NCBI RefSeq assembly: GCF_003019035.1
Contig: NZ_CP027447.1
DNA length: 64,000 nucleotides
Direction: 5' to 3' (one strand)
Source of the DNA: Escherichia coli
GTDB taxonomy: Bacteria > Pseudomonadota > Gammaproteobacteria > Enterobacterales > Enterobacteriaceae
In this document: positions 1 through 64,000 of the stretch, one piece after another
Position numbering within the stretch: position 1 is the stretch's first letter
Layout of the letters: the number at the start of each line of letters is the position of its first letter
The notes under the pieces: model-generated
Database searches by the model: none
The model's input: the letters and a program-made list of their open reading frames with translations, nothing else
What the model was told of the DNA's origin: nothing
Position numbers and translations under genes: made by a program

Positions 1-136
1 ATAAATACCTGTAAAAGGCGCTAAAAATAGCGACTTGGGCGATTTTTGCAGCAAACGATTCAAAAGATGAGAAAAACCGTTGACGAAGGTCGAGGCAATC
101 CGTAATATTCGCCTCGTTCCCAACGGAACACAACGC

Positions 137-213
137 GGAGCGGTAGTTCAGTCGGTTAGAATACCTGCCTGTCACGCAGGGGGTCGCGGGTTCGAGTCCC
201 GTCCGTTCCGCCA
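137..213 (+). tRNA. aspV: tRNA-Asp (anticodon GTC)
   Basis: 77-nt sequence GGAGCGGTAGTTCAGTCGGTTAGAATACCTGCCTGTCACGCAGGGGGTCGCGGGTTCGAGTCCCGTCCGTTCCGCCA with cloverleaf-compatible arms, GTC anticodon context (CTGTCAC) and encoded 3' CCA; matches the E. coli tRNA-Asp sequence from memory. Confidence 0.93.
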
Positions 214-242
214 CTATTCACTCATAAAAATGAGTTCAGAGA

Positions 243-273
243 GCCGCAAGATTTTTAATTTTGCGGTTTTTTT
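243..273 (+). terminator. Rho-independent terminator after tRNA-Asp
   Basis: GCCGCAAG...TTGCGG hairpin followed by a T-run (ttgcggttttttt). Confidence 0.6.
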
Positions 274-540
274 GTATTTGAATTCCACCATTTCTCTGTT
301 CAATGATTTTACTCTGGCGTAAGTGCGTGATTCTCGCTTGTTGTCTCATTCATTAAAATTCAATAATGATATCGAACCATTCAGCTTAAATATATTTCCA
401 GAGAATAAATTTATATTGATTAAATGAATGTATATTTCAAATTGATTTTGTTTGTTATTATTTAAGTGAGGTATATAATTAGAGTCCGTTATCAATGCTA
501 AATATTCTAATCATTATGACAGGCGAGGGAGTGTCCAATT

Positions 541-1326
541 ATGAATTCAAAAAAGCTTTGTTGCATATGTGTGTTATTCTCGCTGCTTGCAGGATGTGCC
601 TCTGAATCTTCTATTGATGAAAAGAAGAAAAAAGCTCAAGTCACACAAAGTAATATTAATAAAAACACTCCCCAGCAACTGACAGACAAAGATTTATTCG
701 GTAATGAAACCACTCTGGCCGTATCCGAGGAGGATATTCAAGCTGCGCTTGATGGAAATGAGTTCCGCGTTCCCCTTAATTCTCCTGTAATACTTGTTCA
801 ATCCGGCAACCGCGCACCGGAAACCATTATGCAGGAGGAGATGCGAAAATATTATACTGTTTCCACATTCTCTGGTATCCCGGACAGGCAAAAGCCTCTG
901 ACTTGTAACAAAAACAAAGATAAAAATGAGAACGAGGATGTTGCCAGTGCTGAAAATATGAACTGGATGCAGGCATTGCGTTTTGTGGCTGCGAAAGGGC
1001 ATCAGAAAGCGATTATTGTTTACCATGATACGTTGCAGACAGGAAAATATGACACTGCACTGAAATCAACAGTATGGTCCGACTATAAAAATGACAAACT
1101 CACTGACGCTATCTCCCTGCGCTACCTGGTACGTTTCACGCTGGTGGATGTGGCAACAGGTGAGTGGGCTACCTGGTCGCCGGTGAATTATGAATATAAA
1201 GTGCTTCCACCATTGCCCGACAAGAATGAAGCCAGTACGACTGATATGACAGAGCAGCAAATCATGCAACTTAAGCAAAAGACCTATAAAGCGATGGTAA
1301 AAGATTTGGTTAACCGCTATCAATAA
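541..1326 (+). CDS. yafT: Lipoprotein YafT
   Basis: 261-aa ORF; N-terminal lipoprotein signal (LLAGCASE lipobox); RBS gaggga upstream of ATG; position right after aspV as in E. coli K-12. Confidence 0.8.
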
Positions 1327-1462
1327 TAAATTATATCTGCCGCCAGGAATTTCTGGCGGAAATAATACAAAATTCTTTGCATAAGAAATTTTTCTTGACA
1401 AAGACAGTGCAAGAAAGGACATGGAATCCGGAGTTAAAAACTGTTTGTTTTAGAATATTTAA

Positions 1463-1942
1463 TTATTTAACTGCTGAATCTTCCTTGCGAGAAATATATC
1501 CATTATTACATTTCATGCCATTTTTAATATAGATTGCTCCTGGGAAAATTCCCGTATTATTACCGCAGGGGTGATAATTAGTATTGACATATCCTGTGAC
1601 AAAAGGAGCTATTAAAGGTGCTATTACGATAGCTATTAGTAAAAATATAAGAGTTAGCTGTATTGTTATGTCTGTGGCGAAATTGACTACCTTCGTTTTT
1701 TTGATTAAGAATGATTTTATTATCGTAAGTAAAATTACATGAATATTTAAAAAGGAAAACGACATGAAACCGAAGCACAGAATCAACATTCTCCAATCAT
1801 AAAATATTTCCGTGGAGCATTTTATTATTGAATATAGAGGTTTAACTCCGGTAAAAAACAAAGAAGCATTGAATGCAGGGAAAAATAATATGGCCATAAA
1901 AAACATCGAAAGAAACTCTTTTAATTTAACATGTAAACGCAT
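1463..1942 (-). CDS. Small polytopic inner-membrane protein (YkfM-like); candidate immunity protein for the upstream effector
   Basis: 159-aa ORF in very AT-rich DNA, several hydrophobic helices (FFMAILFFPAF, MLILCFGFMSFSFL, LTLIFLLIAIVIAPLIAPFV); starts about 10 bp after the upstream gene stop. Size and position match K-12 ykfM from memory (not verified). Confidence 0.55.
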   Translation of the reverse strand: MRLHVKLKEFLSMFFMAILFFPAFNASLFFTGVKPLYSIIKCSTEIFYDWRMLILCFGFMSFSFLNIHVILLTIIKSFLIKKTKVVNFATDITIQLTLIFLLIAIVIAPLIAPFVTGYVNTNYHPCGNNTGIFPGAIYIKNGMKCNNGYISRKEDSAVK

Positions 1943-1951
1943 GGTTAATCC

Positions 1952-2881
1952 TCATATCACGGGTGGAGTGTTAAGAACATACATAAATGGAGTCATGTTT
2001 TCCCTTTTCCATTTATCAAGTTCCTGTTGCCGTTTTAGTCCATCTCTAATTGCATATTTTAATTTTTCTGATAAATGGCATTGAGCATCGATTTCATTTA
2101 AAACAACTGTACACACTATCCCTGTCAGTAAAATTGCTCCTCCGACAAGAATTACTGGAAAGCCAAAGCTAACACAGGCAAAAGAAGCCAGGCTTCCAAT
2201 AGCGGTTGCAACACCACCGGCTATAACTGCTTTGGCCACATCCATTGAAAAATCGCCAAGAAAATTAACCAGATCTCGCTCTGAACTCATAATAAATTCT
2301 ATGGTTCTCCAGGCTACTGAAAACCAGATACAGAACTTAACTCCTTTTATTGATTCAGATAAAGCTCCTCGCCAGCCAATAGCGAGTTCCAGAACTTGAG
2401 GCGCTCGTGAAGAGAAAATATATTTACCGAGCTTTTCTAAAAGCCAGGGGCTGGATGTTGTGATTTTTATATATTTCTCTCCAAGTATTTCAAAGTAACT
2501 TGCTTTTGTATACTTTAAGGCATTAAGGTTAAATATAATTTTCCCATTGTCATCAAACTCAGTCATTAATTTACCCGCGTTAACTAACCAGGCGAGTGTA
2601 TCTTTTATACCTGAAGGATGTGTAGTGATAAAATGAATGTAATCAAATGATGTTATTGGGCTGAGTATTTTTTTTGCAACATCAAGTGTCAAGAGAATAA
2701 CATGATGAGTGTTCTGATGCCTTAACTCATCAATGAGTGGGACGTCGTTAAGATAAGGGTGCTGAGGTACTAGCTGGTTTATCGGCTGAGCCCCCCGAAG
2801 AATGTCACCCACATAATCAGCCCACTGTGCATTCTGTGTGTTGTTGTTATTCCTTAAACCAGCCATTTTATCTCTCCGCAA
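1952..2881 (-). CDS. Putative Hcp-associated T6SS cargo effector with C-terminal glycine-zipper transmembrane hairpin (YafU-like, full length)
   Basis: 309-aa ORF in AT-rich DNA immediately downstream of an Hcp paralogue (28-bp gap); C-terminal region AVIAGGVATAIGSLASF...FPVILVGGAILLTGIVCTVV has two glycine-zipper helices typical of membrane-disrupting toxins. Function inferred from context only. Confidence 0.5.
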   Translation of the reverse strand: MRRDKMAGLRNNNNTQNAQWADYVGDILRGAQPINQLVPQHPYLNDVPLIDELRHQNTHHVILLTLDVAKKILSPITSFDYIHFITTHPSGIKDTLAWLVNAGKLMTEFDDNGKIIFNLNALKYTKASYFEILGEKYIKITTSSPWLLEKLGKYIFSSRAPQVLELAIGWRGALSESIKGVKFCIWFSVAWRTIEFIMSSERDLVNFLGDFSMDVAKAVIAGGVATAIGSLASFACVSFGFPVILVGGAILLTGIVCTVVLNEIDAQCHLSEKLKYAIRDGLKRQQELDKWKRENMTPFMYVLNTPPVI

Positions 2882-2909
2882 TAGTAATTTATTATGTTAT
2901 TACAGTAAG

Positions 2910-3392
2910 TTACTGTACACGATCCTGCCATTTACTCATTGCATTCGTACCGGCTAACGTATGCTCCCAGGAAATATCTTCATAAATAAAGGCAATTCTC
3001 TCCTGTGGTTCCAGTTCTTTTTCCAGGACAGCATGCGGTGTGACAAAATCAATACTTGATATTCGGGCTTTTGACAGATTTATTTTATAATAAGGCTGGT
3101 AAATACCCGCTTTACTGGTTCGGTAGAGTATAAATTCACATAATGCCATTTTTTCATTGTCACTAAGTGCTTTTGCCAGCAATGGTGAGGATTTATCAAC
3201 CGGTTTGGTGATAATTAATTCATGATGATTGACATTTTGACTTCTTGAGATGGAATGCATTAACGCATAAACCATGATCTGATCTTTATGTTCTGGCTGC
3301 GCTTTGTTTCCGACAGAATCAAGCGTTGAGCAACCTGCTGAAATTAGCCCTTGTGTCTCTCCACTCAAAGATAAATAACTTATATTTGCCAT
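2910..3392 (-). CDS. Hcp-family protein (second, divergent Hcp paralogue)
   Basis: 160-aa ORF; N-terminal YLSLSGETQGLISAGCSTLDSVGN and C-terminal ISWEHTLAGT motifs parallel the main Hcp at 23478-23996 (YISITGQTQGNITAGAFTADSVGN ... IEWEHVKSGT). Confidence 0.7.
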   Translation of the reverse strand: MANISYLSLSGETQGLISAGCSTLDSVGNKAQPEHKDQIMVYALMHSISRSQNVNHHELIITKPVDKSSPLLAKALSDNEKMALCEFILYRTSKAGIYQPYYKINLSKARISSIDFVTPHAVLEKELEPQERIAFIYEDISWEHTLAGTNAMSKWQDRVQ

Positions 3393-3415
3393 GATAATCT
3401 CCTTTAATTAAATAA

Positions 3416-4768
3416 TTATTTTTCGGCCGTGGTACCGGTTGCCGCCTCTGGCATGACGTTATTCTTCAGCAGCAGCCAGCGGCTTAACACGCCTTCGAGT
3501 CGCTCATTAATTTGTTTTTCCAGCGCATCTGTATTCTGCTTCTGCGCACGGGCATCCTGGTACTGCGTCAACAGAGACTCAACGGGTGTTTCCTGCCCCA
3601 GTCCCCGCTCCGCCTGCCAGATGACATTTTTGATATAGGAAAGGGTTAGTCCCTCTTTCTCGCGCTGCATCACTAGATCTGCAAAAGCATGTAAGTCCTG
3701 GCGGGTCTGCAACCAGCCACGCAACTGCGGGCTACTCTGTGCGCGGGTTTTGAGTGCCTCATTCCATTGTGTCGAGGCCTGTTGCTGTTGCAGGCTTTCC
3801 GGCCAGCGACTGTCGGCAACACGCATCATCTGCATCCCGGTTTCCAGCGGCTGTACCGGGGAGGTATCAAGAAGTTGTTGCAGCCTGCGCTCATAGTTTT
3901 CGAGTTCAGGTGAGGCCATCCACACCGTTGCTGCGCCCTGAGCGGTGTCGTTAACCTGTAACAGTTGCTGCTGCACCGGATAGACCTGCCACCACCACAA
4001 TGCTGAGGCGACAGCCACTGAACAGGCGATCCCTGCGATAAACCCTCTTACCATACTGCCTTGCTTTATCACACTGGCCTGTGGGGGATTCTCTGTCAGA
4101 CTGCGCACTTCCACTTTCATCTCAGGCAGGCCAGGCAGGGGAGGCACTACCGCTTCTGGTGTGGAAGATGCCTGTGTTTCCGGGGCATAAATCAGCGTTC
4201 TGACCGTGGTCTGTGCGGCGTTCTCAGTGTTACTCTTCAGCTGGGGTTCAAGCCGTTTACGCGTGTTCTGCATAAAATAGAGCAGATTCTCCACGCGCGG
4301 AACGCGCTTCAGTTCCACCTGCTGGAGCTTATCGCAGATAAGCTGCAATGCCCGCTCTGTGCGGTAGATCAGTGGTAGGTCGGATTCCGCAAAGGAGATT
4401 TGCTGACGCAGAATATTGCCGGTTCGGGAGTTAAACCAGTCCAGCATTTCAGTACGCGCCGGGCCGCCCTGCGGCCAGAACTTATCCCAGTCGTGGCTTA
4501 CCATTGCCGCCAGCAGTTCCGCACCTTCGCAGAATCCCGCCAGTCCCTGTGTCCGTGTCCGGGCAAGCGTATAGTAGGTGGCGGTGTGTAAATCCACACC
4601 GTTGGCTTTAAAAATCGCCAGCGCCAGCGACTCCACCAGTTTCCAGTTCAGCTCAGGCTGTGACGGGTGGCTGGCTTTGTTTATTTCCTCGCGGATGGCG
4701 CTGAATTCCGGCAGCCCGCGCGGGTCACTGCCGGTAACGATAGTTTGTGTCAGTACGTTACTATTCAT
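3416..4768 (-). CDS. tagA: TssA-like ImpA_N-domain protein with transmembrane segment (TagA/VasL-like)
   Basis: Start set at MNSNVLTQ with strong RBS (gaggagg); N-terminal DPRGLPEFSAIREEINKA resembles the ImpA_N motif; mid-protein TM helix (GFIAGIACSVAVASALWWW). The ORF-track N-terminal extension overlaps the tssM stop and is rejected. Confidence 0.55.
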   Translation of the reverse strand: MNSNVLTQTIVTGSDPRGLPEFSAIREEINKASHPSQPELNWKLVESLALAIFKANGVDLHTATYYTLARTRTQGLAGFCEGAELLAAMVSHDWDKFWPQGGPARTEMLDWFNSRTGNILRQQISFAESDLPLIYRTERALQLICDKLQQVELKRVPRVENLLYFMQNTRKRLEPQLKSNTENAAQTTVRTLIYAPETQASSTPEAVVPPLPGLPEMKVEVRSLTENPPQASVIKQGSMVRGFIAGIACSVAVASALWWWQVYPVQQQLLQVNDTAQGAATVWMASPELENYERRLQQLLDTSPVQPLETGMQMMRVADSRWPESLQQQQASTQWNEALKTRAQSSPQLRGWLQTRQDLHAFADLVMQREKEGLTLSYIKNVIWQAERGLGQETPVESLLTQYQDARAQKQNTDALEKQINERLEGVLSRWLLLKNNVMPEAATGTTAEK

Positions 4769-4778
4769 CCCTGCCTCC

Positions 4779-7700
4779 TCAGTACAGTGTGTCTGACAGA
4801 CCAAACTGGCTGAACAACCCACCGCTGAACGGGTTATCTTCCGTGTCGGTATGCACACGGTAGGTCATCGCGCCACCGTCCACGCTAAAGCGCACGGTAA
4901 AGTTGCCATCCTGTACTCCGGTCAGTTGTCCGGCCCCGAACAGGCGGAACTGCGCCCACGGCCCGCTGAAGCTGATACTGCGCGGCGCGTTGCCGCTGGT
5001 GCCGATGAGCGTCAGCTTACTTTCGTTGCCTTCGCGCATGTTGTTAGGCCAGACCAGATGGGCGGTATAGTTACGGCCCTGGCTGTAATCGACTAACTGA
5101 CCGTCAAGGTTCAGTACACTGCGGCGTTTATTGCCTGAAAGCGATACCGTTTCCACGGCAAAGGATGTTCCCAGACCGTTCTGTTTGCTGAAGAAGATGT
5201 CACGGATTTTCTGCGCAGTTTCCAGTTGCGCAATAATATCTTCGCGAATAATGACGTTGTTATCGCCGTCTTCCAGGCTCAGATCATTGTCGATAAACAG
5301 TTTCAGGTTCTGCTGGTAGAAGGTATCCAGTATGCCATCCGGTTTAAAGAATCGTTCGAAGGCATCCAGTGAGGCATCCTGTGCAGAACGTGGATTAAAC
5401 GGATAGTTATTTGCCAGTTGCTCGTTAAACGGTTTCACCACGCTGTCGCGCCAGTCCACTTCCATATAGTGAACGGCTTCCACCATCACCACATGCCAGG
5501 CCTGGTCAGCCAGCCTGCCTACCCAGCGGTTGAGCGGAGCAGGCAGTGTTTTTGCCATCTGGCGGGTGGCGAATATTGGATCGCTGCTGTTCTGATCAAG
5601 CCTTAACTGCACGGCTTTCAGCGCCGATTTCCCTGGTACAGGCGCGTTCTGGATTGCCAGCAGGTAGCGGTGTAACTCGGTGAGCTGCTGGTATACGGCC
5701 TGCATCGTGCTTTCTTTGTCTTTCTGTACTGTCAGGGTACTGTTTTCCGGGGCGAATTCATGCCCGAGGCGGGTAAGTAACTGGTAATCCGGCTCTGCCA
5801 GGGCCTCATCCCGCTCTTTGGCAGAGAGTTTTTCAGAAAAGACTCCTGGCTGTGTGTTGTCACGCAGCACGGTCAGCGCCCGCTGCAAAGGCTGGTCGCC
5901 GCTGATAACCTGCTCCAGAGTGCCAGTCAGTTGTCCAATGGACTCAAAATTGCGGATATTGAGATTGTCCATCCCGGCCCGCCAGGTGGCGGTGTAGTCG
6001 CTGATATACTGCTCGGTCAACTGGCGCTGAATTTCCGCGCGGTCGGCGTCACTGTATTTCACGCTGCGGGTGAGGTTGAGTACCCAGGAATCCATCGCCG
6101 TCAGTTCAACCAGTTCATCGCGCTGTTTTACAAAATAGCTTTGCAGGCCGTAACGGGTAAGAAACTGTGGAACAACCAGTTTGTTATCATCGGCAGATGT
6201 AAACACCTGGTCAAAGGTTGGCCCTACCTGGTCACGCAGATTGAGGTCAGCAGGAAGAACGCCCAGCGCCCGCGTTTTCAGGCTCTGATAAACCCGCTGG
6301 TAGACAGGCAGTTTGCTCAGTTCTTTCTGTGCTGATACCACGGGCTTGTCATATGGCGTCCAGCGGCTGATGGCATCACCGTCGCCCGCCTGACGCTCTG
6401 CATGCCAGTCAGTATGAGCCAGCGCGTAGTCAAGATGGGACATCAGTTGTGTCTGGATATCGCGCTGTCCGTGGAACTTTTCGCTCCAGCGTTTTGCCAT
6501 ATACTGCTTCACCACCTCATTGTTACGTCCGCTTTTGTCCTCCAGCATTCGCATCACGCGCAGCACCGCGAGTTTTTCTTCACTCTCCGGCGGCGCGGCA
6601 TTCATCGCTTTGACCAGCCCGTTAAACAGCGAGGGCAGGTAACGCTGCTCCAGAAGTTGCAGATAGGTCTGTTCCACATATGGCCCGATACGTCTCCCCT
6701 GGTACAGGCCCATATCGGCCAGACGGCTGCGCTCGCCCCAGTCGCCATAGGCCAGTGTTGCATCGCGTACCGGGTTCAGCAGTGGCAGTTGCAGGTTGCC
6801 AAAGTCATCTTCCCCCTGCGGAGGCGGCACGTCCATAAAGGCTTTGGCCTGCTTAAGCACGGTGATGCCGGACTGATAGTTACCGTTGTAATAGTGATGC
6901 CAGCCGGTGATGAGCAGCAGTGCCGCCACGCCGCCTGTGGCAGAGAAAACCGTCAGGCGGCGACGGGAACGCATCAGCCAGGCGCTGCTCTCTGTTGCCA
7001 GATTAGGCTCTGCGAGTAATGCCTGCGGGAACAGGCTGCGGGTGAAATAAGGCGCGGTGTCCACCAGAGGCCAGGACGCCAGTGGGTTATTGCCCAGTCG
7101 GTACTGGCGGGCAGCAGACTGGGTGAATATATCATCCATCTGTCCACGCTGAAGCGAAGAGGTGAGATAGACACCACGCAGCATCACGTTCATATTTTCG
7201 CCGTCAAGCAGACCCTCAAGCAGTGACACCAGCGGCTCACGGCTTCCCTGCATCTGGCGGGAAAAACTGAATAAAGACGCGCGGGTGTGAGTCTGGGTGA
7301 CCATCAGATCCGGCAACGCCAGATTCATTCGATCCACCCATGTCTGCCAGAAAGCATTCAACTCTGTTCGCCAGTCATCATTTTCATGAGCACGGCGGGT
7401 GAACGTAACACCCAGAATCGCATCGCGATCCTGTCTGTTCAGTGACTGAAACAGGGCGGCAAAACCCTGCAATAAATCAAGCCGGGTCAGTACCACGTAA
7501 ACCGGTAACTGGCAATGAAGATGCTGGCGTATATCCTGTAAGCGGCTGCGCAGCGTCTGTAACAGATGCTCGCGGCGGCGTTTGTCTGCGGTCAGCAGAT
7601 CGGGTAAATCGAGTGTCAGAATAATCCCGTTCAGCGGCTGGCGCGCGCGCTTTTCCTTCAGCCAGCCGAGGGCATGTTCCCACAGACGGCGATGCAGGAT

Positions 7701-8303
7701 ATCCGCATCAGCGGGAGCGCAGAGTGTGCCGTCGATATCAAAGATCACCGCCTGTTTACCGACATGGGGCGTGAGGTACAGGCGTTGTTCTGCGCCGCGC
7801 GCGCCCTCCGGGGCATAAATAATGTCTGACGGAAACCCCTCGCGCAGCAGTGTCGTTTTGCCACTGCCCACAGGACCGATGACCATATACCACGGCAACT
7901 GCCACAGGAAACGGCGGTTGTCGAGATGGCGTTGCAGGCGCAGCAGCCAGCGGTCGAGGTAACGCTGCTGGGCGTTCAGTTCCACACTGAGCGCATCAAC
8001 GGCTTCCTCGCGCTGTTGCTTTTGCATTTTTTCAAGCTGTTGCAGGCGCTTCATTACCCGGACGGTAAGCCACACCAGGGCAATAATCCCCCACGCCGCC
8101 GTTGCCAGCCAGCGGTTCGCCAGTGGTTTGAGCCACTGCTCTTCATACAGCGTCCATGTCGGGCCTTTCCACCAGATCCATACCAGCAGGAAAATCCACG
8201 CCAGTATCAGCAGCCAGAATGCAGAAACTTTAAACCGGGGCATCGCCGGGCGCAGGGCTGATTTGAGTTCGCTGAATAGTCGGGGTGTTGGTAATCTGAA
8301 CAC
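4779..8303 (-). CDS. tssM: T6SS membrane complex protein TssM (IcmF)
   Basis: 1174-aa ORF; N-terminal TM helices, Walker A GPVGSGKTT, large periplasmic C-terminal domain. Confidence 0.9.
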   Translation of the reverse strand: MFRLPTPRLFSELKSALRPAMPRFKVSAFWLLILAWIFLLVWIWWKGPTWTLYEEQWLKPLANRWLATAAWGIIALVWLTVRVMKRLQQLEKMQKQQREEAVDALSVELNAQQRYLDRWLLRLQRHLDNRRFLWQLPWYMVIGPVGSGKTTLLREGFPSDIIYAPEGARGAEQRLYLTPHVGKQAVIFDIDGTLCAPADADILHRRLWEHALGWLKEKRARQPLNGIILTLDLPDLLTADKRRREHLLQTLRSRLQDIRQHLHCQLPVYVVLTRLDLLQGFAALFQSLNRQDRDAILGVTFTRRAHENDDWRTELNAFWQTWVDRMNLALPDLMVTQTHTRASLFSFSRQMQGSREPLVSLLEGLLDGENMNVMLRGVYLTSSLQRGQMDDIFTQSAARQYRLGNNPLASWPLVDTAPYFTRSLFPQALLAEPNLATESSAWLMRSRRRLTVFSATGGVAALLLITGWHHYYNGNYQSGITVLKQAKAFMDVPPPQGEDDFGNLQLPLLNPVRDATLAYGDWGERSRLADMGLYQGRRIGPYVEQTYLQLLEQRYLPSLFNGLVKAMNAAPPESEEKLAVLRVMRMLEDKSGRNNEVVKQYMAKRWSEKFHGQRDIQTQLMSHLDYALAHTDWHAERQAGDGDAISRWTPYDKPVVSAQKELSKLPVYQRVYQSLKTRALGVLPADLNLRDQVGPTFDQVFTSADDNKLVVPQFLTRYGLQSYFVKQRDELVELTAMDSWVLNLTRSVKYSDADRAEIQRQLTEQYISDYTATWRAGMDNLNIRNFESIGQLTGTLEQVISGDQPLQRALTVLRDNTQPGVFSEKLSAKERDEALAEPDYQLLTRLGHEFAPENSTLTVQKDKESTMQAVYQQLTELHRYLLAIQNAPVPGKSALKAVQLRLDQNSSDPIFATRQMAKTLPAPLNRWVGRLADQAWHVVMVEAVHYMEVDWRDSVVKPFNEQLANNYPFNPRSAQDASLDAFERFFKPDGILDTFYQQNLKLFIDNDLSLEDGDNNVIIREDIIAQLETAQKIRDIFFSKQNGLGTSFAVETVSLSGNKRRSVLNLDGQLVDYSQGRNYTAHLVWPNNMREGNESKLTLIGTSGNAPRSISFSGPWAQFRLFGAGQLTGVQDGNFTVRFSVDGGAMTYRVHTDTEDNPFSGGLFSQFGLSDTLY

Positions 8304-8321
8304 AAAAACTCCTGTTCTCTT

Positions 8322-9737
8322 TTATTGTTCTGCCGTGAATTTTTGTTCTAGCTGCTCAAGCAGGGACGGCTCCCAGTCTGCCACCATCATCTGCAATCCC
8401 ATCCTGAACAACATCCGGTACTGTTGCTGCGCAAGCTGTATCAGCCCCGCCTCCTCCGTCAACTGTGCGGCAAGGTACTGGCGGTGAAACTGATCGCGGG
8501 GTTCACCGGCGGGCAACGTATCCAGATACCGTAAGGCGGCTTCCAGCCCCTGTTCATCAAAACACAACCGCGCAGCCTGAATATCTTCATTACTCACCTG
8601 TATGACTGGCGCGGCCTGGTTACCTGGCTGAGTTGCAAGCCATTGCTTCGTTTTTTCAGAAACAAACGGTGTGTGGTCGTTAAACAGAAGATCGGCAAGA
8701 GCGGGCAGACGGCCAAGGAAGGAAACGACTTCATCGCGGATGGCATCGGCCACGGCGGTATAGCCAAGACGGTGCGCCGTCTGTGCAGAAATGCAGTGAC
8801 CGTCCAGCCAGTAGGGTGCCAGCAATACGCTTTTTTCCACCTGCTGCCACAGCGCCATATCGGCACTACCGAGCTGAGCATGGTAATCCGCCACCATATC
8901 GGCAGAGACCGCAGCCAGTGGGGTACGTCCATCGCTTTCCGCCTGGGGCGTACTGGTGATGGATTGCCACAGGGCATGGCGGCGGAGGCGATAGCCCAGC
9001 GGCGAGTCCGGCTGGCGTTCACATAAAATAGCCGCCACTTTTAACAGCGTGTCGCGCCAGGCTTTGTCGTCGTGACTGTCGATGGCGATCTGTAGAGCCG
9101 GAGCACTGGTTTGCGTCATGCTGCTTTCAGACGTGACGGTGGTTTGTGGTGAACTACCGGAGGCCGCCGGAGTGGGGACCGGAGCAGGAGCCGCACGATT
9201 AAACGTACGCTGGTACAGGGCAAAAAGATCATCGGTAGCCTGTGCCAGTTCCGGGACGTTATGTGACTGCCAGCACTGTGCCAGTTTCGCCAGTTCACCT
9301 AATAGCGCATCGCGCTGCGCTGTGGCGGCGTTCTGTGAAAAGCCTTCAATACCTGTTTCAAAGCGTTTAATGACCTGGCTGGCGAAGCGTTTTTTATGTG
9401 CCATATTCTGCGGCGCGGCCACCGCCCAGTAATGTTCCACATACAGTGCCAGCAGGCGCAAGGCCAGAAGCGGATCACCGGCATGTTGCAGGGTTCTCAG
9501 CAGATGCGCCAGCAGACGAAAATCCTTACTCTCCGAAGCCAGAATGACCAGCCCCCGGCGCTGGAGTTCCGGGATATCCAGTTGGCTGTGGGCCAGTGAA
9601 CCCAGTTTGACGATTTCGCCGTCGATATACTCCCAGTCCGGGTTGTCATCTTTTAGCGCCGATGCCTGTTTTTCTTCAGGCAGGTTTTCCAGCAGGTGCG
9701 ATATCCAGACATTCGGATCGCGTAAGTCCATTGCCAT
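8322..9737 (-). CDS. tssA: T6SS protein TssA (probable)
   Basis: About 470 aa from MAMDLRDP with RBS gggagaa; position between tssM and clpV in a T6SS operon; assigned by context and size, not a strong motif. Confidence 0.5.
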   Translation of the reverse strand: MAMDLRDPNVWISHLLENLPEEKQASALKDDNPDWEYIDGEIVKLGSLAHSQLDIPELQRRGLVILASESKDFRLLAHLLRTLQHAGDPLLALRLLALYVEHYWAVAAPQNMAHKKRFASQVIKRFETGIEGFSQNAATAQRDALLGELAKLAQCWQSHNVPELAQATDDLFALYQRTFNRAAPAPVPTPAASGSSPQTTVTSESSMTQTSAPALQIAIDSHDDKAWRDTLLKVAAILCERQPDSPLGYRLRRHALWQSITSTPQAESDGRTPLAAVSADMVADYHAQLGSADMALWQQVEKSVLLAPYWLDGHCISAQTAHRLGYTAVADAIRDEVVSFLGRLPALADLLFNDHTPFVSEKTKQWLATQPGNQAAPVIQVSNEDIQAARLCFDEQGLEAALRYLDTLPAGEPRDQFHRQYLAAQLTEEAGLIQLAQQQYRMLFRMGLQMMVADWEPSLLEQLEQKFTAEQ

Positions 9738-9741
9738 ATTT

Positions 9742-10485
9742 TTATTCTCCCGCCCAGTGGCAGGCGTCGCGTAGCGGCGCAATAACCCGTGCCAGCCCGT
9801 CAATGTTAAAGGTCAGCTTTCCGGCTGCGTTGTCTGCGCCGGTATCCACCGTCAGCGTTGTTGCGCCGAACAGTTGCTTAATTTCATCAATCCCGGACAG
9901 CCCCCGGCTGGACTCCAGCAGGGTGCCGTTCTCGCGCACAAACCAGTGGCTGCGCAATACCCGGCTGTCGGCATTCAGGGTGACGGCGATATCATGGACA
10001 TCCAGAGGGTGCACCAGCGCCACCTGCATCCGGGTGATATTGTCCACACAGCTGAACATCAGCACCGGGCGAGGCGGAACATGGCCGATAGCCGGGGTGG
10101 TTACCACCACCGTCGGGCGTTCCCCCGGCACCTGCGTCACCAGCAGCTCTGTGGTGTTGCCCTGGCGACGTTTTTCCTGCTCTATGGCACGGGTCCAGGC
10201 TTCGCCCACAAAACTGGCTTTGACCAGCGCCCCGTCAAACCCTGACGGGGACAGCGGTTCCAGCAGGCGGTCATAGCAGTCAAGCCGCTCCAGCGCCGCG
10301 AACTCCCGCCGACAGGACTGCATGGCCTGTAATGTGGCTGTCGCATCCGGCGGGGTCGCTGTGGCGACGGCTACCGCCACACCGGCCATTGACGATGTTT
10401 CTGCGGGCGCGGCACTGGCGGGTAAGCCCGCCATCAGGCCCGCAATAAACCATCCTGTCTGCCGGAAAACGCGCAACCTGCTCAT
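9742..10485 (-). CDS. Secreted T6SS-associated protein (VasI-like)
   Basis: 247-aa ORF with N-terminal signal peptide (FIAGLMAGLPASAAPA); embedded between clpV and tssA. Confidence 0.4.
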   Translation of the reverse strand: MSRLRVFRQTGWFIAGLMAGLPASAAPAETSSMAGVAVAVATATPPDATATLQAMQSCRREFAALERLDCYDRLLEPLSPSGFDGALVKASFVGEAWTRAIEQEKRRQGNTTELLVTQVPGERPTVVVTTPAIGHVPPRPVLMFSCVDNITRMQVALVHPLDVHDIAVTLNADSRVLRSHWFVRENGTLLESSRGLSGIDEIKQLFGATTLTVDTGADNAAGKLTFNIDGLARVIAPLRDACHWAGE

Positions 10486-13241
10486 AAAACCGTTTCATCT
10501 TCTGTGACGGACTCGTCGTCCAGAGCATCTTCCACATCTGCTGTGAACGTGCCGTCTGCCGCCGACAGCCGAATCCGGGCAATCGCCGTGTTGGCTGCCA
10601 TCTTCTGCAACAGCAGCAGGGAGAGCGGCGGCAGCATGTCGCCGTCAATGACCGATTCGAGCATCCTCGCGCCGTTTTCCGCTCGGGTGACGCGGCTCAT
10701 GATTTCGTCCGTCACTTCCGGCTCAATAATCACTTCCGCGCCAAAGCGACTGCGCAGCACGTTATCCAGACGGGTGAGTTTCCCGGCAATAATGGTGGCG
10801 AGCGTCTCTTTCGACAACGGCAGGTACGGCACCACTTCCATACGCGCCAGCAGGGCAGGTTTAAAGAAGTCCGCCAGCACCGGATAGAGGGCTTCCTGCA
10901 TGGTCTCCGGGTCATCGGCGTGTTCGACAATCACCTGGTAGCCAAGGTTGGAGGTGAGGAAGAAGACGATGTTTTTACAGTCAATCAGGCGACCTTCGCC
11001 GTCTGCCATCTCGCCCTTGTCAAACGCCTGGTAGAACAGGTTGAGGACATCCGGGTGCGCTTTTTCCACTTCATCGAGTAGCACCACCGAGTACGGTTTC
11101 TGGCGAATCGCTTCGGTCAGCACGCCGCCTTCGCCATAGCCAACGTAGCCCGGAGGCGAACCAATCAGGCGTGAAACGGTGTGTTTCTCCTGGAACTCGG
11201 ACATATTAATGGTGGTCAGGTACTGGCGACCGCCGTAGAGCAGTTCTGCCAGTTGCAGAACGGTTTCGGTTTTACCCACGCCGCTGGGGCCAGCCAGCAG
11301 GAACGCGCCGAGCGGGCGTCCCGGGCGGCGCAGGTCGGCGCGTGCAGTCAGCAGATGCTTATGCAGGCTGGCAATCGCCAGATCCTGGCCTTTGATGGTG
11401 TCGCCCAGCCATTTCGGCAGGTCGGTGATGACCGACATTTCATTCTGCGACAGGCGGTTAAGCGGAACGCCAGTCCATTCGGCAATCACCGCCGCAATCT
11501 GTTTTTTATCGACGTGCGGGGAGACCTGCAACCGGTCGTTATGCAGGGCGTCCAGTTCGGCAGTAAGCTGTGCCAGCCGTTGTACCGGGGAAACTGTTTC
11601 AGCGGTCTCTTCCGGCTGTTCGCTGCCAGCTTCATCAGCCGGTTCGGCATCGGTATTATCCTGTTCTGCCTCAGACGGCGTATCCTCCGCGGCATCTGCG
11701 TCCGGCAACGACGCCGCATCGTCTTCTGCCATACCCAGTAACTGCTGGCGCAGCGCGATAATTTCCTGTACCAGCGTCTGTTGCTGATGCCAGGCGGCTT
11801 CCAGTTCGTCCAGCGCCGTCAGCGTTTCATCATACTGCACCAGCACCTCCGTCATCCGTGAGGTGTCGGTACGCAGCCCGATGCGAAGCTCGCGCTCAAG
11901 CTGGCGAATTTCCGCCTCCTGCTGGTGGCTCAGGGTGGTCAGCGCCGAGATTTGCTTCGGTGGCGATGAAAGGTTAATGGCCACGCGGGCGCAGGCCGTA
12001 TCCAGCACATCAATGGCTTTGTCCGGCAACTGACGTCCGGAGAGATAACGCTCGCTTAATGTCGCAGCGGCCTGCAAGGCATCATCGTCAATCAGGACGC
12101 CGTGAGACTGTTCATAGACCGCCGACAGACCACGCAGAATAATGGTGGCTTCGGCGGCACTGGGTTCGCTGACCTTCACCAACTGGAAGCGGCGCGACAG
12201 GGCGGCATCTTTCTCGAAGTATTTTTTGTACTCGCTCCAGGTGGTGGCGGCGATGGTTTTCAGCTCGCCGCGCGCCAGTGCCGGTTTGAGCAGGTTGGAG
12301 ATATCCAGCCCGCCCTGCTGGTTGCCCGCCCCAATCAGGGTATGCGCTTCGTCGATAAACAGAATGACCGGCACCGGGGAGGATATGACCTCCGCCATCA
12401 GCCCCTTGAAGCGTTTTTCAAACTCACCTTTCACCGATGCCCCGGCCTGCAATGCACCCAGGTCAAGGGTCATAATGTCGGTGTTTTTCAGTTTGTCCGG
12501 CACCTGGCCTGCCACGATGCGCAGCGCCAGCCCTTCAATCAGCGCGCTTTTACCCACACCCGCTTCACCCACCACCACCGGATTGTTTTTACGACGGCGG
12601 CAGAGAATGTCGATCATCAGGTCGATTTCGTGGTCGCGGCACAGTACCGGATCAAGCCTGCCGTTACGGGCATCTTCGGTCATGTTTTTGGCGTAGCGGG
12701 CAAGCAGGGTGTCAGCAGCGTCCGTCAGTGTGCCTGCGCCTTTACCGTCTGCATCCGGCACGACTGATTCCGCCGACTCCTGTGTCCACTGCACAAAGTC
12801 CTGCTGCAGACGGTCACGGTTAATGCCGGTCAACAGCCGGGCGGCAGCAGGCGGTATATAACGCAGCGGCGAATGCAGCAGGGCCAGCAGCAACACGCCG
12901 CCGCGCAGTTCGCTGTGCTGCATCTCAGCCGACGCCAGCAGCCAGCCCTCTTTCAGCCACTCAACCAGCATCGGGGAAAACGCCGGGTAGCTGTCCGCAG
13001 AACGGGCGGTTGTGTAGTTCTCCACCGTCAGTGCCAGGCGCAACTCTTCCATGCCAATATCGCCCTGGCGGGTAATAACCCGCAGGTCACTGCGTGGCAT
13101 GGCGAGCATCTGAATAAGCACATGGCTGACGGTAATTTCCGCTGCCTGCTGGCTCATACATTCAGAGGCGGCCATCTCCAGCGCCTGGCGGGAGAACAGG
13201 TTAAGCCGTTTTACCAGCGTGGGAAGATCAATCTGGATCAT
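10482..13241 (-). CDS. clpV: T6SS AAA+ ATPase ClpV (TssH)
   Basis: Two AAA+ modules (Walker A GEAGVGKS and GPSGVGKT), ClpB-like middle region; start set at MIQIDLPTLVKRLN to avoid overlap with tssL. Confidence 0.9.
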   Translation of the reverse strand: MIQIDLPTLVKRLNLFSRQALEMAASECMSQQAAEITVSHVLIQMLAMPRSDLRVITRQGDIGMEELRLALTVENYTTARSADSYPAFSPMLVEWLKEGWLLASAEMQHSELRGGVLLLALLHSPLRYIPPAAARLLTGINRDRLQQDFVQWTQESAESVVPDADGKGAGTLTDAADTLLARYAKNMTEDARNGRLDPVLCRDHEIDLMIDILCRRRKNNPVVVGEAGVGKSALIEGLALRIVAGQVPDKLKNTDIMTLDLGALQAGASVKGEFEKRFKGLMAEVISSPVPVILFIDEAHTLIGAGNQQGGLDISNLLKPALARGELKTIAATTWSEYKKYFEKDAALSRRFQLVKVSEPSAAEATIILRGLSAVYEQSHGVLIDDDALQAAATLSERYLSGRQLPDKAIDVLDTACARVAINLSSPPKQISALTTLSHQQEAEIRQLERELRIGLRTDTSRMTEVLVQYDETLTALDELEAAWHQQQTLVQEIIALRQQLLGMAEDDAASLPDADAAEDTPSEAEQDNTDAEPADEAGSEQPEETAETVSPVQRLAQLTAELDALHNDRLQVSPHVDKKQIAAVIAEWTGVPLNRLSQNEMSVITDLPKWLGDTIKGQDLAIASLHKHLLTARADLRRPGRPLGAFLLAGPSGVGKTETVLQLAELLYGGRQYLTTINMSEFQEKHTVSRLIGSPPGYVGYGEGGVLTEAIRQKPYSVVLLDEVEKAHPDVLNLFYQAFDKGEMADGEGRLIDCKNIVFFLTSNLGYQVIVEHADDPETMQEALYPVLADFFKPALLARMEVVPYLPLSKETLATIIAGKLTRLDNVLRSRFGAEVIIEPEVTDEIMSRVTRAENGARMLESVIDGDMLPPLSLLLLQKMAANTAIARIRLSAADGTFTADVEDALDDESVTEDETVL

Positions 13242-13249
13242 AAACGTCC

Positions 13250-14011
13250 TTATCGAAGTAATTTGTTTAGCTGGTGCAGGATGTCCTGCGTCTGGCTGTC
13301 CAGCCGCAACAGATAGAACAGGTAAAACAACGCCAGCACGACAACGCCACCACAAAAAATATGTTTAATGGTCAGGTGACTGATGAGCTGATAACGCCCG
13401 CCCTGGTTTTTTTTGTCCTGGTGTAACAGCGGGAAAGGGGCATCGCCGCGTAGTTTATGCAGGACGTGGTACAGGCGGCGGTAGATCTGCTCAAATTCTC
13501 CCTGATCCTGTGCTGCCACTTTGTAGCGCCCGCGAAATCCCAGAGAAAAACAGAGCCAGAGAAATTCCAGCAGATCCTGGTAACGTTTGGGTTCACGGAT
13601 CAGGCGCTCCAGCAGGATGAAAACTTTCTCGCCACCCCAGGCTTCGTTGTGGAAATGGACCAGCAATGACTGCTTGATCCACTCGTTCTTGTTCGACCAG
13701 CCGTTACCGAGCGCCGCTTCATCAATAAACGTGCAGAGGATGTAGCGAAACGAGATAATCACGCCCGGTTCGTAGCCCTGCTCCTGAAGCAGTTGCTCCA
13801 CGGCCTGAACATCCGTCACCACCTGAGCAAAAAGATGCTCCGGCATCGTCTGGCTGTTCATGGTTGAAAGGCGCATCACCATACCGAGGAGCGGCGTGGC
13901 TGCGTCGATCATCGGATTCAGGCTGTTGCCACGAAGCGCGAGATGGTAGTCGCGCTGGCCTTTTTCGTCGTGTCCGATAAATGGTGGCAGAGACAGTGAC
14001 TCCTCATCCAT
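13250..14011 (-). CDS. tssL: T6SS membrane protein TssL (DotU-like), no periplasmic peptidoglycan-binding extension
   Basis: 253-aa ORF, cytoplasmic DotU-like domain and a single C-terminal TM helix (VVVLALFYLFYLL) ending shortly after. Confidence 0.8.
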   Translation of the reverse strand: MDEESLSLPPFIGHDEKGQRDYHLALRGNSLNPMIDAATPLLGMVMRLSTMNSQTMPEHLFAQVVTDVQAVEQLLQEQGYEPGVIISFRYILCTFIDEAALGNGWSNKNEWIKQSLLVHFHNEAWGGEKVFILLERLIREPKRYQDLLEFLWLCFSLGFRGRYKVAAQDQGEFEQIYRRLYHVLHKLRGDAPFPLLHQDKKNQGGRYQLISHLTIKHIFCGGVVVLALFYLFYLLRLDSQTQDILHQLNKLLR

Positions 14012-14015
14012 CGTC

Positions 14016-15347
14016 TTACCCTCTTATAGCCCACAGTTGCATATTCAGGTCCGGAAAACTGCCGGAGACATGCAGTGCAACGGCCCCGGCGGCAGCTATT
14101 TCAGCCCAGGCCTGGCCGCTTTTGTCGAGTTCGAAATAGCTGAACCCGGAATGGTAGGGAAGCTGGCGGGGAGCCACCATCAGTGCACGCAGAGGAATAC
14201 CGGGGATCTGCACACTGACCATATTGCGGATTTTTTCCGGCGAGGAAATTTTCGACTGCTGGATAAACTGGCGCTGGATCTGATCGACCGGCATGTTTGC
14301 CGCCACGGCCAGCACAAAGGTGGCAGATTGCAGCAGTTCTGTGTCATGGATATCGGCCTGCCAGATACCGTCACGCAGATGCAGCGGCAGATTGACGGCT
14401 CTTGGCGACAGTACGGTATGCAGCGCCCGTTTGACTTCCGGTAACAGCGTTTTAAATGTTTTGGTCAGGTCATGATGATCATACACATCAAGCGGGCAGG
14501 GCAGGCGCGACGGCTCGGTAAAGGTCATCAGTTCACCCAGCAACCCCGCAAGATCAAGGTAGAAATCTTCCGGGTGGAGCTGGGATCGACGAGCGCGATG
14601 GGTAAACCGGGTCTGGTTACGGTTAAGTAACTGCAACATCATAAATTCCGCCACATCCGCGATGCCGCTCTGCGCCGGAGAGCCAATGCGGTTTGCCAGA
14701 TCGCTTGCCCGTCCGCCAATGGCCCCCTGTACCTCTTTGAGATAAACACGCAGTTTCTTACTGACCTGAATATTCTGGCAGGAGGGGATAAAATCGTCAT
14801 CCAGCGTCAGGGAGCCGTCGGCATGGCGATCGCTGATACGGCAAAGCGGGAGCGTAATATAGGCGCTCATATCTTCTGCACCGCTCATAATGCGCGGCGT
14901 AAGTTGACCCAGCGTCAGTGTTCGCGCGTCACCTTCTTCTGAATGCAAATCCCGGACATCGGCATAATTCAGCCGGTAACGCCCGATTCGCCGCCCGTCG
15001 CTGATTTCATTTCTCACATCACTGGCGACCGGCAGAGCGAGGTAAATATTGCGGCTTCTTTCGTCCGGAAAATTTTGCGGGTGCAGCGGATCGGGCAGTG
15101 CGTCCTGGTCGGGGATAGAAAAGACGGTGCCGTCGGGCAGTGTGCCTGACGCGCTGTCAATCATGATCTTACCCTGCGCCAGCAGTTCATTGTTGAGGGT
15201 GAGTTCGGTAAATCCCCAGGATAAATCATTCATGGCCCGGAAACGCTGGTTATCCAGGTAGTCGTTGTAACGCTGCTGTTGCTGGAAATGGTGTGGGCGC
15301 ATCAGCATCCCTTCCTGCCACATCACCTTGTTGCGGGTGGTTGCCAT
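14016..15347 (-). CDS. tssK: T6SS baseplate protein TssK
   Basis: 443-aa ORF starting MATTRNKVMWQEGMLMRPHHFQQ, characteristic TssK N-terminus; operon position. Confidence 0.8.
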   Translation of the reverse strand: MATTRNKVMWQEGMLMRPHHFQQQQRYNDYLDNQRFRAMNDLSWGFTELTLNNELLAQGKIMIDSASGTLPDGTVFSIPDQDALPDPLHPQNFPDERSRNIYLALPVASDVRNEISDGRRIGRYRLNYADVRDLHSEEGDARTLTLGQLTPRIMSGAEDMSAYITLPLCRISDRHADGSLTLDDDFIPSCQNIQVSKKLRVYLKEVQGAIGGRASDLANRIGSPAQSGIADVAEFMMLQLLNRNQTRFTHRARRSQLHPEDFYLDLAGLLGELMTFTEPSRLPCPLDVYDHHDLTKTFKTLLPEVKRALHTVLSPRAVNLPLHLRDGIWQADIHDTELLQSATFVLAVAANMPVDQIQRQFIQQSKISSPEKIRNMVSVQIPGIPLRALMVAPRQLPYHSGFSYFELDKSGQAWAEIAAAGAVALHVSGSFPDLNMQLWAIRG

Positions 15348-15349
15348 AA

Positions 15350-15874
15350 TTATTCATCCTCTTTTTTCATTTCGATGCTGCTTTGACGTACATGCACCAG
15401 CAGGCGGTAATGGTGGCCGGTTCCTTCCACCGTCTCGATTTGTTTCCATTCAGTGGCCTGGTCATCGGAGAAATAGGCCACGACACCAATAAACTGCGTT
15501 TTCTCATCCAGCTTTACCGGCGGCAGGGTTTTGATGGTGTCCGGCAACAGGTTGAAATCCTGGTGGTCGATATAGTTTTTACCCAGCACATCCGGTAGCG
15601 GCGTACTGGCTATCTGGTCATAGTCGGCTGCCAGCAATTTTGAGTCGTCAGTCAGGTACACCAGTTGCACATCCACGGCGGCTGATTCACCCTCCGCATT
15701 GGTATTGGTGTCCGGTTCGGTCAGCAGGGTGACGGTTATTTCCGAAGGTTGCTCCTTCAGGCTCCCGACCTGGATATCCGGGTTTTTGATCACCTCACTG
15801 ATTTTTTTCGCCGTTTCGCAGCCGGTTAATATGACGCACATCAGCACGCAGGCCAGAAACGCCTTCCTGTTCAT
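15350..15874 (-). CDS. tssJ: T6SS outer-membrane lipoprotein TssJ
   Basis: 174-aa ORF with lipoprotein signal (CVILTGCETA). Confidence 0.8.
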   Translation of the reverse strand: MNRKAFLACVLMCVILTGCETAKKISEVIKNPDIQVGSLKEQPSEITVTLLTEPDTNTNAEGESAAVDVQLVYLTDDSKLLAADYDQIASTPLPDVLGKNYIDHQDFNLLPDTIKTLPPVKLDEKTQFIGVVAYFSDDQATEWKQIETVEGTGHHYRLLVHVRQSSIEMKKEDE

Positions 15875-17172
15875 GCTTCCGGCTCCCGCTGTTTTTCACG
15901 AAGCACCCGGTCATAGACCTGGGCGTAGACCTCGTTAAACAGCATCTCAAACCCCTGCTGGCGATCGGAGGCCAGCTCTTCGTAATAATGGCTGTACATT
16001 TGCCATGCTCCGGCATCATCCAGCGGCTGGCGCAGTTCATGGCTGCGGCGGTACTGCACAAAGCGGCGCAGCAGATTTTGTGGTGAGAAGGCGTCCAGCA
16101 GGACACGAAGCGACTCCACAATCGCCGCCCGGTTAGCTTCTTCGTGGTGGCGGACATTGCGCAGGCTTTCACTGACAGCGGCGGGAGCCGCCAGATGTAC
16201 CGGACTTTTACCTTCGGCAAACATCACGTCGAGCGCGGTGGCGTAATCCATGTTCAGGCGCAGCGGGTTATCTTCCAGCGGGCGCAAATGTTTGTCTGAG
16301 AGGCTGTTACGCTGCTGCTGCAAATCAAGCAGACCTTTTATTGCGGCCTGTAACGTGCGTCCGGCCTCCTCCAGAAAATCATCCGCATCGTCGGAATTGC
16401 TCACGGTAAGCGAGCCGCCAAGACCGCGCAGTAAGGGGGTGACCGCAAGGTGGCGTTGCGCCATTTCTGCCACAGAGACGTCATCATTACGCTCGCCGGG
16501 GCTGGCATAAATGGGCGGCAGATCCATAAACGGCGTATTGATCCCCCCATTACTTGCCGGATCGGACAGCGGTGCCGATGGCCGGACAGCCGCAATGCCT
16601 GAAAGCGGATCGCCCGCGGTAATCAGGCTTTCGGACTGAAGTGCCTGGAGTGGATCGGCAGAAAAACCGTTTACCACGGTGTCTGCAAGCTGATGCCGGT
16701 GAGTCATTCCCGGATAGTGTGGCGCACCCTCCGTTGACAGCAGGGTATCCGTGAGCATATCGCGATTGGTGACGATGGTTTCGGGAGTGGCCATTTCCTC
16801 ATCGTAATGGGGGATATCTCCCCGGTTCAGATGAACCCTCACCATCAGACGCCCTATCTGGATCTCATCGCCCTGGCGCAGCTGTATCAGGTCTGATGTT
16901 GCTGTGACTTTTGCCTGGTTCAGCCACAGTTGTGCCGTCTGCGGGCGCAGACAAAATGTGCCATCGTGCAGGATAACGGTAAAGGCCTGAGCCGGAATGC
17001 TCTGCTGACGATCCTGTACCGACCAGTGGCATTCGGGGCCATGGCCGACATTTCCCTGCTGCGTGAACAGACAGCGCGCCGCCCGCCCGCTTTCCAGCTC
17101 ACTGCCGTTAATGACCTGCAATGAAAGCGTCTGTAGTTTCTCTTCCGGCATATTCTGCTCCGTGATTATCAT
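15871..17172 (-). CDS. tagH: FHA-domain T6SS accessory protein (TagH/Fha-like)
   Basis: 433-aa ORF; N-terminal region with FHA-like pattern (GR...G...DG.F.L...LWLNQ...L.QGDEIQIGR); operon position between tssG and tssJ. Confidence 0.5.
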   Translation of the reverse strand: MIITEQNMPEEKLQTLSLQVINGSELESGRAARCLFTQQGNVGHGPECHWSVQDRQQSIPAQAFTVILHDGTFCLRPQTAQLWLNQAKVTATSDLIQLRQGDEIQIGRLMVRVHLNRGDIPHYDEEMATPETIVTNRDMLTDTLLSTEGAPHYPGMTHRHQLADTVVNGFSADPLQALQSESLITAGDPLSGIAAVRPSAPLSDPASNGGINTPFMDLPPIYASPGERNDDVSVAEMAQRHLAVTPLLRGLGGSLTVSNSDDADDFLEEAGRTLQAAIKGLLDLQQQRNSLSDKHLRPLEDNPLRLNMDYATALDVMFAEGKSPVHLAAPAAVSESLRNVRHHEEANRAAIVESLRVLLDAFSPQNLLRRFVQYRRSHELRQPLDDAGAWQMYSHYYEELASDRQQGFEMLFNEVYAQVYDRVLREKQREPEA

Positions 17173-17175
17173 AAT

Positions 17176-18264
17176 TTACGACCGTACCCTGATGGTGACT
17201 GAGGGTCGTTCTTCCGGTGTGCCGAGGAAGCTGGTCCAGCCCAGCAGCGCACTTTTGTTATCGCCCAGGCGCATTGCGCCCACCTGCTCCGGTGCCAGCC
17301 CCAGATGTAAGTCCCAGGCAAGCTGATCGCGCAGGATGAAGGACACAAACATCGTCAGTGGCAGGAAGTTTTCGCCGGACGGCAGAAAAGAGAGGAGCTG
17401 TTTTCGGGTCAGGCTGGTAATACTGAGCTGGAATTTTCCGCTGAGATCGGGCACCCGTGTACCCAGAACAAAGTTGCCCAGTACCGATCTTCCGGCCAGT
17501 TTTTCGCCATTTTTAAGGGAATAGCTCCCCAGGCTGTTTTGCTGATCCGGTTCAATATCCACCTTGCGACGTTGCCAGTTTTGCAGCGTCACGTCTGACA
17601 AGTCAAAACAGTGTGACACCAGGCCGCAGATGATTTCCGGGGATCGTCCCGGATTTGCCAGGATCCCGGAATACGCCAGCATTTTGCTGTGATTAATCGC
17701 CAGCTTATCGCGAAGCTGGCGGTGGCCCAGCCCGACAAGGGAGTACATGCGCTGCGAGAACGCATCCACACCGCCGTTACGAAAACTGATGTGATAGCGG
17801 TACTTACGCCAGATATGCCAGACAAACTGGGTCAGGCGGTGGCTGAACATATCCAGAAAATCGCCTACCGGACTTTGTTCATGTACCGCTTTCCAGGCCA
17901 GGTGATCCAGGTAATAACCGGGGAGAGGCGACTGGCTCCCCTGTAACCCCATAAAGGTGGTGGTCATCCTGAATGCCCCTGACGTATCCCGTTTCAGCCC
18001 ACTGATATCACTGCACGGGAAGGCAAGGCTGGCATCGGCGCTGAAACGCAGGGTTTCCTGTGCCGGATCATCGCGCAGGGATAATTCCGGTGTCCCCTTT
18101 TCACCCTGTGCCAGGCGGTGCAACAGCTCCGCCATCGCAAAAAAATTGTAAGAGCAGGCGTTATGGAAAACCTGTGCCAGCGGATCATTCTGCTCTTTAT
18201 CTGCCGGGGGATGTCCCGGACTCAGATAAGAGGATGCTGCCCGGTTCTTTCCGTCCATTTCCAT
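17176..18264 (-). CDS. tssG: T6SS baseplate protein TssG
   Basis: 362-aa ORF directly downstream of tssF with short overlap, typical tssF-tssG coupling. Confidence 0.75.
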   Translation of the reverse strand: MEMDGKNRAASSYLSPGHPPADKEQNDPLAQVFHNACSYNFFAMAELLHRLAQGEKGTPELSLRDDPAQETLRFSADASLAFPCSDISGLKRDTSGAFRMTTTFMGLQGSQSPLPGYYLDHLAWKAVHEQSPVGDFLDMFSHRLTQFVWHIWRKYRYHISFRNGGVDAFSQRMYSLVGLGHRQLRDKLAINHSKMLAYSGILANPGRSPEIICGLVSHCFDLSDVTLQNWQRRKVDIEPDQQNSLGSYSLKNGEKLAGRSVLGNFVLGTRVPDLSGKFQLSITSLTRKQLLSFLPSGENFLPLTMFVSFILRDQLAWDLHLGLAPEQVGAMRLGDNKSALLGWTSFLGTPEERPSVTIRVRS

Positions 18265-20072
18265 GTCTCCTGGCTTTCTGTGTTCACAACGGTCAGCATG
18301 TGGAATGAGTTAACGCTGGCGTACAGCGACAGAAAATGCGAAAGCACCGTACCGAGCAGATACATTTCCCCTTCACAGACAAACGGCTCCGGGTGCAGAT
18401 ACAGCGTGGAGGCCAGCCCCCGGACGGGAATGCCCGTAAACAGGCGATCGACAGGGCGGGTCTCCAGACGCTCAATGGCATCCAGCTTTTGTTGTGACAG
18501 CCGCGCCGTCTGCGGATGATGGATTGCGTGGCGATCAAAGTTGGCGATGACCTGCTTCAGCGCGTCCGTATCTAGTAATGACAGATAATTCAGGTTCATG
18601 GCGGAGAGCAGGGACCAGTGCAGGCTGCCATCAATGACCGGCCAGAGCGGTTGCGTCGGGCGGGTAATGTTGCGAAATGAAGCAACAGCCGCATTTTTAC
18701 CGGTTGTGCCGGTGATATCGCCGGAACGAATTTGTGACGGAAGCTCACGGTTGGTACAGGTCAGCGATACCGAAACCACTTCATTACTGAGCAGCGATTC
18801 GTCTGACGGATAACTGCCATCAGCATGTATAAAAGCAAGGGTATGATCAAAGCCGCGATGGAACAGGGATGTTTTGGTCCGGTGATGCCAGTACACCACT
18901 TCCCGCTTCCGGCTGTATTCCATCTGATGGCTGAAACTTTCAAAGGCAGGCCACTGGCGCGCGGCCTGCGTCGAAACAGGACGCCCCAGATCTTTTTTCC
19001 TGAACATATCCTGCACCTGGCTCACCACGCCGTTAACGGAAAAGACATCGTAATGTTCCGGATAGTGGCGGCTGGGAACCAGCGGATAGTCTGCCCGCCG
19101 GTTGTCCAGCGTGATGGCTTCTGCATGGTGGATAAATAAATTAATGGCAGGTGCGCAATACAGGCGCAGAGAATCGCGGCGCAGCCGGATGTCCACGGGC
19201 AATGGGCGCGAAAAACGCAGTTGCAGGGTAAAGGATTCAGCCTGCAATCCGTCAGGCAACGCCGGGCAACCACAAAGATCAAAAAAGAGAAACGCATCCG
19301 GGTAACAGAAATACTCCTGAAGGATCCGGTAGCCGCTGTGGACGTTTTTCGGCCAGGGCAGCATGGCATCCTGCGGCTCAAAACCGACAGCTTTCAGCAT
19401 AAACTCAGGCAGGCGAATATGCTGTTCACCCACAGTCAGGTCGGCACCCTGCAAGTATTCACAGAACCATAAATAAAGCTGGTCACGGGTATAGTTGTCG
19501 TCATTGCCGAGCCAGAAGCGAAGTTTGTTCAGATCCAGCGTGCGGAAGTCCGTTCCCGGTGCGACCGAAAAGGTGATGTTGATAACACCATTACGGGTCG
19601 TACTGCGGTTTTCAATCTGCTCCAGGCGAACGGGCAGCAGCCAGATATCCCGGCAGAGGGTGAAGGTACAGGGAGGCGGCTCCTCCTTTTTAGCATCGGA
19701 GGGCAGCACTTCATCGACTCTAATTTCCCCGGCGTTGGTTGTAAACTGCTCATTACGGGGGATTAACACCGGCACAGAAGACTTATCCATATCCGGCGTA
19801 TATTCAATAAGGGTCATTGCCGGAACCGGACGCAGGTAATTAGGCCACAGCATCTTAATAAGCCCGTGCGTCAGTTCTGGGAATTCATCCTCAATTTTCT
19901 GGCGGAGATTGCCGGTAAGAAAAGCCACGCCTTCCAGCAGGCGTTCAATATCCGGATCCGCATCTTTTTCGGCCAGGAAGCGGGCCAGATGGGGTTTTTC
20001 CGTTGCCAGCAGCTTGCTGAGCTGGCGCAGGTAATCGAGTTCTTCCCGGAAATAGCGTTCTTCAAATTCCAT
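18222..20072 (-). CDS. tssF: T6SS baseplate protein TssF
   Basis: 616-aa ORF starting MEFEERYFREELDYLRQL, typical TssF N-terminus. Confidence 0.8.
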   Translation of the reverse strand: MEFEERYFREELDYLRQLSKLLATEKPHLARFLAEKDADPDIERLLEGVAFLTGNLRQKIEDEFPELTHGLIKMLWPNYLRPVPAMTLIEYTPDMDKSSVPVLIPRNEQFTTNAGEIRVDEVLPSDAKKEEPPPCTFTLCRDIWLLPVRLEQIENRSTTRNGVINITFSVAPGTDFRTLDLNKLRFWLGNDDNYTRDQLYLWFCEYLQGADLTVGEQHIRLPEFMLKAVGFEPQDAMLPWPKNVHSGYRILQEYFCYPDAFLFFDLCGCPALPDGLQAESFTLQLRFSRPLPVDIRLRRDSLRLYCAPAINLFIHHAEAITLDNRRADYPLVPSRHYPEHYDVFSVNGVVSQVQDMFRKKDLGRPVSTQAARQWPAFESFSHQMEYSRKREVVYWHHRTKTSLFHRGFDHTLAFIHADGSYPSDESLLSNEVVSVSLTCTNRELPSQIRSGDITGTTGKNAAVASFRNITRPTQPLWPVIDGSLHWSLLSAMNLNYLSLLDTDALKQVIANFDRHAIHHPQTARLSQQKLDAIERLETRPVDRLFTGIPVRGLASTLYLHPEPFVCEGEMYLLGTVLSHFLSLYASVNSFHMLTVVNTESQETWKWTERTGQHPLI

Positions 20073-20075
20073 CTG

Positions 20076-20489
20076 TCAGTCCACCCGGTAATGCTGGCTG
20101 CCATTCGGTGCCATATCAAATTCAAGCACTTCATGCGTTTCGTTAAATGTCACCCAGGCTGTAATATGAAACGTCATATCCAGCGGGCTGGCGGCGGATG
20201 AAACCACAGCCTGCACTTCAGCGTGTGAGATCCGGGGTTCATAGCGTTCTATACATTGCGCGATGGCCCGACTCATTGATTGGCGGAAGTTTTCAGCCCC
20301 TTCCGGTTCATCAATGCCCAGTTCAGGCGCACCCCGGCAACTACCGGACCGGGTATTAAGAATGTTTCGCAGGTTCTGGCGAATGGACTGCCTGAGCGCA
20401 TGAATACTGCTTCCCTGCCGGTTTCTGGCCGGTGAGGCTTCCATACGCTCAAAAAGAGAACCTGTGGTTCTTTCCCGATCCGGTATCAT
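20076..20489 (-). CDS. tssE: T6SS baseplate protein TssE (gp25-like)
   Basis: 137-aa ORF between tssC and tssF; size and position typical of TssE. Confidence 0.8.
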   Translation of the reverse strand: MIPDRERTTGSLFERMEASPARNRQGSSIHALRQSIRQNLRNILNTRSGSCRGAPELGIDEPEGAENFRQSMSRAIAQCIERYEPRISHAEVQAVVSSAASPLDMTFHITAWVTFNETHEVLEFDMAPNGSQHYRVD

Positions 20490-20495
20490 GGCGTG

Positions 20496-21971
20496 TTACT
20501 CCCTGTCTAACCGGCCAACCAGGGAAAGCTCAAAGTTTGCCCCCATAAATTTAAAATGGGGCCGCACGCTCAGCGCGACCTGGTACCAGCCGGGTTCGCC
20601 TTCCACATCCATAACCTCAACTTTGGCAGCGCGCAGAGGTTTACGGCTGCGCACGTCCGCAGGCGGGTTTTCCTGGTCGGCAACATACTGACGGATCCAG
20701 GTATTAAGCTCTCTTTCTAAGTCGCTCCTTTCTTTCCATGACCCCAGTTGTTCACGCTGCAACACCTTGATGTAGTGCGCTAACCGGTTGATGATGAAGA
20801 GATAAGGAAGCTGCGTACCCAGCTTATAGTTGGTTTCTGCGTCTTTGCCCGGAAAGTGCTTCGGTTTTTGTACCGAGTTTGCAGAGAAAAAGGCTGCATT
20901 ATCAGAGTCTTTACGCATGGTAAGGGTGATAAAACCCTCTTCAGCCAGTTCAAATTCGCGGCGATCGGTGACCAGCACCTCGGTTGGGATTTTGGCCTGA
21001 ATCTGACCCATCGTTTCGAACAGATGCACCGGCAGATCTTTCACTGCGCCGCCGCTTTGCGGACCGATGATATTTGGACACCAGCGGTATTTGGCAAAAC
21101 TGTCTGCGACATTGCACGCCAGCATCCAGGCCGTATTACCCCACAGATAATCTTCGTGGTTCCGGCTGACATCTTCGTGATAGTTAAAGTTCTTAACAGG
21201 GTTATCTGTTGGTGAATAAGGCTGGCGAAGCAGGAAGCGGGGTGCCGTAAGCCCTAAATAGCGCGAATCTTCCGAGTCACGCAGGGCGCGCCATTTGGTG
21301 TAGGCCGGACCTTCAAAGATGGCATAAAGATCTTTGATATTAGGCAGTTCGGTCCACGAGTTCAGCCCCATAAATTCCGGGGAAACGGAGGACAGGAACG
21401 GTGCGTGCGCCATTGCGCCCACGGCACTGACGTATTGCAGCAGTTTCATGTCAGGCGCGGTATTTTTGAACTCATAAGCGCCCAGCACGGCAGCGATGGG
21501 TTCACCGCCAAACTGTCCGAAACCGGACGAATAAACGTGCTTATAAAATCCGGACTGAATAATTTCTGGCGCAAACTCAAAGTCTTCCAGAAGTTCCTGC
21601 TTGGTGACATGAAGCACGTTGACCTTGATGTTTTCACGGAAATCAACGCGATCCACCATTGTTTTCAGTGAGCGCCAGAACGACTCGACCTGCTGAAAGG
21701 CAGGCGCATGGATGATGACATCCATCTGGCGGCTGATGCGTTCATCAATATCTGCAATCATGCTGTCCACGGCCAGTTTATTGACCGGTTCGGCAGATGC
21801 AGTGGATTGCAGGATGCTGGCAATAAAGGCTGTCACACCCTGGCGGGCAACGTCATAACCTTCCGAACCGGGCTGAATACGGGTCTGTGCCATGATTTGA
21901 TCAAGCAGCGACGATGCCTGCTCAGGCTGCCCGGCATGACTGGAAACGAGTTCCTCTTCCTGTAAAGACAT
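20496..21971 (-). CDS. tssC: T6SS sheath large subunit TssC (VipB)
   Basis: 491-aa ORF; conserved sheath protein, follows tssB. Confidence 0.9.
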   Translation of the reverse strand: MSLQEEELVSSHAGQPEQASSLLDQIMAQTRIQPGSEGYDVARQGVTAFIASILQSTASAEPVNKLAVDSMIADIDERISRQMDVIIHAPAFQQVESFWRSLKTMVDRVDFRENIKVNVLHVTKQELLEDFEFAPEIIQSGFYKHVYSSGFGQFGGEPIAAVLGAYEFKNTAPDMKLLQYVSAVGAMAHAPFLSSVSPEFMGLNSWTELPNIKDLYAIFEGPAYTKWRALRDSEDSRYLGLTAPRFLLRQPYSPTDNPVKNFNYHEDVSRNHEDYLWGNTAWMLACNVADSFAKYRWCPNIIGPQSGGAVKDLPVHLFETMGQIQAKIPTEVLVTDRREFELAEEGFITLTMRKDSDNAAFFSANSVQKPKHFPGKDAETNYKLGTQLPYLFIINRLAHYIKVLQREQLGSWKERSDLERELNTWIRQYVADQENPPADVRSRKPLRAAKVEVMDVEGEPGWYQVALSVRPHFKFMGANFELSLVGRLDRE

Positions 21972-22280
21972 ACTGAAAATCCTTCTGTTTTAGCTGTGTT
22001 TCTGAAACCGGCTTTTCGCCATCAGTGAAGTACGCGCTGCCAGTGCGACGCGCTCTGCTGAAACTCACAAAAATGGATAATCTCATCCAATAGATCACTG
22101 ATACGGCGATCCAGTGTTGTAATCAGCGCAGCCACACCATCCTGGTTGATTTCAACGGACGGGCTGAAACATACCTGGTAAACCACCTGCAGAATGTCTG
22201 CAACAGAGAGGTGGTATGTCCCGGAGATATTTTTGTGTGCCGTCATGCCTGGATAACCCTGTTTAATGAAATAGTGGTGG

Positions 22281-22781
22281 TTATTTATTGCTCACCCGGC
22301 CGATTTCTTTGAGCAACTGCTCGCGGGACTCCTCATTTTCCAACAATGCCTGGAGCTGGGTACGGAATGCCGGAAGGTTACCCATCGGCCCCTTCAGTGC
22401 AGTCAGTGCTTCACGCAGTTCCAGCAATTTATTCACTTCCGGAACCTGCCGGGCCACGCTATCTGGTGAAAAATCATCCAGTGATTTGATATTCAGCGCC
22501 ACATTCAGTTCATCGTCTGTTGTGCTTCCCTTCAGCGTGGCGGGGACAGTAAAATTGAGGCCAATGGCTGCTTCAGCCATCACTGCACCGAAATTGTGCT
22601 TGTTAACGGAAACTGCCTGACGTTCATCCAGTGGGGATGTTTCCTGCGTATTTCCGGTATCGCCGACAACGAGCATGTTAAGCGGAAGTTCCACTTCAGC
22701 CGTCTGGCCATCTGTTTTTGGGACATACGATATATTAATACGCTCGCGAGGCGCGACGCTGCCTTCAAATTTTTTGCTCAT
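22281..22781 (-). CDS. tssB: T6SS sheath small subunit TssB (VipA)
   Basis: 166-aa ORF starting MSKKFEGSVAPRERINISYVPKTDGQ; first gene of the minus-strand operon. Confidence 0.9.
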   Translation of the reverse strand: MSKKFEGSVAPRERINISYVPKTDGQTAEVELPLNMLVVGDTGNTQETSPLDERQAVSVNKHNFGAVMAEAAIGLNFTVPATLKGSTTDDELNVALNIKSLDDFSPDSVARQVPEVNKLLELREALTALKGPMGNLPAFRTQLQALLENEESREQLLKEIGRVSNK

Positions 22782-23477
22782 AAAAGTGATCCGTCATGTT
22801 ATCTCGTACAGGCCATGAACACGGCATATTTGTACCGAAAAAAAATATCGGCAATGCCGCCCTAATGGCGGTGAAAATAAAATCACCACTCCTTCATCAC
22901 CCCGCATTCTACGCTTCAAAATAAATAAGAAAAGGACTTTTTATCGATCGTAAAGAGGGGTATTCTGCAAGCGTTAAATAGATTGTGTGAACCTGTGCAA
23001 TTCGCGCCAGGTGTATTATGGCAATAATTTAAATATAGAGCTTTTATGTAACTTATTGAATTATATAATAATTTCATTAAACATAAGCTAATCTGATGAT
23101 TGCTTGTTTATATATTTGTTTTGTGATTGATTAAGTGGGTATTTTTAAGGAATATCTCAAAAATTATCAAAATGATAATTCAGAAAGGATAAATACAATA
23201 TTTATTCATGATTCAGCTTTGGCCATTTTATGGAGGCAATACGGACTTTGAACAGTTGGGTATGGTTATCCAGATATATATTATTAACTTATTGCTGAAT
23301 AAGAGATTTAATGATTTTAAAAATAGTTTTTACGACAACCGTAAATTCTAGCTCGGTTTGTATGTAAAAAATACTGAAAAATGATGCGGTTCCGTGAAGT
23401 GAGCTGCATCTGCCTGTCTGGGATTAACGGCAGGTCATTGTAAGTAGTAATTAACCACGTTAACAAGGAGTTTACAA
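22782..23477. promoter_or_regulatory. AT-rich divergent promoter region between tssB operon and hcp-vgrG-rhs operon; possible Fur-box-like site (23164-23183) and a single GATC (22946-22949)
   Basis: About 700 bp non-coding, roughly 30 percent GC, between divergently oriented operons; ttatcaaaatgataattcag resembles the Fur consensus GATAATGATAATCATTATC. Sites are by eye only. Confidence 0.4.
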
Positions 23478-23996
23478 ATGCCAACACCGTGTTATATCTC
23501 CATCACTGGTCAGACCCAGGGAAATATTACTGCAGGTGCATTTACCGCTGATTCTGTCGGCAACATCTATGTGCAGGGGCACGAAGACGAGATGCTGGTG
23601 CAGGAATTCCTGCATAACGTTACTGTCCCGACCGATCCTCAGTCCGGCCAGCCTGCGGGTCAGCGTGCTCACAAGCCGTTCATTTTTACCGTGGCGCTGA
23701 ACAAAGCTGTTCCGCTGATGTACAACGCACTGGCCTCCGGCGAAATGCTGCCAACCACTGAACTTCACTGGTGGCGTACCTCTGTGGAAGGCAAACAGGA
23801 GCATTATTTCACCACCCGCCTGACCGATTCGACGATTGTCGATATGAAACTGCATATGCCGCATTGCCAGGATCCGGCGAAACGCGAGTTCACCCAGTTG
23901 CTCGAAGTTTCACTGGCCTACCGCAAAATAGAGTGGGAACACGTCAAATCTGGCACCTCCGGTGCCGACGACTGGCGCGCACCGCTGGAAGCATAA
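23478..23996 (+). CDS. hcp: T6SS tube protein Hcp
   Basis: 172-aa ORF, RBS aaggag, Hcp-type N-terminus; followed by hairpin terminator. Confidence 0.9.
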   Translation: MPTPCYISITGQTQGNITAGAFTADSVGNIYVQGHEDEMLVQEFLHNVTVPTDPQSGQPAGQRAHKPFIFTVALNKAVPLMYNALASGEMLPTTELHWWRTSVEGKQEHYFTTRLTDSTIVDMKLHMPHCQDPAKREFTQLLEVSLAYRKIEWEHVKSGTSGADDWRAPLEA

Positions 23997-24007
23997 GTTA
24001 AGCCAAC

Positions 24008-24042
24008 AGCATCCGGCTATCAGGCCGGATGCTGTTTTTGTA
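24008..24042 (+). terminator. Rho-independent terminator/attenuator after hcp
   Basis: Inverted repeat aacagcatccggc ... gccggatgctgtt followed by TTTTT. Confidence 0.6.
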
Positions 24043-24205
24043 TTACGCCGTAAAAAGAAAGGTTGTCAGTAAGGGGTTACGTTCACGGGAGATGGCGGAT
24101 GCCGGAAACTTCGGCGGTAGCGTGCCTGAACGCAAGCGTAACACTGTACTGTTACAGCCGCTTTAACAGCGAACTGTCTGTTTTTCCTTAAACCCGGAGG
24201 TTGCT

Positions 24206-26314
24206 ATGTCAACCGGATTACGTTTCACGCTGGAAGTGGACGGCCTGCCACCGGACGCGTTTGCGGTGGTCTCCTTTCATCTGAACCAGTCACTCTCTTC
24301 GCTCTTTTCCCTCGATCTCTCTCTGGTCAGCCAGCAGTTTCTCTCCCTTGAATTTGCGCAGGTGCTGGACAAAATGGCCTACCTGACGGTATGGCAGGGC
24401 GATGACGTACAGCGCCGGGTGAAAGGTGTGGTGACCTGGTTTGAACTGGGGGAGAACGACAAAAACCAGATGCTGTACAGCATGAAGGTGTGCCCACCGC
24501 TGTGGCGCACAGGGCTGCGCCAGAACTTCCGTATCTTCCAGAATGAGGACATCGAAAGCATACTCGCGACGATCCTGAAAGAAAACGGGGTGACCGAGTG
24601 GAGTCCGCTGTTCAGCGAGCCGCATCCTTCCCGTGAGTTTTGTGTCCAGTACGGCGAAACCGATTACGATTTCCTGTGCCGGATGGCGGCGGAGGAAGGC
24701 ATCTTCTTTTATGAGGAGCACGCGCAAAAAAGTACCGACCAGAGCCTGGTCCTGTGCGACACCGTGCGTTATCTGCCGGAGTCCTTTGAGATCCCCTGGA
24801 ATCCGAACACCCGTACCGAGGTGAGCACCCTATGCATCAGCCAGTTCCTCTACAGCGCACAAATCCGCCCATCTTCCGTGGTGACCAAAGACTACACCTT
24901 TAAACGACCCGGCTGGGCAGGGCGTTTTGATCAGGAAGGCCAGCACCAGGATTACCAGCGCACACAGTATGAAGTGTATGACTACCCCGGACGTTTCAAG
25001 GGTGCCCACGGGCAGAACTTTGCCTGCTGGCAGATGGATGGCTGGCGAAACAACGCAGAAGTGGCGCGCGGAACAAGCCGTTCGCCGGAGATATGGCCGG
25101 GACGGCGAATTGCGCTGACGGGGCATCCGCAGGCGAACCTGAACCGGGAATGGCAGGTGGTGGCAAGTGAACTGCACGGCGAGCAGCCGCAGGCGGTGCC
25201 GGGACGCAGTGGTTCAGGTACCACGCTGAATAACCACTTTGCGGTAATACCGGCAGACAGAACATGGCGGCCACAGCCGTTGCTGAAACCGCTGGTGGAC
25301 GGCCCGCAGAGCGCCGTCGTGACGGGACCGGCAGGAGAAGAAATCTTCTGTGATGAACATGGCCGCGTGCGGGTGAAATTTAACTGGGACCGTTATAACC
25401 CGTCAAACCAGGACAGTTCATGCTGGATCCGTGTGGCACAGGCGTGGGCAGGCACCGGGTTTGGTAACCTGGCGATACCGCGTGTGGGTCAGGAGGTCAT
25501 TGTGGACTTCCTCAACGGCGATCCGGACCAGCCGATTATTATGGGGCGCACCTACCACCAGGAAAACCGCACCCCCGGCAGCCTGCCGGGAACAAAGACG
25601 CAAATGACCATTCGTTCAAAAACCTATAAGGGCAGCGGGTTTAATGAACTGAAGTTTGACGATGCGACAGGGAAAGAACAGGTCTACATCCACGCGCAGA
25701 AGAACATGAACACCGAGGTGCTGAATAACCGCACCACAGATGTGATAAACAACCATGCTGAGACCATCGGCAACAATCAGGTGATTGCGGTTACCAACAA
25801 TCAGATACAGACGGTGGGCGTTAACCAGATAGAGACGGTGGGCAGTAACCAGATCATTAAAGTGGGCTCTGTTCAGGTGGAAACGATTGGACTTGTTCGT
25901 GCGCTGACTGTGGGCGTGGCGTATCAGACGACGGTAGGTGGCATTATGAACACCTCGGTGGCCCTGATGCAGTCCTCGCAGATCGGTTTGCATAAATCGT
26001 TGATGGTCGGGCTGGGTTATGACGTCAAAGTCGGAAATAACGTTACCTTCACCGTTGGTAAAACGAAAAAGGATGATACCGGGCAGACCGCGATTTACTC
26101 CGCCGGTGAGCATCTGGAACTCTGCTGTGGTAAGGCAAGGCTGGTGCTGACTAAGGACGGACAAATTTTTCTCAACGGCACAAAAATTCATTTGCAGGGT
26201 AAGGAGCAGGTTAATGGTGACTCACTGTTGATTAACTGGAACTGTGCAGCCTCGAAATCCCCACCGAAGACCCCTGATGAAAAGCAGGATACGCCGGATA
26301 TGAGAGAGTACTGA
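24206..26314 (+). CDS. vgrG: T6SS spike protein VgrG (no C-terminal effector extension)
   Basis: 702-aa ORF, RBS ggagg; gp27/gp5-like region with repeated VxxNQ beta-helix motifs (NNQVIAVTNNQIQTVGVNQIETVGSNQIIKVGSVQ). Confidence 0.9.
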   Translation: MSTGLRFTLEVDGLPPDAFAVVSFHLNQSLSSLFSLDLSLVSQQFLSLEFAQVLDKMAYLTVWQGDDVQRRVKGVVTWFELGENDKNQMLYSMKVCPPLWRTGLRQNFRIFQNEDIESILATILKENGVTEWSPLFSEPHPSREFCVQYGETDYDFLCRMAAEEGIFFYEEHAQKSTDQSLVLCDTVRYLPESFEIPWNPNTRTEVSTLCISQFLYSAQIRPSSVVTKDYTFKRPGWAGRFDQEGQHQDYQRTQYEVYDYPGRFKGAHGQNFACWQMDGWRNNAEVARGTSRSPEIWPGRRIALTGHPQANLNREWQVVASELHGEQPQAVPGRSGSGTTLNNHFAVIPADRTWRPQPLLKPLVDGPQSAVVTGPAGEEIFCDEHGRVRVKFNWDRYNPSNQDSSCWIRVAQAWAGTGFGNLAIPRVGQEVIVDFLNGDPDQPIIMGRTYHQENRTPGSLPGTKTQMTIRSKTYKGSGFNELKFDDATGKEQVYIHAQKNMNTEVLNNRTTDVINNHAETIGNNQVIAVTNNQIQTVGVNQIETVGSNQIIKVGSVQVETIGLVRALTVGVAYQTTVGGIMNTSVALMQSSQIGLHKSLMVGLGYDVKVGNNVTFTVGKTKKDDTGQTAIYSAGEHLELCCGKARLVLTKDGQIFLNGTKIHLQGKEQVNGDSLLINWNCAASKSPPKTPDEKQDTPDMREY

Positions 26315-26380
26315 TCCCGTACCTGTTCAGTATTCAGTAACAAACAAGCATTAAAAATAAACAGAAGAAGGAATTGAATC

Positions 26381-29300
26381 ATGAGCGGAAAACCGGCGGC
26401 GCGTCAGGGAGATATGACCCAGTATGGCGGTCCCATTGTCCAGGGTTCGGCAGGTGTAAGAATTGGCGCGCCCACCGGCGTGGCCTGTTCAGTGTGCCCG
26501 GGCGGAGTCACTTCCGGCAACCCGGTAAACCCGCTGCTGGGAGCGAAGGTGCTGCCCGGTGAGACGGATGTTGCGCTGCCCGGTCCGCTGCCGTTCATTC
26601 TCTCCCGCACCTACAGCAGCTACCGGACCCGGACGCCTGCACCGGTGGGCGTTTTCGGCCCCGGCTGGAAAGCGCCTTCTGATATCCGCTTACAGCTACG
26701 TGATGACGGACTGATACTCAACGACAACGGCGGGCGGAGCATTCACTTTGAGCCGCTGCTGCCGGGGGAGGCGGTGTACAGCCGCAGCGAGTCAATGTGG
26801 CTGGTGCGTGGCGGTAAGGCAACGCAGCCGGACGGCCACACGCTGGCACGGCTGTGGGCGTCGCTGCCGCCGGATATCCGGTTAAGCCCGCATCTTTACC
26901 TGGCGACCAACAGCGCACAGGGGCCGTGGTGGATACTCGGCTGGTCAGAGCGGGTGCCGGGTACTGAGGACGTACTGCCAGCGCCGCTGCCGCCGTACCG
27001 GGTGCTTACCGGGCTGGCGGACCGCTTCGGGCAGACGCTGACGTACCGGCGTGAGGCCGCCGGTGACCTGGCCGGGGAAATCACCGGCGTGACGGACGGT
27101 GCCGGGCGGAAGTTCCGTCTGGTGCTGACCACACAGGCGCAGCGGGCGGAAGAGGCCCGTAAACAGCACACCGCTTCCTTATCTTCCCCTGACACCCCCC
27201 GCCCTCTTTCAGACTCAGCTTTCCCCGACACACTGCCCGGTACGGAATACGGCCCCGACAGGGGTATCCGCCTTTCGGCGGTGTGGCTGATGCACGACCC
27301 GGCATACCCGGAAAGCCTGCCCGGTGCGCCACTGGCGCGGTACACGTATACGGAAGCCGGTGAACTGCTGGCGGTATATGACCGCAGCAATACGCAGGTG
27401 CGCGCTTTCACGTATGACGTGCAGCACCCGGGCCGGATGGTGGGGCACCGTTATGCGGGAAGGCCGGAGATGCGCTACCGCTACGACAATACCGGGCGGG
27501 TGGTGGAGCAGCTGAACCCGGCAGGGTTAAGCTATCGCTATCTTTATGAGCAGGACCGCATCACCATCACGGACAGCCTGAACCGGCGAGAGGTGCTGCA
27601 TACAGAAGGCGGGGCCGGGCTGAAGCGGGTGGTGAAAAAAGAACTGGCGGACGGCAGCGTCACGCACAGCGGGTATGACGCGGCAGGAAGGCTCACGGCA
27701 CAGACGGACGCGGCGGGACGGCAGACAGAGTACGGTCTGAATGTGGTGTCAGGCGATATCACGGACATCACCACGCCGGACGGGCGGGAGACGAAATTTT
27801 ACTATAACGACGGGAACCAGGTGACGGCAGTGGTGTCCCCGGACGGGCTGGAGAGCCGCCGGGCGTATGATGAGCGGGACAGGCTGGTAACGGAGACATC
27901 GCGCAGTGGGGACGTCATCCGGTATGCTTATGATAATCCGCACAGTGAATTACCGGCCACGACAACAGATGCGACGGGCAGCACCCGGCAGATGACCTGG
28001 AGCCGCTACGGGCAGTTGCTGGCGTTCACCGACTGCTCGGGCTACCAGACCCGCTATGAGTACGACCGCTTCGGCCAGATGACGGCGGTCCACCGCGAGG
28101 AAGGCATCAGCCTTTACCGCCGCTATGACAACCGTGGCCGGTTAACCTCGGTGAAAGACGCACAGGCCCGTGAAACGCAGTATGAGTACAACGCCGCAGG
28201 CGACCTGACTGCCGTTATCACCCCGGATGGCAACCGGAGTGAGACACAGTACGATGGGTGGGGAAAGGCCATCAGCACCACGCAGGGCGGGCTGACGCGC
28301 AGTATGGAGTACGATGCTGCCGGACGTATCACCACGCTGACTAACGAGAACGGCAGCCACAGCGACTTTAGTTACGATGCGCTGGACCGCCTGATACAGC
28401 AGGGCGGCTTTGACGGGCGGACGCAACGTTATCATTATGACCTGACCGGAAAACTCACGCAGAGTGAAGATGAGGGGCTTGTCATCCTCTGGTACTACGA
28501 TGAATCGGACCGTATTACTCACCGCACGGTAAACGGTGAACCGGCAGAACAGTGGCGGTATGACGGCCACGGCTGGCTGAGAGAAATCAGCCACCTGAGC
28601 GAAGGCCACCGTGTTGCCGTCCACTATGGCTATGATAATAAAGGCCGCCTGACCAGTGAGCGCCAGACGGTGCATCACCCGGAGACGGGAGAGCTGCTCT
28701 GGCAGCATGAGACCGGACATGCGTACAACGAACAGGGGCTGGCAAACCGCGTCACGCCGGACAGTCTGCCGCCGGTGGAGTGGCTGACCTATGGTAGCGG
28801 TTATCTGGCAGGCATGAAGCTGGGCGGGACGCCGCTGCTGGAGTTCACGCGCGACCGCCTGCACCGTGAGACGGTGCGCAGCTTCGGCAGCATGGCAGGC
28901 AGTAATGCCGCATACGAACTGACCAGCACATACACCCCTGCAGGCCAGTTACAGAGTCAGCACCTGAACAGCCTGGTGTATGACCGTGACTACGGGTGGA
29001 ATGACAACGGAGACCTGGTGCGCATCAGCGGCCCGCGACAGACGCGGGAATACGGCTACAGCGCCACGGGCAGGCTGGAGAGTGTGCGCACCCTCGCACC
29101 GGACCTGGACATCCGCATCCCGTATGCCACGGACCCGGCGGGCAACCGGCTGCCGGACCCGGAGCTGCACCCGGACAGTACACTCACAGTGTGGCCGGAT
29201 AACCGCATCGCGGAGGATGCGCACTATGTCTACCGCCACGATGAATACGGCAGGCTGACGGAGAAGACGGACCGCATCCCGGCGGGTGTGATACGGACGG

Positions 29301-29989
29301 ACGACGAGCGGACCCACCACTACCACTACGACAGCCAGCACCGCCTGGTGTTCTACACGCGGATACAGCATGGCGAGCCACTGGTCGAGAGCCGCTACGT
29401 CTACGACCCGCAGGGACGGCGAATGGCGAAACGGGTATGGCGGCGGGAGCGTGACCTGACGGGGTGGATGTCGCTGTCGCGTAAACCGGAGGTGACGTGG
29501 TACGGCTGGGACGGCGACCACCTGACGACGGTGCAGACCGACAGCACACGTATCCAGACGGTATACGAGCCGGGAAGCTTCACACCGCTCATCCGCATCG
29601 AAACAGACAACGGCGAGCGGGAGAAAACGCAGCGGCGGAGCCTGGCGGAGAAGCTCCAGCAGGAAGGGAGCGAGGACGGACACGGTGTGGTGTTCCCGGC
29701 TGAACTGGTGAGGATGCTGGACAGGCTGGAGGAAGAAATCCGGGCAGACCGCGTGAGCGGTGAAAGCCGGACGTGGCTTGCACAGTGCGGGCTGGCGGTG
29801 GAGCAACTGGAAAAACAGGTGGAGCCGGAATACACGCCGGAACGCACACTGCATCTTTACCACTGCGACCATCGGGGACTGCCGCTGGCGCTTATCAGCG
29901 AAGACGGCAATACGGTGTGGAGCGCGGAGTATGATGAATGGGGAAACCTGCTTAATGAGGAGAACCCGCATCATGTGTATCAGTCATAG
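26381..29989 (+). CDS. rhs: PAAR-like/Rhs-repeat protein core, terminated by an in-frame TAG at 29987-29989
   Basis: 1202-aa ORF; N-terminal AARQGD...[18 protein letters not shown] (prePAAR/PAAR-like), long run of YD/Rhs repeats ([32 protein letters not shown]), ends ...[10 protein letters not shown] then stop. Confidence 0.85.
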
Positions 29990-30598
29990 CGTCTGCCGGG
30001 GCAGCAGCATGATGAGGAGTCGGGGCTGTATTATAACCGGAACCGGTACTACAATCCGTTGCTGGGGAGGTATATTACCCAGGATCCAATTGGGCTGGAG
30101 GGGGGATGGAACCTGTATAATTACCCACTGAATCCGATAATAAGGATGGATCCTTTGGGTTTGTATAATTTATATCAATTATTATATGATGTTTGGCATG
30201 ATGATTCATATGGAACATCATCAATTGATATTACTGGCAGTGGAGATCTAATATCATTAGGTGGTCATGCAGGACTTGGCGTTGCGTTTGCTAAAAAGAA
30301 AGGTGAAATGTTATCTGATATTTGTATTTATGCTACAGCATGCGGACATGCAGGAATTGGTGGTGGGATAAATGCGGCTATCACATATTCTGAGACCAAG
30401 TCTTTACCTACATCGGGAGTCAGCAATTCAGTAGGTGTAACGGTTGGCGGCGGAGTTGGGGGGCATTTTGCGTATACTTATGTAGTGGATGTTGATAATC
30501 CAGAATCATCGACAGAATCTGTTGGTATCGGTGCAGGTGTTGACGCTTCAGTTATGACTCTGGCTTGTAGAACGTGGCAAGAATGCTGGGTCAATTAA
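29990..30598 (+). CDS. In-frame continuation of the Rhs gene after the TAG: end of conserved core (RLPGQQ...[10 protein letters not shown]...DPLGL) plus about 145-aa glycine-rich C-terminal toxin domain of unknown activity
   Basis: Same reading frame as 26381-29989 (both start at coordinate mod 3 = 2) with a single stop between; contains the Rhs core-end motif [44 protein letters not shown], then an AT-rich Gly-rich tail ([35 protein letters not shown]). Confidence 0.6.
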
Positions 30599-30609
30599 CA
30601 GGAGGAAAT

Positions 30610-31005
30610 ATGAAAGAATATATATTTTTAGTTTTATTTTTATTGTGTGGTTGTTCTCCAGTGGACATAGAGCCAGCTAGACAAGAAGTTAATATCTTTC
30701 GTGGTTTATATCAGACAGGAAAATACAGTGATATATATAAAATCACTTCAAGTGATTTTCAGACTGCCACATCTGAAAAAAAATTTATCGACATAATGAG
30801 CGAAGCAAAAGGAAAAGATCTTGGGACTTATAAAAAATCAACCCTTAAAACTGAAAAAATCACTCGCGGATTATTTTCAAACGATGAAATTACATTGATA
30901 TATTTCTCAGAATATTCAAAAAGAATTGTCCAAGAGGTTTTTGTGTTTAATGTTGAAGACAAAAAAGTAAAATTAAAAGGTTATAGGTATGATTCGATTA
31001 ATTAA
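30610..31005 (+). CDS. Small lipoprotein, putative cognate immunity protein for the Rhs C-terminal domain
   Basis: 131-aa ORF from ATG with RBS aggagg 5 bp upstream; signal peptide with cysteine (FLVLFLLCGCSP); AT-rich; starts 12 bp after the Rhs tip stop. Confidence 0.55.
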   Translation: MKEYIFLVLFLLCGCSPVDIEPARQEVNIFRGLYQTGKYSDIYKITSSDFQTATSEKKFIDIMSEAKGKDLGTYKKSTLKTEKITRGLFSNDEITLIYFSEYSKRIVQEVFVFNVEDKKVKLKGYRYDSIN

Positions 31006-31099
31006 ATTTTTTGATGATGACTTCAATTAGTAGAACATGTATTTTTCGATAAAAGCACCGATGACTTTTTCATGAAGTTCTACAGAGCGCGAGAAACAG

Positions 31100-32450
31100 A
31101 TGGTTCTGCGAGTCAGACGTTTGATTCAGGTTCTCAGGGGCAGATTCAGGGACAGGGAAAGATCATCAGAAGTTCACTTTTTGCACTAAATAATTCGCAT
31201 TTTATGTTTAAAAATTGAGATATTTCTCATTACCTGAAACTGTTTTTTTATTGCTTATACATGATCAAATACTCCTTACATAATTAAGGAGAACAAAATG
31301 GAACTTAAAAAATTGATGGAACATATTTCTGTTATCCCCGATTACAGACAAGCCTGGAAAGTGGAACATAAATTATCGGATATTCTACTGTTGACTATTT
31401 GTGCCGTTATTTCGGGTGCAGAAGGCTGGGAAGATATAGAGGATTTTGGGGAAACACATCTCGATTTTTTGAAGCAATATGGTGATTTTGATAATGGTAT
31501 TCCTGTTCACGATACCATTGCCAGAGTTGTATCCTGTATCAGTCCTGCAAAATTTCACGAGTGCTTTATTAACTGGATGCGTGACTGCCATTCTTCAGAT
31601 GATAAAGACGTCATCGCAATTGATGGAAAAACACTCCGGCATTCTTATGACAAGAGTCGCCGCAGGGGAGCGATTCATGTCATTAGTGCGTTCTCAACAA
31701 TGCACAGTCTGGTCATCGGACAGATCAGGACGGATGAGAAATCCAATGAGATTACAGCTATCCCTGAACTTCTTAACATGGTGGATATTAAAGGAAAAAT
31801 CATCACAACTGATGCGATGGGTTGCCAGAAAGATATAGCAGAGAAGATACAAAAACAGGGCGGTGATTATTTATTCGCTGTAAAAGGAAATCAGGGTCGG
31901 CTAAATAAAGCCTTTGAGGAAAAATTCCCACTGAAAGAATTAAATAATCCAGAACATGACAGTTACGCAATTAGTGAAAAGAGTCACGGCAGAGAAGAAA
32001 TCCGTCTTCACATTGTTTGCGATGTCCCTGATGAACTTATTGATTTCACGTTTGAATGGAAAGGTCTGAAGAAATTATGCGTGGCAGTCTCCTTTCGGTC
32101 AATAATAGCAGAACAAAAGAAAGAGCCCGAAATGACGGTCAGATATTATATCAGTTCTGCTGATTTAACCGCAGAGAAGTTCGCCACAGCAATCCGAAAC
32201 CACTGGCACGTGGAGAATAAGCTGCACTGGCGTCTGGACGTGGTAATGAATGAAGACGACTGCAAAATAAGAAGAGGAAATGCAGCAGAATTATTTTCAG
32301 GGATACGGCACATCGCTATTAATATTTTAACGAATGATAAGGTATTCAAGGCAGGGTTAAGACGTAAGATGCGAAAAGCAGCCATGGACAGAAACTACCT
32401 GGCGTCAGTCCTTGCGGGGAGCGGGCTTTCGTAATCTTGCCCTGACCCGT
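31100..32450 (+). mobile_element. H-repeat / ISAs1-family insertion sequence at the distal end of the Rhs element (boundaries approximate)
   Basis: Contains the 378-aa H-repeat-associated transposase ORF; exact inverted-repeat ends not resolved by eye. Confidence 0.45.
31298..32434 (+). CDS. ISAs1-family transposase (H-repeat-associated protein)
   Basis: 378-aa ORF, RBS aaggag; DDE-type transposase typically found 3' of rhs genes in E. coli. Confidence 0.8.
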
Positions 32451-32482
32451 AGTCTTACCCCGGCCCTAAACACAACCCCCAC

Positions 32483-33253
32483 TCACCACAACCTAAACTC
32501 ATCCGCATCCTGCCATGCCGGAAACTTTTCTCTATATTCCCGCAATGCCATCATCGACAGCTCCGCATCAATGCGCGTTGCCTGATGCGCGTCGGCGGTG
32601 GCAATAATCTCGCCTTGTGGATTAATCACCCGGCTGTCACCGCGATAATGGCAGCCGTTGCCATCGCTGCCGACGCGATTGCATCCCGCCACATACGCCT
32701 GATTCTCAATCGCGCGGGCTGTCAGCAATGCCTGCCAGTGCAGAGAGCGCGGAGCAGGCCAGTTGGCGACGTACAGGGCGAGGTCATAATCGTTGAGATT
32801 GCGCGACCACACAGGAAAACGTAAGTCGTAGCACACCAGCGGCAAAATACGCCAGCCGCGCCATTCCACAATTACTCGCGCATTGCCCGCTTTATAATGC
32901 AGATGCTCATCTGCCATGCGGAACAGATGACGCTTATCATAAAAATGTACCGTGCCGCCCGGCTCAACCAGCAAAAAGCGGTTAACCGAACCAGACTCCG
33001 TTTGTAATGCAACACTGCCTGCAATCAGCGCATTGCACTGCTGCGCTTTAGCTGTCATCCAGTTCACTACGTCATTTTGTGCTAGCGACGAAGCTGCCGC
33101 TTCCATGGCAAAGCCGCTGGTAAACATCTCCGGTAGAACGATCACATCGCGCCCGGTAATACCTTCCAGTTGACGATCAAAATGGCGCAGGTTGGCAGGG
33201 CCATCCATCCACACCAGTGGTTGCTGCAAAAGCGTAATCTTCAAACCAGGCAC
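32483..33253 (-). CDS. yafV: Carbon-nitrogen hydrolase family protein YafV (omega-amidase)
   Basis: Nitrilase-superfamily features (catalytic Cys context LPLVCYDLRFPVW); start set at GTG giving MPGLKITLLQQPLVW with RBS ggag. Confidence 0.85.
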   Translation of the reverse strand: MPGLKITLLQQPLVWMDGPANLRHFDRQLEGITGRDVIVLPEMFTSGFAMEAAASSLAQNDVVNWMTAKAQQCNALIAGSVALQTESGSVNRFLLVEPGGTVHFYDKRHLFRMADEHLHYKAGNARVIVEWRGWRILPLVCYDLRFPVWSRNLNDYDLALYVANWPAPRSLHWQALLTARAIENQAYVAGCNRVGSDGNGCHYRGDSRVINPQGEIIATADAHQATRIDAELSMMALREYREKFPAWQDADEFRLW

Positions 33254-33406
33254 GGTGTACAACTCCTTTATGCGAAGGGTTTTATAACTCTAACACCTTA
33301 TCAGGCAGTTGCCTTAGCGCAGAATAAATTGATAACAAATGCTGATATTGGAAATATCTGATTTGCAAATTATCGTGTTATCGCCAGGCTTTAGGAGGTT
33401 AATAAC

Positions 33407-33880
33407 ATGGGCAGGATAAGCTCGGGAGGAATGATGTTTAAGGCAATAACGACAGTCGCCGCTCTGGTCATCGCCACCAGTGCAATGGCGCAGGATGATT
33501 TAACCATTAGCAGCCTTGCAAAGGGCGAAACCACCAAAGCTGCGTTTAATCAGATGGTGCAAGGGCATAAGCTGCCTGCCTGGGTGATGAAAGGCGGTAC
33601 TTATACCCCTGCACAAACCGTAACGTTGGGAGATGAGACGTATCAGGTGATGAGCGCGTGCAAACCGCATGACTGTGGCTCGCAACGTATCGCTGTGATG
33701 TGGTCCGAGAAATCTAATCAGATGACGGGGCTGTTCTCGACCATTGATGAGAAAACGTCGCAAGAGAAACTCACCTGGTTGAATGTGAACGATGCGCTTT
33801 CTATTGATGGTAAAACGGTGCTGTTCGCGGCGTTGACCGGCAGCCTGGAAAACCATCCGGATGGCTTTAATTTTAAATAA
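33407..33880 (+). CDS. ivy: Inhibitor of vertebrate lysozyme Ivy
   Basis: 157-aa ORF with signal peptide and the CKPHDC loop motif; RBS aggagg. Confidence 0.9.
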   Translation: MGRISSGGMMFKAITTVAALVIATSAMAQDDLTISSLAKGETTKAAFNQMVQGHKLPAWVMKGGTYTPAQTVTLGDETYQVMSACKPHDCGSQRIAVMWSEKSNQMTGLFSTIDEKTSQEKLTWLNVNDALSIDGKTVLFAALTGSLENHPDGFNFK

Positions 33881-33894
33881 TTAGCGGATAAAGA

Positions 33895-33916
33895 AACGGA
33901 GCCTTTCGGCTCCGTT
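33895..33916. terminator. Bidirectional hairpin terminator between convergent ivy and fadE
   Basis: aacggagcc tttc ggctccgtt perfect hairpin flanked by A/T runs. Confidence 0.5.
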
Positions 33917-33922
33917 ATTCAA

Positions 33923-36367
33923 TTACGCGGCTTCAACTTTTCGCACTTTCTCCGGCAACTTTACCGGCTTCGTCGCCAGCTCTTCCGGATCAAAGTCATC
34001 AACATTAATACTGCGCAGACGGCTTTCTTCAGCTTTCACAAGAATAGCGGCTTCATCTTTATCAATCAGCCCCTTCGCCAGCGCGTTATGCGCCAGTTCA
34101 TCCAGACGGGTAAATGGCAGGTTTTTACCCAGCTCTTTACAGATCCTCTGATGAATTGGGTCGGCGGCAATCACATCCACCAGTGCCTCTTCCAGTAAAC
34201 CAACCGGGTTATGCTCGCTCGGCGTCAGGTACTGACCGCGGCCAATACGTGAGCGGGTGGCGTTTGGCACTTGTAAAATCTTCGCCACTTTATGATCCAG
34301 CTTGTCAGACGGTGCCAGATAATGACGTCCGGTCGGGAAGATCACCACATTCAGCAGCCCGGCAACCACGCGGTTCGGGAAGTTTTGCAGTAAATCGTCC
34401 ATCGCCTGCTCTGCCTGATACAGCGCATCCTGTACGCCCCAGTGCACCAGCGGCAGGTCGGCTTCATTACGGCCTTCGTCGTCATAACGCTTCAGAACGG
34501 CAGAGGCGAGGTAAAGCTGGCTTAAAATATCCCCCAGACGTGCCGAGATGCGCTCGCGACGTTTCAGGCTGCCGCCCAGCACCGCCATCGAGACATCAGA
34601 AAGCAGGGCGAGGTTGGCGCTCAGGCGGTTAAGATGCTGATAGTAGCGTTTAGTGGCATCGCCGGTTGGCGTGCTGCTGGTTAAACCGCGCGTCAGGCCC
34701 AGCCAGAAGCTGCGAACTTTGTTGCTACCGACGTGACCGATATGTTTGAACAGCAGTTTATCGAACGCGTTAACGTCATTGTTCTTCGCCGCTTCCATCT
34801 CTTCCAGCACGTACGGATGGCAACGAATCGCCCCCTGGCCGAAGATCATCATACTGCGGGTCAGAATGTTGGTCCCTTCAACGGTGATGGCAATCGGTGC
34901 GCCCTGATAAGCACGGGCCAGGAAGTTGCTCTGCCCGAGCATAATGCCTTTACCGCCGGTAATATCCATTGCATCAATAATTGACTGCTGCCCGCGGTGG
35001 GTACAGTGATACTTAACGATAGCCGACAGCACGGCAGGTTTTTCACCGAGCATAATGCCGTAGGTAATCAGCGATGCCGCAGCATCCATCACGTAGGCAT
35101 TACCGGCAATACGCGCCAGCGGCTCTTCAATCCCTTCCATCTTACCAATAGAGATTTTGAACTGACGGCGGATGTGCGCATACGCACCCGTTGCCAGCGC
35201 TACCGATTTCACGCCGCCGGTTGAGTTGGAAGGCAGGGTGATACCGCGGCCTACCGAGAGGCACTCCACCAGCATCCGCCAGCCTTGCCCGGCCATTTTC
35301 GGCCCGCCGATGATGTAATCGATCGGCACGAAGACATCTTTACCGCGCGTCGGTCCGTTCTGGAACGGTACGTTCAGCGGGAAGTGGCGACGACCAATTT
35401 CCACGCCCGGCGTGGTGGTCGGGATCAGCGCACAGGTAATACCTAAATCTTCTGTACCGCCGAGTAATTTCTCCGGGTCGGAGAGTTTAAACGCCAGCCC
35501 AAGCACGGTCGCAATCGGTGCCAGCGTAATGTAACGTTTGTTCCAGGTCAGTCGCATCCCCAGCACCTGCTGGCCCTGCCACTCGCCCATGCAAACAATC
35601 CCGGTATCCGGAATCGCGCCCGCATCGGAACCCGCTTCGGGGCTGGTCAGTGCAAAGCAAGGGATCTCCTGACCACGCGCCAGACGCGGCAGATAGTGAT
35701 CTTTCTGCTCGTCAGTGCCGTAATGTTGCAGCAGCTCGCCCGGACCTAATGAGTTCGGCACGCCGACGGTAATCGCCAGGATCCCGCTCACGCCGGAGAG
35801 TTTTTGCAGCACGCGAGACTGGGCATAAGCCGAGAACTCCAGCCCGCCGTACTCTTTTTTGATGATCATCGCGAAGAAGCGATGCTCTTTAAGATACGCC
35901 CACAGCTCCGGCGGCAAATCCGCCAGCTCATGGGTAATCTGGAAATCATTCGCCATCCGGCAGGCTTCTTCTACCGGACCGTCGAGAAACGCTTGCTCTT
36001 CAGCGGTCAGGCGCGGCTGCGGATAGTTATGCAGCTTTTTCCAGTCCGGCTTGCCCTGGAACAAATCGCCTTCCCACCAGGTGGTGCCCGCATCAATCGC
36101 TTCTTTCTCCGTGCGCGACATCGGCGGCATCACCTTACGGAAACCGCGAAATACCGGCGCGGAAATCATCGACCTACGCATAGGCGCAAAGTTAAATGGC
36201 ACGAGGATAATGGCCAGAGGCACCAGTACCCACACCGACCACAGACCAGCGACGCCGAGGGCGGCTGTCCAGGCGAGCAAAATCAGACTGCTGATAAATA
36301 AGCTCACGCGGTGATAGAACAACGCGCCGAGCAGGACAACCGTAGCGAGAATACTCAAAATCATCAT
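33923..36367 (-). CDS. fadE: Acyl-CoA dehydrogenase FadE
   Basis: About 814 aa from [20 protein letters not shown]; N-terminal membrane segment and acyl-CoA dehydrogenase core; the ORF-track N-terminal extension is rejected. Confidence 0.9.
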
Positions 36368-36387
36368 AACGAAAAGCCCCTTACTTG

Positions 36388-36406
36388 TAGGAGGTCTGAC
36401 CACTTG
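36388..36406 (-). promoter_or_regulatory. Candidate FadR operator upstream of fadE
   Basis: Palindromic GGTCTGACC core (gaggtctgaccac) about 25 bp upstream of the fadE start, resembling FadR sites (TGGTCnGACC). Confidence 0.4.
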
Positions 36407-36606
36407 TGATGATATGGTTGTAGTGGATGTGAAAACATTTAGCAATGCGTTTACAATATAATTACAACAAAGCTCACATTGTTGCTGTTTTTATCCGCAC
36501 TTCAGGTCAAAAAGTCCTGGTCATAGCACCTGCCCGTACTTCTCGCTTTTGGCGGTATCCGGTACACTGCATTTTGTCTATTACATTTATGCTGAAGGAT
36601 ATCCTC

Positions 36607-37185
36607 ATGTACCAGGATCTTATTCGTAACGAACTGAACGAAGCGGCGGAAACGCTGGCTAACTTTTTAAAAGATGACGCCAATATTCACGCCATTCAGC
36701 GCGCGGCGGTCCTGTTAGCAGACAGCTTTAAAGCCGGTGGCAAAGTGCTTTCCTGCGGCAACGGCGGCTCCCATTGCGACGCTATGCACTTTGCCGAAGA
36801 GTTGACCGGTCGCTACCGTGAAAACCGTCCGGGCTACCCGGCGATTGCCATTTCTGACGTTAGTCATATTTCCTGCGTCGGTAACGATTTTGGTTTCAAT
36901 GATATTTTCTCCCGTTACGTTGAAGCGGTAGGTCGCGAAGGCGATGTACTGCTGGGGATCTCTACCTCCGGTAACTCTGCAAACGTGATCAAAGCGATCG
37001 CAGCGGCGCGTGAGAAGGGGATGAAAGTGATCACCCTGACCGGTAAAGATGGCGGCAAAATGGCTGGCACGGCGGATATTGAAATTCGCGTTCCGCACTT
37101 TGGTTATGCCGACCGCATTCAGGAGATCCACATTAAAGTGATCCATATCCTGATCCAGTTAATTGAAAAAGAGATGGTTAAGTAA
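36607..37185 (+). CDS. gmhA: Phosphoheptose isomerase GmhA (LpcA)
   Basis: 192 aa from [21 protein letters not shown]; SIS-domain motifs ([24 protein letters not shown]). Confidence 0.9.
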
Positions 37186-37193
37186 GGTCTTTT

Positions 37194-37227
37194 CTCCCTT
37201 TCAGGGAGAGGGCCGGGGTGAGGGTAA
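37194..37227. repeat. GC-rich palindromic intergenic repeat (Box C-like family; family name uncertain)
   Basis: ctccctttcagggagagggccggggtgagggtaac; shares the CCCTC...GGGAGAGGG.TAGGGTGAGGG core with copies at 40476, 46942 and 56662-56770. Confidence 0.5.
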
Positions 37228-37300
37228 CAACCTGCACCTTTGTACTTTTTAATCAATCTTCGCCGGGGGCCATGCGCTCCCGCTGTTGTGGAGGTTACCC

Positions 37301-38068
37301 ATGTGCGAATTGCTCGGGATGAGCGCCAACGTCCCTACCGATATCTGCTTTAGTTTCACCGGACTTGTACAGCGTGGTGGTGGAACCGGGCCACATAAAG
37401 ATGGCTGGGGCATTACCTTTTACGAAGGTAAAGGCTGTCGCACATTTAAAGATCCGCAACCCAGCTTTAATTCCCCCATCGCCAAACTTGTCCAGGACTA
37501 CCCGATAAAATCCTGTTCGGTGGTGGCTCATATTCGCCAGGCGAATCGGGGAGAGGTGGCGCTGGAAAATACTCACCCGTTTACCCGCGAGTTATGGGGG
37601 CGTAACTGGACTTATGCCCATAATGGACAACTGACGGGCTACAAATCACTGGAAACCGGCAACTTCCGCCCGGTCGGTGAAACCGATAGCGAAAAAGCCT
37701 TTTGCTGGCTCCTGCATAAATTAACGCAGCGTTACCCGCGCACACCGGGCAACATGGCGGCAGTGTTTAAATATATCGCCTCACTGGCGGATGAACTGCG
37801 GCAGAAGGGCGTTTTCAACATGCTGCTTTCTGACGGGCGCTATGTAATGGCGTATTGCTCGACTAATTTACACTGGATCACCCGCCGCGCGCCGTTTGGC
37901 GTGGCAACGTTGCTGGATCAGGATGTGGAAATCGACTTCAGCTCGCAGACCACACCGAATGATGTGGTTACGGTGATTGCGACACAGCCGCTGACGGGCA
38001 ATGAAACCTGGCAAAAGATTATGCCAGGCGAATGGCGCTTATTTTGCCTCGGGGAGCGTGTAGTTTGA
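37301..38068 (+). CDS. yafJ: Class II glutamine amidotransferase-like protein YafJ
   Basis: Starts [10 protein letters not shown] (N-terminal nucleophile Cys after Met); RBS ggagg. Confidence 0.85.
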
Positions 38069-38779
38069 TGCCAGCTGTGGTTGCACAACTTCGTGGCTTA
38101 ACGGCTTGCTGACCACGTAACGGCCATTGACCACAGAAACGGTCGGTGGCTTACGGGTTTGCTCAAAGTAGTCGTAACCTGGCTTCAGCTGCTCCCAGAA
38201 GTCCTTAAAGTTGGAATATTTATGGCGCTTCATATTGGCGTCGGTCATGCGGAACGGGTAAATACTCACTTGCACGCTCGGCTGACCAAAAACCAGCGCA
38301 CCAGTAACGAACTGGAAGATCTCATCAATACCCTGATTGGTCATCGCGTAGCAGCCGATGGAAACACAATCGCCGTGGATCATCAGATATTTCCCTTCAT
38401 AACCATGCGCACGGTCATAGGCATTGGGGAATCCAATATTAATCGCTTTGTAGTAACGGCTGTCTGGTTTTAACTGATTACGCTGGACGCTATAAAACCC
38501 TTCCGGGCTTTTGAAATCGCCCTGACGCTGTTTTGGCCCTAAGCCGCCGGAATATTTACAGATTTTATAGCTGTCGAGCAGTTGATATTGCTCGCCCATT
38601 TTGACGTAGAGATCGAGCGTACGTTCTTCCTTGAAGATCTGGATGTAGACAGGGGATCCCATCAACTGCTGCTTATACTCTTTGCTCACTGGCGTGGTCG
38701 AGCTACTGCTGCCCAGCAAACCGGCAAACGAAACGCACGGGATCAACAACATCGCAAGAATTAATGCGATTTTACGCAT
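38039..38779 (-). CDS. yafK: L,D-transpeptidase-fold protein YafK (DpaA)
   Basis: 246-aa ORF with signal peptide; YkuD-like catalytic region ([14 protein letters not shown]). Confidence 0.85.
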
Positions 38780-38934
38780 ACTGCTTATTCCTTGATAAAA
38801 CGGTTACACACGCCAGGACGGCAAAATGGATCCCAAATCGGAATAGTCTGGATTGGGAAGGCTCACATTATCACCAAAAGAGTTTTACGCAAGCCTGTCG
38901 GCGCAGGGTTTACAAATTTCATCGGCAGCGGGCT

Positions 38935-39213
38935 TTACCCAAAGAGCGCCGCGTGAGTTCCAGTTCTCTCAAATCGTAAAAGTTTATCGGTAAGTTTGTA
39001 AATCAGGATCCAGTCCGGTTCGACATGAGCATCGCGATAACCTTTCCATGAACCTTGCAGCGGGTGGTCTTTATAAACAGCTGGAAGCAGTAAAGTATTA
39101 TTGATAAGAAGCGTCATAAGATATTTCAATTTATTCATATCCTTATGACGCTTTTGTGCAAGTTTTACATCCTTTGAAAATTGTCCCGAGTATTCAATAT
39201 CCCTTTGAATCAT
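38935..39213 (-). CDS. yafQ: Type II toxin YafQ (RelE-family mRNA interferase)
   Basis: 92-aa ORF immediately downstream of dinJ; classic antitoxin-toxin order. Confidence 0.9.
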   Translation of the reverse strand: MIQRDIEYSGQFSKDVKLAQKRHKDMNKLKYLMTLLINNTLLLPAVYKDHPLQGSWKGYRDAHVEPDWILIYKLTDKLLRFERTGTHAALFG

Positions 39214-39215
39214 AT

Positions 39216-39476
39216 TTAAATTCCTAATTTATCAAATAAATCATCGGCGTCTTTGGCCTTATGAACACCAACGCCAGCTTCGCTGTTTTTGATTGATTGA
39301 ATAGTTAATTGATTAGGCTCGCGTAAATCAAACGGCAATGCCTTTTCACGCGCGACTTTTGTGAGGGTTATGCGAACCAGGTCAGAGATGGTCAGCCCCA
39401 TCCCGGCCAGTACGTCCGCCGCCTGATTCTTCAGATCTTCATCGATTCGGGCGCGAACAAACGCGTTAGCAGCCAT
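39216..39476 (-). CDS. dinJ: Antitoxin DinJ
   Basis: 86-aa ORF, RBS aggag; precedes yafQ by 2 bp; LexA box directly upstream. Confidence 0.9.
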   Translation of the reverse strand: MAANAFVRARIDEDLKNQAADVLAGMGLTISDLVRITLTKVAREKALPFDLREPNQLTIQSIKNSEAGVGVHKAKDADDLFDKLGI

Positions 39477-39492
39477 TGGGGTATCTCCTGTG

Positions 39493-39508
39493 CTGTATAT
39501 TTATTCAG
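39493..39508. promoter_or_regulatory. LexA (SOS) box in dinJ promoter
   Basis: CTGTATATTTATTCAG matches CTGT-N8-ACAG with one mismatch, located just upstream of the dinJ RBS. Confidence 0.7.
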
Positions 39509-39685
39509 CTTGAATTGTAGCTCAAATGAGCAACAGCGACAATCCATGAGTAATTTAATAAACGGATGTTTTTACATAATTAACTGAAATATATTTATTA
39601 ATTTTATAATAATGGTTTATTAAGTTTGTTCAGGTACGGGCCGGGATACACTGCAACATCAATGCATGACCAGCCATTATTGAGA

Positions 39686-40435
39686 ATGTCTTTGCCGTCG
39701 ATTCCCTCTTTTGTGTTGTCGGGATTATTGTTGCTTTGCTTGCCGTTTTCTTCATTTGCCAGCGCCACCACATCACATATCTCTTTCAGCTACGCCGCCC
39801 GCCAGCGGATGCAAAACCGTGCGCGTTTATTAAAACAGTACCAAACCCATCTGAAAAAACAGGCCAGCTATATTGTGGAAGGCAATGCCGAAAGCAGAAA
39901 GGCGCTGCGCCAGCACAACCGCGAACAGATAAAACAGCATCCAGAATGGTTTCCTGCGCCGCTCAAGGCGAGTGACAGACGCTGGCAGGCGCTGGCGGAG
40001 AACAACCATTTCTTAAGCAGCGACCATCTACACAACATCACCGAAGTGGCGATTCACCGCCTGGAGCAGCAGCTTGGCAAGCCTTACGTCTGGGGCGGCA
40101 CGCGGCCCGATCAAGGCTTCGACTGTAGCGGGTTGGTTTTTTATGCCTACAACAAGATCCTCGAGGCGAAACTCCCGCGCACGGCTAATGAGATGTATCA
40201 CTACCATCGGGCAACGATTGTGGCGAATAACGACCTGCGCCGGGGAGATTTGCTGTTTTTCCATATTCACAGCCGCGAGATAGCCGATCATATGGGGGTG
40301 TATCTGGGAGACGGTCAGTTTATCGAGTCACCACGTACCGGCGAAACCATTCGGATAAGCCGGTTAGCTGAACCTTTCTGGCAGGATCATTTTTTAGGCG
40401 CGCGGCGGATTTTGACGGAAGAGACGATTTTGTAG
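39686..40435 (+). CDS. yafL: NlpC/P60-family lipoprotein YafL
   Basis: Start at MSLPSIPSFVLSGLLLLCLPFSS; NlpC/P60 catalytic motifs (GFDCSGLVFYAY ... DHMGVYLGDGQFIESP). Confidence 0.85.
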   Translation: MSLPSIPSFVLSGLLLLCLPFSSFASATTSHISFSYAARQRMQNRARLLKQYQTHLKKQASYIVEGNAESRKALRQHNREQIKQHPEWFPAPLKASDRRWQALAENNHFLSSDHLHNITEVAIHRLEQQLGKPYVWGGTRPDQGFDCSGLVFYAYNKILEAKLPRTANEMYHYHRATIVANNDLRRGDLLFFHIHSREIADHMGVYLGDGQFIESPRTGETIRISRLAEPFWQDHFLGARRILTEETIL

Positions 40436-40475
40436 GACGGCAATACTGCGAAAAAGTTAAAGTCGTACACGTTTT

Positions 40476-40503
40476 TCTCCCTCGCCCCAAAGGGGCGAGG
40501 GGA
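40476..40503. repeat. GC-rich palindromic repeat / hairpin at the yafL-lfhA junction
   Basis: tctccctcgccccaaaggggcgagggga perfect stem-loop between convergent yafL and lfhA; same family core as 37194/46942/56662. Confidence 0.45.
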
Positions 40504-40532
40504 CAGTCCGAGACCTTATATAGTCTCCCCCA

Positions 40533-42626
40533 TCAACTCAACGCCCCCATAATCTTCAACTCCAGCTCGTCCGGCACTTCGTTATACGACAGCACATGCA
40601 GCCCCGGCGCAAACAATCTCGCATAGCGCGCCAGCAAAGGGCGCAACTGCGGTGGCACCAGCAGCACAGGGTCTTTCCCCGCCGCTTTCATCTGCTCCTT
40701 CACTTGCGGCATCGTACTCTGGAACTGGTTGAGCATATTCGGGTCAACCGGCACGCTGTCGAGCATCACTTTGCCGGCCTGTTGCGCCTGATTCACCACG
40801 TTGGTCAGCAGATTTTCCAGCTCATTATTCAGCGTATACACCGTCAGCTCCTGCTTGCGAACGAACGGATGGGTAATGCTGCGCCGCAGCGCCAGGCGCA
40901 CATCTGCCGCCAGCAGAATATGATCTTTGGTCACCGCACTACTGGCGACAAGCACGGTGGCGATGGTGACGATATCGCGCAGGGAAACGCCTTCAGTCAG
41001 CAGCGCCCGGTACACTTTCAGCAACTGGCTGTAATTCAGCGCCGCGCTCAAATCCTCCGCCAGGCGCGGTGCCATCGACGACAAACGGTTATGCAGCTGA
41101 GTAATATCGTCATAGTTAAACAAATCAGGAATATAGCTGCGCACAATCTTATTCACATGTGTGGCAATTACGCTGGCGCTGTCGATCACCTGATACCCCA
41201 TATTCAGCGCCTTCGCCTTCTGCGCGGGCTGGATCCAGGTGACCGGCATCCCATATGCCGGGTCATTCCCCAGTACGCCGTCAATCTCGCCGTAGGTTTC
41301 GCTGGAGGGCAGGGCCATCAGTTTATCCGCCGGAATATCCGCTTCATCAGCCTTAATGCCGTTGATGAAAATGGCGTACTGGCTGGGCTTGAGACGGAAG
41401 TTTTCCCGAATACGGATCTCCGGCAGCAGCACGCCGTTACCGTCGGATATCACCTGCCGCACGCCGCGAATCCGCTGGGTGAGCGGGTTCCCCTGCGCTT
41501 TGTCCACCAGCGCCACCAGCTTGTAGCCGAGGCTTAAGCTGATGGGCTCGATCAGCGGAATGGTTTCCCAACTGACCTGTTGCTCGCTGGTTTCGGTGAT
41601 GGTTCGGGTCAGCGTTTCGAGGCTTTTCTCCTCCGCCTCCGCCGCCTGCGGGCGTTTGCTCATCCGCCAGCCGGTAAAGCCAAGCAGGGCGCTGAACAGC
41701 AAAAATGGCAGATGCGGCATCCCCGGCACCACCGCCAGCACAAACATGATCCCGGTGGCGGTGTAGAGCACCGACGGACTTGCCAGCAGCTGGTGGCGCA
41801 CGTCATGGGCGATATCGCCGTTGTCGCTGACGCGGGTGACGATAATTGCCGCCGCGGTGGAGAGCAGCAGGGACGGGATCTGCGCCACCAGCCCGTCGCC
41901 GATGGTCATCAGCACATATTGCTGGAAGGCGGCGTCGGCGCTCAGGTTGTATTTGAAGATCCCGATACAGACGCCGCCGATCAGGTTGATCGCCAGAATC
42001 ATCATCCCGGCGATGGCATCGCCGCGCACAAACTTCGATGCCCCGTCCATCGCGCCGTAGAAATCGGCCTCGCTGGCAACATCTTTACGCCGGGTTTGCG
42101 CCTGCGCCTGGTTGATCAATCCGGCGTTAAGATCGGCGTCAATCGCCATCTGCTTGCCGGGCATCGCGTCCAGGGTAAAGCGGGCAGAAACCTCGGAAAT
42201 ACGCTCGGCCCCTTTGGTGACGACGATAAAGTTGATGATCATCAGGATGATAAACACCACAAAGCCGACGACAAAGTTGCCGCCAATCACCACCTGACCA
42301 AATGACTCAATCACCTTACCCGCCGCGCCTGCGCCGAGATGCCCGTGCAGCAGCACCACGCGCGTAGAAGCAACGTTAAGCGTCAGGCGCATTAGGGTGG
42401 TGATCAGCAAAATGGTCGGGAACAGGCTGAATTCCAGCGGTCGTTTCGCCGACACCGCCACCAGCAGCACCATCACCGCCAGCACAATGTTGAAGGTGAA
42501 CAGAATATCCAGCAACGCAGGCGGCAGCGGCAGAATAACCATCGCCAGAATACACAGGATCACCAGCGGCACGCCGAGATTGCCGCCGCGCAGCAGCGCG
42601 AGGAACGATTTAGTTGTTTTCGCCAT
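40533..42626 (-). CDS. lfhA: Lateral flagellar export gate protein (FlhA homologue)
   Basis: 697-aa ORF, N-terminal polytopic membrane domain plus cytoplasmic domain, FlhA-like. Confidence 0.9.
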   Translation of the reverse strand: MAKTTKSFLALLRGGNLGVPLVILCILAMVILPLPPALLDILFTFNIVLAVMVLLVAVSAKRPLEFSLFPTILLITTLMRLTLNVASTRVVLLHGHLGAGAAGKVIESFGQVVIGGNFVVGFVVFIILMIINFIVVTKGAERISEVSARFTLDAMPGKQMAIDADLNAGLINQAQAQTRRKDVASEADFYGAMDGASKFVRGDAIAGMMILAINLIGGVCIGIFKYNLSADAAFQQYVLMTIGDGLVAQIPSLLLSTAAAIIVTRVSDNGDIAHDVRHQLLASPSVLYTATGIMFVLAVVPGMPHLPFLLFSALLGFTGWRMSKRPQAAEAEEKSLETLTRTITETSEQQVSWETIPLIEPISLSLGYKLVALVDKAQGNPLTQRIRGVRQVISDGNGVLLPEIRIRENFRLKPSQYAIFINGIKADEADIPADKLMALPSSETYGEIDGVLGNDPAYGMPVTWIQPAQKAKALNMGYQVIDSASVIATHVNKIVRSYIPDLFNYDDITQLHNRLSSMAPRLAEDLSAALNYSQLLKVYRALLTEGVSLRDIVTIATVLVASSAVTKDHILLAADVRLALRRSITHPFVRKQELTVYTLNNELENLLTNVVNQAQQAGKVMLDSVPVDPNMLNQFQSTMPQVKEQMKAAGKDPVLLVPPQLRPLLARYARLFAPGLHVLSYNEVPDELELKIMGALS

Positions 42627-43749
42627 CCAGTTTAAGCACCTCTTTGGGAATGGAAATATGTCTGTTCAGAGCCGGGCGCGGCTGTGCGCCCTCGCGCCAG
42701 TGTTTCATTTGCAGGACGTAGGTCAGAACGTGGGCGATAGCCCGGTAAAGCTGAAACGGAATTTGCTGGTTCACCTGGGTGGTGTAGTAAACCGAGCGCG
42801 CCAGTCGCGGGAACTCGACCACTTCCACCTGATTCTCAGTGGCGACCTGGCGAATATAGAGGGCGATTTCATCGGTGCCTTTCGCCACCACAAACGGCGC
42901 GGCGGCGCGAGACTGGTCATACTGCAACGCCACGGCGTAGTGGATCGGGTTGGTGATCACCACGTTGGCTTTCGGCACCACTTTGCGAATTTGCCCCATC
43001 GCCAGTTGCCGTTGCAGCCGCCGCACGCGCGCCTTCACTTCCGGCTTGCCTTCCTGATTTTTGTACTCTTCTTTCAGCTCCTGTTTGGTCATCTTCAGCC
43101 CTTTGGTAAACAGGGCTTTCGCCAGCGGTACGTCGATCAGCGCGAAGAAGATAAACAGGATGACAAAGTTGCGCATCACGCTGGCGTAGAGCGATAAACC
43201 ATCGTTAATTGCCAGTTTGAACGGCAGCGCCTGCAGGCCGAGAAAGGCGGCAAAGTTATTGCGCAGGCTTACCCACAGCATCACCAGTATCACCACCGAC
43301 TTCACCGTCATCTTTCCCGTTTCCGCCAGATGCTCGCTGGAAAACAGCCGCCCAATCCCTTTTAACGGACTGATTTTGCTGAAATCAGGGAGGATTTTTT
43401 TCGGCAGAAACAGCCAGCCGCCAGGCACCAGCGAGGAGAGCAGTGCGGCGGCGGGCATCGGCAGCAAGGTAAGAATAAACTTGCCGAGAATTAACAGGTG
43501 ATGGCGCAGAAACTGGCCGATCACATCCGGGTTATTAATCTCCTGCGCGTACTGATGCACGCTGATAAAACTCTCGCGCACAAAATCGGCATACCACGGG
43601 AAGCTGCTGGAGATCACCACAAATGCCGCAAACAGGCTCGCCGCCAGCCCCATATCCTTCGAGCGCGGCAGTTGCCCCTCTTCACGCGCTTTACGCAGCT
43701 TTTGCGCCGAGGGTTTCTCTGTTTTTTCTTCGCTGCTGCTATCCGCCAT
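42610..43749 (-). CDS. lfhB: Lateral flagellar export switch protein (FlhB homologue)
   Basis: 379-aa ORF; autocleavage-type motif NPIH (NPTH variant) in VVITNPIHYAVAL; overlaps lfhA start. Confidence 0.9.
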   Translation of the reverse strand: MADSSSEEKTEKPSAQKLRKAREEGQLPRSKDMGLAASLFAAFVVISSSFPWYADFVRESFISVHQYAQEINNPDVIGQFLRHHLLILGKFILTLLPMPAAALLSSLVPGGWLFLPKKILPDFSKISPLKGIGRLFSSEHLAETGKMTVKSVVILVMLWVSLRNNFAAFLGLQALPFKLAINDGLSLYASVMRNFVILFIFFALIDVPLAKALFTKGLKMTKQELKEEYKNQEGKPEVKARVRRLQRQLAMGQIRKVVPKANVVITNPIHYAVALQYDQSRAAAPFVVAKGTDEIALYIRQVATENQVEVVEFPRLARSVYYTTQVNQQIPFQLYRAIAHVLTYVLQMKHWREGAQPRPALNRHISIPKEVLKLDGENN

Positions 43750-44521
43750 AGTGACCTTTCAGCGCGTCGAGTTGCTGCAACACAAAATTCGCCAGATGCA
43801 GATAGTGATCCGGCAGGTTGTAGAGCAGGGTGGCGAAGCAAACCAGCCCCGCCAGCATGTTGATGGGAAAGCCGAGCGAAAAAAGGTTCAGCGGCGGCGC
43901 AATGCGGTTAAGCAGGCCAAAGCAGCCCTGCACAATCAGCATGATAAAAGTGGTCGGCAGCGCCAGCAGTGATGCGGACGCCAGTACCCAGCTAAAGGCC
44001 AGCGCGATGGTGCGCAGGGTTTGCGGATGCAGCGCGTTGCCAATCGGCCAGTAGGTGAAGCCCTTATACAGCACGCTTACCAGCAGCAGATGCCCGTCCA
44101 TGGCAAAAAACAGCAGGATCGCGTAGACGTTAATTAATTCCGCCAGCACGGTTGTTGATGCGCCGCTGCTCGGGTCGTTCATCACCGCCATGCTCATCCC
44201 CATATTGAACGAGAGAATTTGCCCGGCCAGTTGCAGCGCCAGAAACAGAAACTGAAACATCAGCCCGAACAACATGCCCCATAAGATTTGCTCCACCGTC
44301 AGGATCAAACTGTTGAGCGAGAGCAAATCATGGGGAATGGGATGGGGGATCAACGGCGTGATGATGATTGCCAGCGCCAGCGACAAAATAATCCGCACGC
44401 GCACGGTCAGGGCGCTGTTATCCAGCACCGGCACATAGCGCAGAAACGCCATAATGCGCACGAAGGGAAACCACAGCCCCAGCGCCAGATCCATCAGTTG
44501 CGTAACGTCGCTTGTGCGCAT
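43739..44521 (-). CDS. lfiR: Lateral flagellar export protein (FliR homologue)
   Basis: Polytopic membrane protein; start set at MRTSDVTQLMD adjacent to the lfiQ stop. Confidence 0.8.
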   Translation of the reverse strand: MRTSDVTQLMDLALGLWFPFVRIMAFLRYVPVLDNSALTVRVRIILSLALAIIITPLIPHPIPHDLLSLNSLILTVEQILWGMLFGLMFQFLFLALQLAGQILSFNMGMSMAVMNDPSSGASTTVLAELINVYAILLFFAMDGHLLLVSVLYKGFTYWPIGNALHPQTLRTIALAFSWVLASASLLALPTTFIMLIVQGCFGLLNRIAPPLNLFSLGFPINMLAGLVCFATLLYNLPDHYLHLANFVLQQLDALKGHYGG

Positions 44522-44522
44522 C

Positions 44523-44795
44523 TTAATGCACCAGCAGGGCGGCCTGGGTAAACAGGTGAATGCAGAGATCATGCAACTGGATAATCATCCATTTGCCGCA
44601 CACGCCCAGCACCACCAGCGTGACAATCAGCCTCGGCAAAAAGCTCAGGGTCTGTTCGTTAATCTGCGTCACCGCCTGGAACACGCTCACCAGCAGGCCG
44701 ACCAGCAGGCTTGGCACCACCAGTACCGAAACCAGCAAAATCACTACTTTAATGCCGCTGGCGACAATGTCGGCGGCTACGTCTACGGTCAACAT
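44523..44795 (-). CDS. lfiQ: Lateral flagellar export protein (FliQ homologue)
   Basis: 90-aa two-helix membrane protein. Confidence 0.85.
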   Translation of the reverse strand: MLTVDVAADIVASGIKVVILLVSVLVVPSLLVGLLVSVFQAVTQINEQTLSFLPRLIVTLVVLGVCGKWMIIQLHDLCIHLFTQAALLVH

Positions 44796-44797
44796 AA

Positions 44798-45550
44798 TCA
44801 GCCCAGCCCCAGCCCGCGAATGCTGGTGGTGAGCGTGCCGATGGTCAGCGACCAGCCGTCAATCAGCACAAACAGCATCAGTTTAAAGGGCAGCGAAACA
44901 ATCAGCGGCGACAGCATCATCATCCCCATCGCCATCAATACGCTGGCGACAATCAGGTCGATAACCAGAAACGGGATGTAAATCATAAAGCCAATCTGGA
45001 AAGCGGTTTTCAGCTCGCTCAGTACATAGGCGGGCACCACGATGGAGAGATCCTGGTCGGCGGCATTGCCCTTCGCGCCGCCGATGGTCATGATTTGCGC
45101 CATCGCTTTTTTGTCGGTCTGCGCCAGCATAAAGCGTTTTAGCGGCGTCGCGGCGGTGCTTAACGCATCGGTCAGGGTAATCCGATCGTTTTCGAACGGC
45201 ACCACCGCGTGGTCGTAAATATTGAGCCAGATGGGGCGCATCACCAGCAGGGTGAGTGAGAGCGCAATACCTATCAGAATGCGGTTCGGCGGCGTTTGTT
45301 GCAGCCCCAGCGCCTGGCGCAGCAGCGACAGCACGATAATAAAGCGCGTAAAGCAGGTCATCATCAGCACCATCGTCGGCAGCAAACCGACGAGGGTCAT
45401 CAGAATCAGTACCTGAATTTTGACGCTGTACTCCTGAGTGTTGCCGTGGGTCACCACGTTAAGTAGCGCAATATCGCCACCCTGGGCCAACGCCAGCGGC
45501 GCAAGCGCCAGCAGCCCAAGGCCCAGCGCCAGTTGAGTGCGGCGTTTCAT
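44798..45550 (-). CDS. lfiP: Lateral flagellar export protein (FliP homologue)
   Basis: 250-aa ORF with signal peptide and FliP C-terminal signature (GMMMLSP...SLPFKLMLFVLIDGW). Confidence 0.9.
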   Translation of the reverse strand: MKRRTQLALGLGLLALAPLALAQGGDIALLNVVTHGNTQEYSVKIQVLILMTLVGLLPTMVLMMTCFTRFIIVLSLLRQALGLQQTPPNRILIGIALSLTLLVMRPIWLNIYDHAVVPFENDRITLTDALSTAATPLKRFMLAQTDKKAMAQIMTIGGAKGNAADQDLSIVVPAYVLSELKTAFQIGFMIYIPFLVIDLIVASVLMAMGMMMLSPLIVSLPFKLMLFVLIDGWSLTIGTLTTSIRGLGLG

Positions 45551-45918
45551 GGTGCCAGGTCGTTGATATCGCGGGTGTTAAACTCCAGCACGCGCAGGCC
45601 GTACTTCTCGTTGACCACCACCACTTCCGCTTTGCCCAGCAGGATATTGTTCACTTTGATATCCAGCGGCTCCCCGGCGAGCTTATCCAGCTCAATCACC
45701 GTGTCGTCGTCGATGTTAAGCAGGTCGGCTAACATAATTTCCACCGACGACACTTCCAGCGTTAAGGTCACCGGAATGCGTTTCAGCAGCGTCATCGAGT
45801 CGGAAAAGCGGTCTTCCAGGCGGGTGACCAGCGTTTCGGCGTCGGCGGATTTCGTGACAGGCGCAACTTCATCGGCGAGGCCAAAATCCCCGGCTAAAAT
45901 ATCGTCTTGTTTACTCAT
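45547..45918 (-). CDS. lfiN: Lateral flagellar switch protein (FliN homologue)
   Basis: Start set at MSKQDDILAGDFG; C-terminal SpoA-like region. Confidence 0.8.
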   Translation of the reverse strand: MSKQDDILAGDFGLADEVAPVTKSADAETLVTRLEDRFSDSMTLLKRIPVTLTLEVSSVEIMLADLLNIDDDTVIELDKLAGEPLDIKVNNILLGKAEVVVVNEKYGLRVLEFNTRDINDLAP

Positions 45919-46762
45919 GGCTATTCTCATTCTTGCCCGCCAGCTCCGACAAAAACAGTTTGTCTTTGTCTTCCACAATCAGGGCGCTAAATAATTCAGA
46001 TTGCCCAATCGCCACCGGGAACGTTTCTCCCAGCGAGATGGGTAAAATATCCCCGGCTTTTATCTGCGCCAGATCGGCGACATTCATCGATAGCTCGGCG
46101 ATTTTGACGTTCAGGGTCAGCGGCAGGGAGCGGATGATTTCTTTAATCAGGGCCGGTTTATTAACGGATTTCGCCACCTGCTGCGGTTTACTGTGCTCGC
46201 TGTGGCGGATCAGATTCAAAATAAAATCGGTGTGGGCGTCGTCGAGCAAAATACGAAAACTGCTCTCTTCATCGCCCGCAAGGGTAAAGGTTAATTGATA
46301 CGCCCAGTGGGTAATCACCGTGCTGCTGTCCAGTTTTAATTTCAGCGCAATACCGGAGGTTTGCAGATTAAAGATCAGCGTGCAGATATCCAGCGCGAGT
46401 CGGTTCTTTAACCGCGTTTCGGTTTTGGTCGGCAGCCCGTTATGCGCTTTCGCCTCTTCAAGAGAGGACTCCAGACCATAAAAATTGCCCAGCAGCATTA
46501 ACAGCAAGGAGCGATCAATATCAAACGCCAGATGCCCGACCTGGGAAACCATCAGTTCGGCGTTTTTATTAATAATATCCATTTCGCAGCCAATCTTTTT
46601 TAAGGTGATATTGCTGCGATGCTTTTTGAGAAAGTAGCTGCCAAGATGCGAATCAATCACGTCAAAATTCCCCGTAAACAGGGTCGGCAGGCGATGGTAG
46701 GGGCGTCCGAGCCGATTACCTTCTAATTTAAAGATGCCTGGCGTTTTACTGTACTTCAGCAT
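45911..46762 (-). CDS. lfiM: Lateral flagellar switch protein (FliM homologue)
   Basis: 283-aa ORF, first gene of the lfiMNPQR-lfhBA operon. Confidence 0.75.
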   Translation of the reverse strand: MLKYSKTPGIFKLEGNRLGRPYHRLPTLFTGNFDVIDSHLGSYFLKKHRSNITLKKIGCEMDIINKNAELMVSQVGHLAFDIDRSLLLMLLGNFYGLESSLEEAKAHNGLPTKTETRLKNRLALDICTLIFNLQTSGIALKLKLDSSTVITHWAYQLTFTLAGDEESSFRILLDDAHTDFILNLIRHSEHSKPQQVAKSVNKPALIKEIIRSLPLTLNVKIAELSMNVADLAQIKAGDILPISLGETFPVAIGQSELFSALIVEDKDKLFLSELAGKNENSHE

Positions 46763-46941
46763 GGCTTACTTTCTCTGCTGTAATGGTATGGGTGTTTCTG
46801 TGCACGCAAATCCGGCTGTGACACAAGGTGAGGTATTAAATAGAGGGGGAGTGAAAGGGGCAAATTATTAATAGGGTGAAAAAATAATTAATCGATTAAT
46901 TGCTTAATGGGAGTTATTTTCGCCAATCAGTCTGCGGTCTG

Positions 46942-46981
46942 TCCCCTCGCCCCATCCGGGGAGAGGGTTAGGGTGAGGGGG
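46942..46981. repeat. GC-rich palindromic repeat (Box C-like family) in the lfiM / lafK divergent region
   Basis: tcccctcgccccatccggggagagggttagggtgaggggg. Confidence 0.5.
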
Positions 46982-47134
46982 CATCACAGATGTCGAAATT
47001 AACAGTATTAATATCTAACTAATTGTTTACCATCAAATAATATTTTTATTATCGTTTAATTCGAACTTGTTAATCCCGCCGGTGATACGCTTCAGAACAT
47101 CCTGTTTTCTGTCGCTACTGATATCGTTCACCCT

Positions 47135-48121
47135 ATGTCTGAACTTATTGCAACTGCCGCTTCCAGCATTAACGCTTTTACTCTGGCAAAGCGTGTCGCC
47201 GCCTTTAACGTGCCGGTGCTCATTCAGGGCGAAACCGGTGCGGGCAAAGAGTGCGTGGCGAAATATATTCACACAGTCGCCTTTGGTGAAAATGAAAGCG
47301 CACCCTATGTCGGCGTGAACTGCGCGGCGATCCCGGAAAATATGCTGGAATCTACCTTATTTGGCTACGACAAAGGCGCATTTACCGGCGCAATTGCCAG
47401 CGTGCCAGGAAAAATGGAACTGGCGAATAACGGCACCTTATTACTCGATGAAATTGGCGATATGCCGCTGGCGTTACAGGCCAAAATATTACGCGTATTG
47501 CAGGAACAACAGGTTGAGCGATTAGGCAGCAACCGACAAATTAAACTCAATTTTCGCCTGATTGCCTGTACCAATAAAAACCTTGAACAGGAAGTTGCCA
47601 CCGGGCGTTTTCGTGAAGATCTCTATTATCGTCTGGCGGTGATTCCTATTACCATGCCGCCGCTGCGTGAACGTCTGAACGATATTATTCCGCTGGCAGA
47701 GTCATTTATTAAAAAATACTCCACGGTGCTGGTGAAAAATATCACCCTGTCGGAATCTACCCGCCGGGCGCTGCTCAATTACCGCTGGCCCGGCAACGTG
47801 CGCCAGCTCGAAAACGCCATTCAGCGTGGAATGATTTTAAATCGCGACGGCGTGATTTTCCCGGATGCCTTAGGCCTGCCGGAAACAGACGTTGCCGACC
47901 ACAGTGAACTGCAATGGCCTGTTCAGCCTGCCGTCCACATTGCCGAAACCAGCGATTTAGGCCAGCACGGACGAAGTGCGCAATATCAATATATCGCCGA
48001 CCTGATGCGTAAATATCAGGGCAACCGCAGCAAAATTGCCGACCTGTTAGGCATTACCCCGCGCGCACTGCGCTATCGACTGGCCTCCATGCGCAAGCAC
48101 GGTATCGAAGTTTTCTCCTGA
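47135..48121 (+). CDS. lafK: Sigma-54-dependent transcriptional activator of lateral flagella, lacking an N-terminal receiver domain
   Basis: 328-aa ORF beginning directly in the AAA+ sigma-54 activation domain (Walker A GETGAGKE, GAFTGA motif, C-terminal HTH); an upstream in-frame stop precludes a receiver domain. Confidence 0.8.
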   Translation: MSELIATAASSINAFTLAKRVAAFNVPVLIQGETGAGKECVAKYIHTVAFGENESAPYVGVNCAAIPENMLESTLFGYDKGAFTGAIASVPGKMELANNGTLLLDEIGDMPLALQAKILRVLQEQQVERLGSNRQIKLNFRLIACTNKNLEQEVATGRFREDLYYRLAVIPITMPPLRERLNDIIPLAESFIKKYSTVLVKNITLSESTRRALLNYRWPGNVRQLENAIQRGMILNRDGVIFPDALGLPETDVADHSELQWPVQPAVHIAETSDLGQHGRSAQYQYIADLMRKYQGNRSKIADLLGITPRALRYRLASMRKHGIEVFS

Positions 48122-48135
48122 CCCGGAAGTTAAAA

Positions 48136-48477
48136 ATGAGCATTACCACAATCAACAGCACCATGCAGGCGCAAATCATGCAGGACGTGCAGCGGATGCA
48201 GGCCAACGCCCAGGCACCGGTGCTGCCCGCCATGACCTTCAGTTCCACCGACCCGGACGTTTCGTTTAACCGCATTATGAGCGGTGCGCTCGGTCATGTT
48301 GACCAGTTCCAGCAGGTGGCGGAGCAGCAGCAAACGGCTGTCGACACGGGCAAAAGTGATGACCTGGCAGGGGCGATGATCGCCAGCCAGCAGGCGTCGC
48401 TCTCGTTCTCCGCGCTGGTTCAGGTGCGCAACAAAATCGCCACCGGATTTAACGATCTGATGAGTATGTCGATCTAA
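48136..48477 (+). CDS. lfiE: Lateral flagellar hook-basal body protein (FliE homologue)
   Basis: 113-aa ORF; FliE-like C-terminus. Confidence 0.8.
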   Translation: MSITTINSTMQAQIMQDVQRMQANAQAPVLPAMTFSSTDPDVSFNRIMSGALGHVDQFQQVAEQQQTAVDTGKSDDLAGAMIASQQASLSFSALVQVRNKIATGFNDLMSMSI

Positions 48478-48481
48478 CCCT

Positions 48482-50128
48482 ATGAATGAAAAAATAAAGA
48501 AGTTAACCCAGGTGTTTCCGGCGTTTCGACTGCGTCTTGCAGATAACAAACGCTGGGCGCTGATGGCGGGAGTGGGGCTTGCCGTGGCGGCGACGGCGAT
48601 TATCGTTAGCGTGCTGTGGACCGGTAATCGCGGCTACGTCTCGCTCTACGGACGCCAGGAAAATCTGCCCGTGTCGCAGATTGTCACCGTGCTGGACGGC
48701 GAAAAGCTCAGCTACCGCATCGACCCGCAAAGCGGGCAGATTCTGGTGCCGGAAGATGAACTGTCGAAAACGCGTATGACCCTTGCCGCGAAAGGCGTGC
48801 AGGCGATCTTGCCCAGCGGCTACGAGCTGATGGACAAAGACGAAGTGCTCGGCAGCAGCCAGTTCGTGCAGAACGTGCGCTACAAACGCAGCCTCGAAGG
48901 GGAGCTGGCGCAGAGCATTATGTCGCTGGACGCGGTGGAGAGCGCGCGGGTGCATCTGGCGCTCAACGAAGAGAGCTCGTTTGTGGTCAGCGATGAGCCG
49001 CAAAACAGCGCCTCGGTGGTGGTGCGTCTGCATTACGGCGCGAAGCTGAATATGGACCAGGTGAACGCCATTGTGCATCTGGTTTCCGGCAGCATTCCGG
49101 GGCTGCACGCCAGCAAAGTTAGCGTCGTCGATCAGGCGGGAAATCTGCTGACCGACGGCATTGGCGCGGGCGAAGCGGTTTCAGCCGCTACCCGTAAACG
49201 CGATCAGATCCTCAAAGATATTCAGGACAAAACCCGCGCCAGCGTGGCGAACGTGCTGGATTCGCTGGTCGGCAGCGGGAATTACCGCGTCAGCGTCATG
49301 CCGGATCTCGACCTCAGTAATATCGATGAAACTCAGGAACACTACGGCGACGCGCCGAAAATCAACCGCGAAGAAAACGTGCTGGACAGCGATACCAATC
49401 AGGTGGCGATGGGTGTGCCCGGTTCGCTCAGTAACCGTCCGCCGATTGCAGCGAATCAGATGACCAACGGTACGGAAGAAAACCGCTCGCCGGAAGCCCT
49501 TTCGAAACACAGCGAAAGCAAGCGCGATTACTCTTACGACCGCAGCGTCCAGCATATTCAGCATCCCGGCTTTGCGGTGAAACGCCTTAACGTGGCGGTG
49601 GTGCTCAATCAAAACGCTCCGGCGCTGAAAAACTGGAAGCCGGAGCAGACCACGCAACTGACCGCGTTGCTGAACAATGCCGCCGGGATCGACGTCCAGC
49701 GCGGTGACAATCTCACCTTATCGCTGCTTAACTTTGTGCCGCAGGCGGTGCCGGTCGAACCAATTATTCCGCTGTGGAAAGACGACAGCGTGCTGGCCTG
49801 GGTGCGGCTGATTGGCTGCGGCCTGCTGGCGCTGTTGTTGCTGTTCTTTGTGGTGCGCCCGGTAATGAAACGGCTGACGGCGGTACGTGCACCGGTTATC
49901 ACACCAGAACCGGAAGCCGTCAGCGAACCGTGGATCGCCATGCCGGAAGAGGAGCGCAAAAACGTCGATCTGCCGTCGCTACCCGGCGATGACAGCCTGC
50001 CTTCGCAGAGTTCCGGCCTCGAAGTAAAACTCGAGTTCCTGCAAAAACTGGCCATGAGCGACACCGATCGCGTAGCCGAAGTTCTCAGACAATGGATCAC
50101 CAGCAATGAGCGAATTGACAACAAATAA
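48482..50128 (+). CDS. lfiF: Lateral flagellar MS-ring protein (FliF homologue)
   Basis: 548-aa ORF with N-terminal TM helix, periplasmic ring domains and a second TM helix near the C-terminus. Confidence 0.85.
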   Translation: MNEKIKKLTQVFPAFRLRLADNKRWALMAGVGLAVAATAIIVSVLWTGNRGYVSLYGRQENLPVSQIVTVLDGEKLSYRIDPQSGQILVPEDELSKTRMTLAAKGVQAILPSGYELMDKDEVLGSSQFVQNVRYKRSLEGELAQSIMSLDAVESARVHLALNEESSFVVSDEPQNSASVVVRLHYGAKLNMDQVNAIVHLVSGSIPGLHASKVSVVDQAGNLLTDGIGAGEAVSAATRKRDQILKDIQDKTRASVANVLDSLVGSGNYRVSVMPDLDLSNIDETQEHYGDAPKINREENVLDSDTNQVAMGVPGSLSNRPPIAANQMTNGTEENRSPEALSKHSESKRDYSYDRSVQHIQHPGFAVKRLNVAVVLNQNAPALKNWKPEQTTQLTALLNNAAGIDVQRGDNLTLSLLNFVPQAVPVEPIIPLWKDDSVLAWVRLIGCGLLALLLLFFVVRPVMKRLTAVRAPVITPEPEAVSEPWIAMPEEERKNVDLPSLPGDDSLPSQSSGLEVKLEFLQKLAMSDTDRVAEVLRQWITSNERIDNK

Positions 50129-51116
50129 GAGCAACAGCTACCTGGAACAGGCGGCGATCCTGCTACTGTGCCTTGGCGAAGAAGCGGCGGCGACGGTGAT
50201 GCAAAAACTCAGCCGCGAAGAAGTGGTGCGCCTGAGCGAAAACATGGCGCGGCTTTCCGGTGTCAAAACCAGCATGGCGCGCAAAGTGATCAACAACTTC
50301 TTTGATGAGTTCCGCGAACAGAGCGGGATCAACGGCGCGTCGCGATCTATGTTGCAGGGCATTCTCAACAAAGCGCTAGGCACCGAGATCGCCAGCAGCG
50401 TGATCAACGGCATCTACGGCGATGAGATCCGCTCGCGGATGGCGCGCCTGCAATGGGTGGAACCACGCCAGCTGGCGATGCTGATCTCCGAAGAACATCT
50501 GCAATTGCAGGCGGTGTTCCTCGCGTTTCTGACGCCGGAAATCTCGGCAGCGGTGCTTTCGTATCTCAACGAATCGGTGCAAAACGAAATTCTCTATCGG
50601 GTGGCGAAACTCAACGACGTCAACCGCGACGTGGTGGATGAACTGGACAGGCTGATCGAACGCGGCCTGTCGGTGCTTTCGGAGCACGGCTCGAAGGTGA
50701 AAGGCATCAAACAGGCGGCGGATATCGTCAACCGCTTCCAGGGCAACCAGCAGGTGATCCTCGACCAGATGCGCGAGCGCGACGAAGACGTGCTGGAGCA
50801 GTTGCAGGATGAGATGTACGACTTCTTTATTCTCAGCCGCCAGAACGAAGAGGTGCGCCGTCGCCTGCTCGACGAAGTGCCGATGGAAGACTGGGCGGTG
50901 GCGCTGAAAGGCACCGAAGCTCTGCTGCGTCGCTCCATTTACGCGGTAATGCCAAAACGTCAGGTGCAGCAACTGGAAGCGATCACTGCGCGCCTGGGGC
51001 CGGTGCCGGTCAGCCGTATCGAACAGATCCGCCGCGAAATCATGGGCATTGCCCGTGAACTGGAAGAGGCGGGCGAAATTCAGCTACAGCTCTTTGCGGA
51101 ACAGACGGCGGAGTAA
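50106..51116 (+). CDS. lfiG: Lateral flagellar rotor/switch protein (FliG homologue)
   Basis: 336-aa ORF immediately after lfiF. Confidence 0.85.
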   Translation: MSELTTNKSNSYLEQAAILLLCLGEEAAATVMQKLSREEVVRLSENMARLSGVKTSMARKVINNFFDEFREQSGINGASRSMLQGILNKALGTEIASSVINGIYGDEIRSRMARLQWVEPRQLAMLISEEHLQLQAVFLAFLTPEISAAVLSYLNESVQNEILYRVAKLNDVNRDVVDELDRLIERGLSVLSEHGSKVKGIKQAADIVNRFQGNQQVILDQMRERDEDVLEQLQDEMYDFFILSRQNEEVRRRLLDEVPMEDWAVALKGTEALLRRSIYAVMPKRQVQQLEAITARLGPVPVSRIEQIRREIMGIARELEEAGEIQLQLFAEQTAE

Positions 51117-51119
51117 CCC

Positions 51120-51830
51120 ATGACCATTGAAACACTGCGCGGGCGCTATCGCCTGCATCGTTTCCCGCCGCGCCAGCGTGCGGTGACCGGAGAACCGCTC
51201 ACCGCCAGCATCAGCGCCGCCGATTACCAGCGCCAGTTGATGGACGGTTTTCAGGAAGGGCTGCAAAAAGGGTTTGCTCAGGGAATGACCGAAGGCCAGG
51301 AGCAGGGCTTTAGCGAAGGTCATCAACAAGGTTTTGCCGAGGGGCGACGCCAGGGCTACACCGAAGGCAGCCTCGCCGGGCAGCAGGAAGGGCGCAAACA
51401 GTTTGTTGACGCGGCACAGCCGCTGGAAGCCATCAGCGGAAAAGTGAACGACTTCCTCGCCCATATCGAACGTAAACAGCGGGAAGATTTGCTGCAACTG
51501 GTGGAAAAAGTCACCCGCCAGGTGATCCGCTGCGAACTGGCGCTGCAACCGACGCAGTTGCTGGCGCTGGTGGAAGAGGCACTGGCGGCCTTCCCGGCAA
51601 TGCCGGAGACCCTCCAAGTGATGCTAAGTACGGAAGAATTTAACCGCTTGCGCGACGCGGTGCCGGAAAAGGTCAGCGAATGGGGGCTGACGCCTTCGCC
51701 GGATCTGCCGCCGGGTGAATGCCGGGTGATTACCGATAAATCTGAACTGGATATCGGCTGCGAGCACCGCCTTGAACAGTGCATGACCGCGCTGAAAGAA
51801 ACACTCACGCCGGAGTCGCAGGGTGAGTGA
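51120..51830 (+). CDS. lfiH: Lateral flagellar export protein (FliH homologue)
   Basis: 236-aa ORF with Gln/Glu-rich coiled region (GFQEGLQKGFAQGMTEGQEQGFSEGHQQGFAEG) directly upstream of the ATPase gene. Confidence 0.75.
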   Translation: MTIETLRGRYRLHRFPPRQRAVTGEPLTASISAADYQRQLMDGFQEGLQKGFAQGMTEGQEQGFSEGHQQGFAEGRRQGYTEGSLAGQQEGRKQFVDAAQPLEAISGKVNDFLAHIERKQREDLLQLVEKVTRQVIRCELALQPTQLLALVEEALAAFPAMPETLQVMLSTEEFNRLRDAVPEKVSEWGLTPSPDLPPGECRVITDKSELDIGCEHRLEQCMTALKETLTPESQGE

Positions 51831-53160
51831 TTTTTCCGCTTTCGATAACGCCCTGCGCTCGCTGGAGTCGATCCCGCTGGCCCGCGTCGCCGGGCGGCTG
51901 GTGCGCCTTAATGGCATCCTGCTGGAGAGCGTCGGCTGCCCGCTAATGACCGGGCAGCTGTGTCGCATCGAAAGCGCCAATCACACGCTGATCGACGCGC
52001 AGGCCGTGGGCTTTAATCGCGACATCACTTACTTAATGCCGTTTAAACAACCGGTCGGCCTGATGGCAGGCGCGCGCGTCTTCCCGGAAGAAAAAGCCCA
52101 CGACATCCTGATTGGCGAAAGCTGGTTAGGCCGCGTGGTTAACGGCCTCGGCGAACCGCTGGATGGCAAAGGCCGCCTGAACGGCAACGACCTTCTGTCG
52201 CCGCTGCCGCCGTCGGTTAATCCCTTAACCCGCCGTTCGGTGGACGAACCGCTGGACGTGGGCGTGAAAGCGATCAACGGCCTGCTGACCATCGGCAAAG
52301 GCCAGCGTGTCGGGCTGATGGCGGGCAGCGGCGTCGGGAAAAGCGTGCTGCTGGGGATGATCACCCGCCAGACCAAAGCCGACATTGTGGTGGTCGGGTT
52401 GATTGGCGAACGCGGGCGCGAAGTAAAAGAGTTTATCGACCACTCGCTGGGCGCGGACGGGCTGGCAAAGTCTATCGTCGTCGTCGCGCCCGCCGATGAA
52501 TCGCCGCTGATGCGCCTGAAAGCCACCGAACTGTGCCACTCCATCGCTGCCTGGTTTCGCGACCGCGGGCATCACGTTTTACTGCTGGTGGATTCCCTGA
52601 CCCGTTACGCGATGGCCCAGCGGGAAATAGCTCTCTCGCTCGGCGAACCGCCCGCCACCAAAGGCTATCCGCCGTCGGCATTCGGCATGATCCCCAAACT
52701 GGTCGAGAGCGCAGGCAACAGCGAAAGCGCGGGATCGATGACCGCCATCTACACCGTGTTGGCGGAAGGCGACGATCAGCAAGATCCGATTGTCGACTGC
52801 GCCCGTGCGGTGCTGGACGGGCATATCGTATTAACCCGCAAACTGGCGGAAGCGGGGCACTATCCGGCTATTGATATCGGCCAGTCGATCAGCCGTTGCA
52901 TGAATCAGGTGACCAGCCTGGAACATCAGCAATCCGCCCGTGCGTTAAAGCAAAACTACGCCGCGTATATGGAGATCAAACCGCTGATCCCGCTCGGCGG
53001 CTACGTGGCAGGTGCCGACGCCAGCGTCGACAAAGCGGTAAAAATGTTCCCGGCTATCGAGCGTTTTTTGCGCCAGGAGATGTGCGAACCCGCCTCCCTG
53101 GAACTGGTGCAAAGCCGCCTGCAAATTCTCTTTCCTGGCGTCAAAAAGGCAGAACAGTAA
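51823..53160 (+). CDS. lfiI: Lateral flagellum-specific ATP synthase (FliI homologue)
   Basis: 445-aa ORF (GTG start) with Walker A GSGVGKS and F1/T3SS-ATPase-like core. Confidence 0.9.
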   Translation: MSDFSAFDNALRSLESIPLARVAGRLVRLNGILLESVGCPLMTGQLCRIESANHTLIDAQAVGFNRDITYLMPFKQPVGLMAGARVFPEEKAHDILIGESWLGRVVNGLGEPLDGKGRLNGNDLLSPLPPSVNPLTRRSVDEPLDVGVKAINGLLTIGKGQRVGLMAGSGVGKSVLLGMITRQTKADIVVVGLIGERGREVKEFIDHSLGADGLAKSIVVVAPADESPLMRLKATELCHSIAAWFRDRGHHVLLLVDSLTRYAMAQREIALSLGEPPATKGYPPSAFGMIPKLVESAGNSESAGSMTAIYTVLAEGDDQQDPIVDCARAVLDGHIVLTRKLAEAGHYPAIDIGQSISRCMNQVTSLEHQQSARALKQNYAAYMEIKPLIPLGGYVAGADASVDKAVKMFPAIERFLRQEMCEPASLELVQSRLQILFPGVKKAEQ

Positions 53161-53162
53161 CC

Positions 53163-53597
53163 ATGCGACAAATCATCGACACCCTGGCGCAGTTGCAGCG
53201 CCTGCGGGATAAATCGGTCAAAGACAAAACCGTCGAGCTGGCAAAGCAAAAACAGATTTGTGCGGGTTATGACAACAATATCAAAGCATTAGGCTACCTG
53301 GTGGAGAAAACATCTGCGGGCGCGGCAGCGTCGGTGGAATCGCTGAAAAACGTCAGCGGTTACAAAGGTACGCTGCGCAAGGTGATCGCCTGGCAGGAGC
53401 AGGAAAAAACGCTAGCTAGCATCAAAGCCACGCGAATGCAGAAAAACCTCACGGCGGCGGCGTGCGAAGAGAAAGTGGTGGCCCTGACGCTGGACGACAA
53501 ACGCCGCGAGCAGCAAGAAAGTGCCACGGCGAAAGCGCAAAAAGCGGTGGATGACATCGCCGTCCAGTGCTGGCTGCGGCATAAGTTAGCGGAGTAG
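53163..53597 (+). CDS. lfiJ: Lateral flagellar export chaperone (FliJ homologue)
   Basis: About 144 aa from MRQIIDTLAQLQRLRDKS; position after the FliI homologue. Confidence 0.7.
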   Translation: MRQIIDTLAQLQRLRDKSVKDKTVELAKQKQICAGYDNNIKALGYLVEKTSAGAAASVESLKNVSGYKGTLRKVIAWQEQEKTLASIKATRMQKNLTAAACEEKVVALTLDDKRREQQESATAKAQKAVDDIAVQCWLRHKLAE

Positions 53598-53599
53598 CC

Positions 53600-54004
53600 A
53601 TGAAAACGGTCATCACCTTCGGCACCTTCGATGTGTTTCATGTCGGTCATCTGCGCCTTTTACAACGCGCCCGCACGCTGGGCGAACGGCTGCTGGTCGG
53701 CGTATCGTCCGACGCCTTAAATATCGCCAAAAAGGGCAGAGCACCGGTTTACCCTCAGGATGACCGCATGGCGATTATCGCCGGGCTGGCGTGCGTGGAT
53801 GGCGTATTTCTCGAAGAATCGCTGGAGCAGAAAGCGGAGTATTTGCGCGGGTACAGTGCGGATATTTTGGTGATGGGCGATGACTGGGCAGGGAAGTTTG
53901 ATAGCTTTGCGTATATTTGTGAGGTGGTGTATTTCCCCCGTACGCCGTCGGTGTCGACGACGGGGATTATTGAGGTGATTAGGGGGAAATCAGCAACCTA
54001 CTGA
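53600..54004 (+). CDS. Glycerol-3-phosphate cytidylyltransferase (TagD-like) encoded at the end of the lafK-lfiEFGHIJ operon
   Basis: 134-aa ORF starting 3 bp after lfiJ; nucleotidyltransferase HxGH motif (FGTFDVFHVGHLRLL) and C-terminal MGDDWAGKFD...CEVVYFPRTPSVSTTGI, closely paralleling Bacillus TagD as recalled. Confidence 0.8.
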   Translation: MKTVITFGTFDVFHVGHLRLLQRARTLGERLLVGVSSDALNIAKKGRAPVYPQDDRMAIIAGLACVDGVFLEESLEQKAEYLRGYSADILVMGDDWAGKFDSFAYICEVVYFPRTPSVSTTGIIEVIRGKSATY

Positions 54005-54052
54005 TTTAATTCCCGAAGTGAGAGAAGATGATGCCGTTTGGCTATGTTAAAT

Positions 54053-54155
54053 ATGTTTAAAAAATCGCGTTTTTTCGACATATCCCCAAAACATGTCGAT
54101 GGCATAAACGTATTCCAACGACATGTTTAAAAATCGCATTTTATCGACATATCCC
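54053..54155. repeat. Two about 34-bp imperfect direct repeats, each with internal dyad symmetry, between convergent TagD-like and glycosyltransferase genes
   Basis: atgtttaaaaaatcgcgttttttcgacatatcccc (54053-54087) and atgtttaaaaatcgcattttatcgacatatccc (54123-54155); the second overlaps the glycosyltransferase stop codon. Confidence 0.6.
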
Positions 54156-56612
54156 TGACGATTCCTTGCCCGCCAACGTCTCCACAATCACCATCGCCGC
54201 CCGTTCTCCCGCCTTGCCATCCATAAACGCATCGCAATAGTGATGACGAATCTTCGTAAGCCGCGCCTGCACCGCACCCCAGTCAAACGCCTCTGACAAC
54301 AAATAACGCAGTTCCGCAACATCATGAGCCACCGGCAATATTTCGCGGATTCGCTGGTCGGCGCTCTCCGGCGTGGAGTAGCTTTTCTCGCCGTCGAGCA
54401 ATTCACTCATGCCCGGAAAGTCGAGCAGGATCACCCGCTTATCGACATGGATAGCATCGAAAATAAAGCCGCTGTTATCGGTCAGCACGTAATCGGCCTT
54501 TGCCAGCAGCGCCAGCGTGTGGCGGGCGGAGTCGGTGCGCTGTTTTAAATGTCTGCGCGCGAGTGCCAGCGATGCAGTTTCTTCCGGGCGCGAGCAGGTG
54601 CCGTGGTGCAGTTTGCAAATCAGGTTCACATCATCGCTTAAGCGCCCCAATTTTTCTGCCCAGTGGGGCAGGGAGCTTAATGCGCCAAACGTTGGGGCGT
54701 AGAGCACCGTAGGTTTACGGGAATCGGGTTGAATATTTTCTGGCAGAATGCGGTCAAACGTGCCGTTATGCCAGGCGTCGAAGCGCGGGTTGCCGACTGC
54801 TTTTGCATTGCCGAAATGCGCCAGCGCCCGCTGGCTGTAGTGGCTGTAACACAAAATGCGCTGATAAAAACGGTTCCAGTCGGCGTGGTTCCACGTCTCT
54901 TTGGCTAAGCCGTACATGGCGCGAACGTTCACCGCTGCCAGGCCATTGAGCGCGGGCGTGTGGTAGGGGCTGACCAGGCATTTCACCCGCTGACCGTGTG
55001 CCTGCATTTCAGATAAGCGCATTCCTTTAAGCTGCGGATCGTCGATGCTTTTTAGCGTCTCCAGCATTTCATCCAGAAACGGTTTAAACACGCGGTCATT
55101 GATCACCAGTGTGCAGCTCTGCCCCTGCGCCTGTAGAGCGGTGATGATTGGGCGATACAGCGAGTAGTGGAATGAGGTTTCCATAAAAAAGCCGATGGTG
55201 TTGGCGATGGGGAATGCGGATGGTTTTGTAACTACGGGTAACTTATTGAAATAGTGACTAATGTTGTCGGTCACTTTTTTCTCGATGTCACTAAAGCCCG
55301 GTCGCTGATAACTAAGGCTCGGGTAACAGGCCAGCCATTTGTCGGCGCGCAGCAGCGGCTGCCAGCACTCTTCCAGCGAGTGCTCACCGTTGCCCATCTG
55401 CTGTGCCAGTTGCGGGTAGTAGCGGCTGTTCACCAGATAAGCACACACTTTGCGGCAGTCCCGCGCGTGCACCAGCCCCGGCAAACTTTTTAGCATCGTT
55501 CCCTGCGAAATTTCGCCGCCAAGGATCATCACCTGCCAGGGAATTTTCGCCAGGCTCGCCAGCAGCGTGTTCAGCACCTGAATATGTTTCTCCTGCTTGA
55601 GAATAACCGCGTCATCTTCCAGCAGCAGATAGTTTTGCCAGCCGTGCTGTTGCGCCAGGCGCAGCGCCTGCAAGTGCGACAGGCGGCGGCCCCGTTGACC
55701 GTTTTCATCTTCACAGGCGGCAAGGCGGGTGATTTTCTCGGGCGGAATATGCAGCAGTGCCAGTTCTTCACGGATCTGTTGTAAGCGATCCGGGCGTTTA
55801 TCCAGATTGATCAATACGACCTGATCGATCGCCTGATGGTTGATCGCCTGGTGATGAGTGGCGTTATGCAGACTCAGATAAGCATTGCGGAGCAGCGGAT
55901 CGCGGACGATATCCGTAAGCGCCGCGTTTACTGGCGTGCTGGCCCCGAGAATAAAGTCTTTATCAAAGGTGTTGTGGCTGTGCGAGATACACAAAATCGT
56001 GCGCTCGCCGGGCAGTTGTAGCGGGTTAGCGCTGAAATTGTCGGTGAAACTTTTCTCTTCGCCTAAATTGCAATCGTCATCGTAGCGGTGCTTTTTCAGG
56101 TAGTTACGGTGATAGCAAAAGGTGCCGTTGAGGATGTTATGCGGGCCGAAGCTGCGGCTTTGAAAGATGCGATTGATGTGGCTGTACCAGATGGGGATCT
56201 GGTCGGAACCGGAGATGAGCGCCCGGTTTTTTTGCATCATAGCGATGGTGTAAGAGATTTTATCTGCCGGGTAGTAGTCGTCATCGTCCATGCAGAGGAT
56301 GTATTCGCCGCGCGCCAGTTCGTTGAGCATATTGCGTTTTTTGCCCAGCGGCAGTTTTTCCGGGTGATGGATGTAGCGGATGTTGAAGGCTTCCTGTGTG
56401 CCATTGGTCAGGCGGTCGATGATGTGTTGATGGCTTTGCGGGGAATCGTCGAGGATGATGAGTTCGCGGCGGTCTGCCGGGTAGTCCTGATAGCGGTACA
56501 TATAAAGCAGGTACGGCAGGAATGCGCTGCGGTTCCAGGTTGGCGTGACGACGCTGACGAACGGTTTTTCGCGCTGGGTGGCGAGTGTTTTGATAATGGT
56601 TGGTGTTGGCAT
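54141..56612 (-). CDS. Large multidomain glycosyltransferase: N-terminal GT2-like, central GT25-like and C-terminal TagB/TagF-like CDP-glycerol glycerophosphotransferase domains
   Basis: N-terminus VSVVTPTWNRSAFL...ILDDSP...CMDDDDYY (GT-A/DxD); central VVLINLDKRPDRLQQI (GT25-like); C-terminus TVLYAPTFG...VLTDNSGFIFDAI (TagF-like). Start set at MPTPTIIK; the ORF-track extension to 56684 runs through a repeat element and is uncertain. Confidence 0.7.
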   Translation of the reverse strand: MPTPTIIKTLATQREKPFVSVVTPTWNRSAFLPYLLYMYRYQDYPADRRELIILDDSPQSHQHIIDRLTNGTQEAFNIRYIHHPEKLPLGKKRNMLNELARGEYILCMDDDDYYPADKISYTIAMMQKNRALISGSDQIPIWYSHINRIFQSRSFGPHNILNGTFCYHRNYLKKHRYDDDCNLGEEKSFTDNFSANPLQLPGERTILCISHSHNTFDKDFILGASTPVNAALTDIVRDPLLRNAYLSLHNATHHQAINHQAIDQVVLINLDKRPDRLQQIREELALLHIPPEKITRLAACEDENGQRGRRLSHLQALRLAQQHGWQNYLLLEDDAVILKQEKHIQVLNTLLASLAKIPWQVMILGGEISQGTMLKSLPGLVHARDCRKVCAYLVNSRYYPQLAQQMGNGEHSLEECWQPLLRADKWLACYPSLSYQRPGFSDIEKKVTDNISHYFNKLPVVTKPSAFPIANTIGFFMETSFHYSLYRPIITALQAQGQSCTLVINDRVFKPFLDEMLETLKSIDDPQLKGMRLSEMQAHGQRVKCLVSPYHTPALNGLAAVNVRAMYGLAKETWNHADWNRFYQRILCYSHYSQRALAHFGNAKAVGNPRFDAWHNGTFDRILPENIQPDSRKPTVLYAPTFGALSSLPHWAEKLGRLSDDVNLICKLHHGTCSRPEETASLALARRHLKQRTDSARHTLALLAKADYVLTDNSGFIFDAIHVDKRVILLDFPGMSELLDGEKSYSTPESADQRIREILPVAHDVAELRYLLSEAFDWGAVQARLTKIRHHYCDAFMDGKAGERAAMVIVETLAGKESSGICR

Positions 56613-56661
56613 GGTGTTTGGGTGAGTTAATGGGTGAATGTGATGAATGTGCGTGCTGATG

Positions 56662-56770
56662 CCCTCACCCCGACCCTCTCCCACAGGGAGAGGGAGAAAA
56701 CCAGCGCCGATTTTAACACCGTGCTCGATCGGTTCCCTCGCCCCTTTGAGGAGAGGGTTAGGGGGAGGGG
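56662..56770. repeat. Pair of inverted GC-rich repeat units (Box C-like family)
   Basis: ccctcaccccgaccctctcccacagggagaggga (56662-56697) and ccctcgcccctttgaggagagggttagggggagggg (56735-56770) in opposite orientation. Confidence 0.5.
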
Positions 56771-56790
56771 AAAAGCGCGCACAGAGCGAC

Positions 56791-57720
56791 TCACGTCAGC
56801 AGCGAAAATGCTGACAGCAGCGGCTCTGCCGCACATAACGACTGGAGCTGCTGGCGAATCGCCGCAGCATTTTCACTCTCTCGCCAGCGTTCAAACACCG
56901 CAAAAAGGGCGAAAATATCCTCCTTCCGCAGCGGTGAACCATCCAGCGTCCATAAACTGATTAACGTGCGGATGAGATAAAAATCACACACCAGCGGGCA
57001 ATAATCTGCTCCGTCTGCCTGCCCAATCACGTCGTGATAAACGCGGTAAATCAGCCAGTTGCGCATCATCCACGGCGCGGCGGCAAAATGCTGTTGCCAG
57101 GTGGTTTGCCACTGCACCTTAAGCTGCTGTTGCAACAAAGCTTCGCTGTTGGCGTCATGCAACGTCAGCAAAGTCACCTGCAACGGTAGCGAGGCTTTGC
57201 GCGGGCTTTCCGGCAAAATCGACCAGTCAAACGCAAAACTCCCGAGCAGCGTCACCAGTTGGCGCGCCAGTTGTGGCACGGGTGGGAGTTGGGCGAACTG
57301 TGCCTGTAGCGTGCCTTTTTGTGCATGATCCCCCAGCGCCTGTGGCAGCGTTGTCAAGCGGGCAAGAATATCTCCGTCTCTGCCCGGCATTTTACTGGCG
57401 CGGGAGAGCAAAATCCCGACGGCATACAGGGAAAGCTCCGGGGTTAAATCGGGGAGCGTAAGGGTACTCAAAATTATCTGGTTGACTATCGCATCGCGCG
57501 CGGATAGCTCGGCGGCATTGTCTTCCACAGGGCGGTAGGTGAGCTGTAAATCAAAGGCCCTGGCATCGTTGAGCACCGCTTTGCAACTTTCAATATCGGT
57601 CAATGCCAGGCTCTGGCGAATCTCATTCTTCCAGACCTTGCGGACGTACAAAGGCGAATCGGGATATTGCGTCATAAAATTGCGCACGTATTCCGGTTCG
57701 TAACATTCAATAAAACTCAT
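56791..57720 (-). CDS. Hypothetical protein of the Flag-2 locus
   Basis: About 309 aa from MSFIECYEPEYVRNF; no recognisable motif by eye; sits between lfgN and the glycosyltransferase gene on the same strand. Confidence 0.5.
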   Translation of the reverse strand: MSFIECYEPEYVRNFMTQYPDSPLYVRKVWKNEIRQSLALTDIESCKAVLNDARAFDLQLTYRPVEDNAAELSARDAIVNQIILSTLTLPDLTPELSLYAVGILLSRASKMPGRDGDILARLTTLPQALGDHAQKGTLQAQFAQLPPVPQLARQLVTLLGSFAFDWSILPESPRKASLPLQVTLLTLHDANSEALLQQQLKVQWQTTWQQHFAAAPWMMRNWLIYRVYHDVIGQADGADYCPLVCDFYLIRTLISLWTLDGSPLRKEDIFALFAVFERWRESENAAAIRQQLQSLCAAEPLLSAFSLLT

Positions 57721-57847
57721 AGGTGGCTTCCAGTCTTTATTACTTTGCGGAATGTGCAATAAGCGTGCCGGGAATTTTTGTAATCAAAAACAAGGGATTG
57801 AGAATCAGGCGGAAAATCCGTTTCCGCGATGGGGGAAGGAATTGTCG

Positions 57848-58276
57848 TTATTCCTGGTACAGAAAATCTGCTTCGCCGCCTAAAAAAGACTGAATAAATT
57901 CATACTGGCGAATCAACAGCTCGCCGTTTTTGTCGTTGTAGGCTTTGCAGCGTTCCGCTTTTTGCTCAAGGCGTTGCCACAACTGTTGTGCTGCTGCTTT
58001 TTGCACAGCCGGAAGCCAGGCAAAAACCTGCGCCAGACCGTCACGATTTACACTGACATTGAGCATTTTCAGCAGGCTGTGTCGCTGATGGCTATGCCCA
58101 TGCAACTGCTCATAGTGATGTGTTATCTCGTCGTTTACCGCCAGCAGATCTTCGCTGGCGCGGCGAATCATGCAGATCCGCTGACGCTGGAGAAGTTCGC
58201 GCAGGGAATCGTACAGTGCGTCGTCGTCACGAATGCCCTGCAACAACGCCTTCACCTGTTGTAACCGGATACTCAC
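57848..58276 (-). CDS. lfgN: Lateral flagellar chaperone (FlgN homologue)
   Basis: 142-aa ORF (GTG start) downstream of the FlgM homologue. Confidence 0.65.
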   Translation of the reverse strand: MSIRLQQVKALLQGIRDDDALYDSLRELLQRQRICMIRRASEDLLAVNDEITHHYEQLHGHSHQRHSLLKMLNVSVNRDGLAQVFAWLPAVQKAAAQQLWQRLEQKAERCKAYNDKNGELLIRQYEFIQSFLGGEADFLYQE

Positions 58277-58288
58277 TTCATCGGCCTC

Positions 58289-58567
58289 TTAGTTCTGGAA
58301 AAAACTCAGCATGTCGCTGGCTAACTGTTCGGTGTCCACTTGCAGGCTGCCGGACGCCAGCATCGCTTGCATTTGCGCCACTTTGTCGCTGTCGATATCG
58401 CTCTCTTGCTGGTCGTTCAGCGTTTGCTGGGCAGACTGCAATCCCGCCTGGGTAATGTCGTCGGCGCTCAGCGTCGTGGCGGTGGTCGCCGTGCTTTTGC
58501 GCGGCTGACTGGAGCCTGCCATTGTGGCTGTCGGGCGATTGCCTGGCATCGTCGGGGTGATTTTCAT
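58289..58567 (-). CDS. lfgM: Anti-sigma-28 factor (FlgM homologue)
   Basis: 92-aa ORF; Ser/Thr/Ala/Gln-rich, FlgM-like C-terminus. Confidence 0.7.
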   Translation of the reverse strand: MKITPTMPGNRPTATMAGSSQPRKSTATTATTLSADDITQAGLQSAQQTLNDQQESDIDSDKVAQMQAMLASGSLQVDTEQLASDMLSFFQN

Positions 58568-58597
58568 CGCAACCTCGTCTCGGTATTTGGGTGGGTT

Positions 58598-58634
58598 ACT
58601 CCGGTAAAGCGGTTAACAGGCGGCAAAACTTTAA
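58598..58634 (-). promoter_or_regulatory. Possible sigma-28 (FliA-type) promoter upstream of lfgM
   Basis: Minus-strand TAAAGTTT exactly matches the sigma-28 -35 element; downstream -10 region (aaccgctt vs GCCGATAA) matches only partially. Confidence 0.3.
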
Positions 58635-58647
58635 TCGCCTGCGCAAA

Positions 58648-59385
58648 TTACTCCGCGCTTACCGTCGTCACCACGCCGCTTTCTGCCACCATTGCGCTGA
58701 TGACCCGCTGGCTGCTGGCGTTACGTACTTTCACCATCTCGCCTTTGCGGCCATTTTTCAGCGCCACGCCGGGCATCGAGGCGGTGATCCCCGCGCTCTG
58801 GTAAACAATCATCACCGGCTCATCGCGTTCGACCAGCACTGGCGAAACCAGCTCTTCTTTGGTGATTGGTCTGCCCGGTTGCAACGCGTGCTTACTGCTG
58901 AAACCAATTGCGTCATCGAGCTCCATCAGCACATCCCGCCGCTGGGCGCTGACGTTGTAGGGCTTCAGCTCCACATCATTTGCCGTGAGCGGCGTATCGC
59001 GGGCAATCAGTGACTTTGCCATCACCACCGGCACCAGAACATCCGGGCGCACCGCGACGTTCATCTGCCAGCTTTGCGGGCAACTGACGGTGAAGTTCAT
59101 CCGGTTAAGGGCGATTTCCGCAGGCGACGTCAGCGTGACGCCGGGTGACGTTGTACAGGGCGCGGCGGTCGCAATCTGCGACGGAATATAGACCTTAAAG
59201 GTGTAGCGATAGTCATGCCATTGCCGCTGCTGCGCCAGCGATTCAATTTTTTGGCTCGCGGCATTCAGTACCTGGGCGTTGATTTGTTCCCGCGCGCTAT
59301 GTTGCACGGGATGGACGGCGGCGTAGCCCGGTAAGGCCAGCGCCAGGAGGAAATAAAACTTCCGCCTGCAAAATTGAAAACTCAT
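58648..59385 (-). CDS. lfgA: Lateral flagellar P-ring assembly chaperone (FlgA homologue)
   Basis: Start at MSFQFCRRKFYFLLALALPGYAA (signal peptide) with RBS; divergent from lfgB. Confidence 0.75.
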   Translation of the reverse strand: MSFQFCRRKFYFLLALALPGYAAVHPVQHSAREQINAQVLNAASQKIESLAQQRQWHDYRYTFKVYIPSQIATAAPCTTSPGVTLTSPAEIALNRMNFTVSCPQSWQMNVAVRPDVLVPVVMAKSLIARDTPLTANDVELKPYNVSAQRRDVLMELDDAIGFSSKHALQPGRPITKEELVSPVLVERDEPVMIVYQSAGITASMPGVALKNGRKGEMVKVRNASSQRVISAMVAESGVVTTVSAE

Positions 59386-59414
59386 AAACCCTTTCTCATC
59401 AGTCACTTAAAAAT

Positions 59415-59430
59415 TGGCACAGCGATTGCA
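59415..59430 (+). promoter_or_regulatory. Sigma-54 (-24/-12) promoter for the lfgBCDEFG operon
   Basis: TGGCAC-agcga-TTGCA, an exact match to the RpoN consensus, about 37 bp upstream of the lfgB ATG (59467). Confidence 0.65.
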
Positions 59431-59466
59431 TAGCGTATGCGGATTGAAGCAGGAGTGACGCAGGAA

Positions 59467-59802
59467 ATGGGGATCAGTTTTCAGCAGGCATTGGGAGTAC
59501 ATCCGCAGGCAGTGAAGTTACGTCTTGAGAGGACCGAGCTACTGACTGCGAATCTGGCGAATGTCGATACGCCAAATTTCAAGGCTAAAGATATTGATTT
59601 TGCCAGGGAGATGCAACGGGCAAATAACGCGGCGGTGGATGTCCAGTACCGCGTGCCGATGCAGCCGTCAGAAGATGGCAACACCGTGGAACTGAACAGC
59701 GAACAGGCACGGTTTTCACAAAATAGTATGGATTATCAAAGCAGTCTGACCTTTCTGAATCTGCAAATCAGCGGCATCAGAGAGGCCATTGAAGGGAAAT
59801 AA
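59467..59802 (+). CDS. lfgB: Lateral flagellar proximal rod protein (FlgB homologue)
   Basis: Start set at MGISFQQ (RBS aggag) downstream of the sigma-54 promoter; rod-family motif (LTANLANVDTPNFKA). Confidence 0.8.
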   Translation: MGISFQQALGVHPQAVKLRLERTELLTANLANVDTPNFKAKDIDFAREMQRANNAAVDVQYRVPMQPSEDGNTVELNSEQARFSQNSMDYQSSLTFLNLQISGIREAIEGK

Positions 59803-59804
59803 GC

Positions 59805-60236
59805 ATGTCATTTACTGATATCTATCAGATTTCCGGCTCGGCGATGACGGCGCAAACGCTACGTCTGAATACCGTCGCCAGTAACCTGGCGAATGCTAAT
59901 GCACCTGCCGGCAGCGAGGCGCAGGCGTATAAAGCGCGCAGCCCGGTGTTTGCGGCGGTGTATCACCACAGCTTGCTGGTGGGTACACATCGTCATGCCA
60001 TTGATGGTGCCAGCGTGCAGGTGCAGGACGTGCTGCAAACCGGCGGGGCGGTGAAACGCTATGAACCGCATTCGCCGCTGGCGGATGCTAACGGGGATGT
60101 CTGGTATCCCGACGTCAACGTGGTGGAACAGATGGCGGACATGATGTCGGCCTCGCGCGATTTTGAAACCAATGTCGATGTGCTCAACAACGTGAAAAGT
60201 ATGCAGCAAAGCCTGCTGAAACTGGGAGAAGCCTGA
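59805..60236 (+). CDS. lfgC: Lateral flagellar rod protein (FlgC homologue)
   Basis: 143-aa ORF; LASNLANANAP rod-family motif. Confidence 0.85.
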   Translation: MSFTDIYQISGSAMTAQTLRLNTVASNLANANAPAGSEAQAYKARSPVFAAVYHHSLLVGTHRHAIDGASVQVQDVLQTGGAVKRYEPHSPLADANGDVWYPDVNVVEQMADMMSASRDFETNVDVLNNVKSMQQSLLKLGEA

Positions 60237-60949
60237 TGAATACCCTGGCGCTGAATGCGCAATCGCCGCAGCCGACCGCCACGGCGGAAAGCAACAACGT
60301 GGCGGCCAGCGACACGCAAAGTAGCAGCGATAGCTCGCCCGTCGATACCTTCCTGACGCTGTTTGTCGCTGAGATCCAAAACCAGGACCCGACCGACCCG
60401 ACCGACGCCACCGAATATATCGACCAGCTTTCGTCAATGGCGCAGGTGGCGATGATGGAAGAGATGAGCGTGCAGGCGAATACCAACGCGGTGTTGATGA
60501 GCAACATTCAGGTGATGGCGCTCGGCAACCTGGTGGGCGACGACATTATGGTGCAGACCACCGCCTTGCAGGTGAGTGACCAGACCATTAACGGTCGCGC
60601 CACGCTTGACGACGCCTGTACCACCGCCGATCTCCACTTTACCGATGCCGCAGGCGATGACTATACGGTGTCGCTGATCCCGGAAGGGAGTTCGTCCGTC
60701 GGGCCAGGCCAGGTGGATTTCTCGGTGAATCCCGCGGATTACGGTATCCCGCCGGGTGATTACGACGTCTCGGTGGTCACCAACACCGGGGAAGAAGAGG
60801 TGCCGATTGAAGTCTCCGGCGAAGTGGAAGATGTGCGCATCCCGCTCGACGGCAGCTCTCCGGTGCTCAATGTTGCAGGTGTAGGCGAAGTGCCGTTCAC
60901 CATGATTAGCCAGTTTGGCGTACCCGATGCCGACAGTGATGTGGCGTAA
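60236..60949 (+). CDS. lfgD: Lateral flagellar hook capping protein (FlgD homologue)
   Basis: 237-aa ORF; position between the FlgC and FlgE homologues. Confidence 0.8.
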   Translation: MNTLALNAQSPQPTATAESNNVAASDTQSSSDSSPVDTFLTLFVAEIQNQDPTDPTDATEYIDQLSSMAQVAMMEEMSVQANTNAVLMSNIQVMALGNLVGDDIMVQTTALQVSDQTINGRATLDDACTTADLHFTDAAGDDYTVSLIPEGSSSVGPGQVDFSVNPADYGIPPGDYDVSVVTNTGEEEVPIEVSGEVEDVRIPLDGSSPVLNVAGVGEVPFTMISQFGVPDADSDVA

Positions 60950-60971
60950 GAACAATTAACAGGAAGAAACA

Positions 60972-62174
60972 ATGAGTTATGAAATTGCCGCAACGGGGCT
61001 GAATGCCGTTAACGAACAGCTGGACGGGATCAGTAACAACATCGCCAACGCCGGAACGGTAGGCTATAAGTCGATGACCACCCAGTTTTCAGCCATGTAT
61101 GCCGGAAGTCAGGCGATGGGCGTCAGCGTGGCAGGCACCGCGCAAAGTATTTCGCGCGGCGGTTCGCTGGTATCCACCGGTAACGCGCTGGATCTGGCGA
61201 TTAACGACGACGGTTTTTTTGTTACCTGCGACAGCGCGGGCAACATTTCTTATACCCGCGCCGGATCGTTTGAAACCGACAAAAACGGCTATATCGTCAA
61301 CGCCTCAGGCGCTTATTTGCAGGGCTATCCGGTCGATGACACGGGCACCCTGCAAACCGGTACAGTCACCGATATCCAGATCAAAACTGGCAATATTCCG
61401 GCGCAGGCCAGCAGCAGCCTGACCTTTACCGCCAACTTCGATGCCAGCGACGACGCTATCGACCGCACTACCGTACCGTTCGACGCGACCAACAGCAGCT
61501 CGTACACCGACAGCTACACCACCACGGTGTACGACTCATTAGGCAACGAACATTCGGTATGCCAGTACTTCACCAAAACCAGCGACAACACCTGGGAAGT
61601 GCAGTACACCTTCGACGGTCAGCAGCAGACCGGCGTTCCAGCGACGACGTTAACCTTCGACCCGAACACCGGGAAGCTGACTTCGCCAACTACGCCGCAG
61701 ACCATTGAATTTCAGACCGACGCCGCCGCACCCATCGACTTAACCGTCGATTACTCCACCTGTACGCAATACGGTTCTGAATTTTCTGTCACCACCAACG
61801 CCGCCGACGGCTACGCCTCCGCGACTCAGAACGGTGTGCAGGTCGATGACGATGGCAAAGTTTACGCCACCTACAGCAACGGCGAGCGCATGTTGCAGGG
61901 CCAGGTGGTGCTGGCGACTTTCCCTAACGACGACGGCCTGCAAGCCGTAAGCGGTACCGCGTGGGTACAAACCGGGGAATCCGGCACGCCACTGATTGGT
62001 GTTCCCGGTTCCGGAACCTGCGGCACGCTCACGTCGGGAGCGCTTGAGAGCTCTAACGTCGATATTACCAGCGAACTGGTTAACCTGATGACCGCCCAGC
62101 GTAACTATCAGGCCAACACCAAAGTGATCGCCACCAGCACGCAGCTCGATGACGCGCTGTTCCAGGCAATGTAA
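60972..62174 (+). CDS. lfgE: Lateral flagellar hook protein (FlgE homologue)
   Basis: 400-aa ORF; N-terminal GLNAVNEQLDGISNNIANAGTVGYK and C-terminal hook-family heptads. Confidence 0.9.
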   Translation: MSYEIAATGLNAVNEQLDGISNNIANAGTVGYKSMTTQFSAMYAGSQAMGVSVAGTAQSISRGGSLVSTGNALDLAINDDGFFVTCDSAGNISYTRAGSFETDKNGYIVNASGAYLQGYPVDDTGTLQTGTVTDIQIKTGNIPAQASSSLTFTANFDASDDAIDRTTVPFDATNSSSYTDSYTTTVYDSLGNEHSVCQYFTKTSDNTWEVQYTFDGQQQTGVPATTLTFDPNTGKLTSPTTPQTIEFQTDAAAPIDLTVDYSTCTQYGSEFSVTTNAADGYASATQNGVQVDDDGKVYATYSNGERMLQGQVVLATFPNDDGLQAVSGTAWVQTGESGTPLIGVPGSGTCGTLTSGALESSNVDITSELVNLMTAQRNYQANTKVIATSTQLDDALFQAM

Positions 62175-62911
62175 TGGATCGCTTGATTTATACCGCCCTG
62201 AGCGGGGCTTCTCAGACGTTGTATGAGCAGCAGATTAGCGCCAACAACCTGGCGAACGTCAACACCAACGGTTTTCGCGCCGATATGGCAATGGCGACCA
62301 ATGACAAGGTGAAAGGCGGCGGCTTCGACACTCGCTATATGGCGCAGGAAGGGGCCAGCGGCGTGAACGACAGCACGGGTGCGGCGGAGAAAACCGAACG
62401 CCCGCTGGACGTGGCGATTCAGGGCGCGGGTTACATTGCGGTGCAGGATAAAAACGGCAACGAAGTCTATACCCGCAACGGCAACATTCAGCAGGACGAC
62501 CAGGGGCAACTGACCATCGACGGCAATCTGGTGCTGGGGGATAACGGGCCGATCATTCTGCCGCCGAACGCTATTGCTTCGTTTGGCAGCGACGGCACGC
62601 TGTCGGTGACGCCCGATGACGGCGACGTGACCGCGACGATGGATATCGACCGCCTGAAGCTGGTGGATATTCCGGTTGCTAACCTGGCGAAAAATCCTGA
62701 AGGGATGCTGATAACGGCGGATGGCGTTCCGGCCCAGCGCGATGAAAACATCAAAGTCAGCGGCGGTTTTCTCGAAGGCAGCAACGTCTCGGCGGTGAGC
62801 GAAATGATGTCGTCCATCGCCATGAATCGCCAGTTTGAAGCGCAGATCAAGATGATGAAAACCGCCGAAGATATCAGCGACGCGGGCAACCGCTTATTGC
62901 GCGGCTCGTAA
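62174..62911 (+). CDS. lfgF: Lateral flagellar rod protein (FlgF homologue)
   Basis: 245-aa ORF overlapping the lfgE stop (TAATG). Confidence 0.85.
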   Translation: MDRLIYTALSGASQTLYEQQISANNLANVNTNGFRADMAMATNDKVKGGGFDTRYMAQEGASGVNDSTGAAEKTERPLDVAIQGAGYIAVQDKNGNEVYTRNGNIQQDDQGQLTIDGNLVLGDNGPIILPPNAIASFGSDGTLSVTPDDGDVTATMDIDRLKLVDIPVANLAKNPEGMLITADGVPAQRDENIKVSGGFLEGSNVSAVSEMMSSIAMNRQFEAQIKMMKTAEDISDAGNRLLRGS

Positions 62912-62920
62912 CCGCACATC

Positions 62921-62954
62921 GTAGGCCGGATAAGGCGTTCACGCCGCATCCGGC
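62921..62954. repeat. REP (repetitive extragenic palindrome) element
   Basis: gtaggccggataaggcgttcacgccgcatccggc matches the E. coli REP consensus. Confidence 0.75.
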
Positions 62955-62989
62955 AACTGCGGCCCAAAAATAACACGGAATTTACCACC

Positions 62990-63775
62990 ATGAACGCAGC
63001 ACTATGGATCAGCAAAACCGGCCTCTCGGCGCAGGATGCTGAAATGAGCGCGATTGCCAACAACATCGCCAACGTTAACACCACCGGCTTCAAGCGCGAT
63101 CGGGTGATGTTTCAGGATCTGTTCTACCAGACCCAGGAAGCGCCGGGCGCGATGCTCGACCAGAACAACATCATGCCGACCGGGCTGCAATTCGGGAGCG
63201 GCGTACGCATTGTCGGTACCCAGAAAACCTTCACCGAAGGCAACGTTGAGACCACCGACAACGCGATGAATGTCGCCATTATGGGGCAGGGATTTTTGCA
63301 GGTGCAAAAGGCCAACGGCGATATCGCCTATACCCGCGATGGCAACTTACAGGTGAACGCCGACGGCGTACTGACCAACTCGCAGGGCTTGCCGTTGCAG
63401 CCGGAAATCGACGTTCCGGCGGGGGCGACCAACGTTGCGTTTGGTGAGGACGGCACGGTGACGGCGATCTTACCCGGCGACAGCGATGTGACCGAGTTAG
63501 GGCAACTGACACTGGTGAACTTCGCTAACCCGGCGGGGCTCTCCGCCGAGGGCGACAACCTGTATCTGGAAACCGCTGCCAGCGGTCAGCCGACCGAAGG
63601 CGTACCGGGCGAAGATGGGCTTGGCACCTTGCAGGATAACGCGCTGGAAGGATCGAACGTGGATATCGTCAACGAGATGGTGGCGATGATTACGGTGCAA
63701 CGCGCGTACGAGATGAACGCCAAAATGGTCTCGGCGGCAGACGATATGTTGCAGTACATCAGTCAGACGCTGTAA
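62990..63775 (+). CDS. lfgG: Lateral flagellar distal rod protein (FlgG homologue)
   Basis: 261-aa ORF; N-terminal ALWISKTGLSAQDAEMSAIANNIANVNTTGFK rod motif. Confidence 0.9.
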   Translation: MNAALWISKTGLSAQDAEMSAIANNIANVNTTGFKRDRVMFQDLFYQTQEAPGAMLDQNNIMPTGLQFGSGVRIVGTQKTFTEGNVETTDNAMNVAIMGQGFLQVQKANGDIAYTRDGNLQVNADGVLTNSQGLPLQPEIDVPAGATNVAFGEDGTVTAILPGDSDVTELGQLTLVNFANPAGLSAEGDNLYLETAASGQPTEGVPGEDGLGTLQDNALEGSNVDIVNEMVAMITVQRAYEMNAKMVSAADDMLQYISQTL

Positions 63776-63785
63776 GGCCGAAATG

Positions 63786-63821
63786 TCGGATGCGACGCTG
63801 ACGCGTCTTATCCGACCTACA
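63786..63821. repeat. REP element
   Basis: gtcggatgcgacgctgacgcgtcttatccgacctac, REP-type palindrome after lfgG. Confidence 0.7.
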
Positions 63822-63857
63822 AGAGCACATAACTCACTGTATTTAAACAGGCAGAAC

Positions 63858-64000
63858 GTGAAAAATTATCTCTGGCTGGTGGCGCTGCTTCCCCTGCTTA
63901 GCGGGTGTGAATCGCAGGCCATTCTGGTCAAAAAAGACGACGCATACTTTGCGCCACCAACCACCGAAGCGCCGCCTCCGGCAGACGGGCGTGCCGGGGG
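63858..64000 (+). CDS. lfgH: Lateral flagellar L-ring lipoprotein (FlgH homologue), 5' partial, runs off the window
   Basis: GTG start; translation VKNYLWLVALLPLLSGCE has a lipobox (LLSGC); ORF open to the window end. Confidence 0.55.
   Translation, partial: MKNYLWLVALLPLLSGCESQAILVKKDDAYFAPPTTEAPPPADGRAG

Follow-up and report, generated by a model that had tools for sequence, protein, structure and literature searches.

A predicted glycerol-phosphate modification cassette in variable region 1 of the Escherichia coli Flag-2 lateral flagellar locus

Within the 64,000-nucleotide stretch of E. coli DNA analysed here (the window), the interval from lfiJ to lfgN, beside lafV, corresponds to variable region 1 (VR1) of Flag-2, the lateral flagellar locus of Escherichia, a locus reportedly first described by Ren et al. 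in 2005 in E. coli 042. The explanation to which we lean, at somewhat better than even probability, is that the VR1 genes put a glycerol-phosphate-bearing sugar on lateral flagellin, which would make this stretch a Flag-2 post-translational modification cassette. The analysis shows that the genes are intact and under purifying selection, that they co-occur in a flagellar context, and which domain families, fold and conserved motifs their products have. The same module, together with the idea of a teichoic-acid-type flag-2 glycan, is already published (De Maayer et al. 2020; PMC6993521); new here are (i) a TagF-like domain fused within the protein called GT2-1, which accounts for a TagD that has no other partner, (ii) the co-variation of TagD with TagF-family proteins in 30 informative loci, (iii) purifying selection on three domains, and (iv) the replacement of His444 by Tyr567.

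Gene organization of VR1

The left border of VR1 is lfiJ, the final core member of the lfiEFGHIJ operon (Table 1), and its call agrees with the RefSeq annotation of the 96.8% identical locus of E. coli AR_0077, a strain in which flgD is a Flag-2 pseudogene. The open reading frame of the TagD-like gene was confirmed at the coordinates of Table 1; it starts 3 nt past the lfiJ stop codon, with a GGAG ribosome-binding site 8 nt 5' of its ATG, and so it reads as the final, translationally coupled member of the lfiE-J operon. The spacer between it and the convergent transferase gene, single-copy in E. coli genomes, contains two hairpins (about 54051-54083 and 54089-54128; RNA fold energy of -32.5 kcal/mol, z = -2.29) and is probably a two-way terminator. 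A 30-nt direct repeat lies in or near this spacer (54057-54086 and 54126-54155), and it is in its second copy that the transferase gene has its final codons and its stop.

Table 1. Features in and around VR1, in window coordinates
Feature	Position	Strand	Basis or remark
lfiJ (FliJ export protein)	53163..53597	+	TIGR02473, 57.7 bits, above the cut-off of 50.45
TagD-like cytidylyltransferase, 134 aa	53600..54004	+	Pfam, NCBIfam and PDB matches
AT-rich spacer between convergent genes	54005..54140		Repeat search, RNA folding
TagF-like GT-B domain, residues 466-823	54144..55217	-	Fold, motifs
GT25-like GT-A domain, residues 256-465	55218..55847	-	Foldseek, motifs
GT2 GT-A domain, residues 1-255	55848..56612	-	Pfam PF00535
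lafV-to-transferase spacer	56613..56790		Occupied by an intergenic repeat dispersed in E. coli (core, about 56644-56703)
lafV, FliB-like putative flagellin lysine N-methylase, 309 aa	56791..57720	-	RefSeq start, ATG at 57720
Sigma-54-type -24/-12 element, cGGCACgcttaTTGC	57756..57770	-	50 nt upstream of the lafV ATG

The convergent open reading frame (54141-56612, minus strand) was likewise confirmed and encodes 823 aa counted from its ATG, in agreement with the RefSeq start and length, while the mechanical call runs on to a GTG at 56684, within a dispersed repeat. The 60-nt core of this repeat is found in 3,852 of 5,426 E. coli genomes, with two places per genome as the median, and the gap that it occupies between lafV and the transferase gene is about 17 nt in other genera (17 nt in Leminorella and Atlantibacter). 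The lafV gene lies upstream on the same strand; its product scores 39.3 bits against NF038110 (FliB), under the cut-off of 85, its orthologues match Pfam FliB_C, and its dN/dS is 0.08-0.23. The sigma-54-type element in front of lafV is a candidate promoter, dependent on LafK, for an operon of lafV and the glycosyltransferase gene: LafK (47135-48121) is a sigma-54 activator, and loci of Escherichia, Pseudocitrobacter, Citrobacter, Atlantibacter and Phytobacter share a conserved GGCA-N6-TTGC element that lies 50-67 nt upstream of lafV. Since TagD is coupled to lfiE-J and the transferase stands behind lafV, downstream of this conserved promoter, both genes may be members of the flagellar regulon, as the explanation favored here has it.

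Domain assignments of the two enzymes

The 134-aa protein matches Pfam CTP_transf_like (E 2e-19), and its top NCBIfam model is TIGR01518 (glycerol-3-phosphate cytidylyltransferase), which at 113.9 bits exceeds the runner-up, RfaE domain II, by 40 bits and falls under the curated equivalog cut-off of 165.4 bits. Its alignment to PDB 1COZ (B. subtilis TagD) runs from end to end (E 2.8e-32), at 46% identity over the whole length (59/128 residues), and it carries the motifs HxGH (H14-H17), VMGDDWAGKFD and RTPSVSTT; the corresponding blocks VMGDDWxGKFD and RTxxxSTT, typical of TagD, are invariant in flag-2 and Gram-positive TagD proteins. We predict that it is a CTP:sn-glycerol-3-phosphate cytidylyltransferase making CDP-glycerol. 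The first-pass annotation had placed a TagD homologue last in the lafK-lfiEFGHIJ operon, and the best model and full-length structural match uphold this, at a sub-equivalog score. The gene evolves under a dN/dS of 0.015-0.06 against its Escherichia and Pseudocitrobacter orthologues.

For the 823-aa protein, profile searches, Foldseek and motifs agree on the three-domain architecture that had been proposed, GT2 followed by a GT25-like GT-A domain and a C-terminal TagF-like GT-B domain with Tyr567 at the position of His444. The motifs then quoted were located at residues 635-643 (TVLYAPTFG) and 709-721 (VLTDNSGFIFDAI), and the domain-level profile checks on the GT2, GT25, TagF-like and TagD assignments were all favorable. 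The GT2 domain matches PF00535 (E 1.4e-17, residues 20-134), retrieves GT2 enzymes in a PDB profile search, and carries the motifs DDS55-57 and DDDD109-112; residues 133-220 are strongly conserved, yet modelled with low confidence. It is predicted to be the first glycosyltransferase, modifying the protein. Pfam gave no match to the GT25-like region of the 823-aa protein, and PF01755 matches one of 27 orthologues (Plesiomonas, E 5.4e-6); the domain bears the GT25 motifs VVLINLDKRPDR, GRRLSH and LLLEDD332-334, with the NLDKRPDR motif and the metal/nucleotide-sugar motif EDD332-334, and the top Foldseek PDB matches are to COLGALT1, the GT25 collagen galactosyltransferase of humans, over about 540 columns (E 2.4e-12). 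With pLDDT of 80-93 and 30-34% identity to stand-alone VR1 GT25-like proteins, this domain is a predicted second sugar transferase.

The best structural matches of the C-terminal GT-B domain (pLDDT 85-95) are TagF, TarL and Bcs3, with only about 15% sequence identity to TagF and TarL. Its motifs are FMETSFHY (476-483), RAMYGLAKE (564-572), GNPRFD (607-612), YAPTFG (638-643), KLHH (667-670) and TDNSGFIFDA (711-720). His669 of KLHH aligns with TagF His584, while the catalytic base His444 of the TagF WHG motif is replaced by Tyr567 (MYG); because this tyrosine is kept throughout the clade, stand-alone enzymes included, we regard it as a clade feature and not a decay mutation. A CDP-alcohol (CDP-glycerol) phosphotransferase is the predicted function. 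The C-terminal tail LLxSLQxKLF, conserved in all other genera, is missing from the Escherichia-clade protein. Each transferase domain has a dN/dS of 0.07-0.25 (0.08-0.25 for the TagF-like domain in lineages possessing TagD), and all three are under purifying selection. The protein has neither a transmembrane segment nor a signal peptide (19-residue Kyte-Doolittle maximum of 1.42), which points to a cytoplasmic enzyme, as pre-export glycosylation of flagellin would require.

Distribution and co-occurrence of TagD and TagF-family proteins

Of 5,426 complete E. coli genomes, 832 carry at least 80% of the region, at 94-97% DNA identity, and TagD (133 aa) has been counted in 235 of 592 flag-2 loci (PMC6993521), so that to call the chemistry unusual for enterobacterial flagella, as the first-pass annotation did, was an overstatement. 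In Escherichia, Pseudocitrobacter, Citrobacter, Enterobacter and Pseudescherichia the cassette occupies the fliJ-flgN interval, next to a FliB-like gene. In all retrieved enterobacterial loci the core GT2+GT25-like protein adjoins fliJ, flgN or lafV, except in an 825-bp fragment (L034) and in Plesiomonas, where it adjoins motB. No flippase, ABC exporter or undecaprenyl-phosphate priming transferase was found beside the cassette in the loci inspected.

Among the 30 informative loci, whose counts are not phylogenetically independent, TagD occurs in all 16 with an intact TagF-family partner (Plesiomonas apart), which is fused in 14; the other two are an Erwinia MAG, where the partner is a separate TagB-like gene, and Enterobacter sp. 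R1, where it is a TarF-like gene at a distance. TagD is missing from all 11 loci lacking a TagF-family protein, and from two, in Leminorella and Atlantibacter, that retain the fused domain with decayed TagF motifs (YGLAK to PTQTN/AGIAE, KLHH to LLHN/VMQH, APTFG to APSLD/APKLD). The exception is Plesiomonas, which keeps the TagF-like motifs intact next to another kind of nucleotidyltransferase and a PEP-utilising enzyme. This co-occurrence backs a functional link between TagD and the transferase, and the fused domain explains an otherwise partnerless TagD.

Proposed modification, alternatives and known systems

In the explanation that we favor, the TagD-like enzyme would make CDP-glycerol out of CTP and sn-glycerol-3-phosphate in the cytoplasm, and the soluble 823-aa enzyme would work on unfolded lateral flagellin LafA prior to its flagellar type III export. 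The GT2 domain would transfer a sugar to Ser/Thr residues, for which the Ser/Thr-rich central region of LafA from a near-identical E. coli locus offers candidate acceptor sites; the GT25-like domain would add a second sugar, and the TagF-like domain would move glycerol-phosphate from CDP-glycerol to a sugar hydroxyl, giving a short O-glycan with a phosphodiester cap. In parallel, LafV would methylate flagellin lysines. We infer the donor, the acceptor (flagellin), the product, the order of the steps and the length of the glycan. In the searchable literature no experimental evidence, mass-spectrometric evidence included, was found for a glycan or glycerol-phosphate on enterobacterial lateral flagellin.

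The observations can also be explained by several alternative rationales. It is unlikely, in our estimate, that the TagD-like enzyme activates another phospho-alcohol, which the TagF-like domain would install on a flagellin glycan with architecture and target unchanged; phosphoethanolamine, phosphocholine, ribitol-5-phosphate or a phospho-amino acid would be candidates (compare FtaD with CDP-N-methylthreonine). The sub-cut-off TIGR01518 score leaves room for such a donor, as does a loop in which K44-x-K46-K of Gram-positive TagD (K-x-K-K) has become KKGR (KKGRxPV), a form which we take to be nearer to the ECT/RfaE type. In the same direction point the RefSeq label, which is nothing more specific than "adenylyltransferase/cytidyltransferase family", PDB matches that take in ethanolamine-phosphate and choline-phosphate cytidylyltransferases, the use by TagF-like FtaD and TarL of donors besides CDP-glycerol, and the Plesiomonas pairing, which indicates that the TagF-like domain is not tied to CDP-glycerol in every lineage. 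Glycerol-phosphate is nevertheless preferred, given the 40-bit lead of TIGR01518, the full-length identity to B. subtilis TagD with its invariant blocks, and ECT and CCT matches of partial coverage only, whose E values (4e-16 and about 1e-6) fall far short of the 2.8e-32 for TagD.

A modification of some other exported flagellar protein (hook, cap or hook-associated proteins) or of an envelope glycoconjugate outside the flagellum (LPS core or ECA), with VR1 serving only as an integration hotspot, appears quite improbable, since TagD is translationally coupled to lfiJ, the transferase shares a conserved sigma-54-type promoter with the flagellin-methylase homologue lafV, the core protein keeps its flagellar neighbors with the two exceptions given above, and the enzyme is soluble with lipid-carrier machinery absent nearby. 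What speaks for it is that VR1 receives varied cargo (e.g., toxin-antitoxin and Abi genes), that LPS glycosyltransferases occur in the GT25 and GT2 families (by the Pfam description), and that the G+C content of the cassette (0.53-0.56) is slightly below that of the flanking flagellar genes (0.58-0.62).

We consider it very unlikely that the 823-aa protein is a multi-enzyme polymerase whose three active sites alternate to produce a teichoic-acid-like chain of repeats, (sugar-sugar-glycerol-phosphate)n, either on flagellin or as a separate surface polymer, much as Bcs3 and Cps3D do, the TagF-like polymerases of capsule in Gram-negative pathogens. Two glycosyltransferase domains and a TagF-like domain in one chain, with a CDP-glycerol synthase adjacent, follow the design logic of Bcs3/Cps3D, a canonical relative of the C-terminal domain matches Cps3D, and "glycopolymers" is the term of De Maayer et al. 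(PMC6993521). The cassette, however, always lies within flagellar operons, and an ABC exporter, kps-type genes, lipid-anchor genes and a membrane segment are all absent in or near it. Flagellin is exported unfolded, via a narrow channel, which would limit the size of its glycan, and the nearest flagellar precedents attach a single phosphodiester-linked group. Least probable of all is an inactive relic in Escherichia, where many E. coli strains would have a silent or decaying Flag-2 (EC958 expresses neither Flag-2 nor LafA in laboratory conditions [PMC4637896], AR_0077 is among the strains with Flag-2 pseudogenes, Tyr567 replaces His444, the C-terminal tail is lost, and a dispersed repeat parts the transferase gene from lafV), for every Flag-2 open reading frame in the window is full length, cassette-gene dN/dS is 0.015-0.19 with constraint on each domain, Tyr567 is clade-wide, and true decay, visible in the Leminorella and Atlantibacter versions of the TagF-like motifs, looks different.

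The glycerol-phosphate cassette favored here has the same locus, position (lfiJ to lfgN) and genes as the VR1 cargo of De Maayer, Pillay and Coutinho (BMC Genomics 21:100; PMC6993521), who catalogued TagD, GT2-1 (828 aa, 222 Enterobacteriaceae strains) and LafV and proposed, by comparative genomics, teichoic-acid-type components for the flag-2 flagellin glycan. In their account GT2-1 is annotated as pfam00535 only, with TagB-type transferases separate (65 strains), and it contains neither the fused GT25-like and TagF-like domains, nor the TagD/TagF co-variation, the Tyr-for-His exchange or the sigma-54-type promoter. Gram-positive TagD shares its fold and motifs with the 134-aa protein. The CDP-binding half of TagF/TarL/Bcs3/Cps3D is conserved in the 823-aa protein (YAPTxG, K-x-His with His584, TD-x-S-G/S-x-x-F/Y-D/E); in those enzymes the acceptor is lipid-linked or a polymer end, whereas a protein-bound glycan is predicted here, and the membrane-association region, TPR region and export genes have no counterpart in the protein or cassette. 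COLGALT1/GLT25D1 (CAZy GT25), the best Foldseek PDB match to the N-terminal 460 residues, also has tandem GT-A domains, the second GT25-type, and glycosylates a protein side chain, at 13-14% identity and a sequence-profile match of only E 0.74; it modifies hydroxylysine within the ER lumen and has a non-catalytic first GT-A domain, whereas the 823-aa protein has DxD-type motifs in both domains and no hydroxylase gene is near the cassette.

The nearest working precedents, by analogy, would be C. difficile FgtA/FtaD and P. aeruginosa PA1091, both likened by description. The C. difficile Type A system consists of FgtA (CD0240, GT2) and FtaA-D, in which TagF-like FtaD (CD0244) transfers phospho-N-methylthreonine from a CDP donor to flagellin O-GlcNAc (bioRxiv 10.64898/2026.02.12.704994; PMC10714395). 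It shares with VR1 (i) a flagellar locus, (ii) a cytoplasmic glycosyltransferase placing sugar on flagellin Ser/Thr, (iii) a nucleotidyltransferase supplying a CDP-activated alcohol, and (iv) a TagF-like CDP-alcohol phosphotransferase forming a phosphodiester to sugar, the last biochemically shown there, and (ii) to (iv) predicted here. It differs in having separate enzymes, no GT25-like domain, and a donor, CDP-N-methylthreonine, made by FtaA, FtaB and FtaC, of which FtaB is GDP-mannose-pyrophosphorylase-like and not TagD-type. PA1091 (FgtA) of the P. aeruginosa PAO1 b-type flagellar glycosylation island combines a glycosyltransferase and a TagF-like phosphotransferase in one protein (bioRxiv 10.64898/2026.02.12.704994; PMC10714395), as here, and yields a sugar phosphodiester-linked to a small group, like the product predicted for VR1; its donor carries a threonine derivative (N,N-dimethylthreonine) from PA1088-PA1090, homologues of FtaA-C, where VR1 has a TagD-type cytidylyltransferase.

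Organization of the cassette and its flagellar context

The Escherichia-type Flag-2 (lateral flagellar) locus spans ~40.5 kb to the right end of the window, and the cassette, made up of a TagD-like gene, a large transferase gene and lafV, sits in the gap separating flagellar gene clusters 1 and 2. The two ORFs proposed by the first-pass annotation, at 53600-54004 (+) and 54141-56612 (-), are real, and are named in RefSeq "adenylyltransferase/cytidyltransferase family protein" and "glycosyltransferase," respectively. The variable region 1 (VR1) of Flag-2, which harbors them, shares 94 to 97% identity with many E. coli chromosomes; 832 of the 5426 complete E. coli genomes contain 80% or more of it. 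The lafV ORF reaches back to TTG 57759 (322 aa); its conserved start, also that of RefSeq, is ATG 57720 (309 aa), and the FliB equivalog model gives the product only 39 bits, short of its cut-off of 85. Rfam yielded a single tRNA in the whole window and no match within the cassette region. Left of Flag-2, and unrelated to the present finding, window 1-33000 contains the tRNA (137-210), a type VI secretion cluster (TssM, ClpV/TssH, TssF, TssC and VgrG), the gene of an RHS core protein (26381-29989) and, at 31298-32434, that of an ISAs1-family transposase; fadE (33923-36445) follows.

Features of the cassette and its flanks (window coordinates)
Feature	Position	Strand	Remark
lfiJ (FliJ)	53163-53597	+	directly precedes TagD-like ORF
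TagD-like ORF, 134 aa	53600-54004	+	3 nt after lfiJ
Spacer, TagD-like to transferase	54005-54140		
Transferase ORF, 823 aa from ATG 56612	54141-56612	-	convergent on TagD-like ORF
Spacer, transferase to lafV	56613-56790		repeat core ~56644-56703
lafV, FliB-like	56791-57720	-	upstream of transferase gene, same strand
sigma-54-type -24/-12 element, cGGCAC-N5-TTGC	57756-57770	-	50 nt upstream of lafV
sigma-54 consensus, TGGCACagcgaTTGC	59415-59429	+	8 nt upstream of lfgB
lfgN, lfgM, lfgA		same as transferase gene	further upstream of transferase gene, beyond it with lafV

The sequence GGAG precedes the ATG of the TagD-like gene, which is predicted to be translationally coupled to lfiJ across the 3-nt gap. 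The sigma-54-type element upstream of lafV has one mismatch, is conserved in several genera and overlaps the longer, TTG-initiated lafV ORF, and the site preceding lfgB matches the sigma-54 consensus perfectly. The sigma-54 activator LafK is encoded in the same locus (47135-48121), and both predicted sites fit LafK/sigma-54 control of two divergent operons. No convincing sigma-28-type promoter (TAAAG-N15-GCCGATAA) was found upstream of either the TagD-like or the transferase gene, and generic sigma-70 and terminator scans yielded background levels only.

A dispersed intergenic repeat, which includes CCCTCTCCCTGTGGGAGAGGGTCGGGGTGAGGGC and which we take to resemble the BoxC repeat of E. coli, occupies the spacer between lafV and the transferase gene; of 5426 complete E. 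coli genomes, 3852 contain the 60-nt core of this repeat, at ~2 copies per genome. The corresponding spacer measures only ~17 nt in other genera, and the mechanical start of the transferase ORF, GTG 56684, falls within the repeat. The spacer between the two convergent genes is read as a terminator region; its 30-nt direct repeat had pointed to a mobile element, but the spacer is single-copy in E. coli genomes. Synonymous divergence between the window (53600-57720) and the corresponding locus of E. coli AR_0077 (L001) varies in a mosaic fashion, with dS values of 0.019 (lafV), 0.006 (GT2 domain of the transferase), 0.233 and 0.174 (its GT25-like and TagF-like domains), 0.223 (TagD) and 0.056 to 0.063 (fliI and fliJ). 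This pattern suggests that recombination broke within the transferase gene, near residue 255, and that the C-terminal two-thirds of the transferase and TagD represent distinct alleles.

Domain architecture and active sites of the two enzymes

The 134-aa protein matches CTP_transf_like in Pfam (E = 2e-19), and its best NCBIfam model is TIGR01518 (glycerol-3-phosphate cytidylyltransferase), with a score of 113.9 bits that is below the curated equivalog cut-off of 165.4, the next model, RfaE domain II, scoring 40 bits lower. Full-length alignments were obtained with B. subtilis TagD (1COZ; E = 2.8e-32, residues 1 to 129, 59/128 or 46% identical) and S. aureus TarD (2B7L; E = 1.3e-27). The TagD motifs HVGH14-17, VMGDDWAGKFD and RTPSVSTT are kept, and the K-x-K-K loop of Gram-positive TagD reads KKGR, such that Lys44 is retained and position 46 is Gly, lying between Lys45 and Arg47; in B. 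subtilis TagD, the Lys44-x-Lys46 pair is presumably important for function. With TIGR01518 as the top family model and full-length similarity to solved TagD structures, the first-pass assignment of a TagD homologue holds: TagD is the best-supported identity of this protein, and its predicted activity is the formation of CDP-glycerol and PPi from CTP and sn-glycerol-3-phosphate.

The 823-aa transferase had been described in the first-pass annotation as a three-domain GT2/GT25-like/TagF-like enzyme. Pfam searches with the protein itself bear out the GT2 domain (PF00535, E = 1.4e-17, residues 20 to 134), return no GT25 match (PF01755) at E <= 10 and give a marginal Glyphos_transf match (PF04464, E = 0.005, residues 602 to 728). 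The weak GT25 and TagF results from the single sequence were settled by orthologue scans, profiles and structure, which resolve all three domains. Among 27 orthologues, PF00535 matches all 27, while at E <= 0.001 PF04464 matches 10 (best 1.7e-8) and PF01755 matches 1 (Plesiomonas, 5.4e-6). A whole-protein profile searched against PDB sequences made confident matches to GT2 proteins only, those to TarL (E = 0.012) and COLGALT1 (E = 0.74) being marginal; a profile of the C-terminal domain reached TarL at E = 1.8e-4, with YAPTFG, KLHH and TDNSGF aligned. Most of the stand-alone homologues (350 to 380 aa, 45 to 55% identity) carry a precomputed PF04464 assignment and are named "CDP-glycerol glycerophosphotransferase family" at NCBI.

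An AlphaFold model built with the 27 orthologues as input (mean pLDDT 74.8) contains three domains, with a low-confidence linker at residues 447 to 467 and part of the first domain also poorly modeled. The domains comprise (i) a GT2 domain, residues 1 to 255, with DDS55-57 and DDDD109-112; (ii) a GT25-like domain, residues 256 to 465, which adopts a GT-A fold with its nearest structure of GT25 type and has GT25-type motifs, including EDD332-334; and (iii) a GT-B domain, residues 466 to 823, whose fold is nearest to TagF-family structures. Domains 1 and 2 together have human COLGALT1 (GT25; two tandem GT-A domains) as their top Foldseek match in the PDB (E = 2.4e-12). The protein has no hydrophobic segment and is therefore predicted to be cytoplasmic, ruling out a membrane-bound or secreted enzyme.

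The CDP-binding half of the TagF-like site is present (YAPTFG 638-643, KLH669H and TDNSGFIFDA 711-720) and aligns with APTFRG, KMHP and SDYSSLIYE of TarL as well as with canonical relatives. His444 and His584 of TagF were located by comparing wild-type and variant PDB sequences, His584 from 3l7i versus 3l7m. His669 is the counterpart of His584. The catalytic base of TagF, His444, is the His of IQTWHGT, a (W/F)HG motif that canonical relatives carry as FHG; this position is Tyr567 in the 823-aa protein (RAMYGLAKE; MYG at window 54909-54917), and all flag-2 clade members compared, whether fused or stand-alone, keep the Tyr. The protein thereby departs from TagF in one of its defining features. 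From their invariance and proximity in sequence, His576, His482 and Glu478 are candidates that might substitute for the catalytic base. The C-terminal LLxSLQxKLF tail is kept in Citrobacter, Enterobacter, Leminorella, Atlantibacter, Plesiomonas and stand-alone TagB-like proteins; Escherichia and Pseudocitrobacter transferases are without it. In the window, the final codons and stop of the transferase gene (54141-54170) are supplied by a copy of the 30-nt direct repeat, and no frameshifted remnant of the tail was found 3' of the stop codon in any frame.

Co-occurrence of TagD with TagF-family partners

Thirty-four related loci, at least 26 of them from a genome scan, were collected and scored locally, giving 30 informative loci in a modest and phylogenetically clustered sample; three truncated or rearranged loci (L010, L016 and L034) were left out of the count. 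Wherever an intact TagF-family partner occurs, TagD is also present (16/16), the partner being fused in 14 loci and a separate TagB-like protein in one Erwinia MAG, with a TarF-like gene at a distance in Enterobacter sp. R1. Where only a short GT2+GT25-like protein occurs, TagD is absent (11/11), and some of these loci have a KpsS/Capsule_synth domain instead. The association of TagD with a TagF-family partner is seen in three gene arrangements, with counts that are phylogenetically non-independent. In Leminorella and Atlantibacter, the three-domain protein is present, TagD is absent and the motifs of the TagF-like domain are degraded (YGLAK to PTQTN/AGIAE, KLHH to LLHN/VMQH, APTFG to APSLD/APKLD and TDNSGF to SDDDAR/GDNRAL), the dN of the TagF-like domain being ~3 times that of the GT2 domain.

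The orthologue in a Plesiomonas sp. MAG (L004, 6001-13618) has intact TagF-like motifs, and its neighbors beside motB encode an NTP_transferase, a glutamine amidotransferase and a 1011-aa PEP-utilising (PPDK_N/PEP-utilizers) protein, which hints that another CDP-donor pathway supplies a transferase of the same type there. For the cassette itself, use of another CDP donor, with the TagD-like enzyme taking another phospho-alcohol, appears unlikely, given the TagD motifs and the 40-bit lead of the TagD model.

In some flag-2 loci (L002, 6001-10052; L003, 11103-12904), a KpsS/KpsC-type Capsule_synth domain (PF05159) replaces or joins the C-terminal TagF-like domain, and a stand-alone GT25 and a hexapeptide acyltransferase are encoded as well. 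Different third modules thus seem to be exchanged on a common GT2+GT25-like core. In Citrobacter sp. FP75 (L020, 11549-17143), five extra VR1 genes lie between the transferase and TagD, and the three identified encode a further GT2, an ATP-grasp enzyme and a sugar aminotransferase of the DesI/PseC type; these additions fit a glycan-building island and imply a Citrobacter glycan more elaborate than that of E. coli.

Proposed modification and relation to known systems

The gene content and the hypothesis of its function are already published. De Maayer et al. 2020 (PMC6993521) described the same VR1, counting 235 strains with TagD, 222 with "GT2-1" (828 aa; annotated as pfam00535 only) and 65 with TagB-type proteins and listing LafV as well, and proposed teichoic-acid-type components in the flag-2 flagellin glycan. 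The predicted chemistry, which the first-pass annotation had called unusual for enterobacterial flagella, is therefore not unusual among Flag-2 loci. TagD is far commoner than stand-alone TagB because GT2-1 carries a fused TagF-like domain; the widespread Flag-2 "GT2-1/glycosyltransferase" is thus predicted to have three functions and to be the partner that the orphan TagD had lacked.

In the most likely mechanism, which we hold to be slightly better than an even bet, the lateral flagellin LafA would be O-glycosylated in the cytoplasm and then capped with glycerol-phosphate from CDP-glycerol. All the computational tests at hand favor the functional reading of the first-pass annotation. The lafA gene is not part of the window; in the near-identical AR_0077 locus, the central region of LafA is rich in Ser/Thr. 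In the loci collected the cassette is within the flagellar locus beside the FliB-like flagellin-methylase homologue, the Plesiomonas copy being beside motB; that the modification acts on another target is, in our estimate, distinctly unlikely. A teichoic-acid-like oligomer or polymer as the product is improbable; no exporter, flippase or lipid-carrier transferase is found near the cassette. It is very improbable that the cassette is an inactive relic, as the TagD-like gene is under strong purifying selection (dN/dS 0.015 to 0.06); on the other side, Flag-2 is silent in E. coli EC958 under laboratory conditions (PMC4637896).

We also give little credence to a three-site assembly line, in which the 823-aa protein would by itself build a short teichoic-acid-like oligomer of sugar-sugar-glycerol-phosphate repeats directly on lateral flagellin with a Tyr567 TagF-type site; if true, it would provide a Gram-negative bacterium with a polyanionic, teichoic-acid-decorated flagellar filament. 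Still more speculative is a variant with the sugar on a lysine side chain instead of Ser/Thr, raised because of the COLGALT1-like tandem GT-A module and the neighboring lysine-modifying LafV.

The searchable literature yielded no mass-spectrometric or other experimental record of Flag-2 flagellin modification, and, if its capping were confirmed, LafA would become the first flagellin with demonstrated glycerol-phosphate. The cassette is present in ~15% of complete E. coli genomes, including ST131-type pathogens, and a charged, antigenically distinct filament could alter swarming, surface adhesion, phage or antibody recognition and innate immune sensing. The analysis pinpoints D109-D112, D333/D334, Y567 and H669 as residues for mutation.

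The nearest working systems serve as mechanistic precedents: FtaD of C. difficile, a TagF-like enzyme, uses a CDP donor to place phospho-N-methylthreonine on O-GlcNAc-flagellin, and in P. aeruginosa PA1091 a glycosyltransferase and a phosphotransferase are fused (bioRxiv 10.64898/2026.02.12.704994, PMC10714395). Confirmation would extend such phosphodiester post-glycosylation chemistry beyond these two species to the lateral flagella of Enterobacteriaceae. The cassette has in common with C. difficile Fgt/Fta and P. aeruginosa PA1088-1091 a flagellar locus, a glycosyltransferase, a nucleotidyltransferase and a TagF-like phosphotransferase; the logic is the same, but the donor enzyme is of the TagD type.

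Follow-up and report, generated by a model that had tools for sequence, protein, structure and literature searches.

The window, by which we mean the whole 64-kb stretch of Escherichia coli DNA that was analysed, contains at positions 53998-54157 what are very probably the remains of a cassette for the defence gene sofic; the two repeat units found there would be orphaned SoFic autorepression operators. This assignment is carried by homology, by the deletion structure of the region, by the conservation of the repeat array and by the covariation of its motif with the recognition helix of the protein, all of which are demonstrated below. The comparison of sequences further predicts that these dyads are precisely what SoFic recognizes, and that it acts there as a repressor of transcription.

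Unit 1 (ATATGTTTAAAAAATCGCGTTTTTTCGACATAT(CCC), 54051-54086) and unit 2 (ACATGTTTAAAAATCGCATTTTATCGACATAT(CCC), 54121-54155) contain dyads of 32-33 nt (54051-54083 and 54121-54152). A direct-repeat search recovered a 30-nt match of 90% identity with a start-to-start spacing of 69, the two units differing by one indel. The preliminary description of this region had noted two repeats of about 34 bp lying 70 bp apart, the second overlapping the stop codon of a glycosyltransferase gene. Both points were borne out: the two copies can be read in the sequence at a spacing of 69-70, and the stop codon (minus strand, 54141-54143) lies inside unit 2. The pair is not due to chance, since the 34-mer gave no match in 100 shuffles and TCGACATATCCC occurs twice where 0.19 occurrences are expected; no further copy of the unit was found in the 64-kb window. 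Each unit is an imperfect dyad, with 14-nt arms that are 86% complementary in an inverted-repeat search, and the half-site ACATGTCGAT is present in inverted orientation between the units (54091-54100). The A-run/T-run dyad symmetry noticed previously holds to this extent, but the corresponding hairpin has two non-complementary positions (C/A and G/A), which at least 96% of 54 distinct homologous units share.

The repeats lie between two convergent genes of variable region VR1 of the flag-2 locus. The first specifies a TagD-like cytidylyltransferase (53600-54004, plus strand; Pfam CTP_transf_like, 1.3e-19). The second, taken as the longest ORF (54141-56684, minus strand), specifies a family-2 glycosyltransferase (Pfam Glycos_transf_2, 4.7e-18), an identification supported by the RefSeq annotation of E. 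coli E7-1N7, the locus of which is 97-99% identical. Glycosylation genes are ordinary cargo of VR1, which is a known cargo-integration region (PMC6993521). The gap between the two genes is an insertion hotspot: in different E. coli the same junction holds sofic, a 2.9-kb three-ORF insert, IS621 or a BIME alone, and in most flag-2 loci a BIME is found there.

In E. coli EC974 the equivalent gap is occupied by a 358-aa fic gene preceded by three units with a period of 70 bp, which extend up to its ATG. Pseudocitrobacter faecalis has a sofic cassette, again with a 358-aa SoFic gene, at the same flag-2 position. The cassette protein is SoFic, a known anti-phage defence toxin: it possesses Fic_N, Fic and SoFic-like_C (wHTH) domains, is recognized as SoFic by PADLOC (3.7e-121), and its matches span the full length with EcSofic 9VJC (E = 7.5e-212) and approximately 353 residues with Shewanella oneidensis SoFic (MloA/SO_4266; E = 1.9e-149).

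A pseudogene remnant of the 3′-end of sofic is found on the minus strand at 53998-54048, where a gapped alignment to the EC974 locus (L004) reveals three collinear blocks: 53998-54018 (...LRELNQ*), 54019-54031 and 54032-54048. The block identities are 46/48, 12/13 and 17/17, and the same blocks align to L010, L011 and L012. The stop codon of the remnant overlaps the last 7 nt of the cytidylyltransferase gene; the last six codons of that gene (KSATY*) are found only in loci with a present or former sofic cassette (junctions of L004, L006, L007 and L008). Aligned block by block with EC974, the window exhibits deletions of 74, 7 and 1011 bp, the first two falling between the remnant blocks; the relics of E. 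coli EC1 and AST20 retain the 7 bp. From the 3′-end of the glycosyltransferase gene into the most distal repeat unit the window is collinear with the P. faecalis locus (L012), with 156 of 174 nt identical. A reading of the right-hand junction as two additional deletions against EC974, of 207 bp and 7 bp, was dropped, because P. faecalis possesses the same junction lacking a BIME; the spacer and BIME of EC974 represent an alternative arrangement.

The glycosyltransferase has a C-terminal extension (...VIVETLAGKESSGICR*; 54141-54170, minus strand) that reads into the relic, as seen from the sequence and from the alignment with L012. In P. faecalis the ORF stops earlier (CCGTAAGG), where the window has TCGTCAGG, the stop codon having been lost through a change of TAA to TCA. 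In EC974 and most other E. coli the protein ends in VIVEALG*, and a BIME follows. The relic is thereby the source of the stop and last codons of the glycosyltransferase gene, as well as of the entire spacer (136 bp) between the two convergent genes.

The normal form of the array was established with an HMM of the 70-bp unit, which was built from the proximal units of 38 Enterobacterales SoFic orthologue loci. All 38, which span many genera and have unrelated neighbouring genes, carry an array with between 1 and 11 unit matches that runs precisely up to the ATG; 2.5 units is usual, with expansions to 9-11. Read in the sense of the fic gene, the intact cassette is O3-[P′-O2]-[P-O1]-ATG-sofic. 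Each O is a dyad of 33 nt in which an A-tract/T-tract spacer separates the half-sites of TGTCGA-N15-TAAACA (or TCGACA), and O1 spans the leader of approximately 30 nt together with the start codon, which is located within the last half-site. P is a sigma-70-like promoter, GTGACA-N17-TATTAT, at -64 in about 30 of the 38 loci, and is conserved in proximal units only. The hexamers are spaced at N15 in the convergent pair (82 cases) and at N13 in the divergent pair (112 cases); a histogram of 10-mer inverted-repeat spacers was dominated by the divergent palindrome, and the hexamer-based count resolved both geometries. Changes in the dyads were double-sided once and single-sided 97 times, and two mismatches are conserved, from which it follows that the sequence is conserved and not the pairing. 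SoFic homologues of 55-58% identity from other phyla keep TGTCGA/TCGACA sites upstream of their genes, and more distant homologues with a different wHTH recognition helix have different repeated inverted motifs, a comparison made without weighting for phylogeny. No 70-bp arrays were detected by TRF in homologues below 60% identity; these carry the same or a covarying inverted motif.

The repeats in the window match this conserved unit. A search with nhmmer gave two hits, covering profile positions 34-68 and 7-69; the units agree with the distal-unit consensus, and their head-to-tail spacing of 69-70 bp compares with a period of 70 in L002 and 25 other loci. O2 (unit 1; 54051-54083, minus strand), which together with P′ accounts for profile positions 7-69 and gives a 70/80 alignment to the middle unit of L004, L010 and L011, reads in the fic sense ATATGTCGA-A5CGCGAT5-TAAACATAT, that is, TGTCGA-N15-TAAACA. 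P′ (54084-54120, minus strand) is a degenerate copy of the promoter segment, as is apparent when the proximal and distal unit consensus sequences are compared; it has the half-sites ACATGTCGAT (54091-54100) and ATAAACGTAT (54104-54113), and GGAATA / TGTTTT in place of the -35/-10 hexamers GTGACA / TATTAT of proximal units. O3 (unit 2; 54121-54152, minus strand) is the most distal half-unit of the array, covers profile positions 34-68 and is collinear with L012. With distal-type units only, the window has no GTGACA-N17-TATTAT promoter inside a unit, and a scan of 54005-54160 found no promoter-like site.

The array in the window is a relic and not a working member of the SoFic promoter-operator arrays. 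No intact sofic gene begins where it ends, because the promoter-bearing proximal unit and approximately 1 kb of the ORF have been deleted; what is retained is O3, P′, O2 and 51 nt of the broken 3′-end, and tblastn detected no sofic gene anywhere in the window. The repeats, now lacking an adjacent cognate gene, are most probably non-functional leftovers, which may have some residual function in weak termination or in binding a SoFic protein encoded elsewhere in the genome.

It is unlikely that the hairpins terminate transcription intrinsically, perhaps in both directions, at the ends of the convergent cytidylyltransferase and glycosyltransferase genes, the transcripts of which both need an end signal within the 136-bp spacer. 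RNA folding, recommended in the preliminary description, does reveal palindrome hairpins on both strands: the centroid structure shows a unit-1 hairpin and a 40-nt central hairpin (z = -2.5 and -1.9), the latter ending on the minus strand in UUUU, 14 nt past the glycosyltransferase stop codon. The z-scores are modest, however, and the stems are A/U-rich with internal mismatches and are not followed by a run of five or more U, unlike the G+C-rich stem and U-run of a terminator. Since a scan of 54005-54160 found no terminator-like site on either strand, the earlier suggestion of tandem bidirectional terminators is unsupported. Moreover, the same sequences are located upstream of a gene in intact loci rather than downstream, there is no compensatory covariation, and most flag-2 loci have a BIME here instead.

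Unit matches in 394 E. coli genomes and 38 other loci always belong to a tandem array abutting sofic or to an evident relic. Orphan arrays like that of the window are kept by 107 E. coli genomes, in one place per relic genome, and nine intact sofic cassette loci were counted with the whole EC974 cassette as query, the matches to which were swamped by REP. Matches at eight places per E. coli genome were considered as a dispersed repeat; this was rejected, as they are the tandem units of one array upstream of sofic. A search for further copies had been called for previously, and its outcome bears on a further proposal, in which the glycosylation genes arrived on a small mobile or recombination element (MITE-, REP- or attC-like) and the repeats mark its ends or footprint. 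The gap is indeed a hotspot of insertion, and VR1 a region known to integrate cargo (PMC6993521), yet the unit is never dispersed alone in this collection, all units are repeated in direct orientation to one side of a single gene rather than on either side of a cargo, and the glycosylation genes are also present in loci without units (L006-L009). Copies dispersed independently of any particular gene, as expected of a MITE or REP-like repeat with terminal inverted repeats and a target-site duplication, were not observed. The mobile-element reading is largely refuted, and we consider it extremely improbable. A footprint it is, but that of a lost sofic cassette, the cargo of which was a defence gene and not the glycosylation genes; the unit occurs only with sofic or its relics. 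The possibility that it occurs nowhere else, which the preliminary description listed, along with a lack of transcript ends or protein binding, as evidence against its proposals, is contradicted by the many genera in which it precedes sofic.

The S. oneidensis SoFic dimer binds in vitro to the 100 bp that immediately precede its own ATG (bioRxiv 10.64898/2026.07.09.737422), a result that has 100-bp resolution and concerns the S. oneidensis protein. The bound fragment contains ACATGTCGAT-TGA-ATCGACATAA and TTATGTCGATAAAAGAAGGTTTTTTTAAAC, and thus the same half-sites and A-tract/T-tract dyad adjoining the ATG. EcSofic was too toxic to clone without three lac operators (PMC12249575), which fits a natural multi-operator promoter; the reported antitoxin, AS1, is a small gene downstream (PMC12249575). 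The previous suggestion of a pair of regulator binding sites was half right, in that the units match conserved, predicted operator dyads upstream of SoFic genes. Whether the regulator might be another DNA-binding protein, such as a neighbouring Xre-type HTH protein or a host factor, has to be considered: E. coli DA33133 has an HTH_3 gene just upstream of a nine-unit array, in GPEC709 a relic unit is located between two HTH genes, and an HTH gene upstream of the array in some loci (L002, L005) implies that another repressor could take part. We judge this distinctly unlikely, as the 38 loci have unrelated flanks and no upstream neighbour in common, sofic alone accompanying the array throughout, as the motif changes along with the wHTH helix of SoFic, and as the Shewanella protein binds the homologous fragment directly.

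At intact loci, we surmise that a SoFic dimer binds the dyads via its two C-terminal wHTH domains. The centres of the half-sites are 21 bp apart, or two helical turns, and either pair, the convergent one at N15 or the divergent one at N13, might be read by the dimer, as might the two together. Binding would repress the protein's own toxic gene, while the extra upstream copies of the operator may serve as cooperative or reservoir sites. The arrays could conceivably go beyond autorepression, although this is improbable: because the dyads alternate rigidly every 35 bp and arrays expand to 9-11 units, SoFic dimers might coat the DNA as an inactive store, to be released or activated on phage infection, with orphan arrays persisting because they act in trans as decoys for a SoFic acquired elsewhere, or because they supply the flagellin glycosyltransferase gene with its 3′-end signal and stop codon.

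For the window we propose that two genes of flag-2 VR1, those for the TagD-like cytidylyltransferase and the glycosyltransferase, once had a sofic cassette between them, encoded on the minus strand. In this lineage a deletion of approximately 1 kb would have removed P-O1 and most of sofic, and smaller deletions would then have shredded the remaining 3′-end. At the level of the window this explains an odd intergenic repeat as the debris of gene decay, an ordinary relic that matters little: flag-2 VR1 once hosted, and then lost, an anti-phage gene, and the glycosyltransferase gene now borrows its stop codon from what was left. The by-product is a testable SoFic operator at the level of the motif, TGTCGA-N15-TAAACA/TCGACA, three copies of which normally stand in tandem about a conserved promoter. 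Footprinting, reporter mutagenesis and co-crystal design can be aimed directly at this motif, at its spacing and at the way it covaries with the wHTH helix, and the motif can serve as a signature for spotting SoFic relics in annotation.

Among known systems, the BIME/REP sequences of other E. coli are found in most flag-2 loci (L006) between the same two convergent genes but are unrelated in sequence, REPs being GC-rich and dispersed genome-wide, whereas the window units are A/T-rich and tied to sofic.

The ToxI repeats of type III toxin-antitoxin systems are likewise tandem and located immediately upstream of a toxin gene, and like them the SoFic repeats are on the same strand as the gene and vary in copy number (2.5 to 11). 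They might then act as RNA, as a repeat antitoxin or processed sRNA neutralising SoFic, two copies of which the window would have kept; this we regard as very unlikely. ToxI repeats are transcribed, whereas the SoFic evidence points to DNA sites: the conserved promoter is within the last unit, so that transcription is predicted to start downstream of the distal units; conservation falls on palindromic half-sites at fixed spacing, with one compensatory against 97 single changes; the SoFic protein binds homologous DNA in vitro; and Fic toxins modify proteins, the target of SoFic being EF-Tu (bioRxiv 10.64898/2026.07.09.737422). Rfam 15 gave no family match, the only hit being RgsA at 15.2 bits where 88.4 are needed. 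Operators of type II systems, such as the paired palindromes of YefM-YoeB, similarly place multiple palindromes over a toxic-gene promoter for negative feedback by the system's own protein, though in SoFic the DNA-binding domain is on the toxin itself and what is duplicated is the entire 70-bp promoter-operator unit.

CccR of Yersinia pseudotuberculosis is a dimeric class II Fic toxin with a C-terminal HTH, an autorepressor that acts on its own promoter via spaced 10-bp inverted repeats overlapping the -35/-10 region; at 29% identity over 45% coverage it is a distant relative of SoFic (PMC9755527). Its operator, AGATAATCAT-N26-ATGATAATCT, is present in a single copy, whereas the SoFic half-site is (A)TGTCGA(T), with hexamers at N15 in at least three tandem copies. 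No 10-bp inverted repeats of the CccR type (AGATAATCAT) at N26 were found, both half-site and spacing (N15 or N13) being different from this single mapped precedent, and the two sites would be analogous in mechanism without being the same site. A further comparison is with SoFic itself (S. oneidensis MloA/SO_4266; EcSofic), which is of the same protein family and has the same half-sites and dyad in the 100-bp bound fragment; the window differs in having lost the gene. Published work localised SoFic binding to 100 bp and named no motif, and in the literature searched we found neither a described SoFic operator motif nor a Fic protein in flag-2. The tandem 70-bp array, the N15/N13 spacings and the conserved promoter are derived here and are new with respect to that work.

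The window corresponds to the Escherichia flag-2 (lateral flagella) locus, and the surroundings of the site are 97-99% identical to those of E. coli E7-1N7, where they are annotated as fliJ, cytidylyltransferase, glycosyltransferase and lysine-N-methylase. In the ORF list the cytidylyltransferase ends at 54004 (plus strand) and the convergent glycosyltransferase at 54141-54143 (minus strand), the intervening 136-bp gap holding two repeat units. Unit 1 (54051-54083; ATATGTTTAAAAAATCGCGTTTTTTCGACAT) and unit 2 (54121-54152; ACATGTTTAAAAATCGCATTTTATCGACATAT) can both be read in the sequence, which bears out the paired repeats of the preliminary description. A repeat search of the window gave 90% identity over 30 nt and a spacing of 69-70 bp; shuffled sequences yielded no match of this kind, and no further copies occur in the 64-kb window. 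Both units are imperfect dyads, with an inverted half-site, ACATGTCGAT, between them. The feature consists of a sofic pseudogene stub and two putative SoFic operators that have lost their gene; it is common to 107 E. coli genomes.

In E. coli EC974 the same gap, flanked by the same two genes, is occupied by a fic gene preceded by an array of three units with a 70-bp period, ending at the fic ATG. Gapped alignment shows the window to be collinear with EC974 except for deletions. The block at 53971-54018 contains the cytidylyltransferase end and the last fic codons and stop (53998-54000, minus strand); two short blocks (54019-54031 and 54032-54048) are set apart by 74- and 7-bp deletions; and 54049-54164 represents the distal units (identities 70/80 and 22/24). 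The promoter-proximal unit and the remaining fic ORF were lost in a 1,011-bp deletion relative to EC974. The same relic, with the 7 bp retained, is present in E. coli EC1 and AST20; decay from one ancestral deletion was therefore stepwise. The flag-2 locus of Pseudocitrobacter faecalis likewise has an intact cassette, and the window is collinear with this locus from the 3′ end of the glycosyltransferase without a break into the distal unit (156/174 identical).

The EC974 protein, the counterpart of the one lost from the window, has Fic_N and Fic domains followed by the wHTH domain SoFic-like_C, and it matches PADLOC's model for SoFic (3.7e-121). Its alignment with the crystal structure of EcSofic, 9VJC, spans the full length (E = 7.5e-212), and that with S. 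oneidensis SoFic some 353 residues (E = 1.9e-149). SoFic is described as an anti-phage abortive-infection toxin (PMC12249575); it AMPylates EF-Tu (bioRxiv 10.64898/2026.07.09.737422). E. coli STW0522-31 has a second Fic-family gene directly downstream of the sofic in its MobH-type ICE (L003 1-142, 354-1430).

When 5,426 complete E. coli genomes were searched sensitively for the 156-bp region, 107 proved to contain all of it. Weaker matches to region positions 47-153 were present in approximately 290 others, typically in "eight places" per genome, these being the tandem units, 70 bp each, of a single array that immediately precedes a fic gene of 358 aa. The intact state, with fic in this gap, is limited to nine E. 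coli genomes, and no second array was found in the eight relic genomes listed from this search (H16-H23). A relic of another kind occurs in E. coli GPEC709 (L005 1500-1625), where roughly one unit without sofic is flanked by two Xre-type HTH genes beside an AbiEii toxin gene and followed by four to five copies of an 11-12-bp microsatellite (TTTTTTGGCA).

Other genomes carry different material at this junction. Approximately 575 E. coli have a BIME alone, and in some IS621 is inserted in that BIME, as in NCTC11476 (L007 2286-3266), where this IS110-family element lies between the convergent flag-2 genes. Both genomes examined of the split-match class, ST131 2017_APHA (L008) and AR_0104 (L009), have a 2.9-kb three-ORF insert; its three "hypothetical protein" genes (L008 605-2993) stand where EC974 has sofic, and on its right side a spacer of about 100 bp and a BIME are in common with the EC974 cassette. 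All gap states diverge directly after ...GAGGTGATTAGGGGG. These varied contents fit variable region VR1 as a known cargo hotspot of flag-2 (PMC6993521). The proposal that the repeats are the footprint of an element was thus correct in that they are the relic of a sofic cassette; delivery of the glycosylation genes is unsupported, because the lost cassette carried sofic.

The P. faecalis glycosyltransferase stop, TAA, is TCA in the window, where the ORF reads through to a TAA within the distal unit; the extension into the relic (54141-54170) ends AGKESSGICR before the stop, and RefSeq annotates this extended form in E7-1N7. The last six codons of the cytidylyltransferase (KSATY and stop; window 53986-54004, L004 345-363 in EC974) occur only in loci with a present or past sofic cassette, other locus states ending in GLL or GHF. 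An overlap of 7 nt between the sofic stop and this end, together with the restricted occurrence of these codons, places the cassette junction inside the cytidylyltransferase ORF.

A scan that took a single genome from each species gave 79 loci. In 38 of 38 Enterobacterales orthologue loci (71-99% identity) the units end exactly at the ATG, and the upstream neighbors are unrelated; the genera include Escherichia, Pseudocitrobacter, Citrobacter, Atlantibacter, Pantoea, Erwinia, Brenneria, Edwardsiella, Proteus, Morganella and Photorhabdus, together with Salmonella diarizonae. Profile searching defined the canonical array as a distal half-unit, a full distal unit and a proximal unit, O3-[P′-O2]-[P-O1]-ATG, where O1-O3 are the dyads, P the promoter segment and P′ its degenerate copy. 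The two window units are O2 (unit 1) and O3 (unit 2), separated by P′. The array is expanded to nine units in E. coli DA33133 and 11 in a Citrobacter; in these (L002 1501-2095; Citrobacter sp. 18056, L013 ~2266-3003) a 140-bp higher-order period with 96% identity indicates that unequal recombination has amplified the array recently. The DA33133 array has an HTH_3 gene just upstream. A MAG labelled Bacillota bacterium (L019, JAEWTL010000073) has an Enterobacterales-type sofic (84% identity) with the array and the same upstream flank as the STW0522-31 ICE with its MobH relaxase, probably through mis-binning or recent transfer.

The proximal consensus is GnCGTGACATGTttATngcATCGACATAttaTggcnATATGTCGATaAAAnngGnTTTTtTAAACATATG; the distal consensus has the same half-sites and lacks the GTGACA and TATTAT hexamers. 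GTGACA-N17-TATTAT occurs at -64 in about 30 of the 38 loci and is detected by a promoter scan in P. faecalis; the predicted transcription start therefore coincides with the left boundary of O1. The predicted leader of about 29 nt is thus the operator itself (L010-L045). The start codon lies within the right half-site (AAACATATG) and no Shine-Dalgarno sequence precedes sofic (L010-L045, positions ~2966-3003), so translation initiation may be unusual or repressor-occluded. Hexamer spacings are rigid (TGTYKA-N15-TMRACA, n=82; TMRACA-N13-TGTYKA, n=112).

Tandem bidirectional terminators, suggested in the preliminary description, find no support. A site scan found neither promoter-like nor terminator-like sites in the relic, and the relic region has no Rfam match. 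When 54 distinct O dyads are compared at mirrored positions, 97 changes are single-sided and one is double, and at two positions (C/A, G/A) at least 96% of units lack complementarity; sequence and not pairing is conserved. The relic may have a weak terminator role, and is probably functionless now save as a spacer and as donor of the glycosyltransferase stop codon.

The suggestion of a regulator site pair holds insofar as O2 and O3 are putative SoFic operators, orphaned here by loss of the gene. Homologues from MAGs of other phyla (55-58% identity) keep TGTCGA/TCGACA sites with N15 spacing, the ATG often lying within the last half-site. In more distant homologues the wHTH helix differs from AKRQTASxYLK and the repeated upstream inverted motifs differ too: SRKTAAKYLS occurs with TTACCyAT, AKtQTASKYLN with AAAGGTATT, and GNxKTxGxYL with AACGAGGGC. 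In this raw comparison, which ignores phylogeny, motif appears to covary with recognition helix. Half-site centres 21 bp apart (~71 Å, two helical turns) would suit widely separated wHTH domains.

The SoFic dimer of S. oneidensis binds the 100 bp adjoining its ATG and not a composition-matched control (bioRxiv 10.64898/2026.07.09.737422); the bound fragment reads ...ACATGTCGATTGAATCGACATAAGCTCACCTCAATCTCTATTATGTCGATAAAAGAAGGTTTTTTTAAAC, with the same half-sites and A-tract/T-tract dyad as the array. CccR, a distant Fic-HTH protein, autorepresses via 10-bp inverted repeats 26 bp apart (PMC9755527), and EcSofic cloning succeeded only behind three lac operators (PMC12249575), consistent with a natural three-operator promoter. 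From these data and the motif/helix covariation we infer that O1-O3 are the operators through which SoFic represses its own gene. Autoregulation by Fic-wHTH proteins and, at low resolution, SoFic promoter binding were already known; new here are the definition of the operator at motif level, its arrangement in tandem 70-bp units, the covariation of motif with recognition helix and the recognition of relics.

Follow-up and report, generated by a model that had tools for sequence, protein, structure and literature searches.

In Salmonella enterica, flagellin is modified by the lysine-N-methylase FliB (NF038110; PMC8598068, PMC7181671), and up to 16-18 surface lysines are methylated in the D2/D3 domains of the flagellins (PMC7181671). 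The CX4CX3CC motif of FliB (C17, C22, C26, and C27) binds a [4Fe-4S] cluster required for methyl transfer, and a C17A/C22A/C26A/C27A mutant was devoid of both the cluster and methylation (PMC8598068). FliB itself contains no recognizable SAM motif or methyltransferase fold (PMC8598068). Its Kd for SAM is about 10.5 uM, and an assay with dithionite and SAM supports its activity (PMC8598068). The canonical fliB gene is located between the flagellin gene and fliA, in the absence of a glycosyltransferase (GT) gene; none of the four contexts of long-form FliB that were examined had a GT neighbor.

FliB-like proteins are also encoded in clusters for lateral flagella (Flag-2), where they are called LafV. 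In a survey of flag-2 loci (De Maayer et al., 2020, PMC6993521), which uses the gene name lafV and credits it to earlier work, they were divided into ten orthogroups, LafV1-LafV10, all of 228-318 aa. LafV was present in 342 of the 592 loci, and glycosyltransferases in 341 (PMC6993521). The survey treats LafV as the FliB orthologue and infers that methylation of flag-2 flagellins is common (PMC6993521). Likewise, thousands of database entries name the LafV protein "lysine-N-methylase." Our literature search retrieved neither experimental work on LafV nor a mention of its absent Cys motif. There are also two-part flagellin glycosyltransferases in which a separate module binds flagellin; FlmG of Caulobacter, for example, combines a TPR flagellin-binding domain with a GT domain.

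The lafV gene and its neighbors in the Flag-2 cluster

The window, i.e., the whole 64-kb stretch of E. coli DNA that was analyzed, contains an intact open reading frame (ORF) of 930 nt, consisting of an ATG start, 309 codons, and a stop (Table 1). This ORF is lafV, which in the E. coli cluster for lateral flagella (Flag-2) is the FliB-like gene of variable region 1 (VR1). A well-formed ORF at 56791-57720, between lfgN and the GT gene and on the same strand, had been recognized in the original prediction and is confirmed here. However, the protein is not unassigned, as was stated there; it is already public as a lysine-N-methylase, has been given the name lafV, and belongs to Pfam family PF27117. 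The exact protein is found on 95 contigs in public databases, under the name "lysine-N-methylase [Escherichia coli]." In near-identical E. coli genomes, RefSeq annotates an identical 930-nt coding sequence, and its label for LafV is "hypothetical protein." The Pfam assignment to PF27117 (FliB_C) is precomputed for all homologs; LafV had no match in our own Pfam scan because this family is newer than the release used. The gene is a member of the LafV1-LafV10 orthogroups, with which it shares the position between lfiJ and lfgN, the size of ~311 aa, and the taxa, and the LafV of the window most likely belongs to LafV6 (219 strains in 6 genera of Enterobacteriaceae).

Table 1. Positions of lafV and associated features in the window
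Feature	Position	Strand	Basis or remark
lafK-like gene, sigma-54-dependent activator	47135..48121	plus	ORF; assigned by position only
TagD-like cytidylyltransferase gene	53600..54004	plus	PF01467, 71.1 bits; TIGR01518, 113.9 bits, below the equivalog cutoff of 165.4
Multidomain glycosyltransferase gene, 823 aa	54141..56612	minus	PF00535, 66.1 bits; start ATG 56612 matches RefSeq
Imperfect inverted repeat pair, 51 nt	56648..56783 (arms 56648-56698 and 56733-56783)	.	71% complementary; in the 178-nt spacer between lafV and the GT gene
lafV coding sequence, 309 aa plus stop	56791..57720	minus	ORF and sequence; FliB_C-only FliB homolog without Cys-rich [4Fe-4S] module
Weak Shine-Dalgarno-like GGAAG	57727..57731	minus	6 nt upstream of lafV ATG; read from sequence
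Sigma-54-type -24/-12 element, GGCACGCTTATTGCA	57755..57769	minus	Starts 49 nt upstream of lafV ATG
lfgN, FlgN-family export chaperone	57848..58276	minus	PF05130, 68.8 bits; upstream neighbor of lafV

LafV homologs of 306-315 aa, with 40-97% identity, are found in six genera. Met1 is invariant among them, as are 48 positions in total, and the frame is intact down to 40% identity. The dN/dS ratio of lafV (0.08-0.17 at unsaturated dS) is similar to that of the neighboring genes. Thus, lafV is a real gene under purifying selection. Its ATG start is backed by the invariant Met1 and the conserved N-terminus of 21 homologs. A TTG start at 57759, resulting in a protein of 322 aa, was rejected; it is located inside the -12 element of the sigma-54-type sequence, and the extension is present in one outlier homolog only. 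The ribosome-binding site that had been called plausible is indeed there, in the form of GGAAG, but it is weak.

The sigma-54-type element upstream of lafV is one of only two exact matches in the 64 kb, where 0.55 would be expected by chance; the other one precedes lfgB. Of 24 related loci, 19 have a conserved element of the form GGCA[CT]-N5-TTGC[AT] upstream of lafV, and the distance from its 5' end to the ATG is 49-111 nt. A scan for sigma-70 promoters upstream of lafV gave nothing. The element at 57755-57769 is likely to be a LafK/sigma-54 promoter from which lafV and the GT gene would be transcribed together. The product of the lafK-like gene is presumed to be the activator; its counterpart in E. 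coli AR_0077 is annotated as "sigma-54 interaction domain-containing protein."

Downstream of lafV lies the GT gene, whose product carries a GT2 domain at its N-terminus, followed by a middle region of unknown family. Its C-terminal region has a weak likeness to CDP-glycerol glycerophosphotransferases (TagF) and scored 17.2-20.2 bits on PF04464, i.e., below the cutoff of 22.1. The gene order in the window is lfiI-lfiJ-tagD-like / GT-lafV-lfgN-lfgM-lfgA. The TagD-like cytidylyltransferase gene belongs, like lafV and the GT gene, to the modification module of VR1 and is located within 10 kb of lafV in most of the related loci. It has a putative role in the synthesis of CDP-glycerol or of another activated donor.

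The pairing of lafV with the GT gene is constant. In class 3, the class covered by the genome scan for related loci, which used a LafV-only alignment, lafV adjoins the same GT2 gene in all 24 loci, with LafV down to 40% identical, and lfgN is upstream of lafV in 23 of them. In the four loci of class 2, where LafV is only 26-32% identical, GT2 and middle parts are again adjacent to lafV, with the order inverted to GT-lafV; the genes overlap by 4 or 14 nt or are separated by 4 or 33 nt. Altogether, the short form is found beside the same GT2 gene in 28 of 28 loci despite the inversion, and this also holds for the window. Nevertheless, genes that adjoin each other within a compact flagellar island make a weaker case than a free-standing pair would.

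LafV compared with FliB

Profile searches and structure prediction, both proposed with the original prediction, were run and revealed clear homology to FliB and a confident AF2 model (pLDDT 91.8). In hhalign, LafV matched the FliB profile with a probability of 100% (E 8e-41; 297 aligned columns), the whole FliB_C body being homologous. NF038110 is an equivalog model of 373 positions with a curated cutoff of 85 bits. On this model, LafV scored 39.5 bits, covering profile positions 106-367 only, and other short forms scored 51-79 bits, whereas six long FliB forms reached 158-314 bits over positions 1-372. Hence, the short forms, at 39-79 bits, remain below the cutoff. LafV is far below it, and RefSeq accordingly now calls it a hypothetical protein.

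In a MAFFT alignment, LafV has a gap of ~85 residues corresponding to FliB ~17-105. Beyond it, the two proteins are colinear (offset +83) as far as the C-terminus. Upstream of it, LafV residues 1-16, which contain strand beta-1 and the motif Y-x-P-x-[FY]-V-x-x-F, align to FliB 1-16; the local hhalign alignment begins at LafV residue 10 and FliB residue 97, so that the match of the first 9-16 residues comes from MAFFT and the structure models only. All 53 class 3 sequences have gaps opposite FliB residues 26-108. The absent segment carries the CX4CX3CC ligands of the [4Fe-4S] cluster and seven of the eight invariant cysteines of FliB (17, 22, 26, 27, 79, 88, 103, and 125); the eighth, C125, is replaced by Asp. 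LafV keeps none of the eight. At the CX4CX3CC positions, it has Thr17 and Ser22, followed by gaps, and its own five cysteines (6, 46, 241, 245, and 296) do not form such a motif. Other parts of the signature of the long-form module are W30, D35, G95, and Y106-P107-R108, of which a Y-P dipeptide in the hhalign alignment is a possible remnant. Among 56 long forms, 28 positions are conserved at ≥85%, and 22 of these, including the eight cysteines, fall within residues 1-126. LafV and FliB share the motif N-[YW]-L-x-Y-R-[LV]-Y-H-D along with a few other positions. R174, K175, D189, E277, W279, and R280 are invariant polar residues specific for class 3 and not conserved in FliB.

The AF2 models show the same N-terminal strand and topology. 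LafV has strands at 3-9, 25-30, and 33-38, a helix at 43-50, and a strand at 58-64; in FliB, the equivalent elements are strands at 2-9, 108-113, and 116-121, a helix at 126-133, and a strand at 141-148, with the Cys-rich stretch between the first two strands. Both models consist of a four-stranded sheet and a helical bundle, and LafV is all-helical beyond its small sheet. Its predicted fold does not resemble any solved methyltransferase. The canonical methyltransferase features that were sought, i.e., a Rossmann-like (class I) or SET fold and a SAM-binding motif, were not found in LafV, and a sequence-profile search of the PDB with LafV gave only a chance match to AsnC (E 0.2).

Thus, LafV is FliB minus its Cys-rich module, and it is almost certain that it represents a FliB_C homolog without a cluster. 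A simple 5' truncation of fliB was considered and replaced by an internal excision because the shared N-terminal motif has an invariant P9 in every class, it is directly followed by the cysteines of class 2, and the beta-1 strands match. The class 2 short proteins (Serratia sp. M24T3 / Rouxiella WP_009638824; P0110) have the same ~85-residue deletion, measure 297-327 aa, and are likewise encoded in VR1 beside GT2. They differ from LafV in retaining a CxCxxC triplet and the C125-equivalent Cys, together four possible metal ligands, as well as in the GT-lafV order and in a partner GT without the TagF-like C-terminal part. Our analysis shows every LafV group of the flag-2 survey (PMC6993521) to be a short form without the Fe-S module.

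LafA and the role of LafV

The presumed substrate, the flagellin LafA of E. coli (304 aa), contains six lysines, all outside residues 131-220. In this central region, which by general flagellin architecture is taken to be surface exposed, there are no lysines or arginines, and 30 of the 90 residues (33%) are Ser or Thr. Zero to two central lysines were counted in 97 of 105 LafA homologs; outside Escherichia, one to three are often found, and all homologs have a few lysines in the terminal domains. Judged from its sequence, LafA appears to lack the lysine-rich D2/D3 surface expected of a FliB substrate.

The general idea of the original prediction, a flagellar accessory role connected with flagellin modification, is supported by the homology to FliB and by the conserved sigma-54 element in Flag-2. 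We infer that its more specific suggestion, substrate recognition for the adjacent GT, is to be favored over the published methylase label, because the Fe-S module is missing, the GT2 gene is adjacent in 28 of 28 loci, the genes overlap or nearly abut in two of the four class 2 loci, and the center of LafA is free of lysine and rich in Ser/Thr. The best explanation, which we offer tentatively, is that LafV is a non-catalytic FliB derivative that would serve flagellin glycosylation, most likely via recognition of flagellin. In such a scheme, LafV would have lost lysine methylation but retained the variable, helical, scaffold-like FliB_C body, which in FliB most plausibly docks flagellin or a flagellin-chaperone substrate, and it would now assist the adjacent multidomain GT as a partner for flagellin recognition or assembly. 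LafK and sigma-54 would express lafV and the GT gene before flagellin is synthesized, and LafV, presumably cytoplasmic and, like FliB, the product of a flagellar gene cluster, would bind LafA so that the Lys-free, Ser/Thr-rich center of this flagellin is presented for O-linked modification prior to export. The glycan may contain glycerol phosphate, considering the TagD-like and TagF-like genes, although both assignments are below the respective curated cutoffs. A role of LafV as a flagellin adaptor for the GT is plausible, if somewhat short of probable. It would resemble FlmG by functional analogy only, as a non-catalytic, flagellin-recognizing module that delivers its substrate to a GT domain; the two have no relationship in sequence or fold, and the proposed recognition module, LafV, stems from a methyltransferase and is a polypeptide of its own.

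In the published view, LafV is the orthologue of FliB and methylates lysines of LafA with SAM, which would require an Fe-S-independent site in the FliB_C body. It is probable that LafV is not a methylase of the FliB type, and the label "flagellin lysine-N-methylase" is probably wrong because the Fe-S module is missing and a GT gene is always adjacent. Still, the homology to FliB is clear across ~280 residues and includes the N-[YW]-L-x-Y-R-[LV]-Y-H-D motif with a few further positions, purifying selection acts on the gene, which is part of a flagellar locus, and LafA does contain lysines, i.e., the six in the terminal domains of the E. coli protein and the one to three central ones in many LafA proteins from outside E. 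coli. Furthermore, the inactivity of the FliB Cys mutant may be due to mere misfolding, loss of the cluster need not forbid catalysis in an adapted protein, and a SAM site could reside within the FliB_C body. However, the CX4CX3CC motif that is essential in FliB (PMC8598068) is gone together with all eight invariant cysteines, the score of 39.5 bits compares poorly with the FliB cutoff of 85 and RefSeq accordingly now says "hypothetical protein," neither a methyltransferase fold nor a SAM motif was seen, and the center of E. coli LafA offers no lysine. Moreover, the published assignment is older than the discovery of the cluster and lacks domain support (its CDD column contains "-"). Methylation by LafV itself is, therefore, unlikely. 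FliB-type chemistry might also be restored in trans if LafV were one half of a split enzyme to which a small PF03692 Fe-S protein, encoded elsewhere, supplies the cluster. Such domain fission is conceivable because long FliB forms show, at residues 17-126, a likeness to the free-standing domain PF03692 (CxxCxxCC / UPF0153), with weak matches of 17-21 bits at a cutoff of 23; PF03692 is a Cys-rich, metal-chelating domain with CxxCxxCC at the N-terminal side and Cys pairs at the C-terminal side. Class 2 LafV, with its CxCxxC and C125-equivalent cysteines, looks like an intermediate state. PF03692 had no match in LafV or other short forms. Yet, a six-frame scan of the 64-kb window for CX4CX3CC, CX2CX2CC, and CX3CX2C revealed no Cys-cluster ORF, and the only candidates, short off-frame or antisense segments such as those inside lfhA, were rejected. 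Also among the gene calls of the four class 2 loci there was no PF03692 gene; the 24 class 3 loci were screened with the proteins of this window rather than for Cys-cluster ORFs. In addition, the excision is clean and internal rather than a gene split, and the GT is the sole co-occurring partner that was seen, all of which makes a split enzyme very improbable.

LafV might instead have a non-catalytic flagellar function unrelated to the GT, for example at the export gate or as a chaperone-like factor, in either case for LafA, or in regulation together with LfgN/LfgM. In 23 of the 24 loci, its gene comes directly downstream of lfgM-lfgN, its body beyond the small sheet is all-helical, as in many flagellar chaperones and adaptors, and it has the class-3-specific invariant residues R174, K175, D189, E277, W279, and R280. 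But in class 2, lafV is located apart from lfgN-lfgM or on the opposite strand and is still joined to the GT gene, and LafV cannot be a core assembly factor since about 35% of flag-2 loci, those without VR1, have no lafV (PMC6993521). We consider such a function decidedly unlikely. Even less can be said for lafV as a decaying, functionless fliB remnant. Although the module with nearly all conserved residues of FliB has been lost, and many E. coli have a degraded or deleted Flag-2, as illustrated by the presence of most of the region in only 1276 of 5426 genomes and by the lfgD pseudogene in the Flag-2 cluster of AR_0077, the dN/dS ratio of 0.08-0.17 equals that of the neighboring functional genes. 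The intact frame of 306-315 aa in six genera with 48 invariant positions, the confidently predicted structure, and the conserved promoter point in the same direction. The remnant reading is largely refuted by the selection analysis and is extremely improbable.

If LafV cannot methylate, the database label and the notion that flag-2 methylation is common are both wrong, and the modification predicted for lateral flagellins would be glycosylation only. The case would also bear on the fold and mechanism of FliB. Since its helical body occurs in nature separated from the invariant Fe-S module, the body may be for substrate docking and the Cys-rich module catalytic. More speculatively, LafV could be a pseudoenzyme, i.e., a radical-type [4Fe-4S] flagellin methyltransferase that, after loss of its catalytic module, became the subunit with which a GT recognizes flagellin; this is possible, though doubtful. 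In that case, all ~340 "FliB orthologues" reported in enterobacterial flag-2 loci would mark glycosylation instead of methylation, FliB_C would be the flagellin-docking module of FliB itself, and the class 2 proteins, with their CxCxxC, would be evolutionary intermediates. LafV would then offer a clean example of an enzyme scaffold put to a second, non-catalytic use, as a partner in another pathway of protein modification. In practical terms, the stakes are modest; Flag-2 is non-essential and often degraded and the conditions of its expression in E. coli are poorly known.

The repeat between lafV and the glycosyltransferase gene

The original prediction described the ORF as bracketed by a repeat pair. 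The pair is real, but both arms are located 3' of the ORF, between its stop codon and the ATG of the GT gene at 56612. A GTG start for the latter gene at 56684 was rejected because the frame would then run through the palindromic repeat and because ATG 56612 is the start in RefSeq and in the homologs. In RNA folding, the transcript of the pair forms a long hairpin (-84.6 kcal/mol; z = -6.3). The pair represents one copy of a palindromic repeat that is dispersed in E. coli: sites with 95% identity to one arm are present in genomes that have no lafV, K-12 MG1655 (164538-164597) being an example, and matches are found in 3852 of 5426 E. coli genomes.

The lafV gene and its expression signals

The original prediction described an unassigned protein encoded between lfgN and a glycosyltransferase gene (GT), on the same strand as both and bracketed by a pair of repeats. 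The position is confirmed, as RefSeq calls the same CDS; lfgM also lies upstream on this strand, and the large GT gene is the downstream neighbor. The 51-nt inverted repeat, however, is located wholly 3′ of the gene, and the protein has an assignment: 95 public contigs carry the identical sequence under the name "lysine-N-methylase [Escherichia coli]", the protein belongs to Pfam family PF27117 (FliB_C), and it is called LafV in the flag-2 literature (PMC6993521).

The window is E. coli Flag-2 DNA, of which the segment 56600-57900 is 99.3% identical to that of E. coli AR_0077 and others and is largely present in 1276 of 5426 complete E. coli genomes. Homologs of LafV, 306-315 aa long and 40-97% identical, are found in Escherichia, Pseudocitrobacter, Citrobacter, Enterobacter, Phytobacter, and Leminorella and share 48 invariant positions, including Met1. 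In comparisons with unsaturated dS (0.28-0.54), dN/dS relative to the window copy was 0.08-0.17 for lafV, next to 0.11-0.16 for GT and 0.02-0.12 for lfgN. The homologs in six genera and these ratios rule out a chance ORF; lafV is a real, expressed-looking gene under selection, and both gene and family are already known.

Exact matches to GGCAC-N5-TTGCW occur twice in the window (mean expected by chance, 0.55 per window), i.e., before lafV and before lfgB, and a similar element, beginning 49-111 nt ahead of the lafV start codon, is found in 19 of 24 related loci. As the cluster also contains a gene for a LafK-like sigma-54 activator, lafV is likely transcribed alongside the early lateral-flagellar genes, ahead of flagellin. 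GT is probably transcribed with it in this early set, and the GGCACAGCGATTGCA element probably serves the lfgBCDEFG rod/hook operon as its LafK/sigma-54 promoter. The 178-nt spacer between lafV and GT folds into a hairpin of -84.6 kcal/mol (z = -6.3), which might affect read-through or mRNA stability. Its repeat (arm searched, 56644-56703) belongs to a GC-rich palindromic element that is dispersed in E. coli, with copies of 93-95% identity at 1-4 places per genome in 3852 of 5426 complete genomes. One copy is found in K-12 MG1655 (164538-164597), which has no lafV.

Features of the lafV region in window coordinates
Feature	Position	Strand	Remarks
LafK-like sigma-54 activator gene	47135-48121		assigned by correspondence with AR_0077 annotation
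TagD-like cytidylyltransferase gene	53600-54004	plus	near GT; TIGR01518, 113.9 bits (cutoff 165.4)
TagF-like C-terminal part of GT	54141-55052	minus	PF04464, CDP-glycerol glycerophosphotransferase, 17-20.2 bits (cutoff 22.1)
Imperfect inverted repeat, 51 nt	56648-56698 and 56733-56783		in lafV-GT spacer
lafV ORF, 930 nt	56791-57720	minus	ATG, 309 codons plus stop
Sigma-54-type element GGCACGCTTATTGCA	57755-57769	minus	fits -24/-12 consensus; starts 49 nt upstream of lafV ATG
lfgN	57848-58276	minus	Pfam FlgN, 68.8 bits; upstream of lafV
Second sigma-54-type -24/-12 element GGCACAGCGATTGCA	59416-59430	plus	few bases upstream of lfgB ATG (59437)

LafV is a FliB homolog without the Fe-S module

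Profile searches and structure prediction, both proposed earlier as checks on this ORF, relate LafV to FliB, the flagellin lysine-N-methylase of Salmonella, of which it has only the FliB_C domain and not the Fe-S module. LafV has no match in the local Pfam copy, and its sole NCBIfam match is NF038110 (FliB; E 4.9e-10), with a score of 39.5 bits (curated cutoff, 85) and coverage of positions 106-367 only of the 373 in the profile. Profile-profile comparison aligned LafV 10-309 with FliB 97-401 over 297 columns (probability 100%, E 8e-41). Among 1.84 billion representative proteins, 160 relatives in two size classes were found and sorted by motif into three groups. Class 1 consists of long forms of 390-437 aa with C-x4-C-x3-CC near residue 17, class 2 of short forms of 297-327 aa that keep a C-x-C-x2-C triplet, and class 3, to which the LafV of the window belongs, of short forms of 306-315 aa without a Cys motif. 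They score 158-314 (over the whole profile), 52-79, and 39-51 bits, respectively, with NF038110. In the long forms, residues 17-126 bear a weak resemblance to PF03692, a CxxCxxCC metal-chelating domain (17-21 bits, cutoff 23); no such resemblance was found in the short forms.

In the joint alignment, FliB 1-16 is matched by LafV 1-16 (motif Y-x-P-x-[FY]-V-x-x-F, with P9 invariant across all classes), the next ~85 residues of FliB have no counterpart, and the proteins are colinear from there on. The AlphaFold models are confident (pLDDT 91.8 for LafV, 91.1 for FliB) and have a common topology with an offset of +83: strands 3-9, 25-30, 33-38, and 58-64 of LafV correspond to 2-9, 108-113, 116-121, and 141-148 of FliB, and helix 43-50 to helix 126-133. 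A helical bundle follows the small sheet. Since the topologies match and FliB 17-107 is an insertion that separates the first strand from the remainder of the sheet, LafV is best described as FliB minus a cleanly excised Cys-rich module. A 5′-truncated fliB was rejected on the matching topology and because the 127-nt lfgN-lafV spacer is too small for a lost N-terminal exon-like piece.

Positions conserved in at least 85% of 56 long forms are M1, P9, F15, C17, G19, C22, C26, C27, W30, D35, C79, L87, C88, G95, L99, C103, Y106, P107, R108, S124, C125, and P126 and, beyond these, only L133, L183, N308, F319, H373, and L399. Thus, nearly all invariant residues of the family, including exactly eight cysteines, are in the module that LafV lacks. 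LafV retains none of the eight, and class 2 proteins retain three aligned cysteines plus their own triplet. In the class 2 LafV (L002, L004, L030, and L031; e.g., Serratia sp. M24T3/Rouxiella), CxCxxC and the equivalent of FliB C125 provide four possible metal ligands; these forms may remain able to bind a small Fe-S or zinc site, as intermediates between FliB and the Cys-free LafV.

Salmonella FliB contains one oxygen-sensitive [4Fe-4S] cluster ligated by a CX4CX3CC motif, requires SAM and dithionite, and has eight highly conserved cysteines but no recognizable methyltransferase domain; the C17A/C22A/C26A/C27A variant lacks both cluster and methylation activity (Wang et al., PMC8598068). Thus, LafV lacks the sole element on which FliB chemistry has been shown to depend. 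LafV and FliB were equated in a flag-2 survey of 2020, which predates the discovery of the cluster and lists all ten LafV orthogroups with 228-318 aa and no conserved-domain hit (PMC6993521, supplement). None of the papers searched remarks on the missing motif or tests LafV. Although both proteins occupy the same biological niche, LafV shares only FliB_C with FliB and differs in its score below the cutoff, the missing cluster motif, the missing invariant cysteines, and a presumed substrate that is not lysine-rich. The appropriate designation is FliB_C-domain protein (LafV) and not FliB equivalog.

Full-length, cluster-bearing FliB-family proteins above the NF038110 cutoff were also found far from flagellar genes (P0121, P0156, and P0148 at L003, L035, and L036), one each next to efp/epmB-like genes, next to an ABC transporter (as one member of a tandem pair), and next to hydrogenase/complex-I-like genes. 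The family may have substrates besides flagellin.

Glycosyltransferase partner, flagellin, and candidate role

LafV is paired with a GT2 gene in every locus examined. In all 24 class 3 loci of the genome scan, the same three-part GT gene directly follows lafV, and the N-terminal part of GT retains 67-97% identity even in loci with a LafV identity of only 40%. The order is inverted (fliJ-GT-lafV) in all four class 2 loci, whose LafV has 26-32% identity to the window copy; the two genes overlap by 4 (L004) or 14 nt (L030) or are separated by 4 (L002) or 33 nt (L031). Overlapping or near-abutting spacing typically accompanies translational coupling. As it is kept in these inverted loci, the pairing outlasts rearrangement and deep divergence. 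No GT neighbor was found in the four long-form contexts examined, one canonical (flagellin-fliB-fliA) and three non-flagellar. Among 592 flag-2 loci, glycosyltransferases were reported in 341 and LafV in 342 (PMC6993521).

The GT protein consists of a GT2 domain (66 bits), a middle part without a Pfam match, and the TagF-like part. Its conserved start is the ATG at 56612 (823 aa); a GTG start at 56684 (847 aa), from a mechanical ORF list, was rejected, as the extension (56613-56684) runs through the palindromic repeat ("MGEGRGEGIS..."). Since the TagD-like and TagF-like scores are below curated thresholds, they give only a hint of glycerol phosphate in the flagellin glycan and of the donor chemistry.

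FliB targets surface-exposed lysines in flagellin domains D2/D3, with as many as 16 sites in FliC and 18 in FljB (PMC7181671). The lateral flagellin LafA, whose gene is outside the window, was examined as the 304-aa protein of E. coli SMS-3-5, from which that of AR_0077 differs by one residue. Its six lysines (19, 47, 92, 234, 277, and 290) are confined to the conserved terminal regions; of the 90 residues at 131-220, none is Lys or Arg and 30 are Ser or Thr. The central region of 97 of 105 LafA homologs contains 0-2 lysines, with 26-37% Ser/Thr. If this region is exposed, as assumed, such a composition is what would be expected of an O-glycosylated rather than a lysine-methylated flagellin.

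LafV would thus have given up methylase activity and would act in flagellin glycosylation; in the simplest case, it would dock LafA for the glycosyltransferase, a putative role that we propose tentatively. An undiscovered SAM site is possible in the FliB_C body, and LafV could then be the methylase of its annotation; next to the missing cluster motif and the lysine-poor center of LafA, this is unlikely. Some other flagellar accessory role is a little less likely still. LafV could also be half of a split enzyme with an Fe-S partner in trans, but this is improbable: the 64-kb window contains no ORF able to supply the Cys-cluster motif, and no PF03692 gene was found among the gene calls of the four class 2 loci. 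That lafV is a relic is contradicted by its dN/dS and is very improbable. What appears to be new is that the whole LafV group is seen as a cluster-less FliB variant coupled to glycosyltransferases, a finding of use for annotation correction and for the dissection of FliB, albeit in a dispensable system.

Variation among flag-2 loci

The gene content of variable region 1, which contains lafV, differs among near-identical strains. In SMS-3-5 (L001, 4890-6243), the cytidylyltransferase gene is separated from GT by two additional hypothetical genes (179 and 273 aa), where the window (54004-54141) and AR_0077 have just a spacer of ~137 nt. The hook-cap gene lfgD is an intact 237-aa ORF in the window (60236-60949), whereas the annotation of AR_0077, the closest genome, gives it as a pseudogene interrupted by an internal stop (L033, 15258-15971). 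Therefore, Flag-2 integrity differs among very close strains. Locus L019 (CACSKA010000002.1), labeled "Chryseobacterium sp. 18061", is an enterobacterial flag-2 locus nearly identical to L020 ("Citrobacter sp. 18056") of the same project, and its assembly is probably mislabeled or contaminated.
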